Virus record (IMG/VR): IMGVR_UViG_3300042446_000574
Origin: an uncultured virus (IMG/VR IMGVR_UViG_3300042446_000574)
Lineage: Duplodnaviria > Heunggongvirae > Uroviricota > Caudoviricetes
Direction: 5' to 3' (one strand)
Length of the DNA: 64,000 bases
Below the pieces are notes generated by a model that made no database searches, was not told where the DNA came from, and was given only the letters and a program-made list of their open reading frames with translations. The position numbers and the translations under genes were made by a program. Below, in pieces: positions 1-64,000 of this stretch. How positions within the stretch are numbered: position 1 is the first letter of the stretch; each line of letters begins with the position of its first letter.

Positions 1-1105
1 CTGCAAGTGACTTGCTCCATCTGTTCGCCACAACAATCGCCGAGGCTGCCAAGTTTTGCAAGTTTAAAAATTCGCCCTCGTTTTCCTTTGAGGTCGGAAT
101 CCAATTTGCTTTTAATTTTTCGTCCCTTAGAACTTGTACAAATAACTTATGATTATTTGCCATGCCCGTGAACTTGCTTTCTATTCCTTCAACAAGCTTC
201 TTTGCCTCAGCTGGCGTAATTGAGCCAAAGAATTGCATAATACCCGAAGGCATGAAGCCGTTTTCAAATTTACTTGTATTAAATCGCTGAATCCTGTATT
301 CCATTTCAGCCCACATCTTTGCGCCAATCCACTCAGGTAAGCCAAAGTAAAAATAGCCTGCCGCGTATTGCTTAACATGGATAACGCTTCTTTGCGTTCC
401 GTCCTCAAATTTCTTAAAGTCTGGGTACATTGGTACCTCCCTGAATCCTTCGCTTTCGTAAAATACGCCGTCGGTGGTAAGTGGCACTTCTTCCCAGTTA
501 TCGTAAATGCCAACAGATTTTATTATCTGATCCGCTTCGGCTTTTCGAATACCAATGTTGTAAACGGGTACATGATAAATATAAGTGAATGGCTCTGATC
601 CTACTTTGCCTTTAACAATTTCGCAAAAGCTATTCCCAAAAGCATCATAGTCAAACGCAAGCTGAGCCAAAACTTCTTGCAGATTTTGACCATGTAAATT
701 AACCTGAGATATAACATCCTCAATTTCATTTAAAGAATCGTCGGTGATAACCTCACCCTTCATCGTGGTTGTAAGCAATGTATTTGCTTTGCCCTTCATA
801 GGAATGAAGCCGTCACCGACAACCATATTTGTTTTATCTTCGATTATTCTTCTTAATGTCGGCGAATTATTTACAATCGCAATAAGGCTTTTTAAAAAGT
901 CATCCTTTTGCGTGAAGAACCTTACCCATTTTGCCCCTGTGAAATCAAGCCTCTCCCGTGACGGCTCGTTAAAAATATCCTCCTTTACAAGCATGGTATT
1001 GGAGGTGTCTAAAGTAACGGAAGCAAGTAAAGGGCTTTGATTCCTTTTACTTACCCTGTTGTTCCTGTTCGGGACTGCCTGTATTTTCTTTAATTGTTGG
1101 CTCAT
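1..1105 (-). CDS. Portal protein, 3' end outside the window
   Basis: Collinear homolog of 40919-42328; ATG at 1105 (MSQQLKK). Confidence 0.8.
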   Translation of the reverse strand, partial: MSQQLKKIQAVPNRNNRVSKRNQSPLLASVTLDTSNTMLVKEDIFNEPSRERLDFTGAKWVRFFTQKDDFLKSLIAIVNNSPTLRRIIEDKTNMVVGDGFIPMKGKANTLLTTTMKGEVITDDSLNEIEDVISQVNLHGQNLQEVLAQLAFDYDAFGNSFCEIVKGKVGSEPFTYIYHVPVYNIGIRKAEADQIIKSVGIYDNWEEVPLTTDGVFYESEGFREVPMYPDFKKFEDGTQRSVIHVKQYAAGYFYFGLPEWIGAKMWAEMEYRIQRFNTSKFENGFMPSGIMQFFGSITPAEAKKLVEGIESKFTGMANNHKLFVQVLRDEKLKANWIPTSKENEGEFLNLQNLAASAIVVANRWSKSLA

Positions 1106-1289
1106 AGCTTTTTTTCTCGGGGGTAAAAATGACGTGTTGCCCAACGGTATGAGGGCTTGATGTGTACCAAGCCCTCAATTCGTTTTGTGAAAGTTCGCCG
1201 ATAGTTTTTCGAATAATGCCTGCTTTGCCCGAAAGGTCAGCCCCAACGTAAAGCATTTGTTTGCTTTTATCTCTAACTATCATATTCAA
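1047..1289 (-). CDS. Hypothetical protein (80 aa)
   Basis: Conserved in copy B (42282-42512). Confidence 0.65.
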   Translation of the reverse strand: MNMIVRDKSKQMLYVGADLSGKAGIIRKTIGELSQNELRAWYTSSPHTVGQHVIFTPEKKSYEPTIKENTGSPEQEQQGK

Positions 1290-1290
1290 A

Positions 1291-1839
1291 TTAATCTAAG
1301 GCGTTCATCACTGTTTCGCCGTTAACAATGTACCTTGCTTTGTTCGTGGTTCTGCAAGTAATGGTAAGCGTTTCTTGATTTGAATCGGTAAACAATGCAC
1401 CTGATAAACCTTCCGCGCTTGTCAACCTTGCAACCCTTTTCTTTGCCCCAATGGTTTCAACGCCCCATATCCAATAGTTACCCGTGTTTTCCACGTGTAC
1501 ACAAACCAAGCCACACGCCTGATTTGCCATGTCTTGAATAAGGTTTCTTAAATCCTGGTCACGGCAATTAATGATTCCCACCAAACTTTGCTCAATGGCT
1601 ACTGACAAAGTATCAGGATCTTGCGTCACAGTTTCCGTGAATGCTCCTGAGTTGTCTCTAAATTCGACTTCGTAAAACACGGCAGCCGTTGACGCCATTG
1701 TTATTGCCGTGGTTGCTCCCGATGCGTTATTGGTAATGCTTGTTACCTGATTTGCATTGGCAATGTAAAATTTACCAATACCACCAGCGCACGTTCCGTC
1801 TGTACATTGATTAAGCCAACCGCTTGTTATTGCGCTCAT
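1291..1839 (-). CDS. Probable major tail (tube) protein
   Basis: 182 aa, beta-rich, N-terminal C..GGI motif seen in Bacteroidota siphovirus tail tubes; follows the capsid gene. Confidence 0.6.
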   Translation of the reverse strand: MSAITSGWLNQCTDGTCAGGIGKFYIANANQVTSITNNASGATTAITMASTAAVFYEVEFRDNSGAFTETVTQDPDTLSVAIEQSLVGIINCRDQDLRNLIQDMANQACGLVCVHVENTGNYWIWGVETIGAKKRVARLTSAEGLSGALFTDSNQETLTITCRTTNKARYIVNGETVMNALD

Positions 1840-1848
1840 TCTTTTTTA

Positions 1849-2832
1849 TTAGTAGCCTAAGCTGATTAATGATGGGTGAATATAATTCACGCCCATTTTA
1901 AAGCGTGCCTTGATATACACCTTTTCGTCTTTCTGGTCATACCAAAGTTCTAAAGCCGTTTCAGGGCTTAACACGTCCGTCGCAAGCACCTTGTTTTGAG
2001 GCGTGGTATATTCAACATAATGCGGCTTAGTTGTTCCAAGTCCTGTTGCAATGTCATCCCAACGGAATTGAGGAATCACGGTTACACCGCGGAATGTGAA
2101 TTGTTCAACGCCGTTAATTAACTGTAATAAACCGTAGTCACCGCCACCGCCGTTTTCAATATCCTCACGAAGCTGAGAATAAACGCTTTGCGTTACATTG
2201 AACACCTTTTGGTTAGCTGGTAAACCTTTCAACTGCAAAGGAGCCTGGTCATACACCGCGCGAAGGATCGCAAATCCGTCACCAGCCGCAAGGTCTGTAC
2301 CTGAACCCGTGTTGCAACGTGGAACTAAATCTTGTGTAACCAACTGAGGGTAATAAACAGTCCAAAAACCATCAAGTGAATCAAAGTTAGGATTATTTGA
2401 AGACTGGTCACCGAAATAAGAAAGACGGGTAATGTCATTTCTTATCGCCTGTTGTGTACGGGTCAAAAGAATATTTTCAATCAAAGTTCCCGAAACATCT
2501 GGAAGCCTTGTACCTGTTTTCAATAACTCTTCAAAAACGGTATCCTCGAATTCATCCCAGCACATTTCAAGATCCACTTTCATTTTTTCAACGTCGATTG
2601 TACGCTGGTAAATGTCAACCGAGCCCACGGGATTAAATCCGCAACCCGAGTATTTACGTACAATGTTTTCCAACTGTTGTACGAAAACCATCTTCTTTTT
2701 ATTTGCAACGTTTCCAAGTACACGGAATTGTCCGCGTAAATCGTCATCAAAGAAAACTGGTTCTAAAAAAATGTTATTTGCCTCCGTACCTCTAAAGGAT
2801 ACGTCAAGTTGGCTTATTTCAACTAATGCCAT
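1849..2832 (-). CDS. Major capsid protein
   Basis: 327 aa downstream of the protease; only ~5 aa differ from copy B. Confidence 0.8.
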   Translation of the reverse strand: MALVEISQLDVSFRGTEANNIFLEPVFFDDDLRGQFRVLGNVANKKKMVFVQQLENIVRKYSGCGFNPVGSVDIYQRTIDVEKMKVDLEMCWDEFEDTVFEELLKTGTRLPDVSGTLIENILLTRTQQAIRNDITRLSYFGDQSSNNPNFDSLDGFWTVYYPQLVTQDLVPRCNTGSGTDLAAGDGFAILRAVYDQAPLQLKGLPANQKVFNVTQSVYSQLREDIENGGGGDYGLLQLINGVEQFTFRGVTVIPQFRWDDIATGLGTTKPHYVEYTTPQNKVLATDVLSPETALELWYDQKDEKVYIKARFKMGVNYIHPSLISLGY

Positions 2833-2844
2833 TTTTTTTTATTT

Positions 2845-3309
2845 TTATAAGTTTGGATAAGAAACGGTTGCAGACGTATTTGTTAAAACAAAAGCATCCT
2901 CAATACCAAATGAAAACTCTGTTTTTGCACCTGCGGTTGTTGCTACGGCAAATAATACCTTCCAATCATTACCCGCGTTCAATGCTGAAGTATTGATTTG
3001 TAAAATTGCCGTTGGTGCTGAGGATTGCCAGTTGGCGTATGCCTCATTTCCTGATTCGTCAATTACGGTAACCTTGTAAAAATCACTTGCACTTGTTACC
3101 CCTGTCAACGGTGCAAAGTTTAAACGCTTTCCAGCTGAGGAAGTGCCATAAGTGAATGAAACGGGAATTCGATCCGTAAAGGTATCGATACCGTATAATT
3201 GCTCCGCGTTTACTCCATTTGCGTTGGCATACGGGTTAGTGCGGTTTAAACTGTTTTGCCCGACGTATGTATTGCTATCGAGAAAACCATTGACGTTTGC
3301 TGTTGCCAT
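2845..3309 (-). CDS. Putative head decoration or structural protein
   Basis: Beta-rich 154 aa between protease and capsid genes; conserved in B. Confidence 0.45.
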   Translation of the reverse strand: MATANVNGFLDSNTYVGQNSLNRTNPYANANGVNAEQLYGIDTFTDRIPVSFTYGTSSAGKRLNFAPLTGVTSASDFYKVTVIDESGNEAYANWQSSAPTAILQINTSALNAGNDWKVLFAVATTAGAKTEFSFGIEDAFVLTNTSATVSYPNL

Positions 3310-4691
3310 TATCTTTGTGAGATTTTGTTTTGAACTAATGAAGCGAAAGAATCAAAGTAACTCGATTTCGCTTTTGTTTCTTGAACCTTTTCATGTGCTG
3401 AGCCGCCCGAAGGAAGTCCAACGCCTTTTTTTACTTGCGCCCTGAGTGCAACCAATTCATTTCCCAATGTTTCAAGAACCGTTTCGATTTCATTGATTGA
3501 GTTTTTTTGTTCATCGGTCTTTTTGTACATTGATTCCATTTCCTCTTTTTGCTTTGAGTTAATGGCATCCATTTCATCGGGTGACATTACAATGTAACCT
3601 TTCTCCTTTAACATGGAAATAGCCTTTTCAACTTCATCCATCTCAGGCTCCTCAATTACTTTTTCCTCCTGCTCAATAACATTTTCCACGGGTGGAGTTT
3701 CATCTATGCTATTAAGAAGGGATTTGATTTTTTCTAAAATAGAACTACCCATTTCATCTTCTTTTTTTGTGTTTGTTAATAATGCGGCTGGAACATTCAA
3801 GAACTTGTTTAGGCTATTTTGCAACGGTAACATATCTATGTTTTTTTCGCCAACTTTCACAATTTCATCAATGAAGCCAAATTCTAATGCTTCCTGAGCG
3901 GTCAGCCATGTTTCGGCTGCCATCATTTTTGTAATATTTTCTTGAAGGTTATTTTGGTATCCTTTGCGTTTATAAACCGCCGCCGTGTAAATGTCAAGTA
4001 ACTTTGCCTCCATCTTGTCCAATAATTCAGCCGTTGCCTCAAGTTCGTCGGCGTTACCCATCGTGTAACTCCAAGGTCGGTGAATCATCATGAAAGCGTT
4101 CTCAGTCATTTTAACATTATCCGCTGCCAACAATACAACCGTTGCAATGCTTGCTACCAAGCCGATTCCTGTTGCCGTGGTTTCCTCGGGGTAATTTGCA
4201 ACTAAATCAGCAATACCCATTCCCTCGGTGACGCTGCCACCGCCTGAGGATATTGTTAAATTAATTGGCTGCCCGTTCGCCTGGTTAATCTTTGTTCTTA
4301 CTGAGTTGTAAGAATTAACCGATTCCGAAATTTCCCCTAAAATATCTATACTTACTTTTGCCATGTTTTTTACTTTGTCCTTTTGTATTGCCTTGTACTT
4401 CGCCTCAGCCCAAACCCTCATGGCACTACCGCCCCATGCGTCATACATTACTGAGCCGCAAATTTCAGAACCGTCTTCATCAAAGTATTTCCCTTGGTCA
4501 TACGTTTCCGCGCGGCTTAAAAAGGAATATGTACGCTGAACCGTTTCTTCGCTTAATCCCTCACCGTTGGCGATTTGATTCGCACGTTGCCAACCGACAA
4601 GCGTACCGCAGTCAGACCCGTTCTTTTCCTTGTGGTCAAGTGCGCGTCGTGCGTTGTTCTTTGCGGCATCTGGATAATCGGCGTATGTCAT
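3309..4691 (-). CDS. ClpP-like prohead protease with C-terminal scaffold-like coiled coil and an extra ~109 aa N-terminal domain
   Basis: SSGGGSV, GLVASIA, MIHRP and ETWLTAQEALEFGFID ClpP motifs. Confidence 0.88.
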   Translation of the reverse strand: MTYADYPDAAKNNARRALDHKEKNGSDCGTLVGWQRANQIANGEGLSEETVQRTYSFLSRAETYDQGKYFDEDGSEICGSVMYDAWGGSAMRVWAEAKYKAIQKDKVKNMAKVSIDILGEISESVNSYNSVRTKINQANGQPINLTISSGGGSVTEGMGIADLVANYPEETTATGIGLVASIATVVLLAADNVKMTENAFMMIHRPWSYTMGNADELEATAELLDKMEAKLLDIYTAAVYKRKGYQNNLQENITKMMAAETWLTAQEALEFGFIDEIVKVGEKNIDMLPLQNSLNKFLNVPAALLTNTKKEDEMGSSILEKIKSLLNSIDETPPVENVIEQEEKVIEEPEMDEVEKAISMLKEKGYIVMSPDEMDAINSKQKEEMESMYKKTDEQKNSINEIETVLETLGNELVALRAQVKKGVGLPSGGSAHEKVQETKAKSSYFDSFASLVQNKISQR

Positions 4692-4717
4692 AAAAGAAAA
4701 ATAATTTATTTACAAAA

Positions 4718-5068
4718 TTACTCGGTCTCGTTTTTATCTTTTCTTTTTTGCTTGATTTGATAACCAAACCTTTCGGGGTGCTGAACCATGTTATAAACGT
4801 GCTTCTTTGAAATACCCGTTCTTATGCTTATTTCCATCATGGCATCCATTTTTGAATCATTTGAATAAAGGCTATTTGGGTAAAGCTGCATGACCATATA
4901 TTTTGCAACCGTCTTTTCCTTTACCACGTCTGTTTTAACGAGGAAGGAAATAAGATGAAAAAAACTGGGCGTAATGCCTTCCTTTTGGCAAAATGCACTG
5001 TATTTATTCAAGATTTCATGCGTAAAATCCTGTAATAAATCTTCATTAATCATTTCAAATTCATCCAT
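4718..5068 (-). CDS. Hypothetical protein with possible C-terminal HTH
   Basis: EISIRTGISKKHVYNMV is HTH-like; conserved in B. Confidence 0.55.
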   Translation of the reverse strand: MDEFEMINEDLLQDFTHEILNKYSAFCQKEGITPSFFHLISFLVKTDVVKEKTVAKYMVMQLYPNSLYSNDSKMDAMMEISIRTGISKKHVYNMVQHPERFGYQIKQKRKDKNETE

Positions 5069-5324
5069 TTTCATTCCAATATTGTACTATTTGCCTCATT
5101 TTACCGACTACTTTTGTCCTGCACGCGGGACAATTTCGCCGCTCAGGCTCGTAATGATTAACAAAATTGTTATAAATATTGAACAAATAATCCATGTCAT
5201 TCGGGTCAATGCTTAAAACCCTGTAAGTCCTGTTAACCGTAGCGGTAACTTGCGCCTTGTATTCCTCAGGGATTCGTGAACCAAGTTCTCCCCAGATGTT
5301 TCCTGTTTTCATGCAATTACACAT
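5061..5324 (-). CDS. Small Cys-containing protein (MCNC, CPAC)
   Basis: 87 aa, conserved in B. Confidence 0.65.
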   Translation of the reverse strand: MCNCMKTGNIWGELGSRIPEEYKAQVTATVNRTYRVLSIDPNDMDYLFNIYNNFVNHYEPERRNCPACRTKVVGKMRQIVQYWNENG

Positions 5325-8258
5325 TTATAAAGTGGCATTTATTTTTAGCTTATTTCCCTCAGCAAGATCGCGCGCAATGTCCTCGCTTACAACGTATGCT
5401 TGAAGCCTGTCAATCCTATTGTTTATCGCGTCTGTCTTTGCCTCCATGACTTGCAAAAATTCGTTCATGTTTCCCTGTAAACCTAAGCCTTGTATCGGTG
5501 GGTTAATCGGTGGAACCATGCCACCCTCGGCGAAACCTTTGATACCAAGTTTTCTAAAGGTTGGAGAACCGCCAAGTAAACTTTGTTGGCGTTGATTCAA
5601 TACAACCTCACCACGTTTAACATACGCAAGAACATTGTCACCATTTGACCGCGTTGGTATATTTTGCTTTTGATTTACCCGTTGCCCTGTGACAACGCCA
5701 CCCTCAGCAAGGGGCTGGGCTGCAATGGTTGCAATTTGAGCGGCTGCTGCGATACCCGTGGGAATAGCAAGTAAGAAGCTACCTTGTGCCAAAGCCCTTT
5801 GAAAAGCTAAAGCGCCTTGAATGATTGCTTGAATAATGGCAATACGTTTTTCTTCCTTTGCGGCTTTGATTCGTATCGCTTCGGCTTCCGCTTGTTGTTG
5901 CTTTAATAATTCCTTTTGGGAGGCAATGTCTCTTTCAATTCTTTTCTTTCTTATTCCACTTGCCTTTTCCGCTTTTGCTTCAAGTTCTGTAATATTGTTT
6001 TCCGTGTTCGTTATTTGCTCGTTAATTGCCTCAGCTTCTTTTTCCGCGCGTGCTTGCTGGAAGGTTGCGATAATGTCGGTAACTGATAAAATTGAATTAC
6101 TTACTGAATCAATTAATTTTTGAGTGTTTTCTTGTTTGTCTTTTAATTGCTGGTCATTTATTTCTTTTTCTTTCTTTGCTGCATCGGCTGAGTTTTTTAT
6201 AATTTCATCTTGTACCTTTTTTAAATCTTCCTTTTCCTTTTTTGCTAAATCGGAAGCCTTTACACTTTTTAAAGGAGTTGTTGTTAATGGAAGCGTTGCA
6301 AGTTGCTGGGCATCCTGAAGATTTTTAAGCAAGTTACCCCGTGACGCATCGGCTATGATTTGATTTTGTTCTTCAACCGCCGTTTTAATTTGGTTATTAA
6401 TTGCGTTCAACTTTACCGCAAGTTCTTTCTGTGTTCCTGAGCCAACCACGGCGTTGGAAAACGCGCTTTGTAATTCTGAACGTTGGTTTTCAAGTTCTGC
6501 AAGTGAACCTTCGGTGAAGGACTTAGCCACGTCCTTACCTCCTTTATTTGCCGTGGTGCTTAATTCTTTATTTTGGGCTTTTAACCTTTTCTTTTGTTCT
6601 TCGGCGTTTTGCTTTTCAAGTGCAATCCGATCCTTTTCAGCTTTCTCAATAGCTAACTTATCCTCCTTGTCTATCTTTTGTTTTTCGGCTCTAAATACAT
6701 CTCGATTTGCTTTTAATGCACCACTTATGCTTCCTGTTGTAAAAAATGTTGTTAAGCCTGCCCCCATGGCTTTTAAGGTTGCAGGAAACTCATTTGCAAA
6801 ATCAAGTAAACCGCCTAATAAGTTGTTAAAAAATATCTTTGCTTTGGAGGATATAATTGTAAATTCTCCGCCAAACTTTGTGAATGATTCATTTAATTCC
6901 GATTGACTTGCTTCTAATTCTAAGTTTGTTTGGTAAAGAATTTCCTGTTGTGTTTGATATTGGTTTGTTGACTTTGTTACATCGTTGGTATTTTTTAAAA
7001 TCTTTTCCAACGAAAGAATATAAGCTAACCCAGCATCTTCACCAGCTGCACCGAAAACGTCTGCGATAACCGTTTGTAATTTATCACCTGCAACTTCAGT
7101 ATCACCCATTTTTCCGCTAACCAATGATAAAGCTTCGGCGGTTGTAATTGAGCCGTTGTTTAAATTCTCAAATAATTCTCCAGTAAATTCTTCGCCAAAT
7201 GCACCCACTAAAGCATCTTTTGAAGTCTTTGTTTGTTCCCTAATTCTTAATCCAAATTCCTTTACAACATCCAAGCCTTTATCTGAATAAATACCCTGAT
7301 TTGCCGCCTCGATTGAAATGGCTAAATAATCTTTAATACTTAATCCAGCCGCCGCAAATTGAGCGGGATATTCTTTTAAGTTATCTAAGAACTCCCCATT
7401 ACTATCCGCTCCCTTTCTAAATCCTGCCTCAATGGCGTCCAATGCCTCATTGAAACCAATGCCTAATGCTTTACTTGCGGTATTGGCTGCAACGGTTATG
7501 TCATTTACATCTTTTTTATATGTGGTTGATATTGCTTTTGACTTACTTACAAAATCGGTCAATACGTTTCCTGTTGCGCCTGTGAAAGCTGCAACCTGAT
7601 TAGATAACTCTTTTGTTTCGGCAACTGATTCGTTTATACTTTGAAATATTTCAGATATGCCACTAAAAAGAGTTAATGCTATTCCAATAGCGCCAAGAGA
7701 TTTATTGAATGCTCCTGTTGTTTGTGTTAATCCATTTATTCCCTGAGATAAACCGCCTATTGTACCCGTCACTTGCCCCAATGTACCCCCAAGCTTCGGG
7801 AAAAATTGCCCCAATGCCTCAGTATAACTGCCCACGTTTCTTTGAAATTGACCAACCGTGGCGTCAATGCCCTTTAGTTTTTTATCAAGGTTGTTGATAC
7901 TTACAAGAAGGTCTTTTGCCTCCTGACTTGATTCCTGCTCAGCCGCCGCCAAATCCTTGTATCGGTTGCGCTGGTCATTCAATTCCTTGCTTAACTTTCG
8001 ATAAGCCCCGTTGGCTTTGTCGGTCGCGGTTATTTCTTCGTTACGACTTTTGATTTGTTCCTTAACAACTTTGTTAACCTCCATTTGCGCTGCCTTCAAG
8101 TCAACCAACTTTGCCTCAAGCTTCTTGATTTCTTGAACGTCCGTTGTTTTCTTGAGTTCCGCATTGACATCGGCAATGGCGCGTTTTAATTCCGTTGCCG
8201 TTTCAACTGTTTTGCCTAAACCGTCTATTACTATTTGAAAACCTATTACTTGTGCCAT
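5325..8258 (-). CDS. Tail tape measure protein (977 aa)
   Basis: Long Ala/Lys/Glu-rich coiled coil, QRNVGSY motif, DVVKEFGLRIRE, C-terminal AEGG repeats. Confidence 0.88.
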   Translation of the reverse strand: MAQVIGFQIVIDGLGKTVETATELKRAIADVNAELKKTTDVQEIKKLEAKLVDLKAAQMEVNKVVKEQIKSRNEEITATDKANGAYRKLSKELNDQRNRYKDLAAAEQESSQEAKDLLVSINNLDKKLKGIDATVGQFQRNVGSYTEALGQFFPKLGGTLGQVTGTIGGLSQGINGLTQTTGAFNKSLGAIGIALTLFSGISEIFQSINESVAETKELSNQVAAFTGATGNVLTDFVSKSKAISTTYKKDVNDITVAANTASKALGIGFNEALDAIEAGFRKGADSNGEFLDNLKEYPAQFAAAGLSIKDYLAISIEAANQGIYSDKGLDVVKEFGLRIREQTKTSKDALVGAFGEEFTGELFENLNNGSITTAEALSLVSGKMGDTEVAGDKLQTVIADVFGAAGEDAGLAYILSLEKILKNTNDVTKSTNQYQTQQEILYQTNLELEASQSELNESFTKFGGEFTIISSKAKIFFNNLLGGLLDFANEFPATLKAMGAGLTTFFTTGSISGALKANRDVFRAEKQKIDKEDKLAIEKAEKDRIALEKQNAEEQKKRLKAQNKELSTTANKGGKDVAKSFTEGSLAELENQRSELQSAFSNAVVGSGTQKELAVKLNAINNQIKTAVEEQNQIIADASRGNLLKNLQDAQQLATLPLTTTPLKSVKASDLAKKEKEDLKKVQDEIIKNSADAAKKEKEINDQQLKDKQENTQKLIDSVSNSILSVTDIIATFQQARAEKEAEAINEQITNTENNITELEAKAEKASGIRKKRIERDIASQKELLKQQQAEAEAIRIKAAKEEKRIAIIQAIIQGALAFQRALAQGSFLLAIPTGIAAAAQIATIAAQPLAEGGVVTGQRVNQKQNIPTRSNGDNVLAYVKRGEVVLNQRQQSLLGGSPTFRKLGIKGFAEGGMVPPINPPIQGLGLQGNMNEFLQVMEAKTDAINNRIDRLQAYVVSEDIARDLAEGNKLKINATL

Positions 8259-10693
8259 TAGCCTTTTGTTACGCCGTTTACAATAACTTCATAATTTGCC
8301 CCATCGTAATGGGTATCCACATTAATACCAATGGTTGAGCCACCAATAATATATTGAATGGTTGGAATCAATTTTTGTCCGTTCTGGAATACAAGTACAT
8401 TCGCATTCGTGTTTGATACCTGAGTGATACCTGAGTTAACCGCCAATACAAGTACATTGGTCATTGAGTTAAGGAACGGCGTATAAGATAACTGAATATT
8501 TACCGTCGCTCCATTTGCTCCAACTAATCCGCTGCCAGATCCTGTCACCGTGCCACCTTGCGGCGGTGCGCCTGCCAAGGTTATCGTATTACTTACTTTG
8601 CTTAAGTCATTTACATTTGGCTTTTCGTCGTATAAAATAACCGTTCTTGCTGGGCTATTGCTTTTGGGATTGTATTCCAATTCTTGAATGATGAAATTTG
8701 AACTTCCAATCATTCCCTTGCGCCTGAATGACAGTTGCGTTATGTCCTTGTTTTCCCATTTGACAAAGGTCGTGTATTGCTTACCAAGTTCAATGCGTTT
8801 ATAAGTTTGCAAGTGAAAAGTTTTGAAAACGCCTTGCATCACATTTGTATAATTTGTGACTTCGTCGGAAAAAGAAAGGTTAAAATCTCCGCCGCTCGGG
8901 TCATTGTAATTTACCATGAAAGCCGCTGGAAAATCAAAAGCCGAAGCCGCTGAACTTGCTTCATCGAACAAACGAACATACCCGTCTAAGCCGTTGCGCC
9001 TTCCTGCGTAATAAAGCAAACGAGGTGCCAAGTTATAATTGGGTTCAGCATCTGGCACGGTGTTATAATCGTCACCGAAAACAAGGGGCATCTGCGCCCC
9101 GTATGTTCCACCCGTGGTAATGGCAACGTCGTTTATATGAATCGCTTTTGCAAAGAACTTTGTATATAAAAATTCAATGCCACTCGGGAATCTGTCCTCT
9201 GGGAAATTGTAACCACCTGAATAAATGTTAACGCCGCGCCTTGCCTCCTCTTTGTTTGTTGTATCGTCGTCCGTGGCGTATGCCAGCACCTGACTTGATT
9301 TATAATTATCTAATATCGTCAATTCACTTCCATCAATGTCACGGGTATTCAAATCGTACTTATTCGTGTCCTTAAAAAAACCGTCAAAGGTTGTAAGGGT
9401 AATCGCTCCGCTTGCGTTTGCCCTGTACCTTACCGTATAATTGTCCTTTGGGTATGCATACACTTGTTTGCTTAATACGTCGGTTTCCCATGCAAGATTG
9501 AAAATGGTTGTTAAGTCTGCGATAATATCCTTTACATACCATGAATTAGGTATAATGTATTCCAAGTTCACCGTTTCACCTTGCTCTAATCCTTCCTTTT
9601 GCGCAACCACGGACAAAGAACCATCAATGGTAAGGCTAAAGGTTACGTTCTCGTACCTCAACCGCATTTTAACTAAGTCCCCTGCGACCAAGTCCCCAAG
9701 GAACTCAAGGGCAATGGAATCATTCAATGATGTTTCATTTGTCAAATCATACGTTGAAACGTTGTTTCCATTAACCTCAAAGAAAAGAATGAGTTCTGCG
9801 AATTGGTTTATGTCACCGATTGAAGCCGTTAAGTTAACGTTTAACTCAGCAATCAACTCGTATAAAGCATTAATTGGAACGGTGTAAACGCCGCCTGAGT
9901 AATTGCCACCCGTATCAAAGTTAGGTGACGTTGTTTCGTTTGTGAATGCAATGTCAACCGTGCCGTAATCACCCGCAGAATAAACGAATGATGAAGGCGA
10001 AGGATTGGAAGCTCTCATGTTTACAAAATCCGCAATATAATCAGCATCTAAGTTAAGACCCATGGGAATAATCAAGCGGGAAAAAGGATCTGTTTTGAAA
10101 ATACTGTTTAATTGGTATCCTTTATTTTGAAAAGCCTTTTCCAATATTTGCCAAATGAAAATGGCAGGCGTCAACTCATTGTCAACAATGTACGTTTCGT
10201 TTTCCCACGCTTTCCATTTCATCAAGATGAAGCAATGTTCCGACGTCAATGGATTGTAATTCGTTTTAACCGTTGCCGTGGAAACGGTTATATCCTGCCA
10301 ACCAAGTGACCTGACTAAGATATTACCCACGTCGGCAAACCAATCTGCGTTGTTTCCAATCAATGCGACCTTGTAATTATTCGCCTTGAATCCGTGGTTC
10401 ATCGCATTTAATTCACCTGAATCCAACCGTGCTTTTCCCGTGAGAATTGGAACGCCATTTGCCTCCAGCCGTGCGGGTAATAACTTGTAAGCATTGTTAA
10501 CAATGACGTTTGGCGTCTCAATGTTTTCAAATATTTCTATGTTTGTCTTTGTGCCTGGTAATGTTACATTCCTTTTCGAGTGCGCGCCCGATATGTTACC
10601 AAGTTCAATGTTCTCAATGGAATAATCAATGGTTACATTAACATCCTTTTGGTTTAAATCGACTTCTTGATTATTTATAAATAATTTTATCAT
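8258..10693 (-). CDS. Tail tip / baseplate hub-like protein (811 aa)
   Basis: Size, position beside the TMP gene, N-terminus IKLFINNQEVDL...SKRNVTLPGT. Confidence 0.6.
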   Translation of the reverse strand: MIKLFINNQEVDLNQKDVNVTIDYSIENIELGNISGAHSKRNVTLPGTKTNIEIFENIETPNVIVNNAYKLLPARLEANGVPILTGKARLDSGELNAMNHGFKANNYKVALIGNNADWFADVGNILVRSLGWQDITVSTATVKTNYNPLTSEHCFILMKWKAWENETYIVDNELTPAIFIWQILEKAFQNKGYQLNSIFKTDPFSRLIIPMGLNLDADYIADFVNMRASNPSPSSFVYSAGDYGTVDIAFTNETTSPNFDTGGNYSGGVYTVPINALYELIAELNVNLTASIGDINQFAELILFFEVNGNNVSTYDLTNETSLNDSIALEFLGDLVAGDLVKMRLRYENVTFSLTIDGSLSVVAQKEGLEQGETVNLEYIIPNSWYVKDIIADLTTIFNLAWETDVLSKQVYAYPKDNYTVRYRANASGAITLTTFDGFFKDTNKYDLNTRDIDGSELTILDNYKSSQVLAYATDDDTTNKEEARRGVNIYSGGYNFPEDRFPSGIEFLYTKFFAKAIHINDVAITTGGTYGAQMPLVFGDDYNTVPDAEPNYNLAPRLLYYAGRRNGLDGYVRLFDEASSAASAFDFPAAFMVNYNDPSGGDFNLSFSDEVTNYTNVMQGVFKTFHLQTYKRIELGKQYTTFVKWENKDITQLSFRRKGMIGSSNFIIQELEYNPKSNSPARTVILYDEKPNVNDLSKVSNTITLAGAPPQGGTVTGSGSGLVGANGATVNIQLSYTPFLNSMTNVLVLAVNSGITQVSNTNANVLVFQNGQKLIPTIQYIIGGSTIGINVDTHYDGANYEVIVNGVTKG

Positions 10694-11892
10694 AGCTGAG
10701 CGACTGGCGTATTTTGGTAAATAATTTCAAATGAAACACCAATATCCGTCGCCCTGTTGTTATCCGTGTTTATTTCCCCGTTGGCAATGGTAACATTTAC
10801 ATATTTGCCATTCTCAATAATGTACACCTCAGGACTGTTAAACATTGTGGCAATGTACAACGCATCTTCATGACTTACCGCCACCGTGACCGTCTTACTT
10901 TTGTTTGACCTTTGATTAACTTTAATTACATTTTTATCAAACGTGTTAGCCTTTGGACTTGCGGCAATGTTCCACCGTTGCGCAAGGTTAATCGTGTCCG
11001 CGTTGCTTGTTTGCTTATCAATCATTAAGCCTGTGAACTGGTAACTTTCTGCGCCGCCATGTTTACCAAACCAATGAAGCTCAATGTTATCATTACAATT
11101 TGGATAAATGTAAATGCGTTGCCTTTCGCTTAGGCGCGTGTATGCACCTGAGTAAACACCAACGGAAACATCGTAATAATCGTATAAATCTGGGTTCGTT
11201 GGAAAATTGCCAGCGTGAAATATGGCAGTGTTCCCAAATATATTTGATACACCAGCGGACAATGAATATAAGTCATTGTTTGCCGTGGAGTTTAAATTGT
11301 CAACAATGGTAACGGCTGAGCTTCCTGACTTAAAATAAAATTCAAATTGAGCCGCATTTGTCCCACGTCCCAAGTAACTTAAAAATATATTACCTGAGGA
11401 ATTGCATTTTATAAAATCATTCCTTTGTGTAAGGAATAAGAAAGGATTCGCCGACGGTTGATAAAAGTCACCTAAATCATATTCCCCATCGACAAACAAG
11501 GAAGGCAAAACGTATGCCGTGGTGCTACTTTGCGAAGCCGTGGAGGTAACAACAAAGCCCGATGAATTAATTGTTTGATTAAACGCCGTGCAATACAATG
11601 ATGAAATAACGTCGGTATTATTTGTAAGGCTAAACCCGTAAAGATTTCCGAAAAAACTTGTTTTGGCGTTTGTCTTTGGTGCAAGTTGCGTAATCAAGAA
11701 CGATTGGACATTTGTGTCAAAAACCGCCGACGTTCCACTTGTTCCCGTTTGGGCTGCTAAGAATGAGCCTTCAAGAGTTCCGTCAAGGTAAACATTTACT
11801 TGCTGCTGGATAACGCCTGAGGGTTCAATGGAGCGAAAAGCCACGGGGTAAAGGGAACTTGATATGGTATCAGGGTTTATCGTGTAACTCAT
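10690..11892 (-). CDS. Minor tail (distal-tail-like) protein (400 aa)
   Basis: C-terminal W.GKHGG.ESY.F and SPEVYI motifs; tail cluster. Confidence 0.55.
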   Translation of the reverse strand: MSYTINPDTISSSLYPVAFRSIEPSGVIQQQVNVYLDGTLEGSFLAAQTGTSGTSAVFDTNVQSFLITQLAPKTNAKTSFFGNLYGFSLTNNTDVISSLYCTAFNQTINSSGFVVTSTASQSSTTAYVLPSLFVDGEYDLGDFYQPSANPFLFLTQRNDFIKCNSSGNIFLSYLGRGTNAAQFEFYFKSGSSAVTIVDNLNSTANNDLYSLSAGVSNIFGNTAIFHAGNFPTNPDLYDYYDVSVGVYSGAYTRLSERQRIYIYPNCNDNIELHWFGKHGGAESYQFTGLMIDKQTSNADTINLAQRWNIAASPKANTFDKNVIKVNQRSNKSKTVTVAVSHEDALYIATMFNSPEVYIIENGKYVNVTIANGEINTDNNRATDIGVSFEIIYQNTPVAQL

Positions 11893-12416
11893 CTGTTAAG
11901 TATTGATTTGTAAAATGTTTCAACCGTTGTTTCAATGCTATATGTAATCGCCATGTTTATCAAGTCAGCCATTTCAGCCTCCTTCTTTTCAAGTGCCTGT
12001 TCAATGAAGCCCGTGCGTTTTCCCGTCTTTGAATGCTTTTGACTTTTAATCGTTGGCATTCCTTCTTTCTTATGTTTACTTGCAATGGCGAAGGCTATTG
12101 ACTTTGCTTCTTTATCGGAAGCGCCAAACCTTTGTTTTGCGTATTTCATCAGCCCTTTAATGTATTCGCTTTCCTTCCGTCCGCTACCTGGGTAATAAGG
12201 AATCCGTGCCGCCGTGACCCCTGAGTTGTTTATCGCCATGTAATCAGGAACAAAGCCTTCAATGATAATCTTATCGGTTTCCATGCGAATAACCGTCTCC
12301 ATGTTCTTAATCGCTGCCCCTGTCAAGTTGTGCCCTTGTGCTTTCCATTCATTCGCCACGGCGTCAATCGCCATTTGCGCAATGTCATCCGCTAACTTTT
12401 GTAACTCTTTCTCCAT
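11889..12416 (-). CDS. Neck / tail-completion protein (HK97 gp10-like, tentative)
   Basis: Basic 175 aa with a LTG motif and C-terminal R..FI..A. Confidence 0.45.
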   Translation of the reverse strand: MEKELQKLADDIAQMAIDAVANEWKAQGHNLTGAAIKNMETVIRMETDKIIIEGFVPDYMAINNSGVTAARIPYYPGSGRKESEYIKGLMKYAKQRFGASDKEAKSIAFAIASKHKKEGMPTIKSQKHSKTGKRTGFIEQALEKKEAEMADLINMAITYSIETTVETFYKSILNR

Positions 12417-12420
12417 AATG

Positions 12421-12445
12421 AAAAAGGTAACCCCGAAGGGCTACC
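12421..12445 (-). terminator. Intrinsic terminator GGTAGCCC-TTCG-GGGTTACC-TTTTT
   Basis: UUCG-capped hairpin plus T-run; identical in copy B (53645-53669). Confidence 0.7.
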
Positions 12446-12453
12446 GTGTTTTT

Positions 12454-12843
12454 TTAATCAACGCGCAAGGTGAGCGCTAAGGCATTGAATTTCACTTCAT
12501 CACCAACCGCAATGGTTTTTGACGTGGTTAATAATCCATGAAACAAAAGGTTTCCAGCCGCCGAGGAATCAAAGACGCCCACGTAATCAGCCACCGCCGA
12601 AGGTGATGCACTTGTGGTAATCGTCAACGCCGCCGTGTTGCTTATCGTTGCCGTGCTTCCCGTGGTTGTTGTCCAACCGCCTGCAGCAACCGAGGCGCGC
12701 GTATAAAGAGCCGTGCCACCTGTGCCCGTGTCCGTTGGATTTCCGTTGAATAATTGTACCCATGTCGCCGTAGGCGGCGTCGGGAACGCTCCGCCGTTAA
12801 TCCAGTCAAGTATCTCATTTTCCATGTAATTTGAAAAAGCCAT
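12454..12843 (-). CDS. Small tail-fibre-associated structural protein (129 aa)
   Basis: MAFSNY.E start and D...GN.L..G.L...KT...GD motif common in phage fibre-associated proteins. Confidence 0.55.
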   Translation of the reverse strand: MAFSNYMENEILDWINGGAFPTPPTATWVQLFNGNPTDTGTGGTALYTRASVAAGGWTTTTGSTATISNTAALTITTSASPSAVADYVGVFDSSAAGNLLFHGLLTTSKTIAVGDEVKFNALALTLRVD

Positions 12844-12854
12844 GATATTTATTT

Positions 12855-13250
12855 TTAGTTAAGGTTAAATTCTGTATTTAATTCCCAATTTCCTATTTCC
12901 TCATTCCATATATACATATTATCATCGTTAGGATAAGGTACAGGTGATTCCCATAGGCAAGAGAATTCATTTAGTATCCAAGATGCATAAGGTTTTGGTG
13001 GTATAAATGCATCTCTTTGTTCGTCGTAATAGTAACCAATGCCCGCATAGTTTTTTCTAAATGCTTTACTTTGGTTTTCACTTGGTATTCCATTAAAATA
13101 ATGAATGCCACCATTAGTGTTGTATGATGTTCTTTTGTAAATTTCACCTGTTTGTTGGCTAATTTCTACTTCTCTATGTTCATCTTCGTCCCTTGCTACG
13201 GTTACAAAGACTACATAATTTTCAGCGTTTAATTTTGCAAAGTGTGCCAT
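12855..13250 (-). CDS. Partner or chaperone of the glycine-rich fibre protein
   Basis: MAHFAKL...RKNYAGIGY.YD...DAFIPPKPY.SW family, usually found beside Gly-rich phage proteins. Confidence 0.6.
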   Translation of the reverse strand: MAHFAKLNAENYVVFVTVARDEDEHREVEISQQTGEIYKRTSYNTNGGIHYFNGIPSENQSKAFRKNYAGIGYYYDEQRDAFIPPKPYASWILNEFSCLWESPVPYPNDDNMYIWNEEIGNWELNTEFNLN

Positions 13251-13251
13251 A

Positions 13252-14871
13252 TTAACTAAATGTTACGGTTTCAGAAGTTGTTGTTGTTGCCGTTATTGTT
13301 ATTATTTTATATCCACCAGACGTTACCGTTGTTTGAGTAACACCAGAGCTAAATGTTGCGGTTTTTGTGTCTGGTATTTTTATTATTATAATTCCTGAAC
13401 CGCCAGATGAACCAGGAGTATTATATCCAGCACCACCTCCTCCTCCAGTATTTACAGTACCATTTATAGATTCTGTAGATCCTCTACCTTTTCCACCACC
13501 TCCAGAACCTCCAGAACCTCCAGTACCAGAACCAGCACTACCACCACCACCACCAGCATATACTAATAAACTTCCTGAAATATTAGTACTTATTCCATTC
13601 CCTCCATTACCTGGAATGCTACCAGAAGCACTACCACCATTTACACCAGCTCCACCACCAGCTCCACAACTTGCAGCTCCCGTAGGGGCGCCATTACCAC
13701 CATTATTTCCTTGAGAAGGAGACGTAATAGGTGTATTTCCACTACCACCTAAAACTCCAATAAAAGGATTAAAATTAAAGGAACCACCACCGCCACCAGA
13801 ACCACCATTTAAGCCTGCGTTATTAGTGCCACTAAAAGAACCACCACCTCCTCCACCATTTGATGTTATAATGTTAAAATTAGAATTAGAACCATTAGAT
13901 CCTCTTGCACCACCAGAACTAGAACCACTGCCGCCAGCACCAACAATAACTGAATAGTTTTGATTTAAGATTATAAATTGACTACTAAAATTCCTGTAAC
14001 CTCCAGCACCTCCACCACCAAAACCACCACCTCCTCCACCACCAGCAACTACAAGGTAATCAACTGATATTTCAGCCGAAGGCGCATTTACCGTCAAATC
14101 TGCCGTTGTTGTCCCAGTGGCTAACAAGGAGGCTTGCGGCAACTTGCTAATCAATGCCGATGCGTTTACATTTGCCGACGTTAACAAGGAGGCTTGCGCC
14201 TTTTGCACAAAGTTAATATCACCCGTCAATGATCCTAAAGCGGATAAATTAGCTTGCGCCTTTTGAACAAAGTTAATGTCAGCCGTCACCGTTGCCCGTG
14301 CTTCCAAACTTGCGGCAAATTTCAACACCGTGGTCAATGATGCGGTCAAGTTGCTCGATGTTACAATGTTTGCAATACACTGAACCAACGCGATAACGCC
14401 AGGGTCGCAATTCGTGGGAACGACTAAATTAAAACTAAGTTGCACGGTAATCATTCTTTGAAGGCCCGTAAAGGAATCAAAGGTAATCGACGGCGCTTCG
14501 GGAATAAAAAGGTAATTGGGTAAAATGCTTTGCTTAATCTTATTCAGCCTTTGTACAAAGTAATTTGCATACTGTTGAAGATTTGCCCATTTGTCAATTT
14601 GTAACGTCGGGTCTTCATCGCCCTCGTTATCGTATCCAAGTAAATCGTCAAAGAAAATGGTCACTTGATACGTGTCTTGTTTCCTTGTTTGGTCCGAGCC
14701 TGTTATCGTTGGCACGGAAAAGAAAACGCGCGGAAACTCGTTCAATTCTTGAAAGTCCTCAGTGTTTCCCTGTCGAACACGGTCGGAAGCCCAACCGAAA
14801 TTGTAGCTTTTTATCGCCGTTATGTTATCCGCGGTATCTTTGAAAATGTCGCTTATTTCCCTGATGTTCAT
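13252..14871 (-). CDS. Modular virion protein: conserved N-domain, 20-aa repeat stalk, glycine-rich C-terminal domain
   Basis: N-terminal ~200 aa shared with 54311-56101; YLVVAGGGGGG...GGSGIIII domain. Confidence 0.7.
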   Translation of the reverse strand: MNIREISDIFKDTADNITAIKSYNFGWASDRVRQGNTEDFQELNEFPRVFFSVPTITGSDQTRKQDTYQVTIFFDDLLGYDNEGDEDPTLQIDKWANLQQYANYFVQRLNKIKQSILPNYLFIPEAPSITFDSFTGLQRMITVQLSFNLVVPTNCDPGVIALVQCIANIVTSSNLTASLTTVLKFAASLEARATVTADINFVQKAQANLSALGSLTGDINFVQKAQASLLTSANVNASALISKLPQASLLATGTTTADLTVNAPSAEISVDYLVVAGGGGGGGFGGGGAGGYRNFSSQFIILNQNYSVIVGAGGSGSSSGGARGSNGSNSNFNIITSNGGGGGGSFSGTNNAGLNGGSGGGGGSFNFNPFIGVLGGSGNTPITSPSQGNNGGNGAPTGAASCGAGGGAGVNGGSASGSIPGNGGNGISTNISGSLLVYAGGGGGSAGSGTGGSGGSGGGGKGRGSTESINGTVNTGGGGGAGYNTPGSSGGSGIIIIKIPDTKTATFSSGVTQTTVTSGGYKIITITATTTTSETVTFS

Positions 14872-15152
14872 TTTTTACTTTGCTTTTGTATCTCATTGTA
14901 AAGATTATCCTCAGCCGCTTTGCTCGCAAGGTATTGAAATACCTCGTACAAATTTGCCTTTTCGCTTGATTGTAAGGGCGTCAAGCCTGCCAAGTTAAAC
15001 AATCCGCACTCAGCTATTTTCTTAATCGTCAAGTACCAACCGTATTTATCATTCAGTTGTCTTGAAGCTGCGGCATACTTTCCATCGCCTTGCGAAGCAT
15101 AGAGGTCTGCAAATCGACTTGATAACTCTCGCTTAACTTCGTCAAAAAAAAA
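14868..15152 (-). CDS. -1 frameshift extension of the tail assembly chaperone (FFDEVKRELSS...QKQSKK)
   Basis: Open -1 frame from the T9 run (15144-15152) to the stop at 14868; no ATG of its own; conserved in B. Confidence 0.7.
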   Translation of the reverse strand, partial: FFFDEVKRELSSRFADLYASQGDGKYAAASRQLNDKYGWYLTIKKIAECGLFNLAGLTPLQSSEKANLYEVFQYLASKAAEDNLYNEIQKQSKK

Positions 15153-15946
15153 CCAATTTCAAAGCCAACTTGTAAAGGCAATTTTAAAAAGTCAATGCAA
15201 TTACGTTGAAATACCTCGTCACTGTACGCCTCATCTTTTTTCCTGAGCAACACGGCGATGACATGAAGCAAGCCTTGCGCATCATTGTTTTCAATCGCCT
15301 TGCGCCCCTTGTCAAATTGGGCTGCTTCCGCGAATTCAAGCAACGTGGATTTTGCCATTAGCTTATCAGGAAGATAATACAATGTTTCGTTGAAGTCATA
15401 AATCTGTTTATACTTAAGTTCTTCGGGTACGCTTATCGCATTGAGTATCTTTGAAAACATATAAGTCAAATATTTTAACTCCAGACTTTCCGCAACCTTG
15501 CCATAACAGGCGTCAAGGGGAATGCCCGTGAAATAATTTACCACCTTTGCCATGTACGGGTATTTTACCTGAGCCTCCCAGACTTCGTCCATGATTTCAA
15601 GGCACTTGTCCAATGCCTTTTGATTTGCGTTGAATTGGTCAATCAATGCTGGAAGGAAACGACGTACATTGTCTTTGACATTATTTGTCAAAAGGATTAT
15701 TTCCAATTCTTGCACGACGTCCGTCGGCGTTGTTTTCAAGTCAATGCCCAACTTCTTTACATAGGGTTTGATCTTTTCATACGCTGCCTTCATTTGCTTT
15801 TGTGCAATCAATGCGTCAAGTTCAACCTCAGGGTATTGAGGAAGGATAAACTTGTGGAAATAAACGTATTGTTCCAACGTTATATCCGCGGCGGTCTCAG
15901 GATAAAAATACTTTGTATCGGAGTGGCTTAAATGAAATTGTACCAT
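15053..15946 (-). CDS. Probable tail assembly chaperone (short form)
   Basis: GGT TTT TTT TTG slippery run near the 3' end with an open -1 frame. Confidence 0.6.
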   Translation of the reverse strand: MVQFHLSHSDTKYFYPETAADITLEQYVYFHKFILPQYPEVELDALIAQKQMKAAYEKIKPYVKKLGIDLKTTPTDVVQELEIILLTNNVKDNVRRFLPALIDQFNANQKALDKCLEIMDEVWEAQVKYPYMAKVVNYFTGIPLDACYGKVAESLELKYLTYMFSKILNAISVPEELKYKQIYDFNETLYYLPDKLMAKSTLLEFAEAAQFDKGRKAIENNDAQGLLHVIAVLLRKKDEAYSDEVFQRNCIDFLKLPLQVGFEIGFFLTKLSESYQVDLQTSMLRKAMESMPQLQDN

Positions 15947-16245
15947 TATTTTCGCTTGCTTTTTCTTGTTGGTTCTGGAATGTTATCTGCGATGCTTGCG
16001 CTCGGCTCAATGTTCTTTTGATTTTCATTAACCTTTGGGGTTAATACTTTTTCATGGCTCACCAATGGCAATGATTCAGGTCTTTTTAATTCCCTGTACA
16101 TTCCTGTGCCCGTCAACCGTACCGCCTTTTCCAAGTGAGAACGAAGCAAAAGAAGTTGTTTCCTTCGCATGGGGTATTCCTCAATTTCAAGTGTTATCAC
16201 CTTAATCAAGTCAATGATATAGTGAGCCTTTTCGTTGTTTGTCAT
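15946..16245 (-). CDS. Hypothetical protein (99 aa)
   Basis: Conserved in B (57176-57475). Confidence 0.65.
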   Translation of the reverse strand: MTNNEKAHYIIDLIKVITLEIEEYPMRRKQLLLLRSHLEKAVRLTGTGMYRELKRPESLPLVSHEKVLTPKVNENQKNIEPSASIADNIPEPTRKSKRK

Positions 16246-16298
16246 TTCGTTATGATATTTTTTAAATGCAATTCCCTTGCTTTGTCCTTTGGTGTCAT
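16242..16298 (-). pseudogene. 18-codon remnant MTPKDKARELHLKNIITK of the 80-aa ORF seen in copy B
   Basis: In-frame 186-bp difference between 12-bp direct repeats AAATGCAATTCC. Confidence 0.75.
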
Positions 16299-16522
16299 AT
16301 ACTTTCTATTTCGTGTTCAACCTCTTCCCACCAATAATATTCATCTTCGCTGCCTTCTACCTCAATGTTCCATTTTTCTTTCATAACCTCCCGTGCGGTA
16401 AACAAGGCGCTTTGCTTTGCAAGGATTGAAACAAGGATCTCCTGTCCAAGTTCGCCTCCGATGCTTTGAATAAGGTTGTGGTAATGGGTGAATAATTCCT
16501 CTGCTTTTTCTTTTGGCGTCAT
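16295..16522 (-). CDS. MTPKEKAEEL-family mini-protein
   Basis: Paralogous N- and C-terminal motifs; ATGA stop/start overlap. Confidence 0.75.
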   Translation of the reverse strand: MTPKEKAEELFTHYHNLIQSIGGELGQEILVSILAKQSALFTAREVMKEKWNIEVEGSEDEYYWWEEVEHEIESI

Positions 16523-16770
16523 AGGTTTTGTATTTCTTTTTTTACTTCTTTCCAATAATTAATGGAAGGGGATGTGTCATGTGTAGCCGTTAAAAGATAA
16601 TGGATTTTTATTAACTCATCCACGGCAACCAAGGCGCATTTTTTAGCATTATTTTTTTTCATGTTATCGCCTAAAAATGAGGTTATTTCATTCCTGAACT
16701 TATCAATTAACTCCTCTGCTTTTTCTTTTGGTGTCATAGGTTTTGTATTTCTTTTTTTACTTCTTTCCAA
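16497..16770. repeat. 59-bp direct repeat (16497-16555 and 16712-16770) spanning mini-ORF junctions
   Basis: One mismatch; partial third copy at ~16931-16958. Confidence 0.9.
16519..16737 (-). CDS. MTPKEKAEEL-family mini-protein
   Basis: MTPKEKAEEL...AKKCALVAVDE...YWKEVK.EI. Confidence 0.75.
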   Translation of the reverse strand: MTPKEKAEELIDKFRNEITSFLGDNMKKNNAKKCALVAVDELIKIHYLLTATHDTSPSINYWKEVKKEIQNL

Positions 16771-16958
16771 AAATTAGTGTGTTCAATGCTATTATGTTTC
16801 CAAATAGCACATTTTAAAATTTCATCAACCGCAGTCAACGCGTGTCCTTTTGCCTTGGATGAATCAATATATTCCACCCAGCCTTTTGTTTCTGTTAAAA
16901 TTTTTCTGCGTTCACTAAATTTATTTACTAATTCCTCTGCTTTTTCTTTTGGTGTCAT
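16734..16958 (-). CDS. MTPKEKAEEL-family mini-protein (copy A only)
   Basis: Same motifs; absent in B. Confidence 0.75.
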   Translation of the reverse strand: MTPKEKAEELVNKFSERRKILTETKGWVEYIDSSKAKGHALTAVDEILKCAIWKHNSIEHTNFWKEVKKEIQNL

Positions 16959-16964
16959 GTCTTT

Positions 16965-18194
16965 TTAATTATGCGCAAGTGAATCAGAGCCTTGCATTAA
17001 ACGAAGTGAGGCATAGCGAACTCCGTCAATCCCGTGCTGATGCATATCCATTGGCGTTGAAGATTTCTTGTCATTCCAAATATAATTCCTTAATTCAAAC
17101 TTTAAATTATACGATTCCTCTGTTACAACAATCGTAAAATCAAGCATTCGTTTTATTCCGTCAACCACGCTGCCAGCGTACTTTTCCGTTTTATTCACAT
17201 TGATTCCGTTTGACAAAAGCGCGTCAATCAAACGTGGCTCACTTGTATCAGCAACAATCATAGCATCCGTTTCAACCTCATTCCTAATCTTTGTAACAAC
17301 CATGTCATAAGAAAGGCTTTGTTCGTAAATGATTTCCTTTACATAAATCTTATTTGCCGTGGTATCAACCGCAACTTTGACAAGCGCCAAGGGGTCTGGA
17401 TAAAATCCGAAGTCAAGCCCGTAGGCGAAAGGTAGGCTTGTATCAAATTCGCCCTCCACCCAGTTTGGAAATATTACGCCATGTTTCTTATCCAGCCACT
17501 TGCCCAAAAACCTGTGCGCGTATGCCTCAGGTGACTTGCTTTTAATCGCCTCAATCTTTGCGATGTAATCCTTGCTTATATTATGGTAATTGTCAAGGTA
17601 CGTCGTATGAATATGCGTTATGTCCTCATGCGTGCTTATCGGGATTGAATGCCCGTCAATCGTCTCCATGCGGTGCGACTTTTCAAACCAACGTTTCCAA
17701 ATCCAATGCTCCACGTCTTGCGGGTTCATGACAAGGATAACAAGGTTAGGGGTGTCAGGCATACGAATGGATTCGTCAATGGTATCGAAGTCCTTTTCGC
17801 TTACGAATTCCTCAGCCTCGTCCACGATGAAAACATTGAGCCCAGGTATTGACTTTAACTTTGCCGTTTGATTTCCTGAACTTGTTTTGATTCCTGAAAA
17901 GATTATTTCACTCTTTGTAACCTTGTGACCAATTTGCGCGTTCGTCATGTTGAACTCGTCACCCACGCCAAGCAAGTCAATCTTTTCCCTGAACTCAGGG
18001 ATAACGGAAATGTTGGCGCTTGATAACGTGTACCTTGTAAACAGTACCTTCCAATTTTTGTAAGCAAGTAACATATTACAAGCCCAAAGCCCCACGGTGA
18101 AAGACTTTGCCGAACCACGTCCACCCGTGATGAGGAAGTAACGCGTCCGCGGTTGCCAAAGGGCTTGGTATTTGTCACTAACTTTTATCTCCAT
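16965..18194 (-). CDS. terL: Terminase large subunit (PBSX-like)
   Basis: GGRGSAKS Walker A, IVDEAEE Walker B, GLDFG nuclease motif, H.IDG.RY. Confidence 0.93.
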   Translation of the reverse strand: MEIKVSDKYQALWQPRTRYFLITGGRGSAKSFTVGLWACNMLLAYKNWKVLFTRYTLSSANISVIPEFREKIDLLGVGDEFNMTNAQIGHKVTKSEIIFSGIKTSSGNQTAKLKSIPGLNVFIVDEAEEFVSEKDFDTIDESIRMPDTPNLVILVMNPQDVEHWIWKRWFEKSHRMETIDGHSIPISTHEDITHIHTTYLDNYHNISKDYIAKIEAIKSKSPEAYAHRFLGKWLDKKHGVIFPNWVEGEFDTSLPFAYGLDFGFYPDPLALVKVAVDTTANKIYVKEIIYEQSLSYDMVVTKIRNEVETDAMIVADTSEPRLIDALLSNGINVNKTEKYAGSVVDGIKRMLDFTIVVTEESYNLKFELRNYIWNDKKSSTPMDMHQHGIDGVRYASLRLMQGSDSLAHN

Positions 18195-18486
18195 CCTTTG
18201 TAAATATAATCGTTGGCACGGTCACCTTTTCCCCCTGCGTCGTGATATCAATGTTTTGCTTTGCCTTGCCATAAGCACGGTCAAGGAGCAACTGAGCCGC
18301 CTTGATGTCACCCTTTGCCGCCTGTTCCCTTAGCTTCATGATAATTGCCTCGGCTGCGGTAATACCGTCTTTTTCCTGACCCATGACATTTGCCATGATA
18401 AGGTCAAGGGCGGGAAGTTTTTTAGGGCGACCTGTTCCAACCGTGTTTCCTGATTTCAATTTGCCTCCGTGTTTTCCTTCCCTCAT
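18178..18486 (-). CDS. terS: Terminase small subunit (GRPK-type)
   Basis: GRPKK and A.KGDIKAAQLLLDRAYGK motifs; directly upstream of terL. Confidence 0.75.
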   Translation of the reverse strand: MREGKHGGKLKSGNTVGTGRPKKLPALDLIMANVMGQEKDGITAAEAIIMKLREQAAKGDIKAAQLLLDRAYGKAKQNIDITTQGEKVTVPTIIFTKDGDKS

Positions 18487-19274
18487 GATTCGAGATTTAA
18501 ACGAGAATTGATTCCATTATTTTTAAAAACTTTCCAATCAACAAAATGATGAATACGGTTAAAACGTATTACAGTTTTTGCATATTGCGGCCACTGTGCC
18601 TCTAACATTTTTGCTTTTAAAAGTTTCTTTTTTGGGTCATTGCCTTTGTATAATTCATCTTGATTCCCTCCTTTCATTTTTTTGGACGTACTTACTTTAT
18701 TAATTGTATAATAAACACAACTTCCAGTACTACCTCCATTATGTAATACTTGTAAACACAAATCTACATCCTCATTATATTTAAGTCTCCACCGATAAGG
18801 CAAACTATTTTTTATTAACAATGCTGAATAAATATGACAATTATTTTTAAAAGGTTTTTTAGGTATTTTTCTAACAAAATTATATTCCTCAAATCCTCCC
18901 AAATCAATATTATTTTTTAATGTGTAATTTTCAATATATGACAAAGATGTTTTTATGTCTTTTATTTGACATCTTTTTCCATTAATCCATTTATAAAAAG
19001 ATGTTATGTTATCGTCAAATAACCAATGATGCGTATATCCTAATTTTATCGAATGCTCCCAACAAAAATTTCTTGCAGGAAAACTTCCAAGTCCTAAATT
19101 TGCAAAAGGTAATTTTAACACCCTTTCTTTTCCCAATTTATTTACATAACTATCATATTCTTGTGGCTCAACTGCTATTAAATAATCTAAGTTATCTGCT
19201 TCAAATAAATTTGCAGTCATTGTAACGTCAAATCTTCCTTTGCTAATTATGTAAACAGGGAATTTATTTTGCAT
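18483..19274 (-). CDS. GT-A fold glycosyltransferase (TET/JBP-associated or GREB1-like), candidate DNA modifier
   Basis: PVYIISKGR, ARN, HWLFDDNI, YNEDVDLCLQ and KGGN motifs; downstream of the ParB-like gene. Confidence 0.7.
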   Translation of the reverse strand: MQNKFPVYIISKGRFDVTMTANLFEADNLDYLIAVEPQEYDSYVNKLGKERVLKLPFANLGLGSFPARNFCWEHSIKLGYTHHWLFDDNITSFYKWINGKRCQIKDIKTSLSYIENYTLKNNIDLGGFEEYNFVRKIPKKPFKNNCHIYSALLIKNSLPYRWRLKYNEDVDLCLQVLHNGGSTGSCVYYTINKVSTSKKMKGGNQDELYKGNDPKKKLLKAKMLEAQWPQYAKTVIRFNRIHHFVDWKVFKNNGINSRLNLES

Positions 19275-19304
19275 ATTTTGTACTTAAATTAACGTGCCAT
19301 ACCC

Positions 19305-19853
19305 CTACATCGTCACCACCAAATTTTTATAATCATATTTCATCTTATTTTTATCATACCATTCGGCTGCTAAATCTTCATTATCAAAAATAAAAATAAT
19401 ACGATGCAATCCTTTTGAATTACCAACAGGGTCAAACTCTTCATTAATATCCAATTCATCTTCATTCATTGTGTTTAATTCTGAACCTGCCGACCAATTC
19501 GGTATCTCCATGCCCCACGCTTCCAAGTCCACCACGTCCCAATCGTTCGCCAGTGTATCCCAGTCCCATTCTCCAAATGCTACATTGTCCGCAATGATAA
19601 ACCGCTTCTTTTCCTCCTCAGTTAAATCGCTGCTTCGCTTTACCCATGTTTCATCCACGTCCGTAAATCCAAGTTCTTGCAAGGCGCGAAGCCTCATGTT
19701 TCCCCCGAGTACCACGTTATTTTCGTCAATGACCATCGGGCGAAGCGATAGCATCTTTGGAAACTCCTGTATGCTTTGCTTTAGCTTTTGAAACTTGTCG
19801 TCCCTTAGGACGCGTGGGTTGTTCGGGTTTGGTTTTATATCCTTTAGCTTCAT
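19305..19853 (-). CDS. ParB/Srx-like N-terminal domain protein
   Basis: IKPNPNNPR, VLGGNMRLRA and IADN motifs. Confidence 0.85.
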   Translation of the reverse strand: MKLKDIKPNPNNPRVLRDDKFQKLKQSIQEFPKMLSLRPMVIDENNVVLGGNMRLRALQELGFTDVDETWVKRSSDLTEEEKKRFIIADNVAFGEWDWDTLANDWDVVDLEAWGMEIPNWSAGSELNTMNEDELDINEEFDPVGNSKGLHRIIFIFDNEDLAAEWYDKNKMKYDYKNLVVTM

Positions 19854-20854
19854 ATACTTTTTAACACTTGTTTACGTTTGTTGTTGACGGTGAGAAGATT
19901 TCGCTCAGTCAAAAGCCATTTTCTCCCAGCCTGCAAATGATTAAAATAATCCCCGTCCTTTTCCAACGCCTTTTCAAATTGTCCGCTTAAATCGTCGTTG
20001 CCCTCGTACAACCGCACGCCTGGGACATTGAACTCCGTTATTTCCTTCGGTGCATAAGGAACGCAACCAGTGACAAGCATCTCCATCGCAAAGTTATTCG
20101 ACTTACTTTGGTTAAAATTGTCATTTGTCAACGGGAACACGGCGTAATGTGCCGCACTGTTTTTAATGAGCTCAAAGTATTGAAACAAGGAATTGTTCCA
20201 CGGTATGACCTTTACATTTGGGTAAAGCGTTTTGCCCAACCACTCAGGAATACCAATAAATGCAACCTCTGTGTCCTTGCGGCTGCTGACATAATGCCAA
20301 AATATATCCACGGTTTTTAAATCCTCAATGTGTGTCATGCTTCCACGCCACAACACGCGTTTAATCTTTGCCTCAAGTTTATCAGGTGACACGGGACAAA
20401 GTGGCGTCACTTGAAAGTCAATAGCGTTAGGAATAACCATTATTTTACTTTCGTCAAAGAATTGTTTGTAAAACTCTTTGAGGTACGGCGTTGAAACGAT
20501 TATATAATCGGCATACTTGAAAGCCTTTTCAACAGATTCTTTTACCTGCGTTTTACCGAAGTGTGCCGACGCTGGATTCGCAGCGTTAACCTCATGTAAT
20601 AAATCGTCGTGGTCAAGAATGATTTTTTTACCCATCTTCTTCGCCTCCGCGATCATTGATAACATTCCGTCACCATTGGGCCGTTGAAACAGGATAACGT
20701 CAACGTCGTAAAAATCATACCACTTTACCGTCTCAGGATTAAGGTAAGTAATATGAAGATTTATCATCTGGGAGCGAAGCCGCATGAATGGATTAACGGA
20801 ACGATAATAATCGGTCGTTGGACTGGTTAAATTGGTGACAATGCCTAACCTCAT
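19850..20854 (-). CDS. GT-B fold glycosyltransferase
   Basis: YYR..P, FQRP, DHDDL, VSTPYL, VIPNAID and NFNQSKSN motifs. Confidence 0.8.
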   Translation of the reverse strand: MRLGIVTNLTSPTTDYYRSVNPFMRLRSQMINLHITYLNPETVKWYDFYDVDVILFQRPNGDGMLSMIAEAKKMGKKIILDHDDLLHEVNAANPASAHFGKTQVKESVEKAFKYADYIIVSTPYLKEFYKQFFDESKIMVIPNAIDFQVTPLCPVSPDKLEAKIKRVLWRGSMTHIEDLKTVDIFWHYVSSRKDTEVAFIGIPEWLGKTLYPNVKVIPWNNSLFQYFELIKNSAAHYAVFPLTNDNFNQSKSNNFAMEMLVTGCVPYAPKEITEFNVPGVRLYEGNDDLSGQFEKALEKDGDYFNHLQAGRKWLLTERNLLTVNNKRKQVLKSI

Positions 20855-21024
20855 TTACTTTGTTTTTGGTATGTGTCCAATAAAAGGTTTAAAACCTCCT
20901 CCATCGAGTGTTTGACGTTTGTTTCCTTCCAAAGTTGAAATTGCAAATCAAGCAATTTTTTCCTTATTTTTTCGTCCCGATAGCTTACCGAAAACACGGC
21001 GGCGGCTGGTTTATTGACATTCAT
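20851..21024 (-). CDS. 57-aa protein, possibly ribbon-helix-helix (not in the ORF track)
   Basis: MNVNKPAAAVFSVSYRDEKIRKKLLDLQ...; same-length frame kept in B (62879-63052). Confidence 0.6.
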   Translation of the reverse strand: MNVNKPAAAVFSVSYRDEKIRKKLLDLQFQLWKETNVKHSMEEVLNLLLDTYQKQSK

Positions 21025-21235
21025 TTTTTTGTTCTTTTAATCTGTAATAACGTTCCATTTGGTATTTATTAACCCTCTCTTTGTTCGCTTGATACCACGC
21101 TTTATTCCTAATGCTTTTCTCAGCCTTCTTTTCAGGTGATTGATTCTGGTGATAAAGCCTAAAATATTCCCTTTGCTTTTGCTTTTGGTACTCGGTCATA
21201 TTCTCCCGATACTGCTTTTGATACTCAGGTGTCAT
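21011..21235 (-). CDS. Basic Tyr/Lys/Arg-rich mini-protein
   Basis: Conserved in B; resembles the 31620 and 31864 ORFs. Confidence 0.6.
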   Translation of the reverse strand: MTPEYQKQYRENMTEYQKQKQREYFRLYHQNQSPEKKAEKSIRNKAWYQANKERVNKYQMERYYRLKEQKNECQ

Positions 21236-21613
21236 TTAAAATGGGAGTGATTCGTCTTTTACCGTTGTTTCATTTGTCATCTTCGGGTTGTTCTCCCCAG
21301 GCGTTGCCTTGCCTCCAAATTCAATGTTATTTACCATGCAACGAATAACGCCCGTTGGTTCTCCGTTCTTCATGTACGCATTAACCCCACCTGTTCCTTC
21401 GACTACGACATACGTACCCTTTACCAAATGAGGCGCAAGTTTGGAACCACGGTCACCCCACATTGAACACGTCACCCAAACCGTCTTTTCCGTTGGATTG
21501 TTTCCAAATGTCTTTTCCGTATGTGCCACGGAGAAAGAACAAACGGTTGTATCACCAACGGACTTGATTTCAGCATCTGTACCAAGGCGACCCGCAACTA
21601 TTAATTTTATCAT
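21236..21613 (-). CDS. ssb: Single-stranded DNA-binding protein
   Basis: GRLG.DAE, FSVA, W, KGT.V.VEG motifs and acidic ...LPF tail. Confidence 0.92.
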   Translation of the reverse strand: MIKLIVAGRLGTDAEIKSVGDTTVCSFSVAHTEKTFGNNPTEKTVWVTCSMWGDRGSKLAPHLVKGTYVVVEGTGGVNAYMKNGEPTGVIRCMVNNIEFGGKATPGENNPKMTNETTVKDESLPF

Positions 21614-21632
21614 TGTTTTTATTTTCTTTCTG

Positions 21633-21640
21633 CAAATATA
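21633..21640 (-). promoter_or_regulatory. Bacteroidota -7 promoter box (TATATTTG) for the leftward operon
   Basis: Fits TAnnTTTG; copy B has TATCTTTG (63661-63668), changed only at an n position. Confidence 0.65.
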
Positions 21641-21688
21641 ATATTATTTTTGTTATCAAATTTAAAATATTTTTTAAGAATATATTTA

Positions 21689-21696
21689 TATCTTTG
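21689..21696 (+). promoter_or_regulatory. Bacteroidota -7 promoter box (TATCTTTG) driving the tRNA-like array
   Basis: Fits TAnnTTTG; copy B has TAACTTTG; divergent from the ssb promoter. Confidence 0.7.
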
Positions 21697-21699
21697 TGG

Positions 21700-21768
21700 C
21701 GCAAGTTAGTTTAGTGTTAAAATGTTTTGCGACGGCAAAAAGACGAAGATTAGATTCCTTCACTTGCA
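21700..21768 (+). ncRNA. tRNA-like RNA 1 (degenerate; anticodon arm closed by a 4-nt GACG loop)
   Basis: GCAAGT/ACTTGC acceptor, TAGTTTAGTGTTAAAAT D-like arm, TTTTGC-GACG-GCAAAA, GAAGA-TTAGATT-CCTTC T-like arm; one change in B. Confidence 0.55.
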
Positions 21769-21772
21769 AATT

Positions 21773-21845
21773 AGCAAGGTGGCGGATGGGTAGCGCAAAG
21801 CGGCGACCGCGGCTGACATTGTGGGTTCAAATCCCACCCTTGTTA
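21773..21845 (+). ncRNA. tRNA-like RNA 2 with no canonical anticodon loop
   Basis: AGCAAGG/CCTTGTT acceptor, GCG..CGC D-stem, GTGGG-TTCAAAT-CCCAC T-arm; middle folds as GCGG-CGA-CCGC. Confidence 0.7.
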
Positions 21846-21914
21846 ACTTACCACCCGAAGGTTGAGCAATGCTGGCACCGTGCGTTGATAAAGGGATGGA
21901 ACGGTGTAAATTTT

Positions 21915-22037
21915 AGCAAGATGGCGGAATGGTAGACGCACAAGTCGGATGGGTGGAGTATCGTAGCCCAAGGTTATACTTCCTTAACAAAAAAAAGTAG
22001 GGAGATACTCGTACGGGTTCGATTCCTGTTCTTGCTG
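21915..22037 (+). ncRNA. tRNA-like RNA 3 with a ~72-nt insert replacing the anticodon/variable region
   Basis: AGCAAGA/TCTTGCT, TGGCGGAATGGTAGACGCA (Leu-type D arm), ACGGG-TTCGATT-CCTGT. Confidence 0.75.
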
Positions 22038-22053
22038 CTAAAAAATTAAGGTT

Positions 22054-22311
22054 ATGAATATTAAACAATTAAAAGAATCAATCGCAAATCTTCCTGACGA
22101 AATGGAAGTGGTTTTACAAAAAGATAGTGAGGGTAACGGGTATAGTCCACTTAAAGGTGTTGACTCAGATGCTGTTTACATTCCTTATAATACATGGTCA
22201 GGGGATGTTTATTCAATTGGATGGACTTCAGATGAAGCTGATATGTCAGATAAAGAATGGCAGGAAATAAAGTCGAAACCAAGAATTTTGATTTTATATC
22301 CTGTTAATTAA
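22054..22311 (+). CDS. Hypothetical protein (85 aa) inside the ncRNA array
   Basis: LPDEMEVVLQKDSEGNGYSPL, a phage-type small protein. Confidence 0.7.
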   Translation: MNIKQLKESIANLPDEMEVVLQKDSEGNGYSPLKGVDSDAVYIPYNTWSGDVYSIGWTSDEADMSDKEWQEIKSKPRILILYPVN

Positions 22312-22320
22312 TATTAACTT

Positions 22321-22422
22321 AGTCAGGTGGCGGAATGGTAGACGCACATCCTAAATACATTCAGATGGTGGAACTGAATTAATTGGGTGTACCACTTGCG
22401 GGTTCGAATCCCGTTCTGACTA
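22321..22422 (+). ncRNA. tRNA-like RNA 4 with an extended hairpin replacing the anticodon arm
   Basis: AGTCAGG/TCTGACT, same Leu-type D arm, GCGGG-TTCGAAT-CCCGT; insert ATTCAG-ATGGTGGAA-CTGAAT. Confidence 0.75.
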
Positions 22423-22427
22423 CTTTT

Positions 22428-22470
22428 TAAACCTCTCTTAAATCTCTAATAAATCTCTCTTAACCTCTCT
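22428..22470 (+). repeat. Four tandem 10-11 bp repeats TAA(A)YCTCTMW
   Basis: taaacctctct taaatctctaa taaatctctct taacctctct. Confidence 0.7.
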
Positions 22471-22524
22471 TAAAATTAAACCTTATTCCTAACCTCAGGA
22501 ACATGGTAATAAAAAACAAAACAA

Positions 22525-23133
22525 ATGATTGATAACAAATTTTTTTTTGACAAATCCGTTGAACTTGGTTTTACCACGCGCGACTACGAACCCCTTGTTT
22601 CCTTGCATACCAACGGCGCAAGGGTTTTGCAAATCATGGGGTGTGAATCCGTGTTTGAGTTCGGATCAGGACTTGGATTCTTTTTATCCGCCTGCCAGCG
22701 CGTGGGCTTGTATAAACACGTTGGGTATGACATTAACCCGTATGAAAGGGAATTTGCAATAAGCAAGGGCATTGACCCAGGGAGATATTTACTTGCCAAA
22801 TGGGTGACGAAATACCAGTTAGGAAGATATGAATTAAAGACTCATGGTTCATACGATGCCATTTACTCCACCGAAGTCTTTGAACACATGACCGACGAAC
22901 AAATTAGCTTTGTCATGCCAATCCTTTACAAGACCTGTAAAAAGTATTTTTATTTTACGTCCACTCCTCATGCCTCAGCCGATCCAGCGTTCGACATTGA
23001 ATGGGGACATATTAACCTGAAGCAAAAGGACGAATGGGTTGCCTTGTTTCATCGACACGGTTTTGACTTGCTGAGGGAAGCGACGGAGGTAACGCCGTGG
23101 GGGCTTTTGTTCGTGAAACGGGAGAAAAAGTAA
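22525..23133 (+). CDS. Class I SAM-dependent methyltransferase
   Basis: VFEFGSGLG, GYDIN, YDAIYSTEVFEHM and GHIN motifs. Confidence 0.85.
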   Translation: MIDNKFFFDKSVELGFTTRDYEPLVSLHTNGARVLQIMGCESVFEFGSGLGFFLSACQRVGLYKHVGYDINPYEREFAISKGIDPGRYLLAKWVTKYQLGRYELKTHGSYDAIYSTEVFEHMTDEQISFVMPILYKTCKKYFYFTSTPHASADPAFDIEWGHINLKQKDEWVALFHRHGFDLLREATEVTPWGLLFVKREKK

Positions 23134-23137
23134 AGGT

Positions 23138-23266
23138 ATGGCAAATTATATTAAGGCAGCATTGGACAAGGTTTTGACATACGAAACACCGCCAGCCGTG
23201 GTAAAATACATGGAAATGCAAAGCGCACTGGGGAATCCGCCGTGGAAAAAAAGAAGGAGAAAGTAA
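23138..23266 (+). CDS. 42-aa basic peptide (not in the ORF track)
   Basis: MANYIKAALDKV...PPWKKRRRK fills the gap after the methyltransferase. Confidence 0.4.
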   Translation: MANYIKAALDKVLTYETPPAVVKYMEMQSALGNPPWKKRRRK

Positions 23267-23277
23267 TTAATATTTTG

Positions 23278-23389
23278 TATATTTGTAATGTTCTTTTGAA
23301 TGGCGTAGCAGGTATTCAAAAGGAAATTGGAACAAACCATTGTTCTAACCCTTTGCCAACGAACTGCTACTCGTTGGCAATTTTTTTTT
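23278..23389 (+). promoter_or_regulatory. Promoter box plus three-hairpin leader/attenuator, copy 1
   Basis: TATATTTG; P1 TTCTTTTGAAT/ATTCAAAAGGA; P2; terminator TTGCCAACGA/TCGTTGGCAA + T9; loops GTAGCAG and CTGCTAC are complementary. Confidence 0.75.
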
Positions 23390-23395
23390 ATACTC

Positions 23396-24664
23396 ATGCA
23401 AATATTAAAAGAACTTGAAGTCTTAATCCCACCGTTAACAAGTGAGGAATTTAAGCAACTGGAACGTAATATTCTTGAAGAAGGAATACGCGACCCATTG
23501 GTGACATGGAACGGTATTTTAGTCGATGGACACAACAGGTACAGGATTGCTCAGGAATACGACATTGACTTTGAAACCGTGGAAAAGGAATTTCCAGATA
23601 TTTTAACGGTAAAGGTTTGGATGATTGTAAATCAATTCGGGAGAAGGAATTTAAACAATTATCAACGGAGTGTTTTAGCCTTGCATCTTGAAGGCGTTTA
23701 CAATGAGAAAGCAAAGGAAAAGCAAAAAGGAGGACAAGGAGGTATTTTGCTTCCGCAGAAATCTGCGGAAGGAAATAAATTAGAAAATGAGACAAGGTAT
23801 AAATTAGGTAAAGTTGCGAACGTTTCACATGATACGATAAGCAAGGTAAAGAAGATTGAAGCCACCGCCTCCCCCGAAATCAAGGCAAAGGTAAGCACTG
23901 GGCAAATAAGCATAAACGAGGCATTTAAGGAAATCAAGAAGGAGGAGAATGAACAATCAAAAACGCAAAAGGCGATTGAGATAATTGAAAAAGTTTACGA
24001 AAGCAATACAAATATTTTTCATGGAAATTGTATCGAGTTTATTAAAACCATTGAGGATAAAAGTATTGACTGTTTAATAACCGACCCACCCTACGGCGTT
24101 GACATTCAATTTGGCGCGTATGACAATCAACTGAGCCGCAAGATTGAAAACGATGGAAACATTGACGATGCTTTGCTTTTGCTTGATGAAATGTTACTTG
24201 AAGTAAAAAGCAAATTAAAAGACAATGCACACATTTACATTTTTTGTAACTGGAAAATATATCCTCAATTCAATGCAATTATTTCAAAGCATTTTCAAAT
24301 CAAGAACCTCATAATATGGGATAAATTATTCATGGGAATGGGTGACTTAAAAGGGAATTATTCGAGCTCTTATGAAATGATTGTTTTCGCTGGAGGCAAC
24401 AGGGAATTTTTATCAAGACCCAAAAATATAATTCAATGCAGATTTAATGATGAAAGATTTCATAACACTCAAAAGCCCGTTGATTTAATTAAGCAACTCA
24501 TTGAAAATAGTACCAACGTCAATGAAACAATTTTCGATCCTTTCCTTGGAAGTGGCTCAACTGTCATTGCGGCAAATCAATTAAAAAGAAATTTCATTGG
24601 ATGCGAAATTGACGAACAAAATTATAAGATAACTTTAAAAAGACTTGAAGATGGTAAGTGTTAA
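23396..24664 (+). CDS. ParB-like domain fused to a beta-class N6A/N4C DNA methyltransferase
   Basis: LVDGHNRY; TDPPY, HNTQKP and DPFLGSGST in beta order; ATG 23396 preferred over the TTG inside the leader. Confidence 0.9.
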   Translation: MQILKELEVLIPPLTSEEFKQLERNILEEGIRDPLVTWNGILVDGHNRYRIAQEYDIDFETVEKEFPDILTVKVWMIVNQFGRRNLNNYQRSVLALHLEGVYNEKAKEKQKGGQGGILLPQKSAEGNKLENETRYKLGKVANVSHDTISKVKKIEATASPEIKAKVSTGQISINEAFKEIKKEENEQSKTQKAIEIIEKVYESNTNIFHGNCIEFIKTIEDKSIDCLITDPPYGVDIQFGAYDNQLSRKIENDGNIDDALLLLDEMLLEVKSKLKDNAHIYIFCNWKIYPQFNAIISKHFQIKNLIIWDKLFMGMGDLKGNYSSSYEMIVFAGGNREFLSRPKNIIQCRFNDERFHNTQKPVDLIKQLIENSTNVNETIFDPFLGSGSTVIAANQLKRNFIGCEIDEQNYKITLKRLEDGKC

Positions 24665-25220
24665 TTATAAAGAATTTAGAAAGTACTCAGACAAAAGCCT
24701 TCCAGAGGCAAAGGAGCATATTTCAAAATTTTTCAATCAAGGACTTTATAAAATATCGTTGGTCGAATTTATTAAGGAATCTGGAAAATATGACGATACC
24801 ATTAACGCTATTGACTTATTTGTAAATATTCCTGAGTTTAAAATAAGTCACAGGGCACGAAAAAAGTACGGAGACATTATTGACATTACGATTAAAACAA
24901 GAAGCCAAAACCCTGAGGTAAAATCTGAGTACGAAAAACTTTTGGAGTTTTCTTCACTCAATAAATCATGGTTTTATTTTTATTGTTTTTATGACGAGGA
25001 AAAGGATAATATAAGCAGATATATTATTTACGATTTACGCAAATTAATCAGGCTTCCAGAGTTTAAAGACAAATCAATCTTTGCTTATCCAACAGACAAA
25101 TTTAACACAAAAGACGGCGGCTCACATTTTAATTGCATAACCGTTAATAAGTTAATTGAGAAAGGTGTTATTTTGGCTGACTGGTCAAAAGGTGAAGGCG
25201 AAGCAAAATATTATATATAA
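24651..25220 (+). CDS. Hypothetical protein, possibly restriction-endonuclease-like
   Basis: Overlaps the MTase stop; DD...AIDL...ISHRAR pattern loosely resembles a PD-(D/E)xK core. Confidence 0.45.
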   Translation: MVSVNYKEFRKYSDKSLPEAKEHISKFFNQGLYKISLVEFIKESGKYDDTINAIDLFVNIPEFKISHRARKKYGDIIDITIKTRSQNPEVKSEYEKLLEFSSLNKSWFYFYCFYDEEKDNISRYIIYDLRKLIRLPEFKDKSIFAYPTDKFNTKDGGSHFNCITVNKLIEKGVILADWSKGEGEAKYYI

Positions 25221-25236
25221 TTTGCCAAATATTTAT

Positions 25237-25345
25237 TATCTTTGGTTATTCTTTTGAATCAGGTAGGAGCGATTCAAAAGAACTTCGGGACAATATCCGC
25301 ATTGTTCACATTGCCCAATGAACTCCTACTCGTTGGGCATTTTTT
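25237..25345 (+). promoter_or_regulatory. Promoter box plus three-hairpin leader/attenuator, copy 2
   Basis: TATCTTTG; P1 TTCTTTTGAATC/GATTCAAAAGAA; P2; terminator TGCCCAATGA/TCGTTGGGCA + T6; loops GTAGGAG and CTCCTAC. Confidence 0.75.
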
Positions 25346-25355
25346 ATTATAACTT

Positions 25356-26351
25356 ATGGAGTTTTCATTTAACGTTGAATTTGCTAATCGTTACGGTATT
25401 GACGAAGCCATTATGATAAAATCCTTCCAATTTTGGATAAGGTTAAATAAGGCTAATGGAAATAATTTTAATGATGGTAAGTATTGGACGTATAATACAA
25501 ATAAGTCACTTGGTTTGTATTTTACCTTTTGGAGCGAAAAGCAAGTGCGAAGGATTATTGAAAGCCTTGTCGATAAAGGTATTTTAATAAAAGGTAATTA
25601 TAATAAAATCGGTTACGACAGAACGATTTGGTATGCCTTTGTTAACGAAGATTTATACCTTTCAGATAACTTTCATTTACCAGATAATGGATTTGACCAA
25701 AAGGGAAATACCATTTTACCAAATGGGCAAATGGATATTTCCAAAAGGGCAAATCGATTTTCACGAAAGGGCGAACCTATACCAGTTGCTAACCAAGTAC
25801 TAAATACATTTACTAACTCAGATAATATTGAAAATCATTCTGATTTTACCGAATTTGAAAAAATTGAAATTACTGAAAATGAAATTAACCAAAGTAAAAA
25901 GGTTAATCCATTTACTTTAATAACACAGTTAGAAAAAGAAAAAAGTTCCGCGAAAAAAGAAAAAGAAAAGATTCCCTCCCCCACTTACGCCGCCTTCTCC
26001 GTGTTTTGCCAAACCTTCGAAAACTTATCTGGCGCCGCGTATCCGACTGACCAGAATGGACATTACATCATGATGCCCAAAGACGCGGGTCAAATGAAAT
26101 TTCTTATGCAATACATTGACAAAATAGACAGACAGGGCGATAGCCTTGAGGCGTTGAAGGTGTTTATTCAAGCGGCATGGAACCTGAATGACAAATGGCT
26201 GAGGGCAAATTTCACCATTGCAAACATTTACGGACAAGCCTCAAAGATATTTACCGCGTATCAAACGACAAGCCCAGCGGCAAAGGACAAGGCGTATAAT
26301 GATAAATTACAAGAATTGCTTGCCGAAAGAATGGCAAAGTTTCAAGATTAA
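25356..26351 (+). CDS. Phage replication initiator (N-terminal winged helix)
   Basis: F.VE.A..YGI.EAI...WTYN....F.FWS.KQ.RR and DRT.WY motifs; internal iterons. Confidence 0.8.
   Translation: MEFSFNVEFANRYGIDEAIMIKSFQFWIRLNKANGNNFNDGKYWTYNTNKSLGLYFTFWSEKQVRRIIESLVDKGILIKGNYNKIGYDRTIWYAFVNEDLYLSDNFHLPDNGFDQKGNTILPNGQMDISKRANRFSRKGEPIPVANQVLNTFTNSDNIENHSDFTEFEKIEITENEINQSKKVNPFTLITQLEKEKSSAKKEKEKIPSPTYAAFSVFCQTFENLSGAAYPTDQNGHYIMMPKDAGQMKFLMQYIDKIDRQGDSLEALKVFIQAAWNLNDKWLRANFTIANIYGQASKIFTAYQTTSPAAKDKAYNDKLQELLAERMAKFQD
25690..25777 (+). repeat. Four 22-bp quasi-palindromic iterons (putative origin of replication)
   Basis: GGG core at 25703, 25725, 25747 and 25769; period is not a multiple of 3. 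Confidence 0.75.
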
Positions 26352-26366
26352 TAAAAACAACCAATT

Positions 26367-27101
26367 ATGAACAATTTACCAATGATTGCCAACCGCGTCG
26401 AAGAAAAAATACAAGACGTGCAGCTTGTTATCCAGAACCGCGAATTAAGGATTTTTAAAACAGGTACAAAGGAAGCCATCCCGAAGATTGCCCAAACATT
26501 AAGCCAACTTCTCCCCGTGTATGGCATTGAGCCAAAGCCAGAGCACTTAATGGAAGTCACCGACTTTATTTCAAATTACAAGTTACTTGCCGTCGATGAA
26601 ATTAAATTGGCATTTGAAAAGTTTGCAAAACAAGAACTTGATATTAATGACCACAAATTATACGGCAAAGTTGACCTTCATGCCATTGGTCGAATATTAA
26701 CGGCTTATATAACATGGAGGCAAAAGATATACTTTGCCATGGATTCCGACATTCAGGCGAAGAAAGAAGAAGAAGATCGCATTAAACGCCTGGGTAAAGT
26801 GGCTGAGGAATACGATAAGGACTTTGATAACAAGTTGAAAAACTTTCAAAAGCCATTGGAAGAAATACCCGTATTTTGGTACGACGAATGCGTTAAGCGT
26901 GGTTATATCAATGAATGGAAGGAAGGGGAAAAGGAAGCCTTGTGGCTTGAGGCTCAGGAAATGGCAAAGCAGGAAAAGCCCGATTCAGATAATTTAATTG
27001 ATCGCAAGAACCACATGAGGAAAATTGAAGAAGGAAATATGCCCCGTGCCCGCGCACTTGCTTACAAGTTAGCCGTCTGGCGCAAGGTGTTGCTAAGATA
27101 A
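26367..27101 (+). CDS. Putative helicase loader or replication accessory protein
   Basis: Follows the initiator; EIKLAFE...GRILTAY; function inferred from position. Confidence 0.45.
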   Translation: MNNLPMIANRVEEKIQDVQLVIQNRELRIFKTGTKEAIPKIAQTLSQLLPVYGIEPKPEHLMEVTDFISNYKLLAVDEIKLAFEKFAKQELDINDHKLYGKVDLHAIGRILTAYITWRQKIYFAMDSDIQAKKEEEDRIKRLGKVAEEYDKDFDNKLKNFQKPLEEIPVFWYDECVKRGYINEWKEGEKEALWLEAQEMAKQEKPDSDNLIDRKNHMRKIEEGNMPRARALAYKLAVWRKVLLR

Positions 27102-27125
27102 GTTTCATAATTTGGTTTTGTTTTG

Positions 27126-27158
27126 GTGGGGCATAGAAATTATGCCTCACTTTTTTTT
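27126..27158 (+). terminator. Intrinsic terminator
   Basis: GTGGGGCATA-GAAAT-TATGCCTCAC + T8. Confidence 0.8.
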
Positions 27159-27167
27159 AATTTATTT

Positions 27168-27219
27168 TTGTAAATATTTTTTTATTCAAATAATTATATT
27201 TAAATTTACGTATTGAAAA
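27168..27219 (+). promoter_or_regulatory. Repeated ~52-bp intergenic element, copy 1 of 3
   Basis: TTGTAAATATTTTTTT...TTAAATTTACGTATTGAAAA. Confidence 0.7.
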
Positions 27220-27237
27220 TAACAAAAGCCAATTATC

Positions 27238-27456
27238 ATGATGACAATGAATGAATTAAAAAACCACTTTGACAAGGTTCACGAATTAGTAGCCGATGCA
27301 GCATTTGTAAAAACTGTTTATCACGCGGTAAAATCTCAGGGTTGCACCGATGAAGAATGGGAGGCAAACAAAATGCCAATAGTTGCAAGAATGGCAAACG
27401 AGTATCTAAACAAGTTAGACCAGGATATTAAAAAAGTTCAAGAATCATGGAGCTAA
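27238..27456 (+). CDS. Hypothetical protein (72 aa)
   Basis: ORF directly after the repeated element. Confidence 0.6.
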   Translation: MMTMNELKNHFDKVHELVADAAFVKTVYHAVKSQGCTDEEWEANKMPIVARMANEYLNKLDQDIKKVQESWS

Positions 27457-27490
27457 CAACTCCATTTTTCCACCTTCAAAAACTTACCAA

Positions 27491-27754
27491 ATGAATATTA
27501 CAAAATACACCTGCAAATGTACCCTTGATAAAAAGCTGGGTCACTTTGTACACGTTATCTTCTCCCACGGCTTCGGATTGTACGGGCAAACGTCGCCGCA
27601 TTCGCCTGAAGATAACATGGAGATTCACGGCTGGACATTTGAGCCGCATGACATTGACCTTGAATTATATCCACAAATCAACAGTCGAAACCTCATGCCT
27701 CTTGTTGCTGAGAACGAAATGGACTGGACAATTTTAACAAATCAATCACTTTAA
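27491..27754 (+). CDS. Hypothetical protein (87 aa)
   Basis: A-rich leader; same strand as its neighbours. Confidence 0.6.
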   Translation: MNITKYTCKCTLDKKLGHFVHVIFSHGFGLYGQTSPHSPEDNMEIHGWTFEPHDIDLELYPQINSRNLMPLVAENEMDWTILTNQSL

Positions 27755-27766
27755 AAACAAACCAAA

Positions 27767-28117
27767 ATGGAAAACATTGAAAGCACTTTTACAAACAACG
27801 CTCTTACCCGTTATTACGAGGAACGCATCGTGTATCTTGAAGGCGAAAACGAAAGATTAAGAAACGAGGCTCGCGCCGACTTTTGGATTGTTCTTGATTT
27901 TTGGATTTACTCTCAAAGAATGATTCAGGCTTATGTTAGTTGGCATAATGAAGCGAAGCACGATCATTACCTTGATTGTATAAAAACGATGCTTGAAACA
28001 TTGGAGGCTCATGAAACAAGGGTTTTGGATACTGCGATTAATAAACTAAGAATTGAAGTTATTGCTTGTTGCAAAATCGCGATTATTAAATGCCAACAAA
28101 TAACCGAATCAAGATGA
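27767..28117 (+). CDS. Hypothetical protein (116 aa)
   Basis: A-rich leader; tight gene packing. Confidence 0.6.
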   Translation: MENIESTFTNNALTRYYEERIVYLEGENERLRNEARADFWIVLDFWIYSQRMIQAYVSWHNEAKHDHYLDCIKTMLETLEAHETRVLDTAINKLRIEVIACCKIAIIKCQQITESR

Positions 28118-28374
28118 TTAATATACAAGACTTCGCGCTCAATGCCTCATTAAGCATTTGTCCCAACCATATCGTTGAACCAAAGCACTTGCAAAAATGG
28201 TGGAGGCAAAGGGGAGTCGGTGAACTTGAAAAATACTTTTACACAGGAAATAAGATTAGTTACGCTCAGGAAATAGACTGGAAGGCAATAAGTGACCACA
28301 AAAAACAAATGTGGTACGATTCTCAAAATTTTCAAATTCAAGCAGGAAATGAATATTCTAAAAGGCAGGGTTAA
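28114..28374 (+). CDS. Hypothetical protein
   Basis: ATGA overlap with the previous ORF. Confidence 0.55.
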   Translation: MINIQDFALNASLSICPNHIVEPKHLQKWWRQRGVGELEKYFYTGNKISYAQEIDWKAISDHKKQMWYDSQNFQIQAGNEYSKRQG

Positions 28375-28807
28375 ATACACGGCGGGAAAAGTGTTCGAGG
28401 GTCAATATGGACCATCCATTAACGCCGCAATCACATTAGACAACGGTACGGACATCCGCGTTTACGGAAAACCAGACGATACAAAGTTAATGGCTTTGAA
28501 AAAAGACGACACCGTTACCATCATTCACGACGGCAAAAGTTACAAGGTCGCATTTGACATGGTCACAGCCGACGAAATACCTGAAAAGGTACAAACACCC
28601 ACCGAAGGCGCGAACGTGCAGCAGGCGGCAAATGTACCCCCTAAAAGCAACGGTAAGCTAACACATGATGAAATCACGGAAAAGGCGACGTTAATGACTT
28701 CGGTTTATGCTGACATATTTCACCAGTTGCAAGCATCAGGCTTAGAACCTGCCCAGGCGCAACCTGCCGCCGCCACGATCTTTATTCAAATCGGAAAATA
28801 TTTTTAA
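28349..28807 (+). CDS. Hypothetical protein (OB-fold-like N-terminus)
   Basis: Start MNILKGRV; followed by a terminator. Confidence 0.55.
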   Translation: MNILKGRVKYTAGKVFEGQYGPSINAAITLDNGTDIRVYGKPDDTKLMALKKDDTVTIIHDGKSYKVAFDMVTADEIPEKVQTPTEGANVQQAANVPPKSNGKLTHDEITEKATLMTSVYADIFHQLQASGLEPAQAQPAAATIFIQIGKYF

Positions 28808-28825
28808 TCAATTTGGTACGTTTTT

Positions 28826-28853
28826 CCCCAGCCTGAAAAATGGCTGGGGTTTT
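28826..28853 (+). terminator. Intrinsic terminator
   Basis: CCCCAGCC-TGAAAAAT-GGCTGGGG-TTTT. Confidence 0.65.
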
Positions 28854-28876
28854 ACCGCGCCGCAAAAACAAAAAAA

Positions 28877-29095
28877 ATGAACGACAAATATTTAGAAAGA
28901 GCATTAGATAATATATCGACTGAAATTAATGATATTTTTATTATGCTTAAACAAAAAATTGAAGAACTTGAAAATGATTTGATTGAATTAGAAGAGCAGC
29001 ATGAACAATCTTTAAAAGTTGCTTTTGAAAAAGGTTACGAAGAAGGTGTTAAATATACCGACGGACTTATTAAAGACGAAAAATTCCCATTTTAA
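28877..29095 (+). CDS. Coiled-coil mini-protein
   Basis: AFEKGYEEG motif shared with the next ORF. Confidence 0.55.
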   Translation: MNDKYLERALDNISTEINDIFIMLKQKIEELENDLIELEEQHEQSLKVAFEKGYEEGVKYTDGLIKDEKFPF

Positions 29096-29108
29096 AAACA
29101 AAAGAACC

Positions 29109-29405
29109 ATGGAAAACCAAGAAGAAAAAGAAACGTCGTTGGAATACTTTTACGATAAGGTATTGGACGCCTCCGAGTTTTACGAAAGCGAATACAAAGC
29201 CATTGTCGATGCTTTGAATGAGGCAAAGAAAATGTATGCTGAGGAAATTGCTAAGGCATTTGAAAAGGGTTATATACAAGGGGCTAAGGAGTGGCTTGAA
29301 CCATTTAAAAAACAAATATGGGAAGGTGCAAAAAATAGATATTTAAAGGAACAAAAGGAACAATATGATTATGAAACAAAATTACGTCTTAATATAAATA
29401 AATAA
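29109..29405 (+). CDS. Hypothetical protein
   Basis: Start MENQEEK; AFEKGY motif. Confidence 0.55.
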   Translation: MENQEEKETSLEYFYDKVLDASEFYESEYKAIVDALNEAKKMYAEEIAKAFEKGYIQGAKEWLEPFKKQIWEGAKNRYLKEQKEQYDYETKLRLNINK

Positions 29406-29413
29406 TATTAACC

Positions 29414-30016
29414 ATGCTCCTTCCAAAAAAATATATATCAGTCAGCCAAATCAACCTTTGGTACAGTGACCGTCAAAAGTACATTAATCGTTACTTTTTA
29501 AACCTTCCTGAAGAACCATCCATTTACATGGATTTTGGCAAGCGCTTTGCCGAGGATACGGAGGCGTTTATCAAAAATGGTATAATCATGGAAACCTTTC
29601 CCGATTTTTACATTGATAAAATACAAGGCTTCAAAGGGCTTGAAGCTGAGAAACCAATAAGCCTGAGTATTAATGACATTCAAGTCGTTGGATACATTGA
29701 CGCATGGGACAGGGAGAACAACCGCGTTATTGACTTTAAAACCTCAGGAAGACCGTGGACAATGGAGACCTTGAAAACAAGCCTTCAAATGAAAGTGTAC
29801 GCCCTGGCAATGTTTGTAAATGGGGAAACAATTCCCGAAAGTCAAATCAACTGGCTGGGGACAAAGATGACGAAAAACGGCTTATCTTTTACCGGTGAAA
29901 GTTATGAATTAAACCATACCTTTGAAATGGATGACTTACTCAAAGCCATTGTTTTAATTGAGCAGACTTGCAAGCAGATAAGCGAGGTTTACAAAAGTTT
30001 TTTACATACCCATTAA
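29414..30016 (+). CDS. PD-(D/E)xK exonuclease (Cas4/RecB-like fold)
   Basis: S.SQI, GYID, VIDFKTS and Q...Y motifs. Confidence 0.8.
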   Translation: MLLPKKYISVSQINLWYSDRQKYINRYFLNLPEEPSIYMDFGKRFAEDTEAFIKNGIIMETFPDFYIDKIQGFKGLEAEKPISLSINDIQVVGYIDAWDRENNRVIDFKTSGRPWTMETLKTSLQMKVYALAMFVNGETIPESQINWLGTKMTKNGLSFTGESYELNHTFEMDDLLKAIVLIEQTCKQISEVYKSFLHTH

Positions 30017-30017
30017 A

Positions 30018-30386
30018 ATGGAAGTTATGACCGACGATTTGGAAAATGAATTGAAAAAGATAATGAAATCAGATACAAGGGGACTGAGGTTCAACGATGA
30101 AAAAATCAGATACGACCTTATTCCCCCGTTGGCTAACCGTGAATGCGCCAAAGTTTGGACGAAGGGTTTGGACAAATATCCAGCTGGCAACTGGGAAAAG
30201 GGAATGCCGTGGAGCGAGGTGATTGCCTCCGCCTTACGTCACCTTGAAGCCATTCGCCTCGGTGAGGACATTGACCAGGAAAGCGGTTGTTTGCACGCGG
30301 CGCACTTGCAATGCAACGCTCAGATGTTGACTGAATATTTTTACACAAAAAAGGAATTTGATAACCGTAAAAAATACGACAAATGA
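30018..30386 (+). CDS. dATP/dGTP diphosphohydrolase-domain (DUF5664-like) protein
   Basis: K.RYDLIP, G..KY...NW.KG, RHL and D.ESG..H.AH..CN motifs. Confidence 0.8.
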   Translation: MEVMTDDLENELKKIMKSDTRGLRFNDEKIRYDLIPPLANRECAKVWTKGLDKYPAGNWEKGMPWSEVIASALRHLEAIRLGEDIDQESGCLHAAHLQCNAQMLTEYFYTKKEFDNRKKYDK

Positions 30387-30604
30387 AAATAAAAACGGCA
30401 GTTGAAATTTTAGAAACAAGTTTACTTGGCATTGTTTCTTTTGATTCAGAAGTACTAAGAGATAAATACAAAGAGCGTTTTAAAATTGCCAAACAAATAG
30501 AAAAGGAACAACACGAAATTACTTTTAATGAAGCACTTGACGAAAATTCAAATCGTTGGTTTGAAAAATATTACAACGAAACTTTTAAAAACGAAACAAA
30601 ATGA
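30383..30604 (+). CDS. Mini-protein (TAVE...AK..EKEQ...YYNETFK family)
   Basis: ATGA overlaps on both sides. Confidence 0.6.
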   Translation: MKIKTAVEILETSLLGIVSFDSEVLRDKYKERFKIAKQIEKEQHEITFNEALDENSNRWFEKYYNETFKNETK

Positions 30605-30870
30605 TTTTAACAGCCAAAGAAGAAGCAAAAGAATTAGTTGGACTATTCTATATGACAATGCCTAACGACACTTTGATTCATGAGCCTTTAGGAGAATTTC
30701 AAGAAATTTTTGCGGCTTTAAACCATGCTAAACAATGTGCTTTGATTGCAGTTGATAAGATACTACAAATTTTTAATAACGAATGGACAAAATTAGATTT
30801 TTGGACAGAAGAAATAAACGGAACAATTAATTTTTGGTTAGAAGTTAAACAAGAAATAGAAAAATTATGA
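30601..30870 (+). CDS. MTPKEKAEEL-family paralog
   Basis: TAKEEAKEL, AKQCALIAVD, FWLEVKQEIEKL. Confidence 0.7.
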   Translation: MILTAKEEAKELVGLFYMTMPNDTLIHEPLGEFQEIFAALNHAKQCALIAVDKILQIFNNEWTKLDFWTEEINGTINFWLEVKQEIEKL

Positions 30871-31070
30871 AACAAACAGCAAAACAAAAAGCAGAAGAAT
30901 TGTTCAATAAAATGGATATGATAATTTACACTGACCAAGACAACGCAGATAGTCAATGTATTAGATGTGCGTTAGTTGCAGTTGCTGAAATATTAAATGT
31001 AATATGGAATACTGATATTGATGAATATGATTTTTGGCAAGAAGTAAAAGAGGAACTTCTAAAACTTTAA
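30867..31070 (+). CDS. MTPKEKAEEL-family paralog
   Basis: TAKQKAEEL, CALVAVAEIL, FWQEVKEEL. Confidence 0.7.
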   Translation: MKQTAKQKAEELFNKMDMIIYTDQDNADSQCIRCALVAVAEILNVIWNTDIDEYDFWQEVKEELLKL

Positions 31071-31082
31071 AAACGAAACAAA

Positions 31083-31616
31083 ATGATTTTAACCGACAAG
31101 ACAATTAATGACGAAATTAACGAAGGTAACATCGTTATAGAGCCTTTTATTCCTGAGAACCTTGGCACCAACTCGTATGATTTGACCTTGTCAAATACTT
31201 TGGTGCTTTACACGGAGCGCGTGTTGGATGTGCGCAAGAAAAACCCATCCGCACCAATCATTATTCCAGATGAAGGGATAATTCTGCAACCTGGCATTGT
31301 TTACCTTGCATCAACGGTGGAATACACGGAGACGTTGAAACACGTGCCAATCATTCAAGGCAAATCAAGTCTCGGGAGGCTTGGTTTATTCGTCCACGTG
31401 ACAGCAGGATTTGGCGACGTTGGATTCAAGGGACATTGGACGTTGGAGCTTTTGACGGTTCAACCGCTGAAGATTTACGCGGGAATGAAAATTGCTCAGC
31501 TGACTTACCAGGACATAAGCGAGATGCCAAATGTGTCGTATGATAAAAAGCAAGACGCAAAGTATTCGAATCAAGGCAAAGATCCAGTAGCTTCTAAAAA
31601 CTATCTTAATAAATAG
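31083..31616 (+). CDS. dcd: dCTP deaminase
   Basis: MILTD, SYDLTL, GKSSLGRLGL, AGFGDVGFKG..TLEL and Y..Q motifs. Confidence 0.92.
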   Translation: MILTDKTINDEINEGNIVIEPFIPENLGTNSYDLTLSNTLVLYTERVLDVRKKNPSAPIIIPDEGIILQPGIVYLASTVEYTETLKHVPIIQGKSSLGRLGLFVHVTAGFGDVGFKGHWTLELLTVQPLKIYAGMKIAQLTYQDISEMPNVSYDKKQDAKYSNQGKDPVASKNYLNK

Positions 31617-31619
31617 CCT

Positions 31620-31871
31620 ATGACCGAAGAAGAAAGGGAAAAGCAAAGGGCGTATGACCGCGAATATTATAGAAAAATGTTACCTTTTCAAAAGGATAAA
31701 AGAAGGGAGGCAACACGGCTCAGGAATAAGGACAATTATTGGAAGTTGACGGACGAACAAAGGCAAATAAGAAAAGACAAAAGTCTTGCTTATTATTATG
31801 CGAACATTGAAGCATTGAAAATTAAAGCAAAAGCCTATCGAGAACGAAAATTAAAAAGTAAATATGAGTGA
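31620..31871 (+). CDS. Basic Tyr/Lys/Arg-rich mini-protein
   Basis: Paralog of the 31864 and 21011 ORFs. Confidence 0.55.
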   Translation: MTEEEREKQRAYDREYYRKMLPFQKDKRREATRLRNKDNYWKLTDEQRQIRKDKSLAYYYANIEALKIKAKAYRERKLKSKYE

Positions 31872-32121
31872 AGAAGAAAAGAAAGCCCGAAAATCGGAAT
31901 ACATGAAGGCATATTATAGAAATATGTCCGAATACCACAAAGAGAAAAGGCGCTTAAGAAATTTAGAAACCAAAAAAATAAGGTATTACAAAAACAAGGT
32001 GGAAAAGCCTGAGTTATTATATGACAAACACAAAAGATTTAGGCTTAAAAATGCTGAAAAGATAAAAGCCTATCAAAAAGAATATCGTTTAAAACAAAAA
32101 GAAAAGAAAAATCATGAATGA
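31864..32121 (+). CDS. Basic Tyr/Lys/Arg-rich mini-protein
   Basis: YYRNMSEYHKEKRR pattern. Confidence 0.55.
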   Translation: MSEEEKKARKSEYMKAYYRNMSEYHKEKRRLRNLETKKIRYYKNKVEKPELLYDKHKRFRLKNAEKIKAYQKEYRLKQKEKKNHE

Positions 32122-32308
32122 TAAGAATTTACAAAGGAAAGCGTATGATTTATATGCCGATGCCAAAGAAGTAATTGATAATTTGATTGAAAAAATTGAT
32201 AATTTAGAAGACGATATGAATGTTTTAGACACAGAAATTGAAAAAATGTCTGATAGAATTATTGAACTTGAAGACCATATTTTAAATTTAGAAAAAGAAA
32301 AAAAATGA
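32114..32308 (+). CDS. Coiled-coil mini-protein (resembles 28877)
   Basis: MNDK.L.R start; heptad pattern. Confidence 0.55.
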   Translation: MNDKNLQRKAYDLYADAKEVIDNLIEKIDNLEDDMNVLDTEIEKMSDRIIELEDHILNLEKEKK

Positions 32309-32433
32309 TTACTGAAAGAGAAAAACAAAAATTGATTAAAGATGCCGCCAGCATCTTCGTTGCAGCTGGAGGTATTATTACCTTGGCTTTCGCCATTTAC
32401 TTTATTTTTGACCTTATAAAAAAATGGTACTGA
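32305..32433 (+). CDS. 42-aa single-TM peptide (not in the ORF track)
   Basis: MITEREKQKLIKDAASIFVAAGGIITLAFAIYFIFDLIKKWY; overlapping start/stop. Confidence 0.5.
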   Translation: MITEREKQKLIKDAASIFVAAGGIITLAFAIYFIFDLIKKWY

Positions 32434-32579
32434 TGAAATACGAAATAAAGTACAATGACAAAAGAATGATCATTGAAGCCGAAAGCGTTGAAAAGGCGCT
32501 TGAGCAATTCAAGGAATTAAAAATTGACGTGAAAAACTTTGAGATTAGTATTTCAAAGTTTGGCGAGTACAGGAAATAA
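32433..32579 (+). CDS. 48-aa protein (not in the ORF track)
   Basis: MKYEIKYNDK...IEAESVEKALEQF; TGATG overlap. Confidence 0.5.
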   Translation: MKYEIKYNDKRMIIEAESVEKALEQFKELKIDVKNFEISISKFGEYRK

Positions 32580-32615
32580 AGTGTAAGTAGTAAGTTGTTA
32601 AAAGTGTTCTAATTC

Positions 32616-32649
32616 ATGTCCGCGTTTTTCGATGCGGACATTTTTTTTT
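32616..32649 (+). terminator. Intrinsic terminator
   Basis: ATGTCCGCGT...ATGCGGACAT + T-run. Confidence 0.75.
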
Positions 32650-32658
32650 ATTTTATTA

Positions 32659-32710
32659 TTGTAAATATTTTTTTATTCAAATAAATAATATTAAATTTAC
32701 GTATTGAAAA
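32659..32710 (+). promoter_or_regulatory. Repeated intergenic element, copy 2 of 3
   Basis: Same consensus as 27168. Confidence 0.7.
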
Positions 32711-32729
32711 AAAAACAAAAACAAAACAA

Positions 32730-33065
32730 ATGACAACTTTAGCAAAAACAACAGAAAACAACGCAAAAGTAAAAGCACTTAAAAAAATAGCTGAGACTAA
32801 ATGGACTGGAACAACTATTCACACAAATTTAGATGCTTGTTTAACAGGAATAAATTTAGATAGTACAAATTCAGGATGGTATAAACCATCGGCATCAAGA
32901 ATAGATGGATTAACTGGTATTTTTATGATAAATCAAGATGGTTCAATTTTTTGCGAAGCAAGAGTTATAAAAATAAGCGAAAAAGAATATAAAATAGAAT
33001 ATATGACAATGGCAGGATGGAACGAATTTGAAAATCTTTTTCATCAATTTATGGATGAAAACTAA
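32730..33065 (+). CDS. Hypothetical AT-rich protein (111 aa)
   Basis: Lies between the repeated element and a hairpin at 33080-33101. Confidence 0.6.
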   Translation: MTTLAKTTENNAKVKALKKIAETKWTGTTIHTNLDACLTGINLDSTNSGWYKPSASRIDGLTGIFMINQDGSIFCEARVIKISEKEYKIEYMTMAGWNEFENLFHQFMDEN

Positions 33066-33130
33066 AAATAAAAAAAAACAAGAGGGGGTAAACTCCCTCT
33101 TTATTATTTACCAGTTTAAAAACCATTTTT

Positions 33131-33973
33131 ATGAAAGACAAAATCATTGATTACGTACCTCAGAACAAACGCCTCCCGTACCAAGTTGCCGCAGGCGTTG
33201 GCGTTGCCTTCGTTGTTGGGTTGATTTATTCCCCAATAAATACCCAGTACCATTATACTTCCTTCGTGCCAGTCATTGAGCGCGACACGGTGTATGTTCA
33301 CAAAATAACCACGCTTACTTTTCCTGCAAAGGAAGAAAAAGGCGAAGTAAATGAAATGGCTTATGGCTCAAGGTCATACGGTTGGGAGATAAGGAAAATG
33401 AATATTCATGAATTAAGAAAAAACCTTGAAGGCAAAGGATTCAGAAATCTTGATAAAATTGACCTTTTTAAAATTCGTCGTATATGGCTGGCGTATTCTT
33501 ATGAATCCATGTTGATGAATGTACATCATTTAACCGATTTCCCCGTATCCATGATTTATTCCTTTTTCATCATTGAGGCGACGACCTCAGGGGTTGAAAC
33601 CGAACTTTGGAGAAAACACGCGAACGCTGGGGGTGTGAAGGCTTTGAAAAATCAAAAGTCGGTGACGTACAAAACACGGGAGGTCATTCGCGGACGTGAC
33701 AAATACATACGCGCCAAATTTATGAGCGCAAGCACCACGGAAGAAGGCATGAAACTTTGGGCAGGTGTTTTGAACTCAGGAAGATACGCGGAATGTAAAA
33801 AGGCAAATTACAAGATGAAAGGCATACGGTTGTACGAATCCATTTGTAAGTGCGTTTACAAAAGCGGGTATCACACGGATCGAGATTACAAGTTTCGCGC
33901 TTCGCTTATGGCTGAGTTCTGGGAGTTGAAAAAGAACCATTACCCATTGAAAGGGAAAAGAGATGAATTTTAA
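33131..33973 (+). CDS. Membrane-anchored GH73-like glucosaminidase/muramidase
   Basis: N-terminal hydrophobic segment; IIEA catalytic Glu, NAGGVK, GYHTD (YATD-like). Confidence 0.6.
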   Translation: MKDKIIDYVPQNKRLPYQVAAGVGVAFVVGLIYSPINTQYHYTSFVPVIERDTVYVHKITTLTFPAKEEKGEVNEMAYGSRSYGWEIRKMNIHELRKNLEGKGFRNLDKIDLFKIRRIWLAYSYESMLMNVHHLTDFPVSMIYSFFIIEATTSGVETELWRKHANAGGVKALKNQKSVTYKTREVIRGRDKYIRAKFMSASTTEEGMKLWAGVLNSGRYAECKKANYKMKGIRLYESICKCVYKSGYHTDRDYKFRASLMAEFWELKKNHYPLKGKRDEF

Positions 33974-33991
33974 ATTATTTTGCATTTATTT

Positions 33992-34043
33992 TTGTAAATA
34001 TTTTTTTGTTTCAATATTTAATATTAAATTTACGTATTGAAAA
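33992..34043 (+). promoter_or_regulatory. Repeated intergenic element, copy 3 of 3
   Basis: Same consensus as 27168. Confidence 0.7.
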
Positions 34044-34063
34044 AAAACAAAAACGTATCAATC

Positions 34064-34282
34064 ATGACAAACGAAATGCAATCTTGGAGATTTTTATACA
34101 CTAAACATTTAAGTGTAAAGCAAGCCGTAACAAAAACAGGCGCATTGAAAGAAGGCAGAAATAGTAAATGTTCTTTTATTGTAACCGATGGCAAAGATTA
34201 TTCTGAATGCTTAATGAAGGCAGTACAGGAATGTAAGTTTAATGAAAACCAATTAGTAGGCGCAAGAAAAGTAAATTATTAA
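34064..34282 (+). CDS. Hypothetical protein (72 aa)
   Basis: Follows the repeated element; hairpin AGGGCAGCT/AGCTGCCCT at 34292-34314 downstream. Confidence 0.55.
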   Translation: MTNEMQSWRFLYTKHLSVKQAVTKTGALKEGRNSKCSFIVTDGKDYSECLMKAVQECKFNENQLVGARKVNY

Positions 34283-34345
34283 TTACCTCACAGGGCAGCT
34301 CCCCCAGCTGCCCTAATTTTTTACACACAACAAAAACAAAACCAA

Positions 34346-34894
34346 ATGGAAAAGAATTTTAACAACCTTCAATTCAAATGGACATTCGAAAGTATTTCGG
34401 ATAACATTCCAACCATCATGCTTTTAACAATCGTTTTAACGTATGGCATTAACGCCTACCTAACCGCCATTTTTCTCCCCATTGACTTTTGGCTTGCGAT
34501 CATTGCCGCCAGTATCTTGCAACTCGGACGCTTCGCCGTGGTTTTCATGGACTTCTTGAATCCAACCAAAGGGCGAAGCACATACCCACCAAAGATTGCC
34601 CTGGGCGCGACACTTGTCGCCTTGGTTGAAATCTTTTTCGGCTTGCAGGAAAAGTACGAAGGCGGCGAATTTATCACAATGTTTTTATTCGTTGGCACCA
34701 TCGTTGTTTTCGGTTACCTCCTTGAAATCAACTTTGTTGACAAGGGCGTTGAAGCATACGGTATCAATGTACCTGAGCCAAAGCCAAAGCGCAAAAGGAA
34801 ACCACGCGTAAAGGTTGAGGCAAAAGAAAACAATGAAACCACGGGAACAACGGCAAAAAACTTTGTATCTTCATTTAAAACAATAACACTTTGA
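34346..34894 (+). CDS. Membrane protein with ~4 TM segments
   Basis: Four hydrophobic stretches and a basic tail. Confidence 0.65.
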   Translation: MEKNFNNLQFKWTFESISDNIPTIMLLTIVLTYGINAYLTAIFLPIDFWLAIIAASILQLGRFAVVFMDFLNPTKGRSTYPPKIALGATLVALVEIFFGLQEKYEGGEFITMFLFVGTIVVFGYLLEINFVDKGVEAYGINVPEPKPKRKRKPRVKVEAKENNETTGTTAKNFVSSFKTITL

Positions 34895-35367
34895 GGACAC
34901 TGATAGGCGTTGACCCAGCGTTAAGAATAAAGGGAATGGCGGTTTGCATTATTGCAGACCGCACCATGATTTTTAAAAGGTATAAAAGGTTTGTCGATTT
35001 TATCGGCGACGTTATAACCTGGGTGACATACGAAAACCCCATTGTTTTAGTGGAAGATTCAAGCCTCCAGAATGTGACCTTTAATAATTCAATCAACCGC
35101 GCGATCCTTTCTCGAATGTCCCGCAACGTTGGCATGAATCAAGCCTCTTCCAGGATTGCTTATGAATGGATAAAGGAACATGACATTGAAGCCTATAATA
35201 TTAGCCCTGAAGCAAAGGGTAAAAAGTTTAATAAAGACGTCTTTATGCGAGTTGTCGCAAGTGAGCGATTGAAATTTGAACCAGATTTTAAACCCGCCAA
35301 AATAAGTCAAGATGAAATCGACGCTTTCTTTCTTGCGCTTATGGCAAAAAATTATATCAAAAGATGA
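34891..35367 (+). CDS. RuvC-like (RNase H fold) resolvase or nuclease
   Basis: IGVDP, VLVED and DEIDA motifs. Confidence 0.65.
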   Translation: MRTLIGVDPALRIKGMAVCIIADRTMIFKRYKRFVDFIGDVITWVTYENPIVLVEDSSLQNVTFNNSINRAILSRMSRNVGMNQASSRIAYEWIKEHDIEAYNISPEAKGKKFNKDVFMRVVASERLKFEPDFKPAKISQDEIDAFFLALMAKNYIKR

Positions 35368-35606
35368 AAAATCTTGAAACAAAAGCAAACGATCCAATAC
35401 ACAACGTTATTAATTCAAAAAAGGATTATTCGGACGATAATATTTATAAAAGTAATGGTCTAACCAAACGCGAATACTTTGCATCAATGGCAATGCAAGG
35501 AATAATAAGTAACAAAGATGGACTTGATATTAAAATTGAACGCATTGTTGAAAGTGCGGTCGACACGGCAGACGCCTTAATTGAGGAACTAAACAAAACA
35601 AAGTAA
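35364..35606 (+). CDS. GLTKREYFA-family phage mini-protein
   Basis: GLTKREYFASMAMQG...ADALIEEL. Confidence 0.7.
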   Translation: MKNLETKANDPIHNVINSKKDYSDDNIYKSNGLTKREYFASMAMQGIISNKDGLDIKIERIVESAVDTADALIEELNKTK

Positions 35607-35607
35607 G

Positions 35608-35892
35608 ATGAAAAATAACGAAATAACAGACGGATTAACCAATGAACAATGGAAGGAAGCGCAAAGATGTTTCAACGCTCGCCCAGCTCCGATAAGATTT
35701 GCCGACACGGTAAATAGCAAACAATCGGTAATAAATTTTTACCTTAATCCTTTGATTCCTGAGACCATGCCCACCTATCAATCAATGAATAAAGAAAGAA
35801 TGGTTAGCATTTGTTACCAACTTTATCACTCAAAGGAAACCGATACTTTAAAAGAATCAGCCGCAAAGCTTATAAAACTTATAATTGATTGA
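35608..35892 (+). CDS. Hypothetical protein (94 aa)
   Basis: Last + strand ORF before the terminator. Confidence 0.55.
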   Translation: MKNNEITDGLTNEQWKEAQRCFNARPAPIRFADTVNSKQSVINFYLNPLIPETMPTYQSMNKERMVSICYQLYHSKETDTLKESAAKLIKLIID

Positions 35893-35925
35893 TTACTAAT
35901 TTGTTGAATTGTTGATGTGTATATC

Positions 35926-35954
35926 GGGGCTGGCATTTGAACCAGCCCTTTTTT
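35926..35954 (+). terminator. Terminator where the two transcription arms converge
   Basis: GGGGCTGG-CATTTGAA-CCAGCCCT + T-run. Confidence 0.7.
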
Positions 35955-35956
35955 AT

Positions 35957-36619
35957 TTAAAAGATTACCCCTTGCGTCTTCGCGTAATCCACGACTGCCC
36001 GTGCATGAGACAAAGCCAACGTATTTTGAAACACAGGGTCAAACATCATTAAGGCATCATGGTAATTTGTAAAGAAGCCGTTTTCGCTTAAGACCGCTGG
36101 CATATTGGTTTGGGTAATGACAAAGAAACTTTCCTCCTTGTCCTTATCGCCATCCGTGGTATCCATGCGATAAACCCATTTTGGAAAAGCCTCCTGAACC
36201 TCTTTAAAAAGAAACTCCGCGTAAATATCCGAACGCGTTTTGCCCTTGCTGGTGAACACCTCGAAGCCCCTTGCATTGGGCGACGTTGCCGCGTTGCCGT
36301 GGATGCTGAGGTATAACGAAGCCTCATAATTCTGGGCGTTTATATTTGCCTTCGCCACGCGCTTTGTCAATGATACGTCCAAGACAGGATCGTACACGCG
36401 AACCACGGAAAACCCCCAGTCAATCAAATACTGCTCAATCTTTGCCGCAACGTCACGGTTAAACACGCCTTCAAAGAACCATCCGTAACCGTGGAACTTT
36501 GCGTTGTTATGCTGAGCGCACTTTGAAGGATACGTGGTATAATTGTAAGGTAATTTTTTCTTTGCGTCAATGCCTCCGTGACCCGCGTCGAGGAAAACAC
36601 AAAATTTAGATGCTTTCAT
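35957..36619 (-). CDS. Endolysin, N-acetylmuramoyl-L-alanine amidase (Amidase_3)
   Basis: LDAGHGG, E, SIHGNA, GFEVF and PAVLSENGF motifs. Confidence 0.92.
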   Translation of the reverse strand: MKASKFCVFLDAGHGGIDAKKKLPYNYTTYPSKCAQHNNAKFHGYGWFFEGVFNRDVAAKIEQYLIDWGFSVVRVYDPVLDVSLTKRVAKANINAQNYEASLYLSIHGNAATSPNARGFEVFTSKGKTRSDIYAEFLFKEVQEAFPKWVYRMDTTDGDKDKEESFFVITQTNMPAVLSENGFFTNYHDALMMFDPVFQNTLALSHARAVVDYAKTQGVIF

Positions 36620-36702
36620 ATTTTGATATTTTTAAGGGCGATGCAAGTCAATGCACCGCCCTGTAAAACGCATAAGGTAGCGAATCCTGCTGCGCCTATT
36701 TC

Positions 36703-36996
36703 TTACAAACGAAATCCAATGAGTGAAAAAGCTGCAGAAACCAAAGAAAACTTAGGAGGTAAATTTACAGAAATTTCCTTCCCAGCGCACTCCCTTGATG
36801 TCTCCTTAATCTTATCCCAAATTATTTGAGCAAGTTGGATATATTCGCGCCAGGTGAACTTCACTTTATTGCCTTCAAGATGAACGTTTATCTCCGAAGC
36901 CAGCTCCGCAAAGTTCATTGAGTAACAAGCCACGTCACCCATTGGTGACTTTATCCCATCTGCATTTTTCAATGCCTCTTTTAAATTAGTCTGCAT
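36703..36996 (-). CDS. Hypothetical lysis-cluster protein (97 aa)
   Basis: Between holin and amidase. Confidence 0.55.
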   Translation of the reverse strand: MQTNLKEALKNADGIKSPMGDVACYSMNFAELASEINVHLEGNKVKFTWREYIQLAQIIWDKIKETSRECAGKEISVNLPPKFSLVSAAFSLIGFRL

Positions 36997-37006
36997 ATTA
37001 TTTATT

Positions 37007-37411
37007 TTAACGATTAAAAAAACGTGTGATTAAAACGCCAAGGTTTACACCTGTTATGCGTTTAATATTTTCCGAAATAGAATAAAGCTCCACCGTTGCA
37101 ATTAAGAACGCCGCCATGTACGTTATGTTGAACGGAAGGCTAAAAGTATTTCTTGCACCCTCGAATATCAGGATGCCACAAAAATATACAACTATCTTTT
37201 CCATTGTCCGATATAACCCTTTGCTATTTATCTTTTGTTGCTCCTTCTTTGCCGCGAGGATTCCCGTTGCCATGTCAGCAAAAACAACAAATACCGTAAA
37301 AATCAAAAATCCCTTTATTGGTATGAAAAAAGATGCCACCCAGCCAAAACAAATAGCGTATGTTATCTTCTCCCATCCGAGGTGCAAAAAGTTTATTAAG
37401 GTTGTTTTCAT
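37007..37411 (-). CDS. Holin (phage holin family 4-like)
   Basis: Several TM segments; D..TG...A, I.S..L and E..SI.EN motifs. Confidence 0.8.
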   Translation of the reverse strand: MKTTLINFLHLGWEKITYAICFGWVASFFIPIKGFLIFTVFVVFADMATGILAAKKEQQKINSKGLYRTMEKIVVYFCGILIFEGARNTFSLPFNITYMAAFLIATVELYSISENIKRITGVNLGVLITRFFNR

Positions 37412-38022
37412 CGAGTTACTTTTAACTGCCTCAAAATTATTTTACCATCCTGTGAAATATACCTATTTTTTGCCTCCTCCCAATATAAATCAATAAATTG
37501 CCCTAACACTGGATAACTAATTAATCTTATGGCAAACTTTGAAAATACAATAGCATTTTTTGGCGTTGAACCTTCGACAATGTACCTGAATGCACTTGTA
37601 TTTTTATTGTAATTAAAGTCAACGGCTAAGGTTGTTGTAAGTGCGTTTATCTGCCATTTGTTATCTGTGTAAAATGCCTCATTGTTTTTTAAAATGGTAT
37701 CCAATGGATTTTTGCCTGTTAATTCTTGAATGTTATTATTCTCTCTTATGGCTGCTGTTGTTTTCCTTCCGAAGTCATAATAAGCAATTACCTTGTCAGC
37801 AAAGTTATTTGCATTGTTTTCAAAACTTGCCATAGCACCATTATATAGTTGACTTGTATCACCAATAATAGAAGCCTTTTCATAATATCCACCTTCGGTA
37901 TAATCTGCACGGTAAATAAGGTAATAAGCATTGTCAATAATTTTAACATACGATGTATCAAAAGTGATAGATTGTGCACTTAATTGAGATACAAATAATA
38001 AAAAGAAAATGATTTGTTTCAT
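37408..38022 (-). CDS. Predicted secreted protein (204 aa) with Sec signal peptide
   Basis: MKQIIFFLLFVSQLSA|QSITF. Confidence 0.65.
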   Translation of the reverse strand: MKQIIFFLLFVSQLSAQSITFDTSYVKIIDNAYYLIYRADYTEGGYYEKASIIGDTSQLYNGAMASFENNANNFADKVIAYYDFGRKTTAAIRENNNIQELTGKNPLDTILKNNEAFYTDNKWQINALTTTLAVDFNYNKNTSAFRYIVEGSTPKNAIVFSKFAIRLISYPVLGQFIDLYWEEAKNRYISQDGKIILRQLKVTR

Positions 38023-38041
38023 GTTTATTTTTTTAAGTTTA

Positions 38042-40408
38042 TTAATACATTGGAGCATAGGATAAAATATACCATTTAGTGCCATCGCTTTGTATAGTAG
38101 TACAATAACCACCAACAATGTCAACACTTGAATTTTCACCATCAGTTCTTACAAATAAATTTGACGATGGAGTAACTAATGTTAACGCCTCATTACCTTC
38201 AGGTATATCAAAAATTGAGATTATAAATTTAACACCAACTGCATCAGACGCATTAGGAATAGTCAATGTTTTATCCGATGTTAATGTTGTATAAATAATT
38301 GTATGATTATAAGTTGTAGCTGTATAATCTGCATTACTTATTTTTACAATAGGTAATCCCATATTTTTTTTAAACAAAATATTTCCTTCAAATCTTGCAG
38401 AATCATTTAAAATAGTTTTGCCGTCAACTGTTAAAGTATTAGATAAATTTGTTGCACCAAATACACCTAATGTTCCATTCACATCAAGTGTCTTTGTAGG
38501 TGACGCGTAACCAATGCCTACCTTGCTTGTTGACGCATCCACGAAAAGCATGTGTGCGTTTGCTTCACTTTCCACACGGAAGTCGGAATCAGTTGCGGCT
38601 TCATTGAACACGGCGGAGGAATTGACGGTAAGCGGTGCGGATAATGTGGCGTTTCCTGCGATTGTTGTCGAGTGTGGACCGTATAATCCGTCGCTTGCGC
38701 CAATAACAAATCCATTTGCAGCGGAAAATCTTATATTAGCTATTGTGTTTCCTGCGTCGTGAAATCCAATACTTGAAACATCATTTGATTCAAGCCTTAT
38801 ATTGTGATTTCCCCCTGAGGTTGGAGTATTGTCGGTAAAATTTCCAACAAACGTTTTATTTAGCAATGTGGTTTCGCCTGTTACGCCAAGCGTTCCATTT
38901 ACATCTAATTTATAAGCTGGGTTTAATTTACTTATTCCAACCCTGCCTCCATCTTGATTTGCCACAACGGATAAGGTTGTGTCAAGATATTGCCCTAATT
39001 GACCACTACTAAAATTTTTAGCAGTCATTAAATATATATCAGATGTTCTTACATTATTTGGAAACGTAGATGTTCCAGGTCTATCCGTAAATGTTATTTG
39101 AGCCGTTTGATTTCCTTTGTTATTATCTCTTTTTGCAAAGTAATTTAATAAATTATAATAAAATGTATTTGCGCTTCCATCGTGTGAGCCTTCTTGTCTA
39201 TTTATTGTTCCCGTCATTGTTCCACCCGTCAAAGGCAAATAAGTTGATGCCGCCGTGCCCGTGCGCAAGTAATTTGTAAGCATGGAAGCCGTGTCAGATA
39301 AATTTAATTTAGCTGCAAATCTTGAAGTAAGGTTTAATAAAGATGTATCTGCATCCCTGAAATACGGCGTAAGCATGGAAGCCGTGTCACTAACCAAAAG
39401 AACCGCGGTTGTATCTCTCCATAATCCTTCACTACTTTTGAAATAAAGTGAAGCGTTATTTGTAGGATTAGAAATTTGAACATCGTGAAGCTCGTCTAAT
39501 TCTTGCCCATTTCTTATTTTTACAAATACTTCTCCGCTTCCTGCATTTGTTTTAACGCATACTCCAATATACACGCCATGGATAGGTGCCTGTGGCTTAG
39601 TAGATGTAAGTGCGCCTGATGTGGTTCCTGATAAATAAACCGCACTATCTTGCGTTAATGCAGATGTGTTTATATTTGTTATTAATCCTTCTGTGATAAT
39701 GTAACCGCTTGCATTGTTTAATATTTGCTCCGCAACAATGCCAAAAGTATTAGCTGATGTCGGATCACTTGTTGCAATGGCTTTCGCGACGGTTATTCTG
39801 TTTCCCTGACTTCCTGACAAATAAACAACATCGCCTTTATTAAGAGTTGCGCCTGTTCTGTTATTTACCCGTTGGTGTAATTGTTGACCGATGACATTAG
39901 TAACTAAACCACCTTTTAAGCCTTGTATTAAAGAGCCTTGTGTATCATTATACTCCACTTCACCAACTCCTACCGTGCCATCTTTTGCCGTATTAAATGT
40001 GATAGAATCAAAGGGCATGGTTAATCCAGGCGCACCGCCGACCAAGTTCCAAACGTTTGAAGTAAAATCAAATGAATAAAATTTTAAATTAACGGTATCA
40101 AGAATAACCCATGCGTTTTGGTTGTTTATCGGTTGAATGGATGCTGTGTCGGACAATGAACCACGCCAAACAAGCCCGTCGCCAGTCGTCTGGAAACCAA
40201 GGCGTTGTTTATTTCCCGTGTTTGGGTATTGCGCGAAAAGGGTAAACGAAAGGAATATAAAAAGAATTGAAGGCAAAGTTTTTTTGCCTCCAATCTTCTT
40301 AATTAAATTACTCCCCAGTTTAAGCAATACTTGTTCCACCAATATTTCACCCACGCGCCCCAATGTTTTTAAAAAACGTCTTTCTTTCTTTGGTTTTATT
40401 TCACTCAT
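38042..40408 (-). CDS. Tail-fibre-like protein (788 aa) with an N-terminal signal-peptide-like segment
   Basis: N.TGATL.KG.VVY domain, ELDELHDVQI, DTASML repeats, YLPLTGGTMTG and two LDVNGTLGV repeats. Confidence 0.7.
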   Translation of the reverse strand: MSEIKPKKERRFLKTLGRVGEILVEQVLLKLGSNLIKKIGGKKTLPSILFIFLSFTLFAQYPNTGNKQRLGFQTTGDGLVWRGSLSDTASIQPINNQNAWVILDTVNLKFYSFDFTSNVWNLVGGAPGLTMPFDSITFNTAKDGTVGVGEVEYNDTQGSLIQGLKGGLVTNVIGQQLHQRVNNRTGATLNKGDVVYLSGSQGNRITVAKAIATSDPTSANTFGIVAEQILNNASGYIITEGLITNINTSALTQDSAVYLSGTTSGALTSTKPQAPIHGVYIGVCVKTNAGSGEVFVKIRNGQELDELHDVQISNPTNNASLYFKSSEGLWRDTTAVLLVSDTASMLTPYFRDADTSLLNLTSRFAAKLNLSDTASMLTNYLRTGTAASTYLPLTGGTMTGTINRQEGSHDGSANTFYYNLLNYFAKRDNNKGNQTAQITFTDRPGTSTFPNNVRTSDIYLMTAKNFSSGQLGQYLDTTLSVVANQDGGRVGISKLNPAYKLDVNGTLGVTGETTLLNKTFVGNFTDNTPTSGGNHNIRLESNDVSSIGFHDAGNTIANIRFSAANGFVIGASDGLYGPHSTTIAGNATLSAPLTVNSSAVFNEAATDSDFRVESEANAHMLFVDASTSKVGIGYASPTKTLDVNGTLGVFGATNLSNTLTVDGKTILNDSARFEGNILFKKNMGLPIVKISNADYTATTYNHTIIYTTLTSDKTLTIPNASDAVGVKFIISIFDIPEGNEALTLVTPSSNLFVRTDGENSSVDIVGGYCTTIQSDGTKWYILSYAPMY

Positions 40409-40944
40409 AATACTATTCCCATCGTGTTATAAATATCAAATATTTCTTCATCCTCGTCGCAAGTTGCCTCAGGACAACCAACGGCGCTGGGAATGAATCC
40501 AAGTAAATTGGTTGCGCAAGTGCATAAATAATCCTTAATCCTTTTCTTTTTTACCTCCAACCTTTGAAGCAAAGTATCTTGATAAAATTTTAAGCCTTCA
40601 ACGCCCACGTTTTGCCCGTATTCGTTATCGAGGGTATAAAGTCCATTTGTTCCAAGCTGCATCATCATATAAGGCGCTGCCTCGTAAAGAACGGCGTTGG
40701 CGCAAAAGGATTTTAATTGGTCATTCCATAACGCTTGATAAGAAGTCGATGTAAACGCCGTTGAACTTCCTTTGTCTGCAACAAGGGCATCGTAAAACGT
40801 TAAGCCAACGGCTGGAATAATCCAACGGTATTCCGCGTCTTGAATATGTGGGCTTATCAATGACTTATCAAGGCGTATATCTGCAGGCGTTGGTCTTGCA
40901 ACACCGCCGCTTATGACCTCAGACGGTTGTATTAATTGGCTCAT
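40405..40944 (-). CDS. Probable head-tail connector (adaptor)
   Basis: Helical 179 aa directly after the portal; I..A....I...G...Y..L pattern. Confidence 0.55.
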   Translation of the reverse strand: MSQLIQPSEVISGGVARPTPADIRLDKSLISPHIQDAEYRWIIPAVGLTFYDALVADKGSSTAFTSTSYQALWNDQLKSFCANAVLYEAAPYMMMQLGTNGLYTLDNEYGQNVGVEGLKFYQDTLLQRLEVKKKRIKDYLCTCATNLLGFIPSAVGCPEATCDEDEEIFDIYNTMGIVL

Positions 40945-42328
40945 TTGTTTCTATTGGTGAATAACCTAATATTTCCCTCTTTTCATCTTGCGTCAAATTA
41001 TCCTCAACCGCAATGTCACCCATGAAAGACACGGGTAAAGTGTTTGATATTGAGAATTGAACGTCTTTTAAGGCTGGGTTATAAAGCCCAATTTCGGCTA
41101 AATAAGGATTTATAATTTTAGATAACATCAAGTTTTGGCGCGGTTTAATAACCGTACTTTGTAAGTATTCCATTTCCTGACGTATCTGTTGATTGCTTCC
41201 AAGTTGCCCCGCCGTGGCGAAGCCTGCAAGTGACTTGCTCCACCTGTTCGCCACGACAATCGCCGAGGCTGCCAAGTTTTGCAAGTTTAAAAATTCGCCC
41301 TCGTTTTCTTTTGACGTGGGAATCCAATTTGCTTTTAATTTTTCGTCCCTTAGGACTTGAACAAATAACTTATGATTATTTGCCATGCCCGTGAACTTGC
41401 TTTCTATTCCTTCAACCAATTTCTTTGCCTCAGCTGGCGTAATTGAGCCGAAAAATTGCATGATACCCGAAGGCATGAAGCCGTTCTCAAATTTGCTTGT
41501 ATTAAATCGTTGAATGCGGTATTCCATTTCAGCCCACATCTTTGCGCCAATCCACTCAGGTAAGCCAAAGTAAAAATAGCCTGCCGCGTATTGCTTAACA
41601 TGGATAACGCTTCTTTGTGTTCCGTCCTCAAATTTCTTAAAGTCAGGGTACATTGGCACCTCCCTGAATCCTTCGCTTTCGTAAAATACGCCGTCGGTGG
41701 TGAGCGGCACCTCCTCCCAGTTATCGTAAATGCCAACCGATTTTATAAGCTGATCCGCTTCTGCTTTTCTAATACCAATGTTATACACGGGTACATGATA
41801 AATATAAGTAAATGGCTCGCTGCCTACTTTGCCTTTAACAATTTCGCAAAAGCTATTTCCAAAAGCATCATAGTCAAAAGCAAGTTGAGCCAAAACCTCC
41901 TGAAGATTTTGACCATGTAAATTAACCTGAGATATAACATCCTCAATTTCGTTTAAAGAATCGTCGGTGATAACCTCACCCTTCATTGACGTGGTAAGCA
42001 AAGTGTTTGACTTACCTTTCATGGGAATGAAGCCATCACCGACAACCATGTTTGTTTTATCTTCTATTATTCTTCGTAACGTCGGCGAATTATTTACAAT
42101 GGCGATAAGGCTCTTTAAAAAGTCGTCTTTTTGTGTAAAGAACCGCACCCATTTTGCCCCCGTGAAATCAAGCCTCTCCCGTGACGGCTCATTAAAAATA
42201 TCCTCCCTTACAAGCATTGTATTGGAGGTGTCTAAGGTAACCGAGGCAAGTAAAGGGCTTTGACTCCTTTTACTTACCCTGTTATTCCTGTTTGGGACTG
42301 CCTGTATTTTCTTTAATTGTTGGCTCAT
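40919..42328 (-). CDS. Portal protein
   Basis: ~469 aa; SPT...II..K...G, D...FGN..., YFGLP.W and FENGFMPSG motifs. Confidence 0.85.
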   Translation of the reverse strand: MSQQLKKIQAVPNRNNRVSKRSQSPLLASVTLDTSNTMLVREDIFNEPSRERLDFTGAKWVRFFTQKDDFLKSLIAIVNNSPTLRRIIEDKTNMVVGDGFIPMKGKSNTLLTTSMKGEVITDDSLNEIEDVISQVNLHGQNLQEVLAQLAFDYDAFGNSFCEIVKGKVGSEPFTYIYHVPVYNIGIRKAEADQLIKSVGIYDNWEEVPLTTDGVFYESEGFREVPMYPDFKKFEDGTQRSVIHVKQYAAGYFYFGLPEWIGAKMWAEMEYRIQRFNTSKFENGFMPSGIMQFFGSITPAEAKKLVEGIESKFTGMANNHKLFVQVLRDEKLKANWIPTSKENEGEFLNLQNLAASAIVVANRWSKSLAGFATAGQLGSNQQIRQEMEYLQSTVIKPRQNLMLSKIINPYLAEIGLYNPALKDVQFSISNTLPVSFMGDIAVEDNLTQDEKREILGYSPIETNEPINTTV

Positions 42329-42512
42329 AGCTTTTTTTCTCGGGGGTATAAATGACGTGTTGCCCAACGTCCTGAGGGCTTGATTTGTACCAAGCCCTCA
42401 ATTCGTTTTGTGAAAGTTCGCCGATAGTTTTTCGAATGATTCCAGCTTTGCCCGAAAGGTCTGCACCCACGTAAAGCATTTGTTTGCTTTTATCTCTAAC
42501 TATCATATTCAA
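42282..42512 (-). CDS. Hypothetical protein (B)
   Basis: Homolog of 1047-1289. Confidence 0.65.
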   Translation of the reverse strand: MNMIVRDKSKQMLYVGADLSGKAGIIRKTIGELSQNELRAWYKSSPQDVGQHVIYTPEKKSYEPTIKENTGSPKQE

Positions 42513-42513
42513 A

Positions 42514-43062
42514 TTAATCTAAGGCGTTCATCACTGTTTCGCCGTTAACGATAAACCTCGCTTTGTTCGTGGTTCTGCAAGTAATGGTAAGCGTTTCTTG
42601 GTTTGAATCGGTAAACAATGCACCCGATAAACCTTCGGCACTTGTCAACCTTGCAACCCTTTTCTTACCGCCAACAAGTTCAACGCCCCAAATCCAATAA
42701 TTGCCCGTGTTTTCCACGTGAACACAAACCAAGCCACACGCCTGATTTGCCATGTCTTGAATAAGGTTTCTTAATTCCTGGTCGCGGCAATTAATGATTC
42801 CAACCAAACTTTGCTCAATGGCTACCGACAAAGTATCTGGATCTTGCGTCACCGTTTCCGTGAATGCTCCTGAATTGTCCCTAAATTCAACCTCGTAAAA
42901 CACGGCAGCCGTGGAAGCCATTGTTATTGCCGTGGTTGCTCCCGATGCGTTATTGGTAATGCTTGTTACCTGATTAGCATTGGCAATGTAAAACTTGCCA
43001 ATACCACCAGCGCACGTTCCATCTGTACATTGATTAAGCCAACCGCTTGTTATTGCGCTCAT
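42514..43062 (-). CDS. Probable major tail protein (B)
   Basis: Homolog of 1291-1839. Confidence 0.6.
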   Translation of the reverse strand: MSAITSGWLNQCTDGTCAGGIGKFYIANANQVTSITNNASGATTAITMASTAAVFYEVEFRDNSGAFTETVTQDPDTLSVAIEQSLVGIINCRDQELRNLIQDMANQACGLVCVHVENTGNYWIWGVELVGGKKRVARLTSAEGLSGALFTDSNQETLTITCRTTNKARFIVNGETVMNALD

Positions 43063-43072
43063 TCATTATTGA

Positions 43073-44056
43073 TTAGTAGCCTAAGCTGATTAATGATGGG
43101 TGAATATAATTTACGCCCATTTTGAAGCGTGCCTTGATATACACCTTTTCGTCCTTCTGGTCATACCAAAGTTCCAAAGCCGTTTCAGGACTTAACACGT
43201 CCGTTGCAAGTACCTTGTTTTGAGGCGTGGTATATTCAACATAATGCGGCTTAGTTGTTCCTAAACTTGTTGCAATGTCATCCCAACGGAATTGAGGAAT
43301 CACGGTTACGCCACGGAAAGTAAATTGTTCAACGCCGTTAATCAACTGAAGTAAACCGTAGTCGCCGCCACCGCCGTTTTCAATGTCCTCACGAAGCTGA
43401 GAATAAACACTTTGCGTCACATTGAACACCTTTTGGTTAGCAGGTAAACCTTTCAACTGCAATGGTGCCTGGTCATACACCGCGCGAAGGATCGCGAAGC
43501 CGTCACCAGCGCCAAGGTCTGAACCTGATCCCGTGTTGCAACGTGGAACTAAGTCACTTGCAACTAACTGAGGGTAATACACCGTCCAAAATCCGTCTAA
43601 TGAATCAAAGTTTGGGTTATTGCTTGACTGGTCACCGAAGTAAGAAAGACGGGTAATGTCGTTTCTTATCGCCTGTTGTGTACGGGTCAAAAGAATGTTT
43701 TCAATTAATGTTCCCGAAACATCTGGCAGCCTTGTACCTGTTTTCAATAACTCCTCAAAAACTGTGTCTTCAAATTCGTCCCAACACATTTCAAGATCCA
43801 CTTTCATTTTTTCAACGTCGATGGTACGCTGATAAATGTCAACCGAACCCACGGGGTTAAATCCGCAGCCTGAGTATTTGCGTACAATGTTTTCCAACTG
43901 TTGTACGAAAACCATTTTCTTTTTATTGGCGACGTTACCAAGAACGCGAAATTGTCCGCGAAGGTCATCGTCAAAAAAGACTGGTTCTAAAAAAATGTTA
44001 TTTGCCTCCGTACCTCTAAAGGATACGTCAAGTTGGCTTATTTCAACTAATGCCAT
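43073..44056 (-). CDS. Major capsid protein (B)
   Basis: Homolog of 1849-2832. Confidence 0.8.
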   Translation of the reverse strand: MALVEISQLDVSFRGTEANNIFLEPVFFDDDLRGQFRVLGNVANKKKMVFVQQLENIVRKYSGCGFNPVGSVDIYQRTIDVEKMKVDLEMCWDEFEDTVFEELLKTGTRLPDVSGTLIENILLTRTQQAIRNDITRLSYFGDQSSNNPNFDSLDGFWTVYYPQLVASDLVPRCNTGSGSDLGAGDGFAILRAVYDQAPLQLKGLPANQKVFNVTQSVYSQLREDIENGGGGDYGLLQLINGVEQFTFRGVTVIPQFRWDDIATSLGTTKPHYVEYTTPQNKVLATDVLSPETALELWYDQKDEKVYIKARFKMGVNYIHPSLISLGY

Positions 44057-44068
44057 TTTGTTTTAATT

Positions 44069-44533
44069 TTAAAGATTTGGGTAAGAAATGGTTGCAGACG
44101 TATTTGTTAAAACAAAAGCATCCTCAATACCAAATGAAAACTCTGTTTTTGCACCTGCGGTTGTTGCCACTGCAAACAAAACCTTCCAATCATTACTTGC
44201 GTTTAACGCCGAGGTATTGATTTGTAAAATTGCCGTTGGTGCTGAGGACTGCCAATTTGCATAAGCCTCGTTACCTGATTCATCCATTACGGTAACCTTA
44301 TAAAAATCACTTGCACTTGTTACACCTGTCAACGGTGCAAAGTTCAAACGCTTTCCAGCCGAGGAAGTACCATAGGTGAAGGAAACGGGAATTCGATCCG
44401 TAAAGGTATCAATACCGTATAATTGCTCCGCGTTTATCCCTTGCTCGTTGGCATACGGGTTGGTGCGGTTTAAATTGTTTTGCCCGACGTATGTATTTGA
44501 ATCGAGAAAACCATTAACGTTTGCTGTTGCCAT
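44069..44533 (-). CDS. Putative decoration protein (B)
   Basis: Homolog of 2845-3309. Confidence 0.45.
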   Translation of the reverse strand: MATANVNGFLDSNTYVGQNNLNRTNPYANEQGINAEQLYGIDTFTDRIPVSFTYGTSSAGKRLNFAPLTGVTSASDFYKVTVMDESGNEAYANWQSSAPTAILQINTSALNASNDWKVLFAVATTAGAKTEFSFGIEDAFVLTNTSATISYPNL

Positions 44534-45549
44534 TATCTTTGTGAGATTTTAGATTGAACTAATGAAGCGAAAGAATCAAAGTAACTCGATTTCGTTATTG
44601 TTTCCTGAACCTTTTCGTGGGCTGAGCCGCCGGAAGGAAGTCCAACGCCTTTTTTTACTTGCGCCCTGAGTGCAACCAATTCGTTGCCCAATGTTTCAAG
44701 AACCGTTTCAATTTCGGTTATTGACGTACTTTGCTCGTTTGATTTTTCAGATAAAGCGGTCATTTCTTCGGCATTTAAAACCGTGTAACCTTTTGCCTTT
44801 AAAACCTCAATAGCCATTTCATCTGTTATAACTACCTCGTCCGCTTTTGAATCAACTGCCGCTGGTGCGTCAATAACCTCATTGGTTTCGGTTTGGTTTA
44901 ACAAAGATTTGATTTTTTCTAAAATGGAATTACCCATGTCATCGTTATTTTTGTTTTTTATTAATAATGCGGCTGGAACATTTACGAACTTGCTTAAACT
45001 GTTTTGCAACGGTAATAAATCTATATTTTTTTCGTCCGTTTTAACAATTTCATCAATGAAACCGAATTCTAAAGCTTCCTGTGATGTCATCCATGTTTCG
45101 GCTGCCATCATTTTTTTAATCTTTTTTCTAAGGTCTTTTTCTTCCCCTTTGCGTTTGTAAACAGCTGACAAATAAATGTCAAGTAACTTTTCTTCCATCT
45201 TGTCTAACAAATCAGCCGTTGCCTCAAGTTCGTCGGAATTACCGAAAGCTTGTGACCAAGGTCGATGAATCATTAAAAATGAATTTTCGGTCATTTTCAC
45301 TTTGTCAGCCGCCAACAGTACAACCGTTGCAATGCTTGCTACCAAGCCGATTCCTGTTGCCGTGGTTTCGTTTGAATAAGTAGAAATTAAATCAGCCATT
45401 CCCATTCCTTCGGTAACTGAGCCGCCACCTGATGAAATAGTAAAATCTATTGACGCTCCATTTGCCTCATCTATTTTGTATTTTAGATAAGGCATTGAAT
45501 TGTACCACTCTGAAATTTCCCCTATAATATCAACTTTAACATTTGCCAT
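44533..45549 (-). CDS. ClpP-like prohead protease/scaffold (B), lacking the extra N-domain
   Basis: ClpP motifs; 338 aa. Confidence 0.88.
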   Translation of the reverse strand: MANVKVDIIGEISEWYNSMPYLKYKIDEANGASIDFTISSGGGSVTEGMGMADLISTYSNETTATGIGLVASIATVVLLAADKVKMTENSFLMIHRPWSQAFGNSDELEATADLLDKMEEKLLDIYLSAVYKRKGEEKDLRKKIKKMMAAETWMTSQEALEFGFIDEIVKTDEKNIDLLPLQNSLSKFVNVPAALLIKNKNNDDMGNSILEKIKSLLNQTETNEVIDAPAAVDSKADEVVITDEMAIEVLKAKGYTVLNAEEMTALSEKSNEQSTSITEIETVLETLGNELVALRAQVKKGVGLPSGGSAHEKVQETITKSSYFDSFASLVQSKISQR

Positions 45550-45578
45550 TTTTGTAGATTAATGTGTAAATTTATTTA

Positions 45579-45923
45579 TTATAATTTTTTATCTTTTCTT
45601 TTTTGCTTGATTTGATAACCAAACCTTTCAGGGTGCTGAACCATGTTATAAACGTGCTTCTTTGAAATACCCGTGCGTATGCTTATTTCCATCATGGCAT
45701 CCATCTTTGAATCATTTGAATAAAGGCTATTTGGATAAAGGTGCATGACCATGTATTTCGCCACCGTCTTTTCCTTTACCACGTCGGTTTTTACGAGGAA
45801 GGAAATCAAGTGAAAAAAACTGGGTGTAATACCTTCCTTATGACAAAAAGCACTGTATTTATTCAAGATTTCATGGGTAAAATCCTGCAATAAATCCTCA
45901 TTAATCATTTCAAATTCATCCAT
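45579..45923 (-). CDS. Hypothetical HTH-like protein (B)
   Basis: Homolog of 4718-5068. Confidence 0.55.
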   Translation of the reverse strand: MDEFEMINEDLLQDFTHEILNKYSAFCHKEGITPSFFHLISFLVKTDVVKEKTVAKYMVMHLYPNSLYSNDSKMDAMMEISIRTGISKKHVYNMVQHPERFGYQIKQKRKDKKL

Positions 45924-46179
45924 TTTCGTTCCAATATTGTACTATCTGCCTCATTTTACCGACTACTTTTGTCCGACACGCGGGACAATTTCGCCGCTCA
46001 GGCTCATAATGATTAACAAAGTTGTTATAAATATTGAACAAATAATCCATATCGTTCGGGTCAATGCTTAAAACCCTGTAAGTCCTATTAACCGTGGCGG
46101 TAACTTGCGCCTTGTATTCCTCGGGGATGCGAGAACCAAGTTCTCCCCAAATGCTATCTGTCTTCATACAATTACACAT
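45916..46179 (-). CDS. Small Cys-containing protein (B)
   Basis: Homolog of 5061-5324. Confidence 0.65.
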   Translation of the reverse strand: MCNCMKTDSIWGELGSRIPEEYKAQVTATVNRTYRVLSIDPNDMDYLFNIYNNFVNHYEPERRNCPACRTKVVGKMRQIVQYWNENG

Positions 46180-49100
46180 TTATAAAGTGGCGTTTATTTT
46201 TAACTTGTTTCCCTCAGCAAGATCGCGCGCAATATCCTCACTCACAACGTACGCCTGCAACCTGTCTATCCTGTTGTTTATCGCGTCGGTCTTTGCCTCC
46301 ATGACTTGTAAGAATTCATTCATGTTCCCCTGTAAACCCAAGCCTTGTATTGGTGGGTTAATAGGTGGAACCATACCACCCTCTGCGAAACCTTTGATAC
46401 CAAGTTTCCTGAATGTGGGAGAACCGCCTAATAAACTTTGTTGGCGTTGGTTCAATACAACCTCACCGCGTTTAACGTATGCAAGTACATTGTCACCGTT
46501 TGACCGTGTTGGTATGTTTTGCTTTTGATTTACCCGTTGCCCTGTGACAACGCCGCCCTCGGCAAGTGGCTGGGCTGCAATGGTTGCAATCTGAGCGCCA
46601 GATGCAATGCCAACGGCGGCGGCGTTTATAAAATTAATCGGAGGGGCTGAACTTGCTAAAGCTCTTTGAATAGCTAAAGCACCTTGAATGATTGCTTGAA
46701 TAATGGCAATGCGTTTTTCTTCTTTTGCGGCTTTGATTCTTATTGCTTCGGCTTCGGCTTGTTGTTGTTTTAATAATTCCTTTTGGGAGGCAATATCCCT
46801 TTCAATCCTTTTCTTTCTTATTCCCGATGCCTTTTCCGCTTTTGCCTCAAGTTCTTCAATATTATTTTCAGTTGTTTCAATTTGATTATTAATAGCATCG
46901 ACTGCCTTTTGGTTTGCAATACTTTGTATAGTTCCAATAAAATTTATTAATTCATTGACACCATTTGCAATAGAATCTGTTAATTTTTCTCTATCCTCTT
47001 TTTCTTTATCCTCTTTATCTTTTTTATATTTATCCTGAATATCTTTAATCTCCTGTTCTGTCTTGTCGGTCAAAAGTTTTCTTAACCTTGCTTTTTCAGT
47101 TTCAGAAGCAAAAATTAAATCTAATTCTTTATTTAAATTATCAAGGTCATCTTGTGCTTTTTGCTTTGCAGCTGCAATTTCTCTTTCTTCATCATTTTTA
47201 ATTCCCTCAATTTGTAACTTATTAATTTTATCGTAAAATGTTTTTTCAGCCGAAACCCTTTTATCATTAATATCTTTTTCCTGCTTTTCAATACCCTCTT
47301 TGCTTTTTATATAATTTGCCTCAGCCGCACGGCGTTCAACCAGTAAGTTTTCCATTTGCTTTGACCCTGCTTCTTCAAGTGCAATCAACGCATCAATCCT
47401 TTGTATTTCGCTGTTGTAATCATTGTCTAAGACGGTGCGCCGTCTGTTAATGTTTTCTATTTCATCTTCCGTGGTATCTTGTTTTGAGCGTGCAAGATTG
47501 ACGATGGATTGAGCGACTTTAAAGTTTTGGTTTATTTCCTCAATGGCATCTTGCTTTTTCTTTTCCGCATTTAGCCCAAGTATTTCATTTTGTGTTTCAA
47601 CCGCCGTTTTTATCTGCGCGTTGACCTCATTTAATTTAATGGCTATTTTCTTTTGAGCATCTGAGCCAACCACGGCGTTTGAAAACGCGCTTTGTAATTT
47701 GCTTCTTTCGTCCTCAAGGGCTGCAAGGGAACCTTCGGTAAATGATTTAGCTACATCCTTGCCTCCTTTGTTTGCGGCTTCACTTAACTCTTTGTTTTGG
47801 GCTTTTAATCTTTTCTTTTGTTCTTCGGCGTTTTGCTTTTCAAGTGCAATCCGATCCTTTTCAGCTTTCTCAATAGCTAACTTATCCTCCTTATCTATCT
47901 TTTGTTTTTCGGCTCTAAATACATCTCGATTTGCTTTTAATGCACCGCTGATGCTTCCTGTTGTAAAAAAGGTTGTTAAACCTGCCCCCATGGCTTTTAA
48001 GGTTGCAGGAAACTCATTTGCAAAATCAAGTAAACCGCCTAATAAGTTATTAAAAAATATCTTTGCTTTGGAGGATATAATTGTAAATTCCCCGCCAAAC
48101 TTTGTGAATGATTCATTTAATTCCGATTGACTTGCTTCTAAATCTAAGTTTGTTTGATAAAGAATTTCCTGTTGTGTTTGATATTGGTTTGTTGACTTTG
48201 TTACATCGTCGGTATTTTTTAAAATCTTTTCCAACGAAAGAATATACGCCAACCCAGCATCTTCACCAGCCGAACCGAAAACGTCTGCAATAACCGTTTG
48301 TAATTTGTCGCCCGCAACCTCGGTATCACCCATTTTACCGCTAACCAATGATAAGGCTTCGGCGGTTGTAATTGAGCCGTTGTTTAAATTCTCAAATAAT
48401 TCACCTGTAAATTCTTCGCCAAATGCACCCACTAAAGCATCTTTTGAAGTCTTTGTTTGCTCCCTAATTCTTAATCCAAATTCCTTTACAACATCCAAGC
48501 CTTTATCTGAATAAATACCCTGATTTGCCGCCTCGATTGAAATGGCTAAATAATCTTTAATACTTAATCCAGCCGCCGCAAATTGCGCTGGATATTCTTT
48601 TAGGTTATCTAAGAACTCCCCATTACTATCCGCTCCCTTTCTAAATCCTGCCTCAATCGCGTCTAATGCCTCATTAAAACCAATGCCTAATGATTTACTT
48701 GCCGCGTTGGCTGCAACGGTTATGTCGTTTACATCTTTTTTATATGTTGTTGATATTGCTTTTGACTTGCTTACAAAGTCGGTTAAAACGTTTCCCGTCG
48801 CACCCGTAAACGCTGCCACCTGATTAGAAAGTTCTTTTGTTTCGGCAACCGATTCATTTATACTTTGAAATATTTCAGATATGCCACTAAATAGGGTTAA
48901 TGCTATTCCAATGGCGCCAAGCGATTTATTAAATGCTCCTGTGGTTTGAGTTAATCCATTTATTCCCTGAGATAAACCGCCTATTGTACCCGTCACTTGT
49001 CCCAATGTTCCCCCAAGTTTTGGAAAGAATTGCCCCAATGCCTCAGTATAACCGCCGACGTTTCTTTGGAATTGCCCAACCGTGGCATCAATGCCTTTTA

Positions 49101-49482
49101 GCTTTTTATCAAGGTTATTGATACTTACCAATAAATCTTTTGCCTCCTGACTTGATTCCTGCTCAGCCGCCGCCAAGTCCTTGTATCGGTTGCGCTGATC
49201 ATTCAACTCCTTGCTTAACTTGCGATAAGCTCCATTGGCTTTGTCGGTTGCGGTTATTTCTTCGTTGCGGCTTTTGATTTGCTCCTTAACAACTTTGTTG
49301 ACTTCCATTTGCGCTGCCTTCAAGTCAACCAACTTTGTTTCAAGTTTCTTGATTTCTTGAACGTCCGTTGTTTTCTTTAGCTCCGCGTTAACGTCGGCAA
49401 TGGCTCTTTTCAACTCCGTTGCCGTTTCAACCGTTTTTCCAAGCCCGTCTATTTGTATTTGAAAACCTATTACTTGTGCCAT
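46180..49482 (-). CDS. Tape measure protein (B, 1100 aa)
   Basis: Ends match A; longer, different middle. Confidence 0.88.
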   Translation of the reverse strand: MAQVIGFQIQIDGLGKTVETATELKRAIADVNAELKKTTDVQEIKKLETKLVDLKAAQMEVNKVVKEQIKSRNEEITATDKANGAYRKLSKELNDQRNRYKDLAAAEQESSQEAKDLLVSINNLDKKLKGIDATVGQFQRNVGGYTEALGQFFPKLGGTLGQVTGTIGGLSQGINGLTQTTGAFNKSLGAIGIALTLFSGISEIFQSINESVAETKELSNQVAAFTGATGNVLTDFVSKSKAISTTYKKDVNDITVAANAASKSLGIGFNEALDAIEAGFRKGADSNGEFLDNLKEYPAQFAAAGLSIKDYLAISIEAANQGIYSDKGLDVVKEFGLRIREQTKTSKDALVGAFGEEFTGELFENLNNGSITTAEALSLVSGKMGDTEVAGDKLQTVIADVFGSAGEDAGLAYILSLEKILKNTDDVTKSTNQYQTQQEILYQTNLDLEASQSELNESFTKFGGEFTIISSKAKIFFNNLLGGLLDFANEFPATLKAMGAGLTTFFTTGSISGALKANRDVFRAEKQKIDKEDKLAIEKAEKDRIALEKQNAEEQKKRLKAQNKELSEAANKGGKDVAKSFTEGSLAALEDERSKLQSAFSNAVVGSDAQKKIAIKLNEVNAQIKTAVETQNEILGLNAEKKKQDAIEEINQNFKVAQSIVNLARSKQDTTEDEIENINRRRTVLDNDYNSEIQRIDALIALEEAGSKQMENLLVERRAAEANYIKSKEGIEKQEKDINDKRVSAEKTFYDKINKLQIEGIKNDEEREIAAAKQKAQDDLDNLNKELDLIFASETEKARLRKLLTDKTEQEIKDIQDKYKKDKEDKEKEDREKLTDSIANGVNELINFIGTIQSIANQKAVDAINNQIETTENNIEELEAKAEKASGIRKKRIERDIASQKELLKQQQAEAEAIRIKAAKEEKRIAIIQAIIQGALAIQRALASSAPPINFINAAAVGIASGAQIATIAAQPLAEGGVVTGQRVNQKQNIPTRSNGDNVLAYVKRGEVVLNQRQQSLLGGSPTFRKLGIKGFAEGGMVPPINPPIQGLGLQGNMNEFLQVMEAKTDAINNRIDRLQAYVVSEDIARDLAEGNKLKINATL

Positions 49483-51917
49483 TATCCTTTTGTTACTCCG
49501 TTTACAATAACTTCATAATTTGCCCCATCGTAATGGGTATCAATGTTTATTCCAATGGTTGAACCACCAATAATATATTGAATCGTTGGTATCAACTTTT
49601 GCCCGTTCTGGAATACAAGTACATTTGCATTCGTGTTACTTACCTGCGTTATGCCTGAGTTAACCGGTAATACAAGTACGTTTGTCATCGAGTTAAGGAA
49701 CGGCGTATAAGATAACTGAATGTTTACCGTTGCCCCATTTGCTCCAACCAAGCCGCTTCCCGATCCTGTCACCGTGCCACCCTGAGGCGGTGCGCCTGCC
49801 AAAGTAATCGTATTTGAAACCTTGTTAAGGTCATTTACATTTGGCTTTTCGTCGTATAAGATAACCGTTCTTGCTGGACTATTGGATTTGGGATTGTATT
49901 CAAGTTCTTGAATGATGAAATTAGAACTTCCAATCATTCCCTTTCGTCTGAATGACAGTTGCGTTATGTCCTTGTTTTCCCATTTGACAAAGGTCGTATA
50001 TTGCTTTCCAAGTTCAATGCGTTTATATGTTTGAAGATGGAAGGTTTTAAAAACGCCTTGCATCACATTTGTATAATTTGTGACTTCGTCGGAAAAAGAA
50101 AGGTTAAAATCACCGCCGCTCGGGTCATTGTAATTTACCATGAAAGCCGCAGGAAAATCAAAAGCCGAAGCCGCTGAACTTGCTTCATCGTACAAACGAA
50201 CATATCCGTCTAAGCCGCTTCGCCTGCCTGCGTAATAAAGCAAACGAGGTGCCAAGTTATAATTGGGCTCAGCATCGGGAACGGTATTGTAATCGTCACC
50301 GAAAACAAGTGGCATCTGAGCCCCGTATGTTCCACCCGTGGTAATTGTAACGTCGTTTATATGAATGGCTTTTGCAAAGAAATTTGTATATAAAAATTCA
50401 ATGCCATTTGGGAATCTATCCTGGGGGAAATTATAACCCCCTGAATAAATGTTAACTCCGCGCCTTGCTTCCTCTTTGTTCGTCGTGTCATCGTCCGTGG
50501 CATACGCCAGTACCTGACTTGATTTGTAATTATCTAAAATTGTCAATTCGCTTCCATCAATGTCACGGGTATTTAAGTCATACTTATTCGTATCCTTAAA
50601 AAAGCCGTCAAAAGTTGTAAGGGTAATCGCTCCGCTTGCGTTTGCCCTGTATCTTACCGTATAATTGTCCTTTGGGTATGCATACACTTGTTTACTTAGT
50701 ACGTCGGTCTCCCATGCAAGATTGAAAATGGTTGTAAGGTCCACAATTATATCTTTGACATACCATGAATTAGGAATGATGTATTCCAAATTTACCGTCT
50801 CTCCTTGCTCTAATCCTTCCTTTTGTGCCACCACGGACAAAGAACCATCAATAGTAAGACTAAAGGTTACGTTCTCATACCTCAGCCGCATTTTAACCAA
50901 GTCACCTGCCACCAAGTCTCCCAGAAATTCAAGGGCAATAGAATCATTTAAAGATGTTTCATTGGTTAAATCATACGTTGAAACGTTGTTTCCGTTGACC
51001 TCAAAGAAAAGAATCAGTTCTGCGAATTGGTTTAAGTCACCAATGGAAGCCGTTAAGGTAACATTTAACTCAGCTATCAACTCGTATAAAGCATTAATCG
51101 GGACCGTGTAAACGCCACCTGAGTAATTGCCTCCTGTGTCAAAGTTGGGTGACGTTGTTTCATTTGTGAATGCAATGTCAACCGTCCCGTAATCACCTGA
51201 GGAATAAACAAAGGATGAAGGCGAAGGATTGGAAGCTCGAAGATTTACGAAGTCTGCAATGTAATCAGCATCAAGATTAAGTCCCATAGGAATAATCAAG
51301 CGGCTGAAAGGATCGGTTTTAAAAATACTGTTTAATTGGTATCCCTTATTTTGAAAAGCCTTTTCCAAGATTTGCCAAATGAAAATTGCGGGCGTCAACT
51401 CATTGTCAACAATGTACGTTTCGTTTTCCCACGCTTTCCATTTCATCAAGATGAAACAATGTTCCGAAGTCAATGGATTATAATTGGTTTTTACCGTCGC
51501 CGTGGATACGGTTATGTCTTGCCAACCCAATGACCTGACTAAGATATTACCCACGTCGGCGAACCAATCCGCATTGTTTCCAATCAATGCGACTTTGTAA
51601 TTATTCGCCTTGAATCCGTGGTTCATGGCGTTTAATTCCCCTGAATCCAACCGTGCTTTTCCCGTGAGTATTGGAACGCCATTTGCCTCAAGCCGTGCAG
51701 GAAGTAACTTGTAAGCATTGGTGACAATGACATTTGGCGTCTCAATGTTTTCAAAGATTTCAATGTTTGTCTTTGTTCCGGGTAATGTTACATTCCTTTT
51801 AGAATGCGCGCCCGATATGTTTCCAAGTTCAATATTTTCAATAGAGTAATCAATGGTTACATTGACATCCTTTTGGTTTAAATCGACTTCTTGATTATTT
51901 ATAAATAGTTTTATCAT
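49482..51917 (-). CDS. Tail tip / hub-like protein (B)
   Basis: Homolog of 8258-10693. Confidence 0.6.
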   Translation of the reverse strand: MIKLFINNQEVDLNQKDVNVTIDYSIENIELGNISGAHSKRNVTLPGTKTNIEIFENIETPNVIVTNAYKLLPARLEANGVPILTGKARLDSGELNAMNHGFKANNYKVALIGNNADWFADVGNILVRSLGWQDITVSTATVKTNYNPLTSEHCFILMKWKAWENETYIVDNELTPAIFIWQILEKAFQNKGYQLNSIFKTDPFSRLIIPMGLNLDADYIADFVNLRASNPSPSSFVYSSGDYGTVDIAFTNETTSPNFDTGGNYSGGVYTVPINALYELIAELNVTLTASIGDLNQFAELILFFEVNGNNVSTYDLTNETSLNDSIALEFLGDLVAGDLVKMRLRYENVTFSLTIDGSLSVVAQKEGLEQGETVNLEYIIPNSWYVKDIIVDLTTIFNLAWETDVLSKQVYAYPKDNYTVRYRANASGAITLTTFDGFFKDTNKYDLNTRDIDGSELTILDNYKSSQVLAYATDDDTTNKEEARRGVNIYSGGYNFPQDRFPNGIEFLYTNFFAKAIHINDVTITTGGTYGAQMPLVFGDDYNTVPDAEPNYNLAPRLLYYAGRRSGLDGYVRLYDEASSAASAFDFPAAFMVNYNDPSGGDFNLSFSDEVTNYTNVMQGVFKTFHLQTYKRIELGKQYTTFVKWENKDITQLSFRRKGMIGSSNFIIQELEYNPKSNSPARTVILYDEKPNVNDLNKVSNTITLAGAPPQGGTVTGSGSGLVGANGATVNIQLSYTPFLNSMTNVLVLPVNSGITQVSNTNANVLVFQNGQKLIPTIQYIIGGSTIGINIDTHYDGANYEVIVNGVTKG

Positions 51918-53116
51918 AGCTGAGCGACTGGCGTATTTTGGTAAATGATTTCAAAGGAAACACCAATATCCGTCGCCCTGTTGTTATCCTTGTTTATCTC
52001 ACCGTTGGCAATGGTAACGTTAACATATTTGCCATTCTCAATGATGTACACCTCAGGGGAGTTAAACATTGTGGCAATGTACAAAGCATCCTCATGACTT
52101 ACCGCCACCGTGACCGTCTTACTTTTGTTTGACCTTTGATTAACCTTGATAACATTTTTATCAAACGTGTTAGCCTTTGGACTTGCGGCAATGTTCCACC
52201 GTTGCGCAAGGTTAATCGTATCTGCGTTGCTCGTTTGCTTATCAATCATTAAGCCTGTAAACTGGTAACTTTCCGCGCCACCATGTTTTCCGAACCAATG
52301 AAGCTCAATGTTATCGTTGCAATTTGGGTAAATGTAAATGCGTTGCCTTTCGCTTAGGCGCGTGTATGCCCCGTCATAAGAGCCAACGGACACGTCGTAA
52401 TAATCGTATAAATCTGGATTGGTTGGAAAATTGCCAGCGTGAAATATGGCAGTGTTTCCAAATATATTTGATACACCAACGGACAATGAATATAAATCAT
52501 TGTTTGCCGTGGAGTTTAAATTGTCAACAATGGTGACGGCTGAAGAACCAGACTTTAAATAAAACTCAAATTGAGCTGCGTTTGTTCCACGTCCGAGGTA
52601 ACTTAAAAATATGTTACCTGAGGAATTGCATTTAATAAAATCATTCCTTTGTGTTAAGAATAAGAAAGGATTTGCTGAGGGTTGGTAAAAATCCCCCATG
52701 TCATATTCCCCATCGACAAACAAGGAAGGTAAAACGTATGCCGTGGTGCTGCTTTGCGAAGCCGTGGAGGTAACGACAAAACCCGATGAATTAACCGTTT
52801 GATTAAACGCCGTGCAATACAAAGATGAAATAACGTCGGTATTATTTGTAAGGCTGAACCCATAAAGGTTTCCGAAGAAACTTGTTTTGGCGTTTGTCTT
52901 TGGTGCAAGCTGAGTAATCAAGAACGATTGGACATTTGTGTCAAACACTGCCGACGTTCCACTTGTCCCCGTTTGCGCTGCCAAGAAAGAACCTTCCAAT
53001 GTTTCATCAAGGTAAACATTGATTTGTTGCTGAATAACTCCCGACGGTTCAATGGAGCGAAACGCCACGGGGTAAAGGCTGCTTGAAATTGTATCGGGGT
53101 TTATCGTGTAACTCAT
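51914..53116 (-). CDS. Minor tail protein (B)
   Basis: Homolog of 10690-11892. Confidence 0.55.
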   Translation of the reverse strand: MSYTINPDTISSSLYPVAFRSIEPSGVIQQQINVYLDETLEGSFLAAQTGTSGTSAVFDTNVQSFLITQLAPKTNAKTSFFGNLYGFSLTNNTDVISSLYCTAFNQTVNSSGFVVTSTASQSSTTAYVLPSLFVDGEYDMGDFYQPSANPFLFLTQRNDFIKCNSSGNIFLSYLGRGTNAAQFEFYLKSGSSAVTIVDNLNSTANNDLYSLSVGVSNIFGNTAIFHAGNFPTNPDLYDYYDVSVGSYDGAYTRLSERQRIYIYPNCNDNIELHWFGKHGGAESYQFTGLMIDKQTSNADTINLAQRWNIAASPKANTFDKNVIKVNQRSNKSKTVTVAVSHEDALYIATMFNSPEVYIIENGKYVNVTIANGEINKDNNRATDIGVSFEIIYQNTPVAQL

Positions 53117-53640
53117 CTGTTTAAAATTGATTTGTAAAATGTTTCAACCGTGGTTTCAATGCTATATGTAATCGCCCTGTTTATCAACTCAGCCATTTCA
53201 GCCTCTTTCTTTTCCAACGCCTGTTCAATAAAGCCCGTGCGCTTTCCTGTTTGTGAATGCTTTTGACTTTTAATCGTTGGCATTCCTTCTTTTTTATGTT
53301 TACTTGCAATGGCGAAGGCTATTGATTTAGCTTCTTTATCGGAAGCGCCAAACCTTTGTTTAGCATATTTCATTAAGCCTTTAATGTATTCGCTTTCCTT
53401 CCGTCCGCTTCCTGGGTAATACGGAATCTTTGTTGCAAGTACCCCTTTGTTATTTATTGCCATGTAATCAGGAACAAAGCCCTCAATGATTAATTCATTT
53501 GTTTGGAATCGTATTACCGTTTCCATATTCTTTATGGCTGCCCCTGTCAAGTTATGCCCTTGCGATTTCCATTCATTCGCCACGGCGTCAATCGCCATTT
53601 GCGCAATGTTATCCGCCAACTTTTGCAATTCTTTCTCCAT
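53113..53640 (-). CDS. Neck / tail-completion protein (B)
   Basis: Homolog of 11889-12416. Confidence 0.45.
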   Translation of the reverse strand: MEKELQKLADNIAQMAIDAVANEWKSQGHNLTGAAIKNMETVIRFQTNELIIEGFVPDYMAINNKGVLATKIPYYPGSGRKESEYIKGLMKYAKQRFGASDKEAKSIAFAIASKHKKEGMPTIKSQKHSQTGKRTGFIEQALEKKEAEMAELINRAITYSIETTVETFYKSILNR

Positions 53641-53675
53641 AATGAAAAAGGTAACCCCGAAGGGCTACCGTGTTT

Positions 53676-54065
53676 TTATGCCACTGTCAAAGCCAATGCA
53701 CTCGCGTTAAATTTCACCTCATCCCCCGTTGCAATGGTCTTACTTGCCGTCAACGCGCCTGCAAATAACATATTTCCACCCGTGATGGTATCAAACACTG
53801 CCACGTGCGTAGCCGTTGCGCCCGATGCTGCACTTGATGTAATCGTAATCGCTGCCGTGTTCGTCAATGTCCCTGCGCCACCTGTTCCCCGTGTCCATCC
53901 ACCTGCTGCAACGGCTATGCGTGTGTACAAAGCACCTGTGGCAGAGCCTGCATCAGTTGGGTCTTGTGAATACAATTGGACAAAGGTAGACGTGGGAGCG
54001 GAAGCGAAGGTTGAGCCGTTTATCCACCCTGTGATTTGGTCTTCTAAATAATTTGAAAATGCCAT
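53676..54065 (-). CDS. Fibre-associated protein (B, diverged allele)
   Basis: Same length as 12454-12843 but much more diverged than neighbouring genes. Confidence 0.55.
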   Translation of the reverse strand: MAFSNYLEDQITGWINGSTFASAPTSTFVQLYSQDPTDAGSATGALYTRIAVAAGGWTRGTGGAGTLTNTAAITITSSAASGATATHVAVFDTITGGNMLFAGALTASKTIATGDEVKFNASALALTVA

Positions 54066-54084
54066 GATATTTATTTTTTGTTTA

Positions 54085-54324
54085 TTAATTTAATTCTGGG
54101 TAAATCACTGTAAATTCAATTGGTTCGCCCAAAACAGGAAGCAAGGTTTCATCGTAAATAATGTACCAAAATTGAGGGTCGTTTAATTCTGCAAATTGGT
54201 AATCTACCCAATTTTGAGTTACATCATTTGGATTCAAAGGAATGCCATAGTATTCATTGCATTGCAACTTTGCCTCAATGGCTTGGTTCTCCGTTGTATA
54301 TTTGTAGCCTTTAATAGATTGCAT
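54085..54324 (-). CDS. Small partner of the lectin-like tip domain (B only)
   Basis: Replaces the 131-aa gene of A. Confidence 0.55.
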   Translation of the reverse strand: MQSIKGYKYTTENQAIEAKLQCNEYYGIPLNPNDVTQNWVDYQFAELNDPQFWYIIYDETLLPVLGEPIEFTVIYPELN

Positions 54325-56101
54325 AATATGTGTTTATATTTGTTTCTATTCCTGTTCGATTTGTGGATTGGTAGCTATCCCATATAATTGCTTCGTTGGT
54401 TCTTATATCACTACCGCTTGCATTATTAAGCATAATTGAGTTAACTTGTGAATTAGTAGTTGGTGATATGGTTAATGATGTGTTTTGAGCATTTAAAGCA
54501 CCGTTACGATAGTGCTGTTGTTGTACAGAACCTTGAATGTATGCTCCTAAGAGAAAATAAGCATTATTGGCGGTAGCGTTTACTCCAATTGAATTACTTG
54601 ATGCTCCACTACCAACATTACTTTTTATTATATTGCTATTATTAAATTGTCCAATTAAACCATTTACTAAAGTATCTGCACCACCAGCCAGAGCTCCTAA
54701 GTATACTTTATAACTTGCTATGGCATTTGTCACATTATATAAAGTAATTAAATAAGTCCTATTTGCAGATAAAGAGAATGATGGAGTATTTAAAACCTGA
54801 GCGCTTGATGTGAATCTCATAATCGGTCTACCGCCTTGGGTTAGTAATGTTCCGCTTACTACTATTTGCGGCTGATTTGCCGCGGTTGATTGTGTTGCGT
54901 TATTTGCATTCCCACTTTGGTCATACCACGTTGTTACAAAGCCATTACCAACTCCACAAAAGGTTGTTAATGCTGATTCATCCAAATTACCACTTACAAA
55001 ACCAATATCTTGTTCTGTGTTATCACTTGACCTCCTAACCCTTATTGCACTTCCTGCATAAGCCGTGCGCAATTTACGCAAAGAATAAGCCGCTCCTGCA
55101 TTTGGATATAAATCAAGTAAAAATGAAGCAGATGAAGTCACCGTCAAATTCGCTGCCGTTGTCCCTGCCCCTGTCAAAGATGCACTTGCTAACTTTGATA
55201 CTAAGGCACTTGCAGCAAGGGAGTTAGATGAAGTGAGTGAGGATGCTAAGTTCTTTGCAATGGTTGCATTGGATACCAATGTGCCATTTGCATTTAAAGA
55301 TGATTCAAAAGTCTTTGCAATTTTCAAGTCACTTACCAATGTTCCATTTGCGTTTAATAAAGATTCAAAAGTCTTTGCTATTTTTAAATCACTATTCAAT
55401 AAACTTGATGCCATTATACTTGATTCCATTGTCTTTGCAAGTTGCAAATTGGAAATCAAGGAAGAGGAAGTGTCTAAACTTGATGCAACTTTTTGAACGA
55501 AGGAAATGTCAGCCGTCACCGTTGCCCTGCCTTCCAAGCTTGCGGCAAATTTCAACACCGTGGTCAATGATGCGGTTAAGTTGCTCGATGTTACAATGTT
55601 GGCAATGCACTGAACCAATGCGATAACGCCTGGCTCACAGTTGGTCGGTACAACCAAGTTGAAGCTAAGTTGCACGGTAATCATTCTTTGAAGCCCCGTA
55701 AAGGAATCAAAGGTAATCGACGGCGCTTCGGGAATAAAAAGGTAATTGGGTAAAATGCTTTGTTTTATCTTGTTCAACCTTTGTACAAAGTAATTTGCAT
55801 ATTGTTGAAGATTTGCCCATTTGTCAATTTGTAACGTCGGGTCTTCGTCGCCTTCATTATCATATCCAAGTAAATCGTCAAAGAACAAGGTCACTTGATA
55901 CGTGTCTTGTTTCCTTGTTTGGTCTGAGCCTGTTATCGTTGGCACGGCAAAGAAGACGCGCGGGAACTCGTTCAACTCCTGAAAGTCCTCAGTGTTTCCT
56001 TGTCGAACACGGTCGGAAGCCCAACCGAAATTGTAGCTTTTTATCGCCGTTATATTATCCGCGGTATCCTTGAAAATGTCGCTTATTTCCCTAATATTCA
56101 T
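54311..56101 (-). CDS. Modular virion protein (B): shared N-domain, longer repeat stalk, ConA/LamG-like C-domain
   Basis: AAYSLRKLRTAYAGSAIRVRRSSDN.EQDIGF...TWYDQSGN...Q...ANQP motif. Confidence 0.7.
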   Translation of the reverse strand: MNIREISDIFKDTADNITAIKSYNFGWASDRVRQGNTEDFQELNEFPRVFFAVPTITGSDQTRKQDTYQVTLFFDDLLGYDNEGDEDPTLQIDKWANLQQYANYFVQRLNKIKQSILPNYLFIPEAPSITFDSFTGLQRMITVQLSFNLVVPTNCEPGVIALVQCIANIVTSSNLTASLTTVLKFAASLEGRATVTADISFVQKVASSLDTSSSLISNLQLAKTMESSIMASSLLNSDLKIAKTFESLLNANGTLVSDLKIAKTFESSLNANGTLVSNATIAKNLASSLTSSNSLAASALVSKLASASLTGAGTTAANLTVTSSASFLLDLYPNAGAAYSLRKLRTAYAGSAIRVRRSSDNTEQDIGFVSGNLDESALTTFCGVGNGFVTTWYDQSGNANNATQSTAANQPQIVVSGTLLTQGGRPIMRFTSSAQVLNTPSFSLSANRTYLITLYNVTNAIASYKVYLGALAGGADTLVNGLIGQFNNSNIIKSNVGSGASSNSIGVNATANNAYFLLGAYIQGSVQQQHYRNGALNAQNTSLTISPTTNSQVNSIMLNNASGSDIRTNEAIIWDSYQSTNRTGIETNINTYYAIY

Positions 56102-57176
56102 TTTTTACTTTGCTTTTGTATTTCATGATACAAGTTATCCTCAGCCGCTTTGGACGCAAGGTATTGAAATACCTCGTACAAATTTGCCCTTTCGCTTGAT
56201 TGTAAGGGCGTCAACCCTGCCAAGTTAAACAAGCCGCACTCAGCTATTTTTTTAATCGTCAAGTACCAACCGTATTTGTCATTCAATTGTCTTGAAGCGC
56301 TGGCATACTTTCCATCGCCTTTTTGAGCATAGAGGTCTGCAAATCTACTTGATAACTCTCGCTTAACTTCGTCAAAAAAAAACCAATTTCAAAGCCAACT
56401 TGTAAAGGCAATTTTAAAAAGTCAAGACAATTCCTTTGAAAAACCTCGTCGCTATATGCCTCGTCCTTCTTCCTGAGCAACACGGCTATAACATGAAGCA
56501 AGCCCTGTGCGTCATTGTTTTCAATCGCCTTGCGCCCCTTGTCAAATTGGGCTGCTTCCGCGAATTCAAGTAACGTGGACTTTGCCATTAGCTTATCAGG
56601 AAGATAATACAAAGTGCCATTGAAGTCGTAAATCTGTTTATACTTAAGTTCTTCGGGAACGCTAATCGCATTGAGTATCTTTGAAAACATGAAGGTTAAA
56701 TATTTCAGCTCCAGACTTTCCGCAACTTTGCCATAACAAGCATCTAAAGGAATGCCCGTGAAATAGTTTACCACCTTTGCCATGTACGGGTATTTTACCT
56801 GAGCCTCCCAGACTTCGTCCATGATTTCAAAACACTTGTCTAATGCCTTTTGATTTACGTTGAATTGGTCAATCAATGCTGGAAGGAAACGGCGCACATT
56901 GTCTTTGACATTATCTGTCAAAAGGATTATTTCACATTCTTGAACCACGTCCGCCCACAACTTATTCAAGTCAATGCCAATTTTCTTTGCATACGGTTTA
57001 ATTTTTTCATACGCCGCGTTCATTTGCTTTTGTGCAACAAGGGCATCAAGTTCAACCTCGGGGTATTGAGGTAGGATAAATTTATGGAAGTAAACGTATT
57101 GTTCCAATGTTATATCAGCTGCGGTCTCAGGATAAAAATACTTTGTATCGGAGTGGCTTAAATGAAATTGTACCAT
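56098..57176 (-). CDS. Tail assembly chaperone (56283-57176) with -1 frameshift extension to 56098 (B)
   Basis: T9 slippery run at 56374-56382; open -1 frame. Confidence 0.65.
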
Positions 57177-57475
57177 TATTTTCGCTTGCTTTTTCTTATT
57201 GGTTCTGGAATATTATCTGCGATGCTTGCGCTCGGCTCAATGTTCTTTTGATTTTCATTAACCTTTGGGGTTAATACTTTTTCATGGCTCACCAATGGCA
57301 ATGATTCAGGTCTTTTTAATTCCCTGTACCTTCCTGTGCCAGTCAAACGAACCGCCTTTTCCAAGTGAGAACGAAGCAAAAGAAGTTGTTTCCTTTTCAT
57401 TGGGTGTTCCTGTATCTCTTTGGTTATTTCCTCAATCAAGTGAATGATGTAAACCGCCTTTTCGTTGTTTGTCAT
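57176..57475 (-). CDS. Hypothetical protein (B)
   Basis: Homolog of 15946-16245; start MTNNEK. Confidence 0.65.
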   Translation of the reverse strand: MTNNEKAVYIIHLIEEITKEIQEHPMKRKQLLLLRSHLEKAVRLTGTGRYRELKRPESLPLVSHEKVLTPKVNENQKNIEPSASIADNIPEPIRKSKRK

Positions 57476-57714
57476 TTCGTTATGATATTTTTTAAATGCA
57501 ATTCCACTTCGCACCAGTACGCCGTGTTTTCGTCCACGTCTGAGCCAAGTTGTCCGCAAATCGTTTGATTGTTACTTATGATTATGTCGGTCAAAAGCAA
57601 AGCTATTTTCTTTGCCTCAAGCCAACTGTCGTATTCACCCGTTACCACGTGTCGATAAGGCAATGTGTCGTAAATTATCAAATGCAATTCCCTTGCTTTT
57701 TCCTGAGCCGTCAT
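57472..57714 (-). CDS. MTPKEKAEEL-family mini-protein (intact in B)
   Basis: MTAQEKAREL...YWCEVE. Confidence 0.7.
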   Translation of the reverse strand: MTAQEKARELHLIIYDTLPYRHVVTGEYDSWLEAKKIALLLTDIIISNNQTICGQLGSDVDENTAYWCEVELHLKNIITK

Positions 57715-57938
57715 ATATTTTCTATTTCGTGTTCAACTTCTTCCCACCAATAATATTCAGCTTCGCTGCCAGGTACCATAATTCTCCACTTTTGTTTCAA
57801 GACCTCCCGTACCGCATACAAGGCGCTTTGCTTTGCAAGGATGGAGACAAGGATCTCTTGCCCAAGTTCGCCTCCGATGCTTTGAATAAGGTTGTGATAA
57901 TGGGTAAATAATTCGTCTGCTTTTTCTTTCGGGGTCAT
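57711..57938 (-). CDS. MTPKEKAEEL-family mini-protein (B)
   Basis: Homolog of 16295-16522. Confidence 0.75.
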   Translation of the reverse strand: MTPKEKADELFTHYHNLIQSIGGELGQEILVSILAKQSALYAVREVLKQKWRIMVPGSEAEYYWWEEVEHEIENI

Positions 57939-58153
57939 AATTTTTCAAGTTCTTGTTTAACTTCTTTCCAATAATTAATGGAAGGGGATGTGTCATGTGT
58001 AGCCGTTAAAAGATAATGGATTTTTATTAACTCATCCACGGCAACCAAGGCGCATTTTTTAGCATTATTTTTTTTCATGTTATCGCCTAAAAATGAGGTT
58101 ATTTCATTCCTGAACTTATCAATTAACTCCTCTGCTTTTTCTTTTGGTGTCAT
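57935..58153 (-). CDS. MTPKEKAEEL-family mini-protein (B)
   Basis: Homolog of 16519-16737. Confidence 0.75.
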   Translation of the reverse strand: MTPKEKAEELIDKFRNEITSFLGDNMKKNNAKKCALVAVDELIKIHYLLTATHDTSPSINYWKEVKQELEKL

Positions 58154-58160
58154 AGTTTTT

Positions 58161-59390
58161 TTAGTTGTGCGCAAGTGAATCCGAGCCTTGCATTAAACGA
58201 AGCGAGGCATAGCGAACTCCGTCAAGCCCGTGCTGATGCATATCCATTGGCGTTGAAGATTTCTTGTCATTCCAAATATAATTCCTTAATTCAAACTTTA
58301 AATTATACGATTCCTCAGTAACCACAATGGTAAAATCAAGCATTCGTTTTATTCCGTCAACCACGCTGCCAGCGTACTTTTCCGTCTTATGTACATTGAT
58401 ACCATTTGAGATAAGCGCGTCAATCAAACGTGGTTCGCTCGTGTCCGCAACAATCATGGCATCGGTTTCAACCTCATTCCTAATCTTTGTTACAACCATG
58501 TCATACGAAAGGCTTTGTTCGTAAATGATTTCCTTCACATAAATCTTATTTGCCGTGTTATCAACCGCAACTTTGACAAGTGCCAAGGGGTCTGGATAAA
58601 ATCCGAAGTCAAGCCCGTAGGCAAAAGGTAGGCTTGTATCAAATTCGCCCTCCACCCAGTTTGGAAATATTACGCCCTGTTTCTTATCCAGCCACTTCCC
58701 TAAAAACCTGTGCGCGTATGCCTCAGGTGACTTGCTTTTAATTGCCTCAATCTTTGCAATGTAATCCTTGCTTATGTTATGGTAATTATCAAGGTACGTG
58801 GTATGAATGTGGGTTATATCTGGGTGCGTACTTATCGGGATCGAATGCCCATCAATCGTCTCCATGCGATGCGACTTTTCAAACCACCTCTTCCAAATCC
58901 AATGCTCCACGTCTTGCGGGTTCATGACAAGGATAACAAGGTTAGGAGTATCAGGCATACGAATGGATTCGTCAATGGTATCGAAGTCCTTTTCGCTTAC
59001 AAATTCCTCAGCCTCATCGACAATGAAAACATTTAACCCGGGTATCGACTTTAACTTTGCCGTTTGATTTCCTGAACTTGTTTTAATACCGGAAAAGATT
59101 ATTTCACTCTTTGTCACCTTGTGACCAATTTGCGTGTTGGTCATATTGAACTCGTCACCAACGCCAAGCAAATCAATCTTTTCACGGAACTCAGGAATCA
59201 CGGAAATATTTGCACTTGATAACGTGTAACGGGTAAACAACACCTTCCAATTCTTGTAAGCAAGTAACATATTGCAAGCCCAAAGCCCCACGGTGAATGA
59301 CTTTGCCGAACCACGCCCACCAGTGATGAGGAAGTAACGCGTCTGCGGTTGCCAAAGGGCTTGATATTTGTTACTAACTTTTATCTCCAT
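58161..59390 (-). CDS. terL: Terminase large subunit (B)
   Basis: Walker A/B and nuclease motifs as in A. Confidence 0.93.
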   Translation of the reverse strand: MEIKVSNKYQALWQPQTRYFLITGGRGSAKSFTVGLWACNMLLAYKNWKVLFTRYTLSSANISVIPEFREKIDLLGVGDEFNMTNTQIGHKVTKSEIIFSGIKTSSGNQTAKLKSIPGLNVFIVDEAEEFVSEKDFDTIDESIRMPDTPNLVILVMNPQDVEHWIWKRWFEKSHRMETIDGHSIPISTHPDITHIHTTYLDNYHNISKDYIAKIEAIKSKSPEAYAHRFLGKWLDKKQGVIFPNWVEGEFDTSLPFAYGLDFGFYPDPLALVKVAVDNTANKIYVKEIIYEQSLSYDMVVTKIRNEVETDAMIVADTSEPRLIDALISNGINVHKTEKYAGSVVDGIKRMLDFTIVVTEESYNLKFELRNYIWNDKKSSTPMDMHQHGLDGVRYASLRLMQGSDSLAHN

Positions 59391-59614
59391 TTAAAAGCAT
59401 CCTTAATTTCTGTTTCTTCAAAAACGCCTTTTGCACCGTAAAGGACAAAGCCAACAATGAACAAAAGAAAGAGGCAAACATAACTTAATGGATTAAAAGG
59501 ATTCCAACGTCTTTTTTCAACCATATACATTTTATGATTTGGCAATTCTTTTGTAAATTGAATTACACTTAAAAACATTAAAATTTTTCTAATATTAAAC
59601 ATTATACTATACAT
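59381..59614 (-). CDS. Small membrane protein inserted between terS and terL (B only)
   Basis: NPFNPLSY followed by a TM segment. Confidence 0.55.
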   Translation of the reverse strand: MYSIMFNIRKILMFLSVIQFTKELPNHKMYMVEKRRWNPFNPLSYVCLFLLFIVGFVLYGAKGVFEETEIKDAFKWR

Positions 59615-59918
59615 TATTTTCCTTTGTAAATATAATCGTTGGCACGGTCACCTTTTCCCCCTGTGTCGTGATGTCAATGTTTTGCTTGCTTTTCCCGTAT
59701 GCACGGTCAAGGAGCAACTGAGCCGCCTTGATGTCACCCTTTGCCGCCTGTTCACGAAGCTTCATGATAATAGCTTCGGCTGCCGTGATACCGTCCTTTT
59801 CCTGTCCCATGACATTTGCCATAATCAAGTCAAGGGCTGGGAGTTTCTTAGGGCGTCCGTTGGGGTTGCCTGTTTCTCCTTTTTTCCAACGTGGTTCAAT
59901 CTTTCCTCTTCCTCCCAT
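59607..59918 (-). CDS. terS: Terminase small subunit (B, different N-terminus)
   Basis: WKKGETGNPNGRPKK; start MGGRGK. Confidence 0.75.
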   Translation of the reverse strand: MGGRGKIEPRWKKGETGNPNGRPKKLPALDLIMANVMGQEKDGITAAEAIIMKLREQAAKGDIKAAQLLLDRAYGKSKQNIDITTQGEKVTVPTIIFTKENNV

Positions 59919-59925
59919 TTCGTTG

Positions 59926-60345
59926 TTATTTCGTTGTTTTGTATTCAAAAGATACTGTAATCCTATTTTCTGAACCAGATGAAATATTGCCAACATTTCT
60001 TTTTAAATCTCCTTTATTAGGTTTGCTTCTTCCAAAAGTTTTACAAATCCATTCTTTTTGTTTTTTCAAAGAATAAATTAAATTAGGTTGAGATGTTGAA
60101 ATACTAAATCTATGTTTTTCTTTATTGTAAACTTTTGCAATCTGATTTAAAATTGTACTTCCAATTCCTAAACCTTGATAATCAGGAAGAACAACAAGTC
60201 TATGAACCTTTTTCATATTTTTTAAAAAAGGATGCGGAAAATGTAAAACGCTAATAAATCCAGCTATTTCATTATTTACCATGCAGATAAAAACATTTGC
60301 TGCATTATTATGACTTGAACTTAAATAGTGATACTTACTAAACAT
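59926..60345 (-). CDS. GNAT-type acetyltransferase domain
   Basis: YHYL and RLVVLPDYQGLGIG acetyl-CoA-binding motif. Confidence 0.8.
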   Translation of the reverse strand: MFSKYHYLSSSHNNAANVFICMVNNEIAGFISVLHFPHPFLKNMKKVHRLVVLPDYQGLGIGSTILNQIAKVYNKEKHRFSISTSQPNLIYSLKKQKEWICKTFGRSKPNKGDLKRNVGNISSGSENRITVSFEYKTTK

Positions 60346-61010
60346 TTTCCATATTGATTTATCTGTTGCTTGAAATAATTCAAATTTAATGTCAGGTCTT
60401 TTTTTTTATCAGAATGCTTTATAAAAGTCATTGTGTCGGTGTTAAAAACCCAATCAGGCATCAACCATTCCTCTATATCAAAATGACATGATACCGCTAT
60501 AAACTTTTTATCTGTTTTCCTGATTGCTTTCTGAGTGGCAAATGACCCAATCTTTGCAATCTGTCTATCTACAACGCTCGTAAATTCATCGAATACAAAT
60601 AAATCATTCTTTTGCAATATCGCGTTGGCTAAATCCACCCTCATTTTTTCTCCATTACTCAAAACATGATAAGGTTTTAACCAACTTGGGGGCGTACTAA
60701 ATCCAACGCTACTAAAAGTGTTTGTGATTTCTTCGATGGAACAATCTTTAGGCATATCGTCTAATATGCTTTCGCTTTTATAATTAAAATTAGTAATATA
60801 ACTTTCTGGAAACAACTGTTTTGCAATCGTTGTTTTTCCTGTTCCACTTTTACCAACTATTAAACCAATTTGCCAATCATCATCAATATCAATACTACCT
60901 TTAAACCTTTCGGTTATATGGTTACTTTGTAAATCAAATCTTCCGATTACACTTGCAATGCGAAAAGATTCTTTTGGCTTGATTTCTTTTATAATGTCAA
61001 AAGTCGGCAT
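60321..61010 (-). CDS. ABC-type ATPase domain
   Basis: GKSGTGKT, LSNGEKMR and FDEFTSVVDR motifs. Confidence 0.85.
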   Translation of the reverse strand: MPTFDIIKEIKPKESFRIASVIGRFDLQSNHITERFKGSIDIDDDWQIGLIVGKSGTGKTTIAKQLFPESYITNFNYKSESILDDMPKDCSIEEITNTFSSVGFSTPPSWLKPYHVLSNGEKMRVDLANAILQKNDLFVFDEFTSVVDRQIAKIGSFATQKAIRKTDKKFIAVSCHFDIEEWLMPDWVFNTDTMTFIKHSDKKKDLTLNLNYFKQQINQYGKCLVSITI

Positions 61011-61501
61011 TCGTAGTTCTGTTCAATTAGTTTATTATAAGTTCTTTCTTGCTCTTGTTCATCTTTGCAAATAACTTCAATCTTAAACATTGATTTTATT
61101 TTATCAGATAAATCTTCCATTTCTTGCTTCTCCACCGTGTCAAACTGCGGTATATCCAAGCCCCATGCCTCCAAGTCCACAACCTCCCAATCGTTCGCAA
61201 GTGTGTCCCAATCCCATTCGCCAAAGGCGACGTTATCCGCAATAATAAACCGCTTCTTTTCCTCCTCGGTTAAATCGCTGCTTCGTTTTACCCATGCCTC
61301 GTCTATGTCATTAAATCCAAGTTCTTGTAAAACCCTGAGCCTCATGTTTCCACCAAGAACCACGTTGTTTTCATCAATGACCATAGGGCGAAGCGAAAGC
61401 ATTTTTGGAAACTCCTTGATACTTTGCTTTAGCTTTTGAAACTTGTCATCCCTGAGAACCCGTGGGTTGTTTGGGTTTGGTTTTATGTCTTTTAGCTTCA
61501 T
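60989..61501 (-). CDS. ParB/Srx-like domain protein (B, different C-terminus)
   Basis: First ~118 aa match A. Confidence 0.85.
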   Translation of the reverse strand: MKLKDIKPNPNNPRVLRDDKFQKLKQSIKEFPKMLSLRPMVIDENNVVLGGNMRLRVLQELGFNDIDEAWVKRSSDLTEEEKKRFIIADNVAFGEWDWDTLANDWEVVDLEAWGLDIPQFDTVEKQEMEDLSDKIKSMFKIEVICKDEQEQERTYNKLIEQNYECRLLTL

Positions 61502-61881
61502 ATTTTCTTCAGCAACTCTTTAATTAATCGCTTGTAAACCTTTGTTTCAATTTTCTTTTCCAACCGTCTTTGTGCGTTGATTGCAGCCGCCCTTTCTTTC
61601 CAACGTCTTTCGGCTTCTGGATCCCAATAAGCGCCTGAGGATTGTTCCTGATTAGCGTTAAACTCGGCGTTTGATTTATACAAATCTTTTGACGTGTTTT
61701 CTTTTTCGTTTGGGTCAAACGATAAATTATTATTTTCTTCTGCTGTTACCATAATGTTATTTGGATTATACGCCGTTACTTCAATGGTTTTAAATGTTAA
61801 GTCCACAACCTGAGCCGTCGGAGCAATTCCAGGAATTAATTTAAATTCATATAATGATTTTTCGTTTACATTTCCCATCAT
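61498..61881 (-). CDS. Hypothetical protein (B only)
   Basis: Sits between GT and ParB genes with ATGA overlaps. Confidence 0.55.
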   Translation of the reverse strand: MMGNVNEKSLYEFKLIPGIAPTAQVVDLTFKTIEVTAYNPNNIMVTAEENNNLSFDPNEKENTSKDLYKSNAEFNANQEQSSGAYWDPEAERRWKERAAAINAQRRLEKKIETKVYKRLIKELLKKI

Positions 61882-62882
61882 ATTCCTTTTAACACTTGTT
61901 TACGTTTGTTGTTGACGGTGAGCAAATTTCGCTCAGTCAAAAGCCATTTCCTGCCTGCCTGCAAATGATTAAAATAATTCCCATCCTTTTCCAAAGCCTT
62001 TTCAAATTGATAATACAAATCGTCTGAACCCTCGTACAACCGAACGCCTGGAACATTGAACTCCGTTATTTCCTTCGGTGCATAAGGCACGCAACCTGTG
62101 ACAAGCATTTCCATAGCAAAGTTATTCGACTTACTTTGATTGAAATTGTCATTTGTCAACGGAAACACGGCGTAATGAGCCGCACTGTTTTTGATTAACT
62201 CGAAATATTGAAATAAGGAATTGTTCCACGGTATGACCTTGACATTCGGATACAATGTTTTTCCCAACCACTCAGGGATTCCAATGAATGCCACCTCGGT
62301 GTCCTTGCGGCTGCTGACATAATGCCAAAACGTATCCACAGTTTTCAAGTCCTCAATGTGCGTCATGCTTCCACGCCACAACACGCGTTTTACTTTTGCC
62401 TCCAGCTTATCAGGTGACACGGGACAAAGGGGCGTTACTTGGAAGTCAATGGCATTGGGAATAACCATTATTTTACTTTCGTCAAAGAATTGCTTGTAAA
62501 ACTCTTTGAGGTATGGCGTTGAAACGATGATATAATCAGCGTACTTGAAAGCCTTTTCAACCGATTCTTTTACCTGAGGTTTCCCGAAGTGTGCCGACGC
62601 TGGATTCGCGGCGTTAACCTCATGCAAAAGATCGTCATGGTCAAGGATGATTTTCTTACCCATCTTCTTCGCCTCAGCAATCATTGATAACATGCCGTCA
62701 CCGTTTGGGCGTTGAAATAAGATAACATCAACGTCGTAAAAATCGTACCACTTTACCGTCTCAGGATTGAGGTAAGTAATATGAAGATTTACCATTTGAG
62801 AACGAAGCCGCATAAATGGATTGACCGACCGATAATAATCAGTCGTTGGGCTGGTTAAATTGGTTACAATGCCTAGCCTCAT
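61878..62882 (-). CDS. GT-B glycosyltransferase (B)
   Basis: Homolog of 19850-20854. Confidence 0.8.
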   Translation of the reverse strand: MRLGIVTNLTSPTTDYYRSVNPFMRLRSQMVNLHITYLNPETVKWYDFYDVDVILFQRPNGDGMLSMIAEAKKMGKKIILDHDDLLHEVNAANPASAHFGKPQVKESVEKAFKYADYIIVSTPYLKEFYKQFFDESKIMVIPNAIDFQVTPLCPVSPDKLEAKVKRVLWRGSMTHIEDLKTVDTFWHYVSSRKDTEVAFIGIPEWLGKTLYPNVKVIPWNNSLFQYFELIKNSAAHYAVFPLTNDNFNQSKSNNFAMEMLVTGCVPYAPKEITEFNVPGVRLYEGSDDLYYQFEKALEKDGNYFNHLQAGRKWLLTERNLLTVNNKRKQVLKGI

Positions 62883-63038
62883 TTATTATTCTTTTGGTAA
62901 TTATCCAATAAAAGGTTTAAAACCTCTTCCATCGAGTGCTTGACGTTGGTTTCCTTCCACAACTGAAATTGCAAATCAAGCAACTTCTTTCTTATTTTCT
63001 CATCCCGATAGCTTACCGAAAACACGGCGGCGGCTGTT

Positions 63039-63263
63039 TTATTGACATTCATTTTTTTGTTCTTTTAATCTGTAATAACGTTCCATTTGGTATTTATTTA
63101 CCCTCTCTTTGTTCGCTTGATACCACGCTTTATTCCTAATGCTTTTCTCGGCCTTTTTCTCAGGTGATTGATTCTGGTGATAAAGCCTAAAATATTCCCT
63201 TAGCTTTTGCTTCTGGTACTCGGTCATTTTCTCCCGATACTGCTTTTGATACTCAGGCGTCAT
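63039..63263 (-). CDS. Basic mini-protein (B)
   Basis: Homolog of 21011-21235. Confidence 0.6.
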   Translation of the reverse strand: MTPEYQKQYREKMTEYQKQKLREYFRLYHQNQSPEKKAEKSIRNKAWYQANKERVNKYQMERYYRLKEQKNECQ

Positions 63264-63265
63264 AA

Positions 63266-63643
63266 TTAAAATGGGAGTGATTCGTCTTTTACCGTTGTTT
63301 CATTTGTCATCTTCGGGTTATTTTCCCCAGCCGTTGCCTTGCCTCCAAACTCGATGTTGTTTACCATGCAACGAATTACGCCCGTCGGTTCTCCGTTCTT
63401 CATGTACGCATTCACGCCGCCCGTTCCTTCCACGACAACATAAGTACCTTTTAGCAAGTGAGGCGCAAGTTTGGAGCCACGCTCACCCCACATTGAACAG
63501 GTGACCCAAACCGTCTTTTCAGTTGGATTGTTTCCAAATGTCTTTTCCGTATGAGCTACCGAGAATGAACAAACGGTTGTATCGCCAACGGACTTGATTT
63601 CAGCATCTGTACCAATGCGACCTGCGACTATTAATTTTATCAT
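63266..63643 (-). CDS. ssb: Single-stranded DNA-binding protein (B)
   Basis: Homolog of 21236-21613. Confidence 0.92.
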   Translation of the reverse strand: MIKLIVAGRIGTDAEIKSVGDTTVCSFSVAHTEKTFGNNPTEKTVWVTCSMWGERGSKLAPHLLKGTYVVVEGTGGVNAYMKNGEPTGVIRCMVNNIEFGGKATAGENNPKMTNETTVKDESLPF

Positions 63644-63727
63644 TGTATTTTTTCTTTCTGCAAAGATAATATTTTATTTGTTATCAAATTTAAAATATTT
63701 TTTAAGAATATATTTGTAACTTTGTGG

Positions 63728-63796
63728 CGCAAGTTAGTTTAATGTTAAAATGTTTTGCGACGGCAAAAAGACGAAGATTAGATTCCTTCACTTGCA
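63728..63796 (+). ncRNA. tRNA-like RNA 1 (B)
   Basis: Near-identical to 21700-21768. Confidence 0.55.
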
Positions 63797-63801
63797 GGTT
63801 T

Positions 63802-63923
63802 AACAAGGTAGCTCAGTAGGTTAGAGCAACTGGCGACAACGGTTCGAGTCCGTTCCATACGAAAGTATGAGGTGTGTAGGGTGTCAAGCGAGTGTGCCGC
63901 GGGTTCGATTCCCGCCCTTGTAC
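63802..63923 (+). ncRNA. tRNA-like RNA in slot 2 (B) with an internal second T-loop hairpin and a GAAA hairpin
   Basis: ACAAGG/CCTTGT, GCTC-AGTAGGTTA-GAGC, AACGG-TTCGAGT-CCGTT, CATAC-GAAA-GTATG, GCGGG-TTCGATT-CCCGC. Confidence 0.75.
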
Positions 63924-64000
63924 TTACCACCCGAAGGTTGAGCAATGCTGGCACCGTGCGTTGATAAAGGGATGGAACGGTGTAAAAAGCAAGGTGGCGA

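What the first reader, a model, noticed from the sequence alone, without database searches (positions are those of the whole stretch)
21689..22422. Promoter-driven array of anticodon-less tRNA scaffolds carrying variable RNA inserts
Seen: four tRNA-shaped elements follow a TAnnTTTG box (21700-21768, 21773-21845, 21915-22037, 22321-22422). Elements 2-4 have paired acceptor stems, D arms (two with the Leu-type TGGCGGAATGGTAGACGCA) and canonical TTCRANT T-loops. Element 1 is more degenerate. None has a 5-bp stem with a 7-nt anticodon loop. The anticodon region is instead a tetraloop hairpin, a 3-nt-loop hairpin, a ~72-nt insert (GAGTATC...GATACTC) or a long interrupted hairpin. Established: RNase P and RNase Z recognise the acceptor/T/D elbow rather than the anticodon, and engineered tRNA scaffolds use this topology to stabilise cargo RNAs. 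Inference: these are not random decay, because the stems stay paired while their sequences differ. They may be natural tRNA-scaffolded small RNAs or decoys, for example for anticodon nucleases, tRNA-sensing defences or synthetases. This is my best candidate for an undescribed system.
Basis: partly seen in the sequence, partly recalled or inferred. Interest (0 to 1): 0.85.

Follow-up and report, generated by a model that had tools for sequence, protein, structure and literature searches.

The report
Phage tRNA shells with swappable inserts
This virus of bacteria carries a row of genes for RNAs that keep the body of a leucine transfer RNA but replace the codon-reading arm with interchangeable folded inserts, and many other phages do the same with many different inserts, which points to an undescribed RNA toolkit that probably helps phages against host defences.

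Summary
Confirmed, and much larger than this locus. Four tRNA-shaped genes without an anticodon arm follow a Bacteroidota -7 box in a ~42-kb phage. A second array with different content lies at 63717-64000. Related phages shuffle these modules (20 orders in 32 loci). Pattern scans of IMG/VR gave 216 distinct elements with 157 insert clusters on one tRNA-Leu-derived body. In an acceptor-blind search, 16 different acceptor stems pair at 94 of 96 positions (shuffled 46.6). A73, C74 and the 15:48 pair are mostly kept. Inserts are selected structures. A strong helix ends 2 nt before the T stem, where the Leu variable arm ends (44 of 144; shuffled 12). It is often pseudoknotted with an anticodon-stem-like helix (64 of 144; shuffled 39). 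Element 3's pseudoknot helix covaries with relatives in gut phages. Introns, decay, tmRNA and Y RNA are not supported, and no shared partner protein was found. Best reading: stable, probably leucine-chargeable tRNA mimics with no anticodon loop, acting as decoys against tRNA-targeting host defences (about 0.45). Function and processing are inferred, not shown. Ten literature searches and Rfam gave no description; T4 RnaC is the nearest precedent.

The parts
21236..21613 (-). ssb gene, divergent from the array; used as anchor for related loci
   Evidence: PHROG 44, E 1.3e-18; 56 related loci
21689..21696 (+). Bacteroidota -7 promoter box (TAnnTTTG), ending 3 nt before element 1
   Evidence: consensus from passages of PMC7366714; activity inferred
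21700..21769 (+). Element 1: tRNA body; anticodon arm replaced by a 6-bp hairpin with a 4-nt loop (21725-30/21735-40); unusual D and T loops; A73
   Evidence: Rfam 41.9 bits; helices
21773..21845 (+). Element 2: tRNA body; 24-nt insert (21797-21820) with a 4-bp hairpin and 3-nt loop (21800-03/21807-10); A73
   Evidence: Rfam 36.2 bits; ARAGORN tRNA-???; sequence
21846..21912 (+). Module X: conserved non-tRNA segment that travels between elements; possible released small RNA
   Evidence: present in 7 of the 20 module orders and in other loci; MFE z -0.38; no Rfam hit
21915..22037 (+). Element 3: Leu-type body; 73-nt insert (21940-22012) with pseudoknot S1 21950-54/21966-70 and S2 21956-62/22004-10, hairpin 21982-86/21998-22002; G73
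   Evidence: covariation with 5 relatives from other phage and metagenome contigs
22054..22311 (+). 85-aa ORF carried as a cassette between elements; no family
   Evidence: exchanged for a 58-aa ORF or absent in relatives
22321..22422 (+). Element 4: Leu-type body; 52-nt insert (22346-22397): stem 22347-51/22385-89, hairpin 22360-64/22374-78 whose loop can pair with 22392-96 (4-5 bp pseudoknot, inferred only); A73
   Evidence: Rfam 35.4 bits; same insert in another 59-kb contig, L187; one G-U to A-U variant, L465
22423..22474 (+). CT-rich direct repeats after the array
   Evidence: family D5
22525..23133 (+). Methyltransferase gene; downstream border of the variable cassette
   Evidence: Pfam Methyltransf_23, E 1.2e-9
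63717..63724 (+). -7 box of the second array (second, related phage copy)
63728..63797 (+). Second copy of element 1
   Evidence: Rfam 40.5 bits
63802..63923 (+). Different element in the place of element 2: other D arm with G15-C48, 71-nt insert
63924..64000 (+). Module X again, then the start of a further element (from 63988) cut by the window end

Best explanation
A phage cassette of non-decoding tRNA-Leu mimics with exchangeable structured domains, most likely used against host defences. SHOWN by sequence comparison: a body descended from class II tRNA-Leu is under selection for fold (acceptor, D and T arms, 15:48 pair, mostly A73 and C74). The anticodon arm is replaced either by a short capped hairpin or by a larger folded insert. 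In many inserts an anticodon-stem-like helix and a variable-arm-like helix are both present, but their strands are interleaved as an H-type pseudoknot (AC5', V5', AC3', V3' instead of AC5', AC3', V5', V3'), so no free anticodon loop is left. Strains carry different sets and orders of modules, with hybrid acceptor stems that mark crossovers in the shared arms. INFERRED: the array is transcribed from the host-type promoter. Host RNase P and 3' trimming release the units, and CCA is added (it is encoded in only 5 of 216). Many units are probably leucylated, since LeuRS reads A73, the elbow and the variable-arm orientation and not the anticodon. They cannot decode and offer no anticodon loop to cut. 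They would act as stable competitive decoys for tRNA-binding or tRNA-cutting defence proteins, and each insert would supply a different surface, which would explain the turnover. Odds: selected tRNA-shaped RNAs with functional inserts about 0.9; counter-defence decoy as the job about 0.45.
For: Acceptor-blind scan: 35 distinct elements in 112 loci, 33 pair 7/7 and 2 pair 6/7. Their 16 different acceptors pair at 94 of 96 positions against 46.6 +/- 5.1 shuffled, maximum 64; A73 in 30 of 35, C74 in 31 of 35. T-arm-anchored scan, D arm not specified: of 83 distinct bodies, 37 have a Leu-type D arm and none of these 37 is canonical. Position 15:48 is A-U in 180 and G-C in 9 of 216; all 9 G15 elements have C48. 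A strong helix ends 2 nt before the T stem in 44 of 144 insert representatives against 12.1 shuffled; pseudoknot in 64 of 144 against 39.4 +/- 5.0, maximum 51 in 30 shuffles. Element 3 family: 97.8% of cells paired, 11 pairs with double changes (2 in the pseudoknot helix), 0 of 500 shuffles as high. A second family: 100% paired, 2 double changes in the pseudoknot helix. 20 module orders in 32 loci, with hybrid acceptors in L019, L021-L023 and L025. 9 of 28 multi-member insert clusters occur on both scaffold types; only one contig repeats an insert. LeuRS identity elements from passages of PMC2377443. Precedents for tRNA-cutting defence and RNA mimicry by phages: abstracts of PMC13096335 and PMC3475682. 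DUF4435 (over cut-off in 13 of 401) and AAA_13 (70 of 401) occur in the host phylum; their link to PARIS AriB and PrrC/RloC is recalled, and AAA_13 is a broad family.
Against: No experiment or read data show processing, charging or protection. 46 of 216 elements lack A73 (28 G, 11 U, 7 C), including element 3. PMC2377443 reports that enlarging the variable arm lowers charging, so large inserts may charge poorly. 80 of 144 inserts do not pass the pseudoknot test and the chance level is high. In 37 canonical tRNA-Leu controls the variable-arm helix ends 2 nt before the T stem in 19 and 1 nt before in 17, so the geometric match is not exact. The Leu features may be ancestral baggage, and most search patterns favoured them. 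A decoy without an anticodon loop may not bind an anticodon nuclease. No defence partner was identified and the host strain is unknown.
Confidence: 0.45

Rival explanations
1. Natural carrier: the tRNA body only secures processing and stability, as engineered tRNA scaffolds do. The insert alone is the effector, as an aptamer or antitoxin-like RNA for a host protein or signal unrelated to tRNA.
For: 157 insert clusters on one body. Unpaired sequence is kept between element 3 and gut-phage relatives with unrelated acceptor stems. A free-standing module shares loop and 3' strand with the element 4 insert. Arrays almost never repeat an insert. Pseudoknotted phage RNA mimics of ToxI exist (abstract of PMC3475682).
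Against: The pseudoknot helix is tied to the variable-arm position, which a passive carrier does not need. Elements 1 and 2 have almost no cargo. ToxN is over cut-off in 0 of 401 Bacteroidota genomes (CptN, TenpN and AbiQ-specific profiles not searched). No Rfam family other than tRNA matched an element in 39 loci.
Confidence: 0.27
2. Translation-side tool: the RNAs are charged or bound by LeuRS, EF-Tu or tRNA-modifying enzymes and serve host takeover, as a sink or as a ribosome-proof aminoacyl donor, not as counter-defence.
For: LeuRS identity elements mostly kept. A Leu-type D arm dominates a D-blind search. No G3-U70 in 216.
Against: Does not explain 157 different, individually conserved inserts or strain-to-strain turnover. 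No tRNA-dependent transferase or other partner recurs near the elements or among 40 window proteins scanned in Pfam.
Confidence: 0.13
3. DNA-level role: the conserved arms are recombination sites that shuffle small genes, and the inserts are nearly neutral fillers that only need to fold.
For: Hybrid acceptors and exchange of small ORFs between arms. Canonical tRNAs with the same acceptor occur in some phages (L280, L409, L413).
Against: Compensatory changes in acceptor and insert helices show selection on RNA structure. 180 of 263 loci hold one parsed element, as does cultured phage BS-TP2 in the 211 bases scanned.
Confidence: 0.08
4. Intron-containing tRNA genes that splice to normal tRNAs.
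For: 42 of 144 inserts have a 5-bp helix placed like an interrupted anticodon stem.
Against: That is near chance (35.0 +/- 4.7). With Y32, U33 and position 38 required, 1 of 144 against 2.5 shuffled. Inserts of 16-25 nt are too short, and Rfam finds no intron family.
Confidence: 0.03
5. Decaying tRNA pseudogenes or integration-site remnants.
For: Element 1 has two mismatched pairs; some relatives have damaged T loops or acceptors.
Against: 94 of 96 acceptor pairs kept over 16 sequences; covarying insert helices; promoter box at a fixed distance in unrelated phages; no integrase among the window proteins scanned.
Confidence: 0.02

Closest known systems
Bacterial class II tRNA-Leu (Rfam RF00005)
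   Same: Same D arm, T arm, A15-U48, mostly A73, and a helix at the variable-arm position. The same D-arm pattern in GTDB genomes mostly hits canonical tRNA-Leu.
   Different: No anticodon arm or loop; inserts of 16 to about 150 nt; CCA encoded in 5 of 216; cannot decode.
T4 RnaC (species 1 RNA, 139 nt) and RnaD
   Same: Phage small stable RNA of unknown function (passage of PMC9697503). RnaC has a canonical T arm, an imperfect acceptor-like stem and a large folded interior.
   Different: RnaC shows no D arm and is a single gene in a tRNA cluster. Here the D arm is complete, the interior is often pseudoknotted, and many inserts are exchanged on one body.
tmRNA tRNA-like domain
   Same: Acceptor and T arm kept, anticodon arm replaced by a helix leading to pseudoknots (recalled).
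   Different: D stem present, no G3-U70 in 216, no conserved tag frame seen on inspection, far shorter.
Bacterial Y RNAs (YrlA)
   Same: tRNA elbow without anticodon, joined to another module; found in some phages (recalled).
   Different: YrlA is circularly permuted and goes with Ro60/Rsr (recalled). Here 5' and 3' ends form the acceptor stem, and no Ro60 protein was seen.
Allo-tRNA and irregular tRNA polycistrons (Mukai et al., PMC5389517)
   Same: Tandem irregular tRNA-like genes, some linked to toxin-antitoxin loci (passages).
   Different: Allo-tRNAs have 8/4 or 9/3 acceptor/T geometry and anticodons. These are 7/5 and have none.
Pseudo-ToxI RNA of phage PhiTE (PMC3475682)
   Same: Phage non-coding RNA that changes by expansion and recombination and blocks a defence by mimicry (abstract).
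   Different: No tandem identical repeats, a tRNA body, and ToxN not found over cut-off in 401 Bacteroidota genomes.
Engineered tRNA scaffolds for recombinant RNA
   Same: Same topology: cargo in place of the anticodon arm (recalled).
   Different: Natural, and the insert often pairs into the variable-arm position instead of hanging from an intact anticodon stem.

Membership tests
canonical tRNA | 7-bp acceptor, D arm, 5-bp T stem with 7-nt loop | tested here: met
canonical tRNA | 5-bp anticodon stem with 7-nt loop and U33 | tested here: not met
   absent in all window elements; 0 of 35 (length-selected); 0 of 37 Leu-D bodies
tRNA-Leu (LeuRS substrate) | A73, U8-A14, G18-U55, G19-C56, variable-arm orientation | tested here: inconclusive
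   A73 in 170 of 216, A14 in 211 of 216; helix at offset 2 enriched; element 3 has G73 and element 1 has altered elbow bases
tRNA-Leu (LeuRS substrate) | aminoacylation with leucine | not testable with these tools
   needs a charging assay
intron-containing tRNA | excision restores a canonical anticodon arm | tested here: not met
   1 of 144 against 2.5 shuffled
tmRNA | G3-U70 alanine identity | tested here: not met
   0 of 216
tmRNA | match to tmRNA models or tag peptide | tested here: not met
   ARAGORN reports no tmRNA; Rfam tmRNA 8.4 bits against cut-off 47, T arm only
Y RNA (YrlA) | circularly permuted tRNA domain with Ro60-binding stem | tested here: not met
   order acceptor-D-insert-T-acceptor; no Rfam Y RNA hit; definition recalled
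Y RNA (YrlA) | linked Ro60/Rsr gene | tested here: not met
   none among window proteins scanned or recognised among the 45 commonest neighbour clusters (read by eye); whole genomes of relatives not scanned
allo-tRNA | 8/4 or 9/3 acceptor/T geometry | tested here: not met
   7/5 in all window elements
T4 RnaC type | T arm and acceptor-like stem around a large interior, no D arm | tested here: not met
   complete D arm here; RnaC sequence and fold; no T4-like hit for the array in INPHARED at E 0.01
type III antitoxin mimic | similarity to ToxI-type repeats and a cognate toxin in the host | tested here: inconclusive
   no Rfam hit; ToxN over cut-off in 0 of 401; other type III toxins not searched; host unknown
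guide-RNA arrays (CRISPR- or TIGR-like) | variable parts match a target, with an effector gene nearby | tested here: not met
   blastn of 196 inserts against 1.53 Mb of masked loci and window gave hits only beside D- or T-arm sequence, none antisense to a gene; no shared neighbour protein; host genome not available

The most novel reading that the evidence does not exclude
Bacteroidota phages keep an evolvable library of RNA effectors. A host-processed, leucine-chargeable tRNA body displays one of at least 157 folded domains, often made by rewiring the anticodon and variable arms into a pseudoknot. Recombination between the constant arms swaps domains, and each neutralises a different host immune protein. 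This would be an RNA counterpart of the variable anti-defence protein loci of phages.
Probability: 0.35. Interest if true: 0.95.

Novelty: categorically new. Interest (0 to 1): 0.86.

Why it matters
tRNA finders pass over these genes or call them undetermined, so a widespread class of phage RNAs may have been missed. One member is unannotated in a cultured gut phage (Bacteroides phage BS-TP2), which makes it testable now. If they are decoys, they add an RNA layer to phage counter-defence and suggest a testable role for long-unexplained RNAs such as T4 RnaC. They also show that nature uses the cargo-in-tRNA design, and they supply about 150 compact natural RNA folds, many pseudoknotted.

Tried and rejected
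A 14-base pattern gave mostly chance hits in coding DNA. Rfam at gathering level on the window and on 19 + 20 loci gave only tRNA matches, plus one permuted tmRNA beside an element. blastn of the array against INPHARED gave 2 short hits inside genes; element 4 alone gave only arm-sized hits; L404 gave only tRNA hits among the 30 of 59 records listed. Intron reading rejected. Guide or antisense reading not supported in phage DNA; host targets untested. A tmRNA-like tag reading was considered for two inserts that start with an in-frame GGC-GAC and end in a stop; rejected because G3-U70 is absent and another insert family shows frame-breaking length changes. HDV-like or hammerhead ribozyme cores were not seen on inspection and Rfam gave none. 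T-loop-like hairpins are not enriched in inserts (13 against 12.7); GNRA hairpins are only borderline (27 against 17.5 +/- 3.8, maximum 27). Module X does not fold better than shuffles. ToxN mimicry is disfavoured. RNA runs: 13 runs hold small shares of 21300-22900, 7 on record as RNA. In the 4 runs laid, contigs cover pieces between 21719 and 22474, and apart from two 18-nt matches and one piece at 22852-22900 they do not cover ssb or the methyltransferase; contigs at depth 2-14 cannot show transcription, strand or ends, and uncovered parts prove nothing. The family is rare in cell genomes: a T-arm pattern matched 1 of 401 Bacteroidota genomes. My hand-written structure strings were out of register and are not used; one search picked the wrong 5' strand for two helices (element 2 cap, element 4 pseudoknot), which I read instead. 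Outputs were cut in the middle; counts come from later scripts.

Full report
Setting. The window holds about one and a half genomes of a tailed phage: two related copies, 86-92% alike in long blocks, offset by 41-42 kb. It encodes terminase, portal, protease, tail, holin and amidase. The 15 best terminase matches listed among cultured phages are Riemerella phages at about 45% identity, so the host is probably Bacteroidota. The array lies where strand skews switch, divergent from ssb and ahead of a methyltransferase gene.

Observation. Rfam's tRNA model hits elements 1, 2 and 4 (41.9, 36.2 and 35.4 bits; E 2.6e-7 to 1.6e-5) but not element 3. ARAGORN calls only element 2, with no anticodon. Acceptor, D and T stems pair fully in elements 2-4, and element 1 has two mismatches. 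None has a 5-bp stem with a 7-nt loop. Between them lie a conserved non-tRNA module X (21846-21912) and an 85-aa ORF without a family. The second phage copy has the same element 1, then a different element with a 71-nt insert, then module X and another element cut by the window end.

A variable cassette. Of 56 loci found through ssb, 32 carry at least one of my signature modules, in 20 different orders (two truncated). Four show only the methyltransferase and 20 show none of the signatures, though three of those 20 hold diverged elements. In L019, L021-L023 and L025 the first element joins the first bases of element 1 to another element's body. This is what a crossover in the shared acceptor sequence would leave. 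Small ORFs come and go between elements.

A large family. Pattern scans of IMG/VR and GTDB were parsed together (502 loci). After keeping bodies with the family acceptor and dropping those with C at position 2, there were 216 distinct non-canonical elements with 196 inserts in 157 blastn clusters, 136 of them singletons. They lie in 263 loci, 83 with two or more elements, always on one strand. In cell genomes the same D-arm pattern gave 35 hits, mostly canonical tRNA-Leu. The non-canonical ones were this phage in a MAG, a Pedobacter MAG and Sphingobacterium cellulitidis, whose element also stands in viral contig L188. A T-arm pattern matched 1 of 401 Bacteroidota genomes. The cultured Bacteroides phage BS-TP2 has an unannotated member with a pseudoknot-type insert.

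Selection on the body. My parser and most patterns favour paired acceptors and Leu-type D arms, so I ran two blind tests. With the acceptor unspecified and the insert length set to 40-70 nt, 112 loci gave 35 distinct elements; 33 pair 7/7 and 2 pair 6/7. Their 16 different acceptors pair at 94 of 96 positions against 46.6 +/- 5.1 when 3' strands are shuffled; A73 occurs in 30 of 35 and C74 in 31 of 35. With the D arm unspecified, 105 of 126 matches had an upstream acceptor. Of the 83 distinct bodies, 37 had a Leu-type D arm, all non-canonical; 32 were other non-canonical (some misparsed) and 14 canonical. In the 216, position 15:48 is A-U 180 times and G-C 9 times, with 27 unpaired. CCA is encoded in 5, and G3-U70 in none. 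A -7 box ends 3-4 nt before the element in 13 of 27 occurrences, which fits the consensus given in passages of PMC7366714.

Selection on the inserts. One representative per cluster was used; one merged double element and 12 inserts under 30 nt were dropped, leaving 144. A strong helix ends exactly 2 nt before the T stem in 44 against 12.1 in shuffles; other offsets are near or modestly above chance. A crossing pair of helices is possible in 64 against 39.4 +/- 5.0. In 37 canonical tRNA-Leu controls the variable-arm helix ends 2 nt (19) or 1 nt (17) before the T stem. So the terminal helix sits about where the Leu variable arm sits, and in many inserts its 5' strand lies inside the loop of an anticodon-stem-like helix. 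Element 3 has relatives with unrelated acceptors: one found without using its insert (L601) and 9 of 10 metagenome hits found with part of it. In an alignment of element 3 with 5 of these, 97.8% of cells pair. The pseudoknot helix pairs in all and has 2 double changes; the crossing helix has a mismatch in 3 of 6 rows at one pair. A three-member family gives 100% pairing with 2 double changes in the pseudoknot helix. These alignments are small and the shuffle counts are not probabilities. The element 4 pseudoknot (4-5 bp) has no covariation of its own.

What it is not. Not introns: 1 of 144 could be cut to a canonical arm, against 2.5 by chance. Not guides against the phage: blastn of the inserts against 1.53 Mb of masked loci hit only other, unparsed elements. 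No protein family recurs beside the elements outside one phage group. Rfam names no insert in 39 loci. tmRNA, Y RNA and allo-tRNA features fail (see the membership table).

How it most likely works. The array is probably transcribed from the host-type promoter. The first unit starts near the expected start site, and later units would be freed by RNase P and 3' trimming and completed with CCA (inference from general knowledge). Passages of PMC2377443 give A73, U8-A14, G18-U55, G19-C56 and variable-arm orientation as the LeuRS determinants, with the anticodon arm dispensable. That may be why a Leu body was the one reused, and it predicts leucylation of many units. The same paper warns that a larger variable arm lowers charging, and 46 of 216 elements lack A73. 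Such RNAs cannot decode and show no anticodon loop. Constant tRNA shape, high turnover of non-redundant inserts and a position in a variable cassette are what a host-phage conflict would produce. Defences that cut tRNA, and phage RNA mimicry, are known (abstracts of PMC13096335 and PMC3475682). DUF4435 and AAA_13 proteins occur in 13 and 70 of 401 Bacteroidota genomes (the link to PARIS and PrrC/RloC is recalled). I put decoy counter-defence at 0.45, pure carrier for an insert effector at 0.27, a translation-side tool at 0.13, a DNA-level role at 0.08, and introns or decay at 0.05. The first two can both be partly true. RNA-run contigs hold pieces of the array but cannot show expression.

Novelty. 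Ten full-text searches listed no paper describing this family; most subscription papers are outside that library. T4 RnaC is the nearest precedent: T arm, imperfect acceptor, no D arm, function unknown (passage of PMC9697503; PMC3014915 seen as a listing only). Passages of PMC5389517 and PMC7609411 describe irregular tRNA polycistrons with other geometry. PMC10690425 reports five tRNA-overlapping candidates of other types in the passages read. Three of its six held supplements were searched without a hit; the other three, and three larger files, could not be read, so overlap with its 10,006 candidates stays open. Earlier AI notes of this scan report other anticodon-less tRNA-shaped RNAs in other genomes. 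They are leads that I did not check, and none describes exchangeable inserts on a Leu body. Three other look-ups found nothing.

Noticed in passing
window 1-21926 versus 41224-63999: Two related phage genomes (86-92% alike in blocks) lie head to tail in one window, with different array content; may be an assembly join of co-occurring strains.
   Followed up: partly
L145, L215, L237, L253, L273, L292, L309 (just after an element): Module Y: a free-standing long hairpin whose loop and 3' tail match those of the element 4 insert, without a tRNA body.
   Followed up: partly
L506:2026-2047 and upstream of many gut-phage elements: A conserved hairpin motif with a GGAAAGAC core often lies just upstream of elements in gut and freshwater phages; no Rfam hit.
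   Followed up: partly
L122:934-1168 and 1199 onward: An element sits 30 nt after a permuted tmRNA gene in a phage contig.
   Followed up: no
L505:1291-1650 (minus strand; genome G355): A Bacteroidota genome has two tandem ~150-nt tRNA-shaped genes with a 7-nt loop arm followed by a very long variable region; a different kind from this family.
   Followed up: no
L280, L409, L413: Canonical phage tRNAs (Ile, Leu, Lys anticodons) share the family's acceptor and T arms, suggesting exchange between decoding and non-decoding genes.
   Followed up: no
L088, L095, L151, L172, L191, L192: Members with enlarged or altered T loops, and others with different acceptors inside tRNA clusters, which my parser missed or left out.
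   Followed up: no
window 22423-22474: CT-rich short direct repeats follow the array in this and several related phages; role unknown.
   Followed up: no
window 18483-20854, 22525-24664, 30018-31616: TET-associated glycosyltransferase, a second glycosyltransferase, two methyltransferases, a dATP/dGTP diphosphohydrolase domain and dCTP deaminase: possible DNA modification genes.
   Followed up: no
window 27148-27247, 32639-32736, 33975-34070: Three similar intergenic stretches of 80-100 bp (81-88% alike) in the rightward arm.
   Followed up: no

Follow-up and report, generated by a model that had tools for sequence, protein, structure and literature searches.

Two similar leaders stand ahead of two genes on the plus strand of an uncultured Caudoviricetes virus (IMG/VR record IMGVR_UViG_3300042446_000574), and the locus raises the question of what such a leader does at the genes behind it and whether it belongs to any class of RNA already described. 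The window, meaning the whole stretch of 64,000 nucleotides that was analysed, is numbered from its first letter. Both leaders consist of a promoter-like TAnnTTTG box, a hairpin (P1), a second hairpin (P2) and a terminator-like hairpin (P3) that runs directly into a string of T residues; box, P1 and P3 make up a conserved phage leader in which the P1 and P3 loops are fully complementary over seven letters. In copy 1 the box lies at 23278..23285 (TATATTTG), P1 at 23291..23324 with the letters GTAGCAG in its loop (23305-23311), P2 at 23327..23348, and P3 at 23353-23380 with CTGCTAC (23364-23370) in its 8-nt loop; a nine-T run follows (23381-23389) and the ATG is at 23396. Copy 2 is laid out likewise, with the box at 25237..25244 (TATCTTTG), P1 at 25249..25282 (GTAGGAG, 25263-25269), P2 at 25288..25307, P3 at 25312-25339 (CTCCTAC, 25323-25329, also in an 8-nt loop), a six-T run at 25340-25345 and the ATG at 25356. 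All of these features are on the + strand, and the ATG falls 6–10 nt past the T-run in both copies. The box, which we take to be the Bacteroidota -7 promoter box, is retained at the head of aligned relatives. P1 and P2 of both copies are supported by folding and covariation and P3 by folding, a terminator call and the covarying kiss; P2 is optional in distant relatives, and makes the linker shorter. The coordinates, letters and order of elements in the initial annotation proved correct on re-reading, as did the seven-nucleotide complementarity of both loop pairs.

On the plus strand both leaders adopt the three-hairpin fold with a stability equalled by none of 200 shuffles (z -4.9 for copy 1, -3.9 for copy 2), and the minus-strand folds are weaker (z -2.8 and -3.2). 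P3 of both copies is classed as terminator-like, with a G+C-rich 10-bp stem followed directly by 6–9 T, in support of the terminator originally proposed. No other nested state comes close to the three-hairpin fold in stability, folds lacking P3 being weaker by 11–15 kcal/mol, and no nested antiterminator hairpin competing with P3 was found in the folds. A likeness of the P1 5′ arm to boxA was dropped because the arm is base-paired and the likeness is absent from other families.

The loop pairing extends far beyond the two copies. A profile built from four copies with both loops masked gave 56 distinct matches at E < 0.01 in IMG/VR loci, 43 of which were aligned after near-duplicates were left out. 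The kissing helix, formed by the two loops, is paired in 299 of 300 cells in these 43 sequences, every pair being Watson-Crick with no G-U, and no shuffle among 500 reaches this figure (shuffles average 65.5% paired and slid registers 21–42%). All seven pairs have changes on both sides, and 13 different loop sequences occur among the 43; the cells count related sequences and not independent events. The C:G to G:C exchange that the initial annotation saw between copies 1 and 2 is accordingly real and beyond chance, being accompanied by two further copies and by the covariation of the 43 sequences, and the loss of loop complementarity in homologs that it named as counting against a switch was not seen in these relatives from a loop-masked search. 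Stem pairing is 89.5% (P1), 87.6% (P2) and 97.4% (P3) of cells with frequent G-U pairs, and because the stems use G-U pairs freely the element is read as an RNA of the + strand. Among variant loci, L031 and L044 have a broken T-run, and L017, L022, L028 and L040 have no ATG within about 25 nt behind the element. An early detector that required complementarity was superseded by the loop-masked profile and by the semi-blind pattern and address-blind detector described below, and is not used as evidence because complementarity was its search criterion.

The first gene behind copy 1 encodes an N6/N4 DNA methyltransferase of 422 aa with a weak ParB-like N-terminus (23396..24664, +; PF01555, E 1.1e-35; phrog_67 and phrog_4715), and the first behind copy 2 a replication initiator of 331 aa (25356..26351, +; phrog_11233, E 3.5e-31, and related families, with tblastn matches to annotated phage replication proteins). 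A 189-aa gene between the leaders (24651..25220, +) is an open reading frame with no PHROG match. The Pfam, PHROG and tblastn matches support a position ahead of replication and methylation genes in this genome. The broader tie of the element to both functions, which had been proposed, holds for the position at the replication gene and falls away for methylation, because the gated gene varies freely among relatives.

The window is part of a 70-kb contig (G000, to 70016) that contains two related phage genomes in tandem, offset by ~41–43 kb (window 1-41223 and 41224-64000, the second continuing to 70016 of the contig). The two are 86–92% identical over long matches, their gene cassettes behind the leaders differ, and the contig is possibly a chimeric assembly. 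The first genome encodes portal, terminase, head protease, lysis and nucleotide-metabolism genes. The second has its own pair of leaders beyond the window: copy 3 (contig 65265-65383; L001 1766-1884), with loops GCACTAC/GTAGTGC, lies before an HNH-helicase gene, and copy 4 (contig 67803-67922; L001 4304-4423), with loops GTGCAAG/CTTGCAC, precedes an initiator with another N-terminus. These loops are unlike those in the window and are still complementary. At related loci (L008-L073) the position after the first leader holds an exchangeable cassette (methyltransferase, HNH-helicase, ParB/GmrSD-like and others), and the N-terminus of the initiator is also swapped while its C-terminus is retained; the two leaders, being similar, may be sites of recombination. 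The host is inferred to belong to the Bacteroidota from the presence of the layout in cultured phages and from the promoter box. A GTDB host search gave one match, a contig from the region of the second genome (L132) in a MAG labelled Pseudomonadota, which is taken for a mis-binned phage contig.

The leader is a real, widespread and unnamed phage RNA element. A pattern consisting of the promoter box and the copy-1 loops matched 57 IMG/VR loci (44 distinct), 37 of the 44 having both heptamers in hairpin loops and a T-run behind the second, with folds read by eye. The structured loci include 28 outside the family of the window, where P2 is often absent. When two positions of the pattern were left free, all 14 matches with loops and a T-run were complementary, versus 17 of 41 others. 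A detector blind to the loop letters found a 7-bp match in 13 of 21 candidates at 81 loci (shuffle mean 1.1, maximum 5) and in 10 of 17 once seed loci were removed; on 80 NUMOD4 loci it gave 4 of 9, which is not above the shuffle maximum (4). A metagenome pattern scan with rarer loop sequences yielded 112 distinct matches, none both structured and complementary; the two structured ones were tRNAs, and the scan was treated as noise.

In distant phage families the layout of box, P1 and terminator, with P2 optional, is situated ahead of initiators, primases, helicases and HNH genes. Of 27 downstream proteins scanned from the pattern loci and the second genome, 11 have a Pfam family (VirE/PriCT, Prim-Pol, DUF6291, NUMOD4-HNH, HNH-helicase, HTH_36 or ParB/GmrSD) and 16 do not. 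Among cultured phages, Flavobacterium phages elemoF, elemoA_7-9A and elemoA_13-1A have the layout ahead of the replication operon with three different loop sequences, and Olleya phage Harreka_1 has it in the same position; taken alone, these leaders fold more weakly (z -1.4 to -3.8). The passages of PMC8776804 that concern integrases name them for other phages and not for Harreka. Riemerella phage GRNRAP2 shows no such leader in the stretch read ahead of its replication genes, and Bacteroides phage B124-14 shows none in one short gap. A model of the element (R1) performs well for the close family only, scoring distant elements at 25–39 bits and missing the elemoF and Harreka records.

Several variants accompany these loci. 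A small GAAA-capped hairpin lies 5′ of P1 at L081, L160, L166, L259 and L281, and P3 of L160, L166, L201, L214 and L419 contains an AGUA/GAA-type internal loop adjoining the kissing loop. An int-alpA RNA (RF02996) scores above its gathering threshold at L115 1061-1129 (- strand), near a pattern match with an atypical fold.

That the element matches no named motif, as initially supposed, is borne out by the Rfam 15 covariance models: at gathering score none matches over the element in the window, the second phage, or 20 + 16 related loci, and the best hit of an E-value-level search of the window has E 0.4. A full-text literature search returned no description of such a leader, as judged by title or abstract start. 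One unnamed candidate from a survey of viral RNAs, DNAVirus_8377 (Fremin et al. 2023, PMC10690425), is 105 nt long with a predicted terminator, has a Bacteroidetes host and mostly freshwater origin, and lies upstream of HNH/NUMOD4 genes; other candidates of that survey lie before VirE/PriCT or HTH_36 genes. The main-text passages describe no loop-loop pairing, and DNAVirus_8377, compared by description only, may be the same element without the kiss annotated.

Among RNAs already described, the guanidine-IV (mepA / GGAM-1) and Gd4v riboswitches come closest in architecture. According to passages of the published accounts, the P1 loop of guanidine-IV pairs with the terminator loop, and a ligand-stabilised kiss gives read-through (PMC7736828, PMC11611296, bioRxiv 2020.10.21.349134); kiss and full terminator are mutually exclusive there owing to linker length (PMC11611296, bioRxiv 2020.10.21.349134). 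The phage leader has in common with guanidine-IV and Gd4v, as these passages present them, pairing between the loop of a 5′ hairpin and that of an intrinsic terminator directly upstream of a gene, and a variable linker (PMC7736828, bioRxiv 2020.10.21.349134, PMC11611296, PMC9788692). It differs in lacking invariant loop nucleotides, at least 23 different seven-letter sequences having been found, and in its full 7-bp Watson-Crick kiss, its optional hairpin between P1 and the terminator, and its lack of an Rfam match. The genes differ also: exporters and transaminases (sugE/MATE/GNAT/transaminase) in the guanidine-IV and Gd4v passages, and replication, methylation, HNH or unassigned genes here. 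Judged by its sequence, the element appears to be built like a guanidine-IV attenuator without being a member of that family, because it lacks both the conserved pocket and the genes. A kiss that joins a 5′ hairpin to a terminator loop has been validated in guanidine-IV, where the published passages describe it as ligand-driven, and the same topology is widespread in Bacteroidota phages at DNA-replication genes with no evident ligand pocket.

The loop letters themselves change fast and yet stay perfectly paired. Parsimony gives 5.2 steps per column in the kissing helix, 5.0 in unpaired columns and 3.0 in the stems, counted over related sequences on a tree from a short alignment, in which module swapping could inflate the number of steps. 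The pairing strength of the 23 loop sequences is confined to -7.1 to -11.3 kcal/mol (sd 1.2, versus about 2.5 for random heptamers). Four different loop sequences occur on a common P2/P3 backbone in phages with DUF6291 proteins that are 96–100% identical. The first position is G in 19 of 23 and the second T in 21 of 23, a preference partly biased by search patterns starting with GT, and one sequence recurs in distant families, in a search that selected for it. Twin leaders of one genome differ in 14 of 14 distinct combinations, which is not significant (P about 0.25). Because slow evolution would be expected of a purely structural helix that lacks G-U intermediates, these patterns suggest that the letters serve as an address in RNA-RNA recognition. 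No loop letter is invariant, and a ligand pocket is therefore unlikely.

The leader probably sets how much transcription reaches the downstream genes, in the manner of a valve. A ligand-free attenuator acting in cis, with the kiss promoting read-through into the replication and methylation genes, has in our estimate about an even chance of being correct. Transcription would start from the TAnnTTTG box and polymerase would terminate at the T-run, unless P1 and P3 kiss during synthesis, once the P3 loop has emerged. By the behaviour measured in guanidine-IV, from which the direction of the switch (kiss = ON) is borrowed, the kiss would strain the short linker such that the base of P3 cannot close and polymerase reads on; competition between kiss and terminator closure, described in the guanidine-IV and Gd4v passages, is proposed for the phage leader by analogy. 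Kissing and closure of the terminator would race each other to decide the outcome, and since a small-molecule pocket is not evident, the kiss likely owes its stability to the 7-bp helix itself.

The linkers permit a crude check of this strain. The ratio of the length that the linker can reach to the length needed is 0.70 and 0.91 for the two window copies; over 124 rows, a set that includes duplicate registers and was entered on complementarity, the median is 0.82 (range 0.2–1.9) with 75 rows below 1, and it rises to 1.15 in rows without a linker hairpin. Linker length and helix length are not correlated in these rows. The ratios are mixed and suggestive only. In the remaining 49 of 124 rows (ratio at least 1) the linker is long enough for kiss and full terminator together. 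This would suit another reading, in which the kiss forms on the finished, terminated RNA of ~95 nt, stabilising it or favouring termination, with the small RNA as the product and read-through as a leak. The dominance of the full three-hairpin fold and the placement of the promoter box directly ahead of P1 would fit such an RNA as well, but it is an unlikely account, leaving unexplained why the element always lies just ahead of the ATG of replication-type genes and the rapid change of address at constant strength, and the ratios of the window copies are below 1. Two RNA runs (X1 and X2, shares 0.11 and 0.06) provide contigs of relatives, possibly derived from DNA and without molecule ends.

The topology shared with guanidine-IV and Gd4v also raises the prospect that a metabolite, an ion, or a phage or host protein stabilises the kiss, in the way that guanidine acts in guanidine-IV; the conserved GU that opens the P1 address and an A-rich stretch behind P1 could be contact points. 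We rate such a gated attenuator as quite unlikely; the downstream genes encode unrelated proteins, and this diversity argues against autoregulation by the gated protein. Control of translation initiation or mRNA stability in place of termination is improbable. It would make the T-rich stretch part of the initiation region, as the ATG 6–10 nt behind it and the broken T-runs of L031 and L044 would allow, and C3_41T2LP (L217) has its complementary loops upstream of a separate terminator; but the G+C-rich 10-bp stem of P3 runs straight into 6–9 T and leaves the start codon uncovered, and the four loci without a nearby ATG have the element nonetheless. Finally, an IncI/IncB-type arrangement, in which the opposite strand supplies an antisense RNA that blocks the kiss in cis, would account for fast-changing loops ahead of a replication initiator and for a strictly Watson-Crick kiss, but is very improbable, since the stem G-U pairs do not hold on the minus strand and minus-strand TAnnTTTG boxes, the only promoter type scored, occur in 11 of 91 elements versus 8.6 expected, at scattered positions.

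IncI/IncB control had been put forward as an analogy at the outset, and the lack of an enriched antisense promoter leaves it unsupported. In those plasmids rep is controlled at the level of translation, which requires both a leader peptide and a counter-transcript, the Inc antisense RNA. What the two have in common is loop pairing in cis at a replication initiator, with gating as proposed here, and loop letters that could define specificity groups; in the phage leader the pairing partner is instead the terminator loop.

The preferred cis attenuator can be extended to an action in trans. The free P3 loop of a terminated leader could bind to the P1 loop of a nascent leader whose letters are identical, forcing its termination; this is the least certain step. 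One 95-nt leader would then be sensor, signal and target: a terminated leader could not kiss itself, its free loops would act on nascent leaders, and terminated copies would shut those with the same address. We hold this self-addressed attenuator to be a tentative and rather doubtful possibility. The released leader is the simplest partner in trans because no antisense promoter is enriched and there is no convincing second target site. Sites of at least 10 nt matching the loops elsewhere in the same phage are absent for copies 1–3, with one for copy 4; no separate processed antisense RNA, third site or Rfam C4-type match was found for the leader.

These searches bear also on the second analogy in the initial annotation, to P4 CI and P1 c4 RNAs, of which a leader with (predicted) premature termination ahead of replication genes stands and a separate antisense RNA with two targets does not. 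Immunity RNAs of the P4 CI and P1 c4 kind are marked by a separate antisense RNA with two target sites. Parts of PMC4825925 indicate for P4 CI RNA with seqA/seqC and for Gifsy-1 IsrK that leader-derived RNAs can act on their own transcripts. The phage leader resembles these systems and P1/P7 c4, as far as described there, in its place before replication or lytic genes and its predicted premature termination, and the action in trans of a small leader-derived RNA on its own kind of transcript is for the phage leader a proposal. It differs in having only two complementary boxes, both in hairpin loops and one of them the terminator loop, and no integrase or repressor family is matched among the 59 window proteins scanned.

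To our knowledge, how Bacteroidota phages time or limit their replication has been little studied. If the self-addressed reading were true, these phages would count their own genome copies or exclude competitors with the same address, with neither a repressor protein nor an antisense gene, and their addresses would diversify much as the incompatibility groups of plasmids do. The elemo phages, with three addresses on one host, make the idea testable, and cultured phage-host pairs with natural address variants allow direct tests of both the direction of the switch and its action in trans. Kissing attenuators that do not pair with one another would, as a set, also be a useful gene-control part in Bacteroidota.

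Other features lie near the leaders. tRNA-like genes with weak scores (35–42 bits) are located at window 21700-21769, 22321-22422 and 63728-63797, just upstream of the replication module, and in the elemo phages a tRNA is likewise directly ahead of the leader. Glucosyltransferase-like, ParB-like and glycosyltransferase genes adjoin the terminase gene at 18483-20854 (- strand) and, with a second methyltransferase at 22525-23133, form a possible DNA-modification set. A conserved terminator-like hairpin follows a 244-aa gene at window 27125-27170 and at 69832-69934 of the contig, with an AT-rich repeat behind it that recurs near 33987. In Bacteroides phage C3_41T2LP (L217, about 1900-2230), the complementary loop pair and separate terminator come before a second promoter box and a c4-like leader, an arrangement that is possibly a gut-phage variant.
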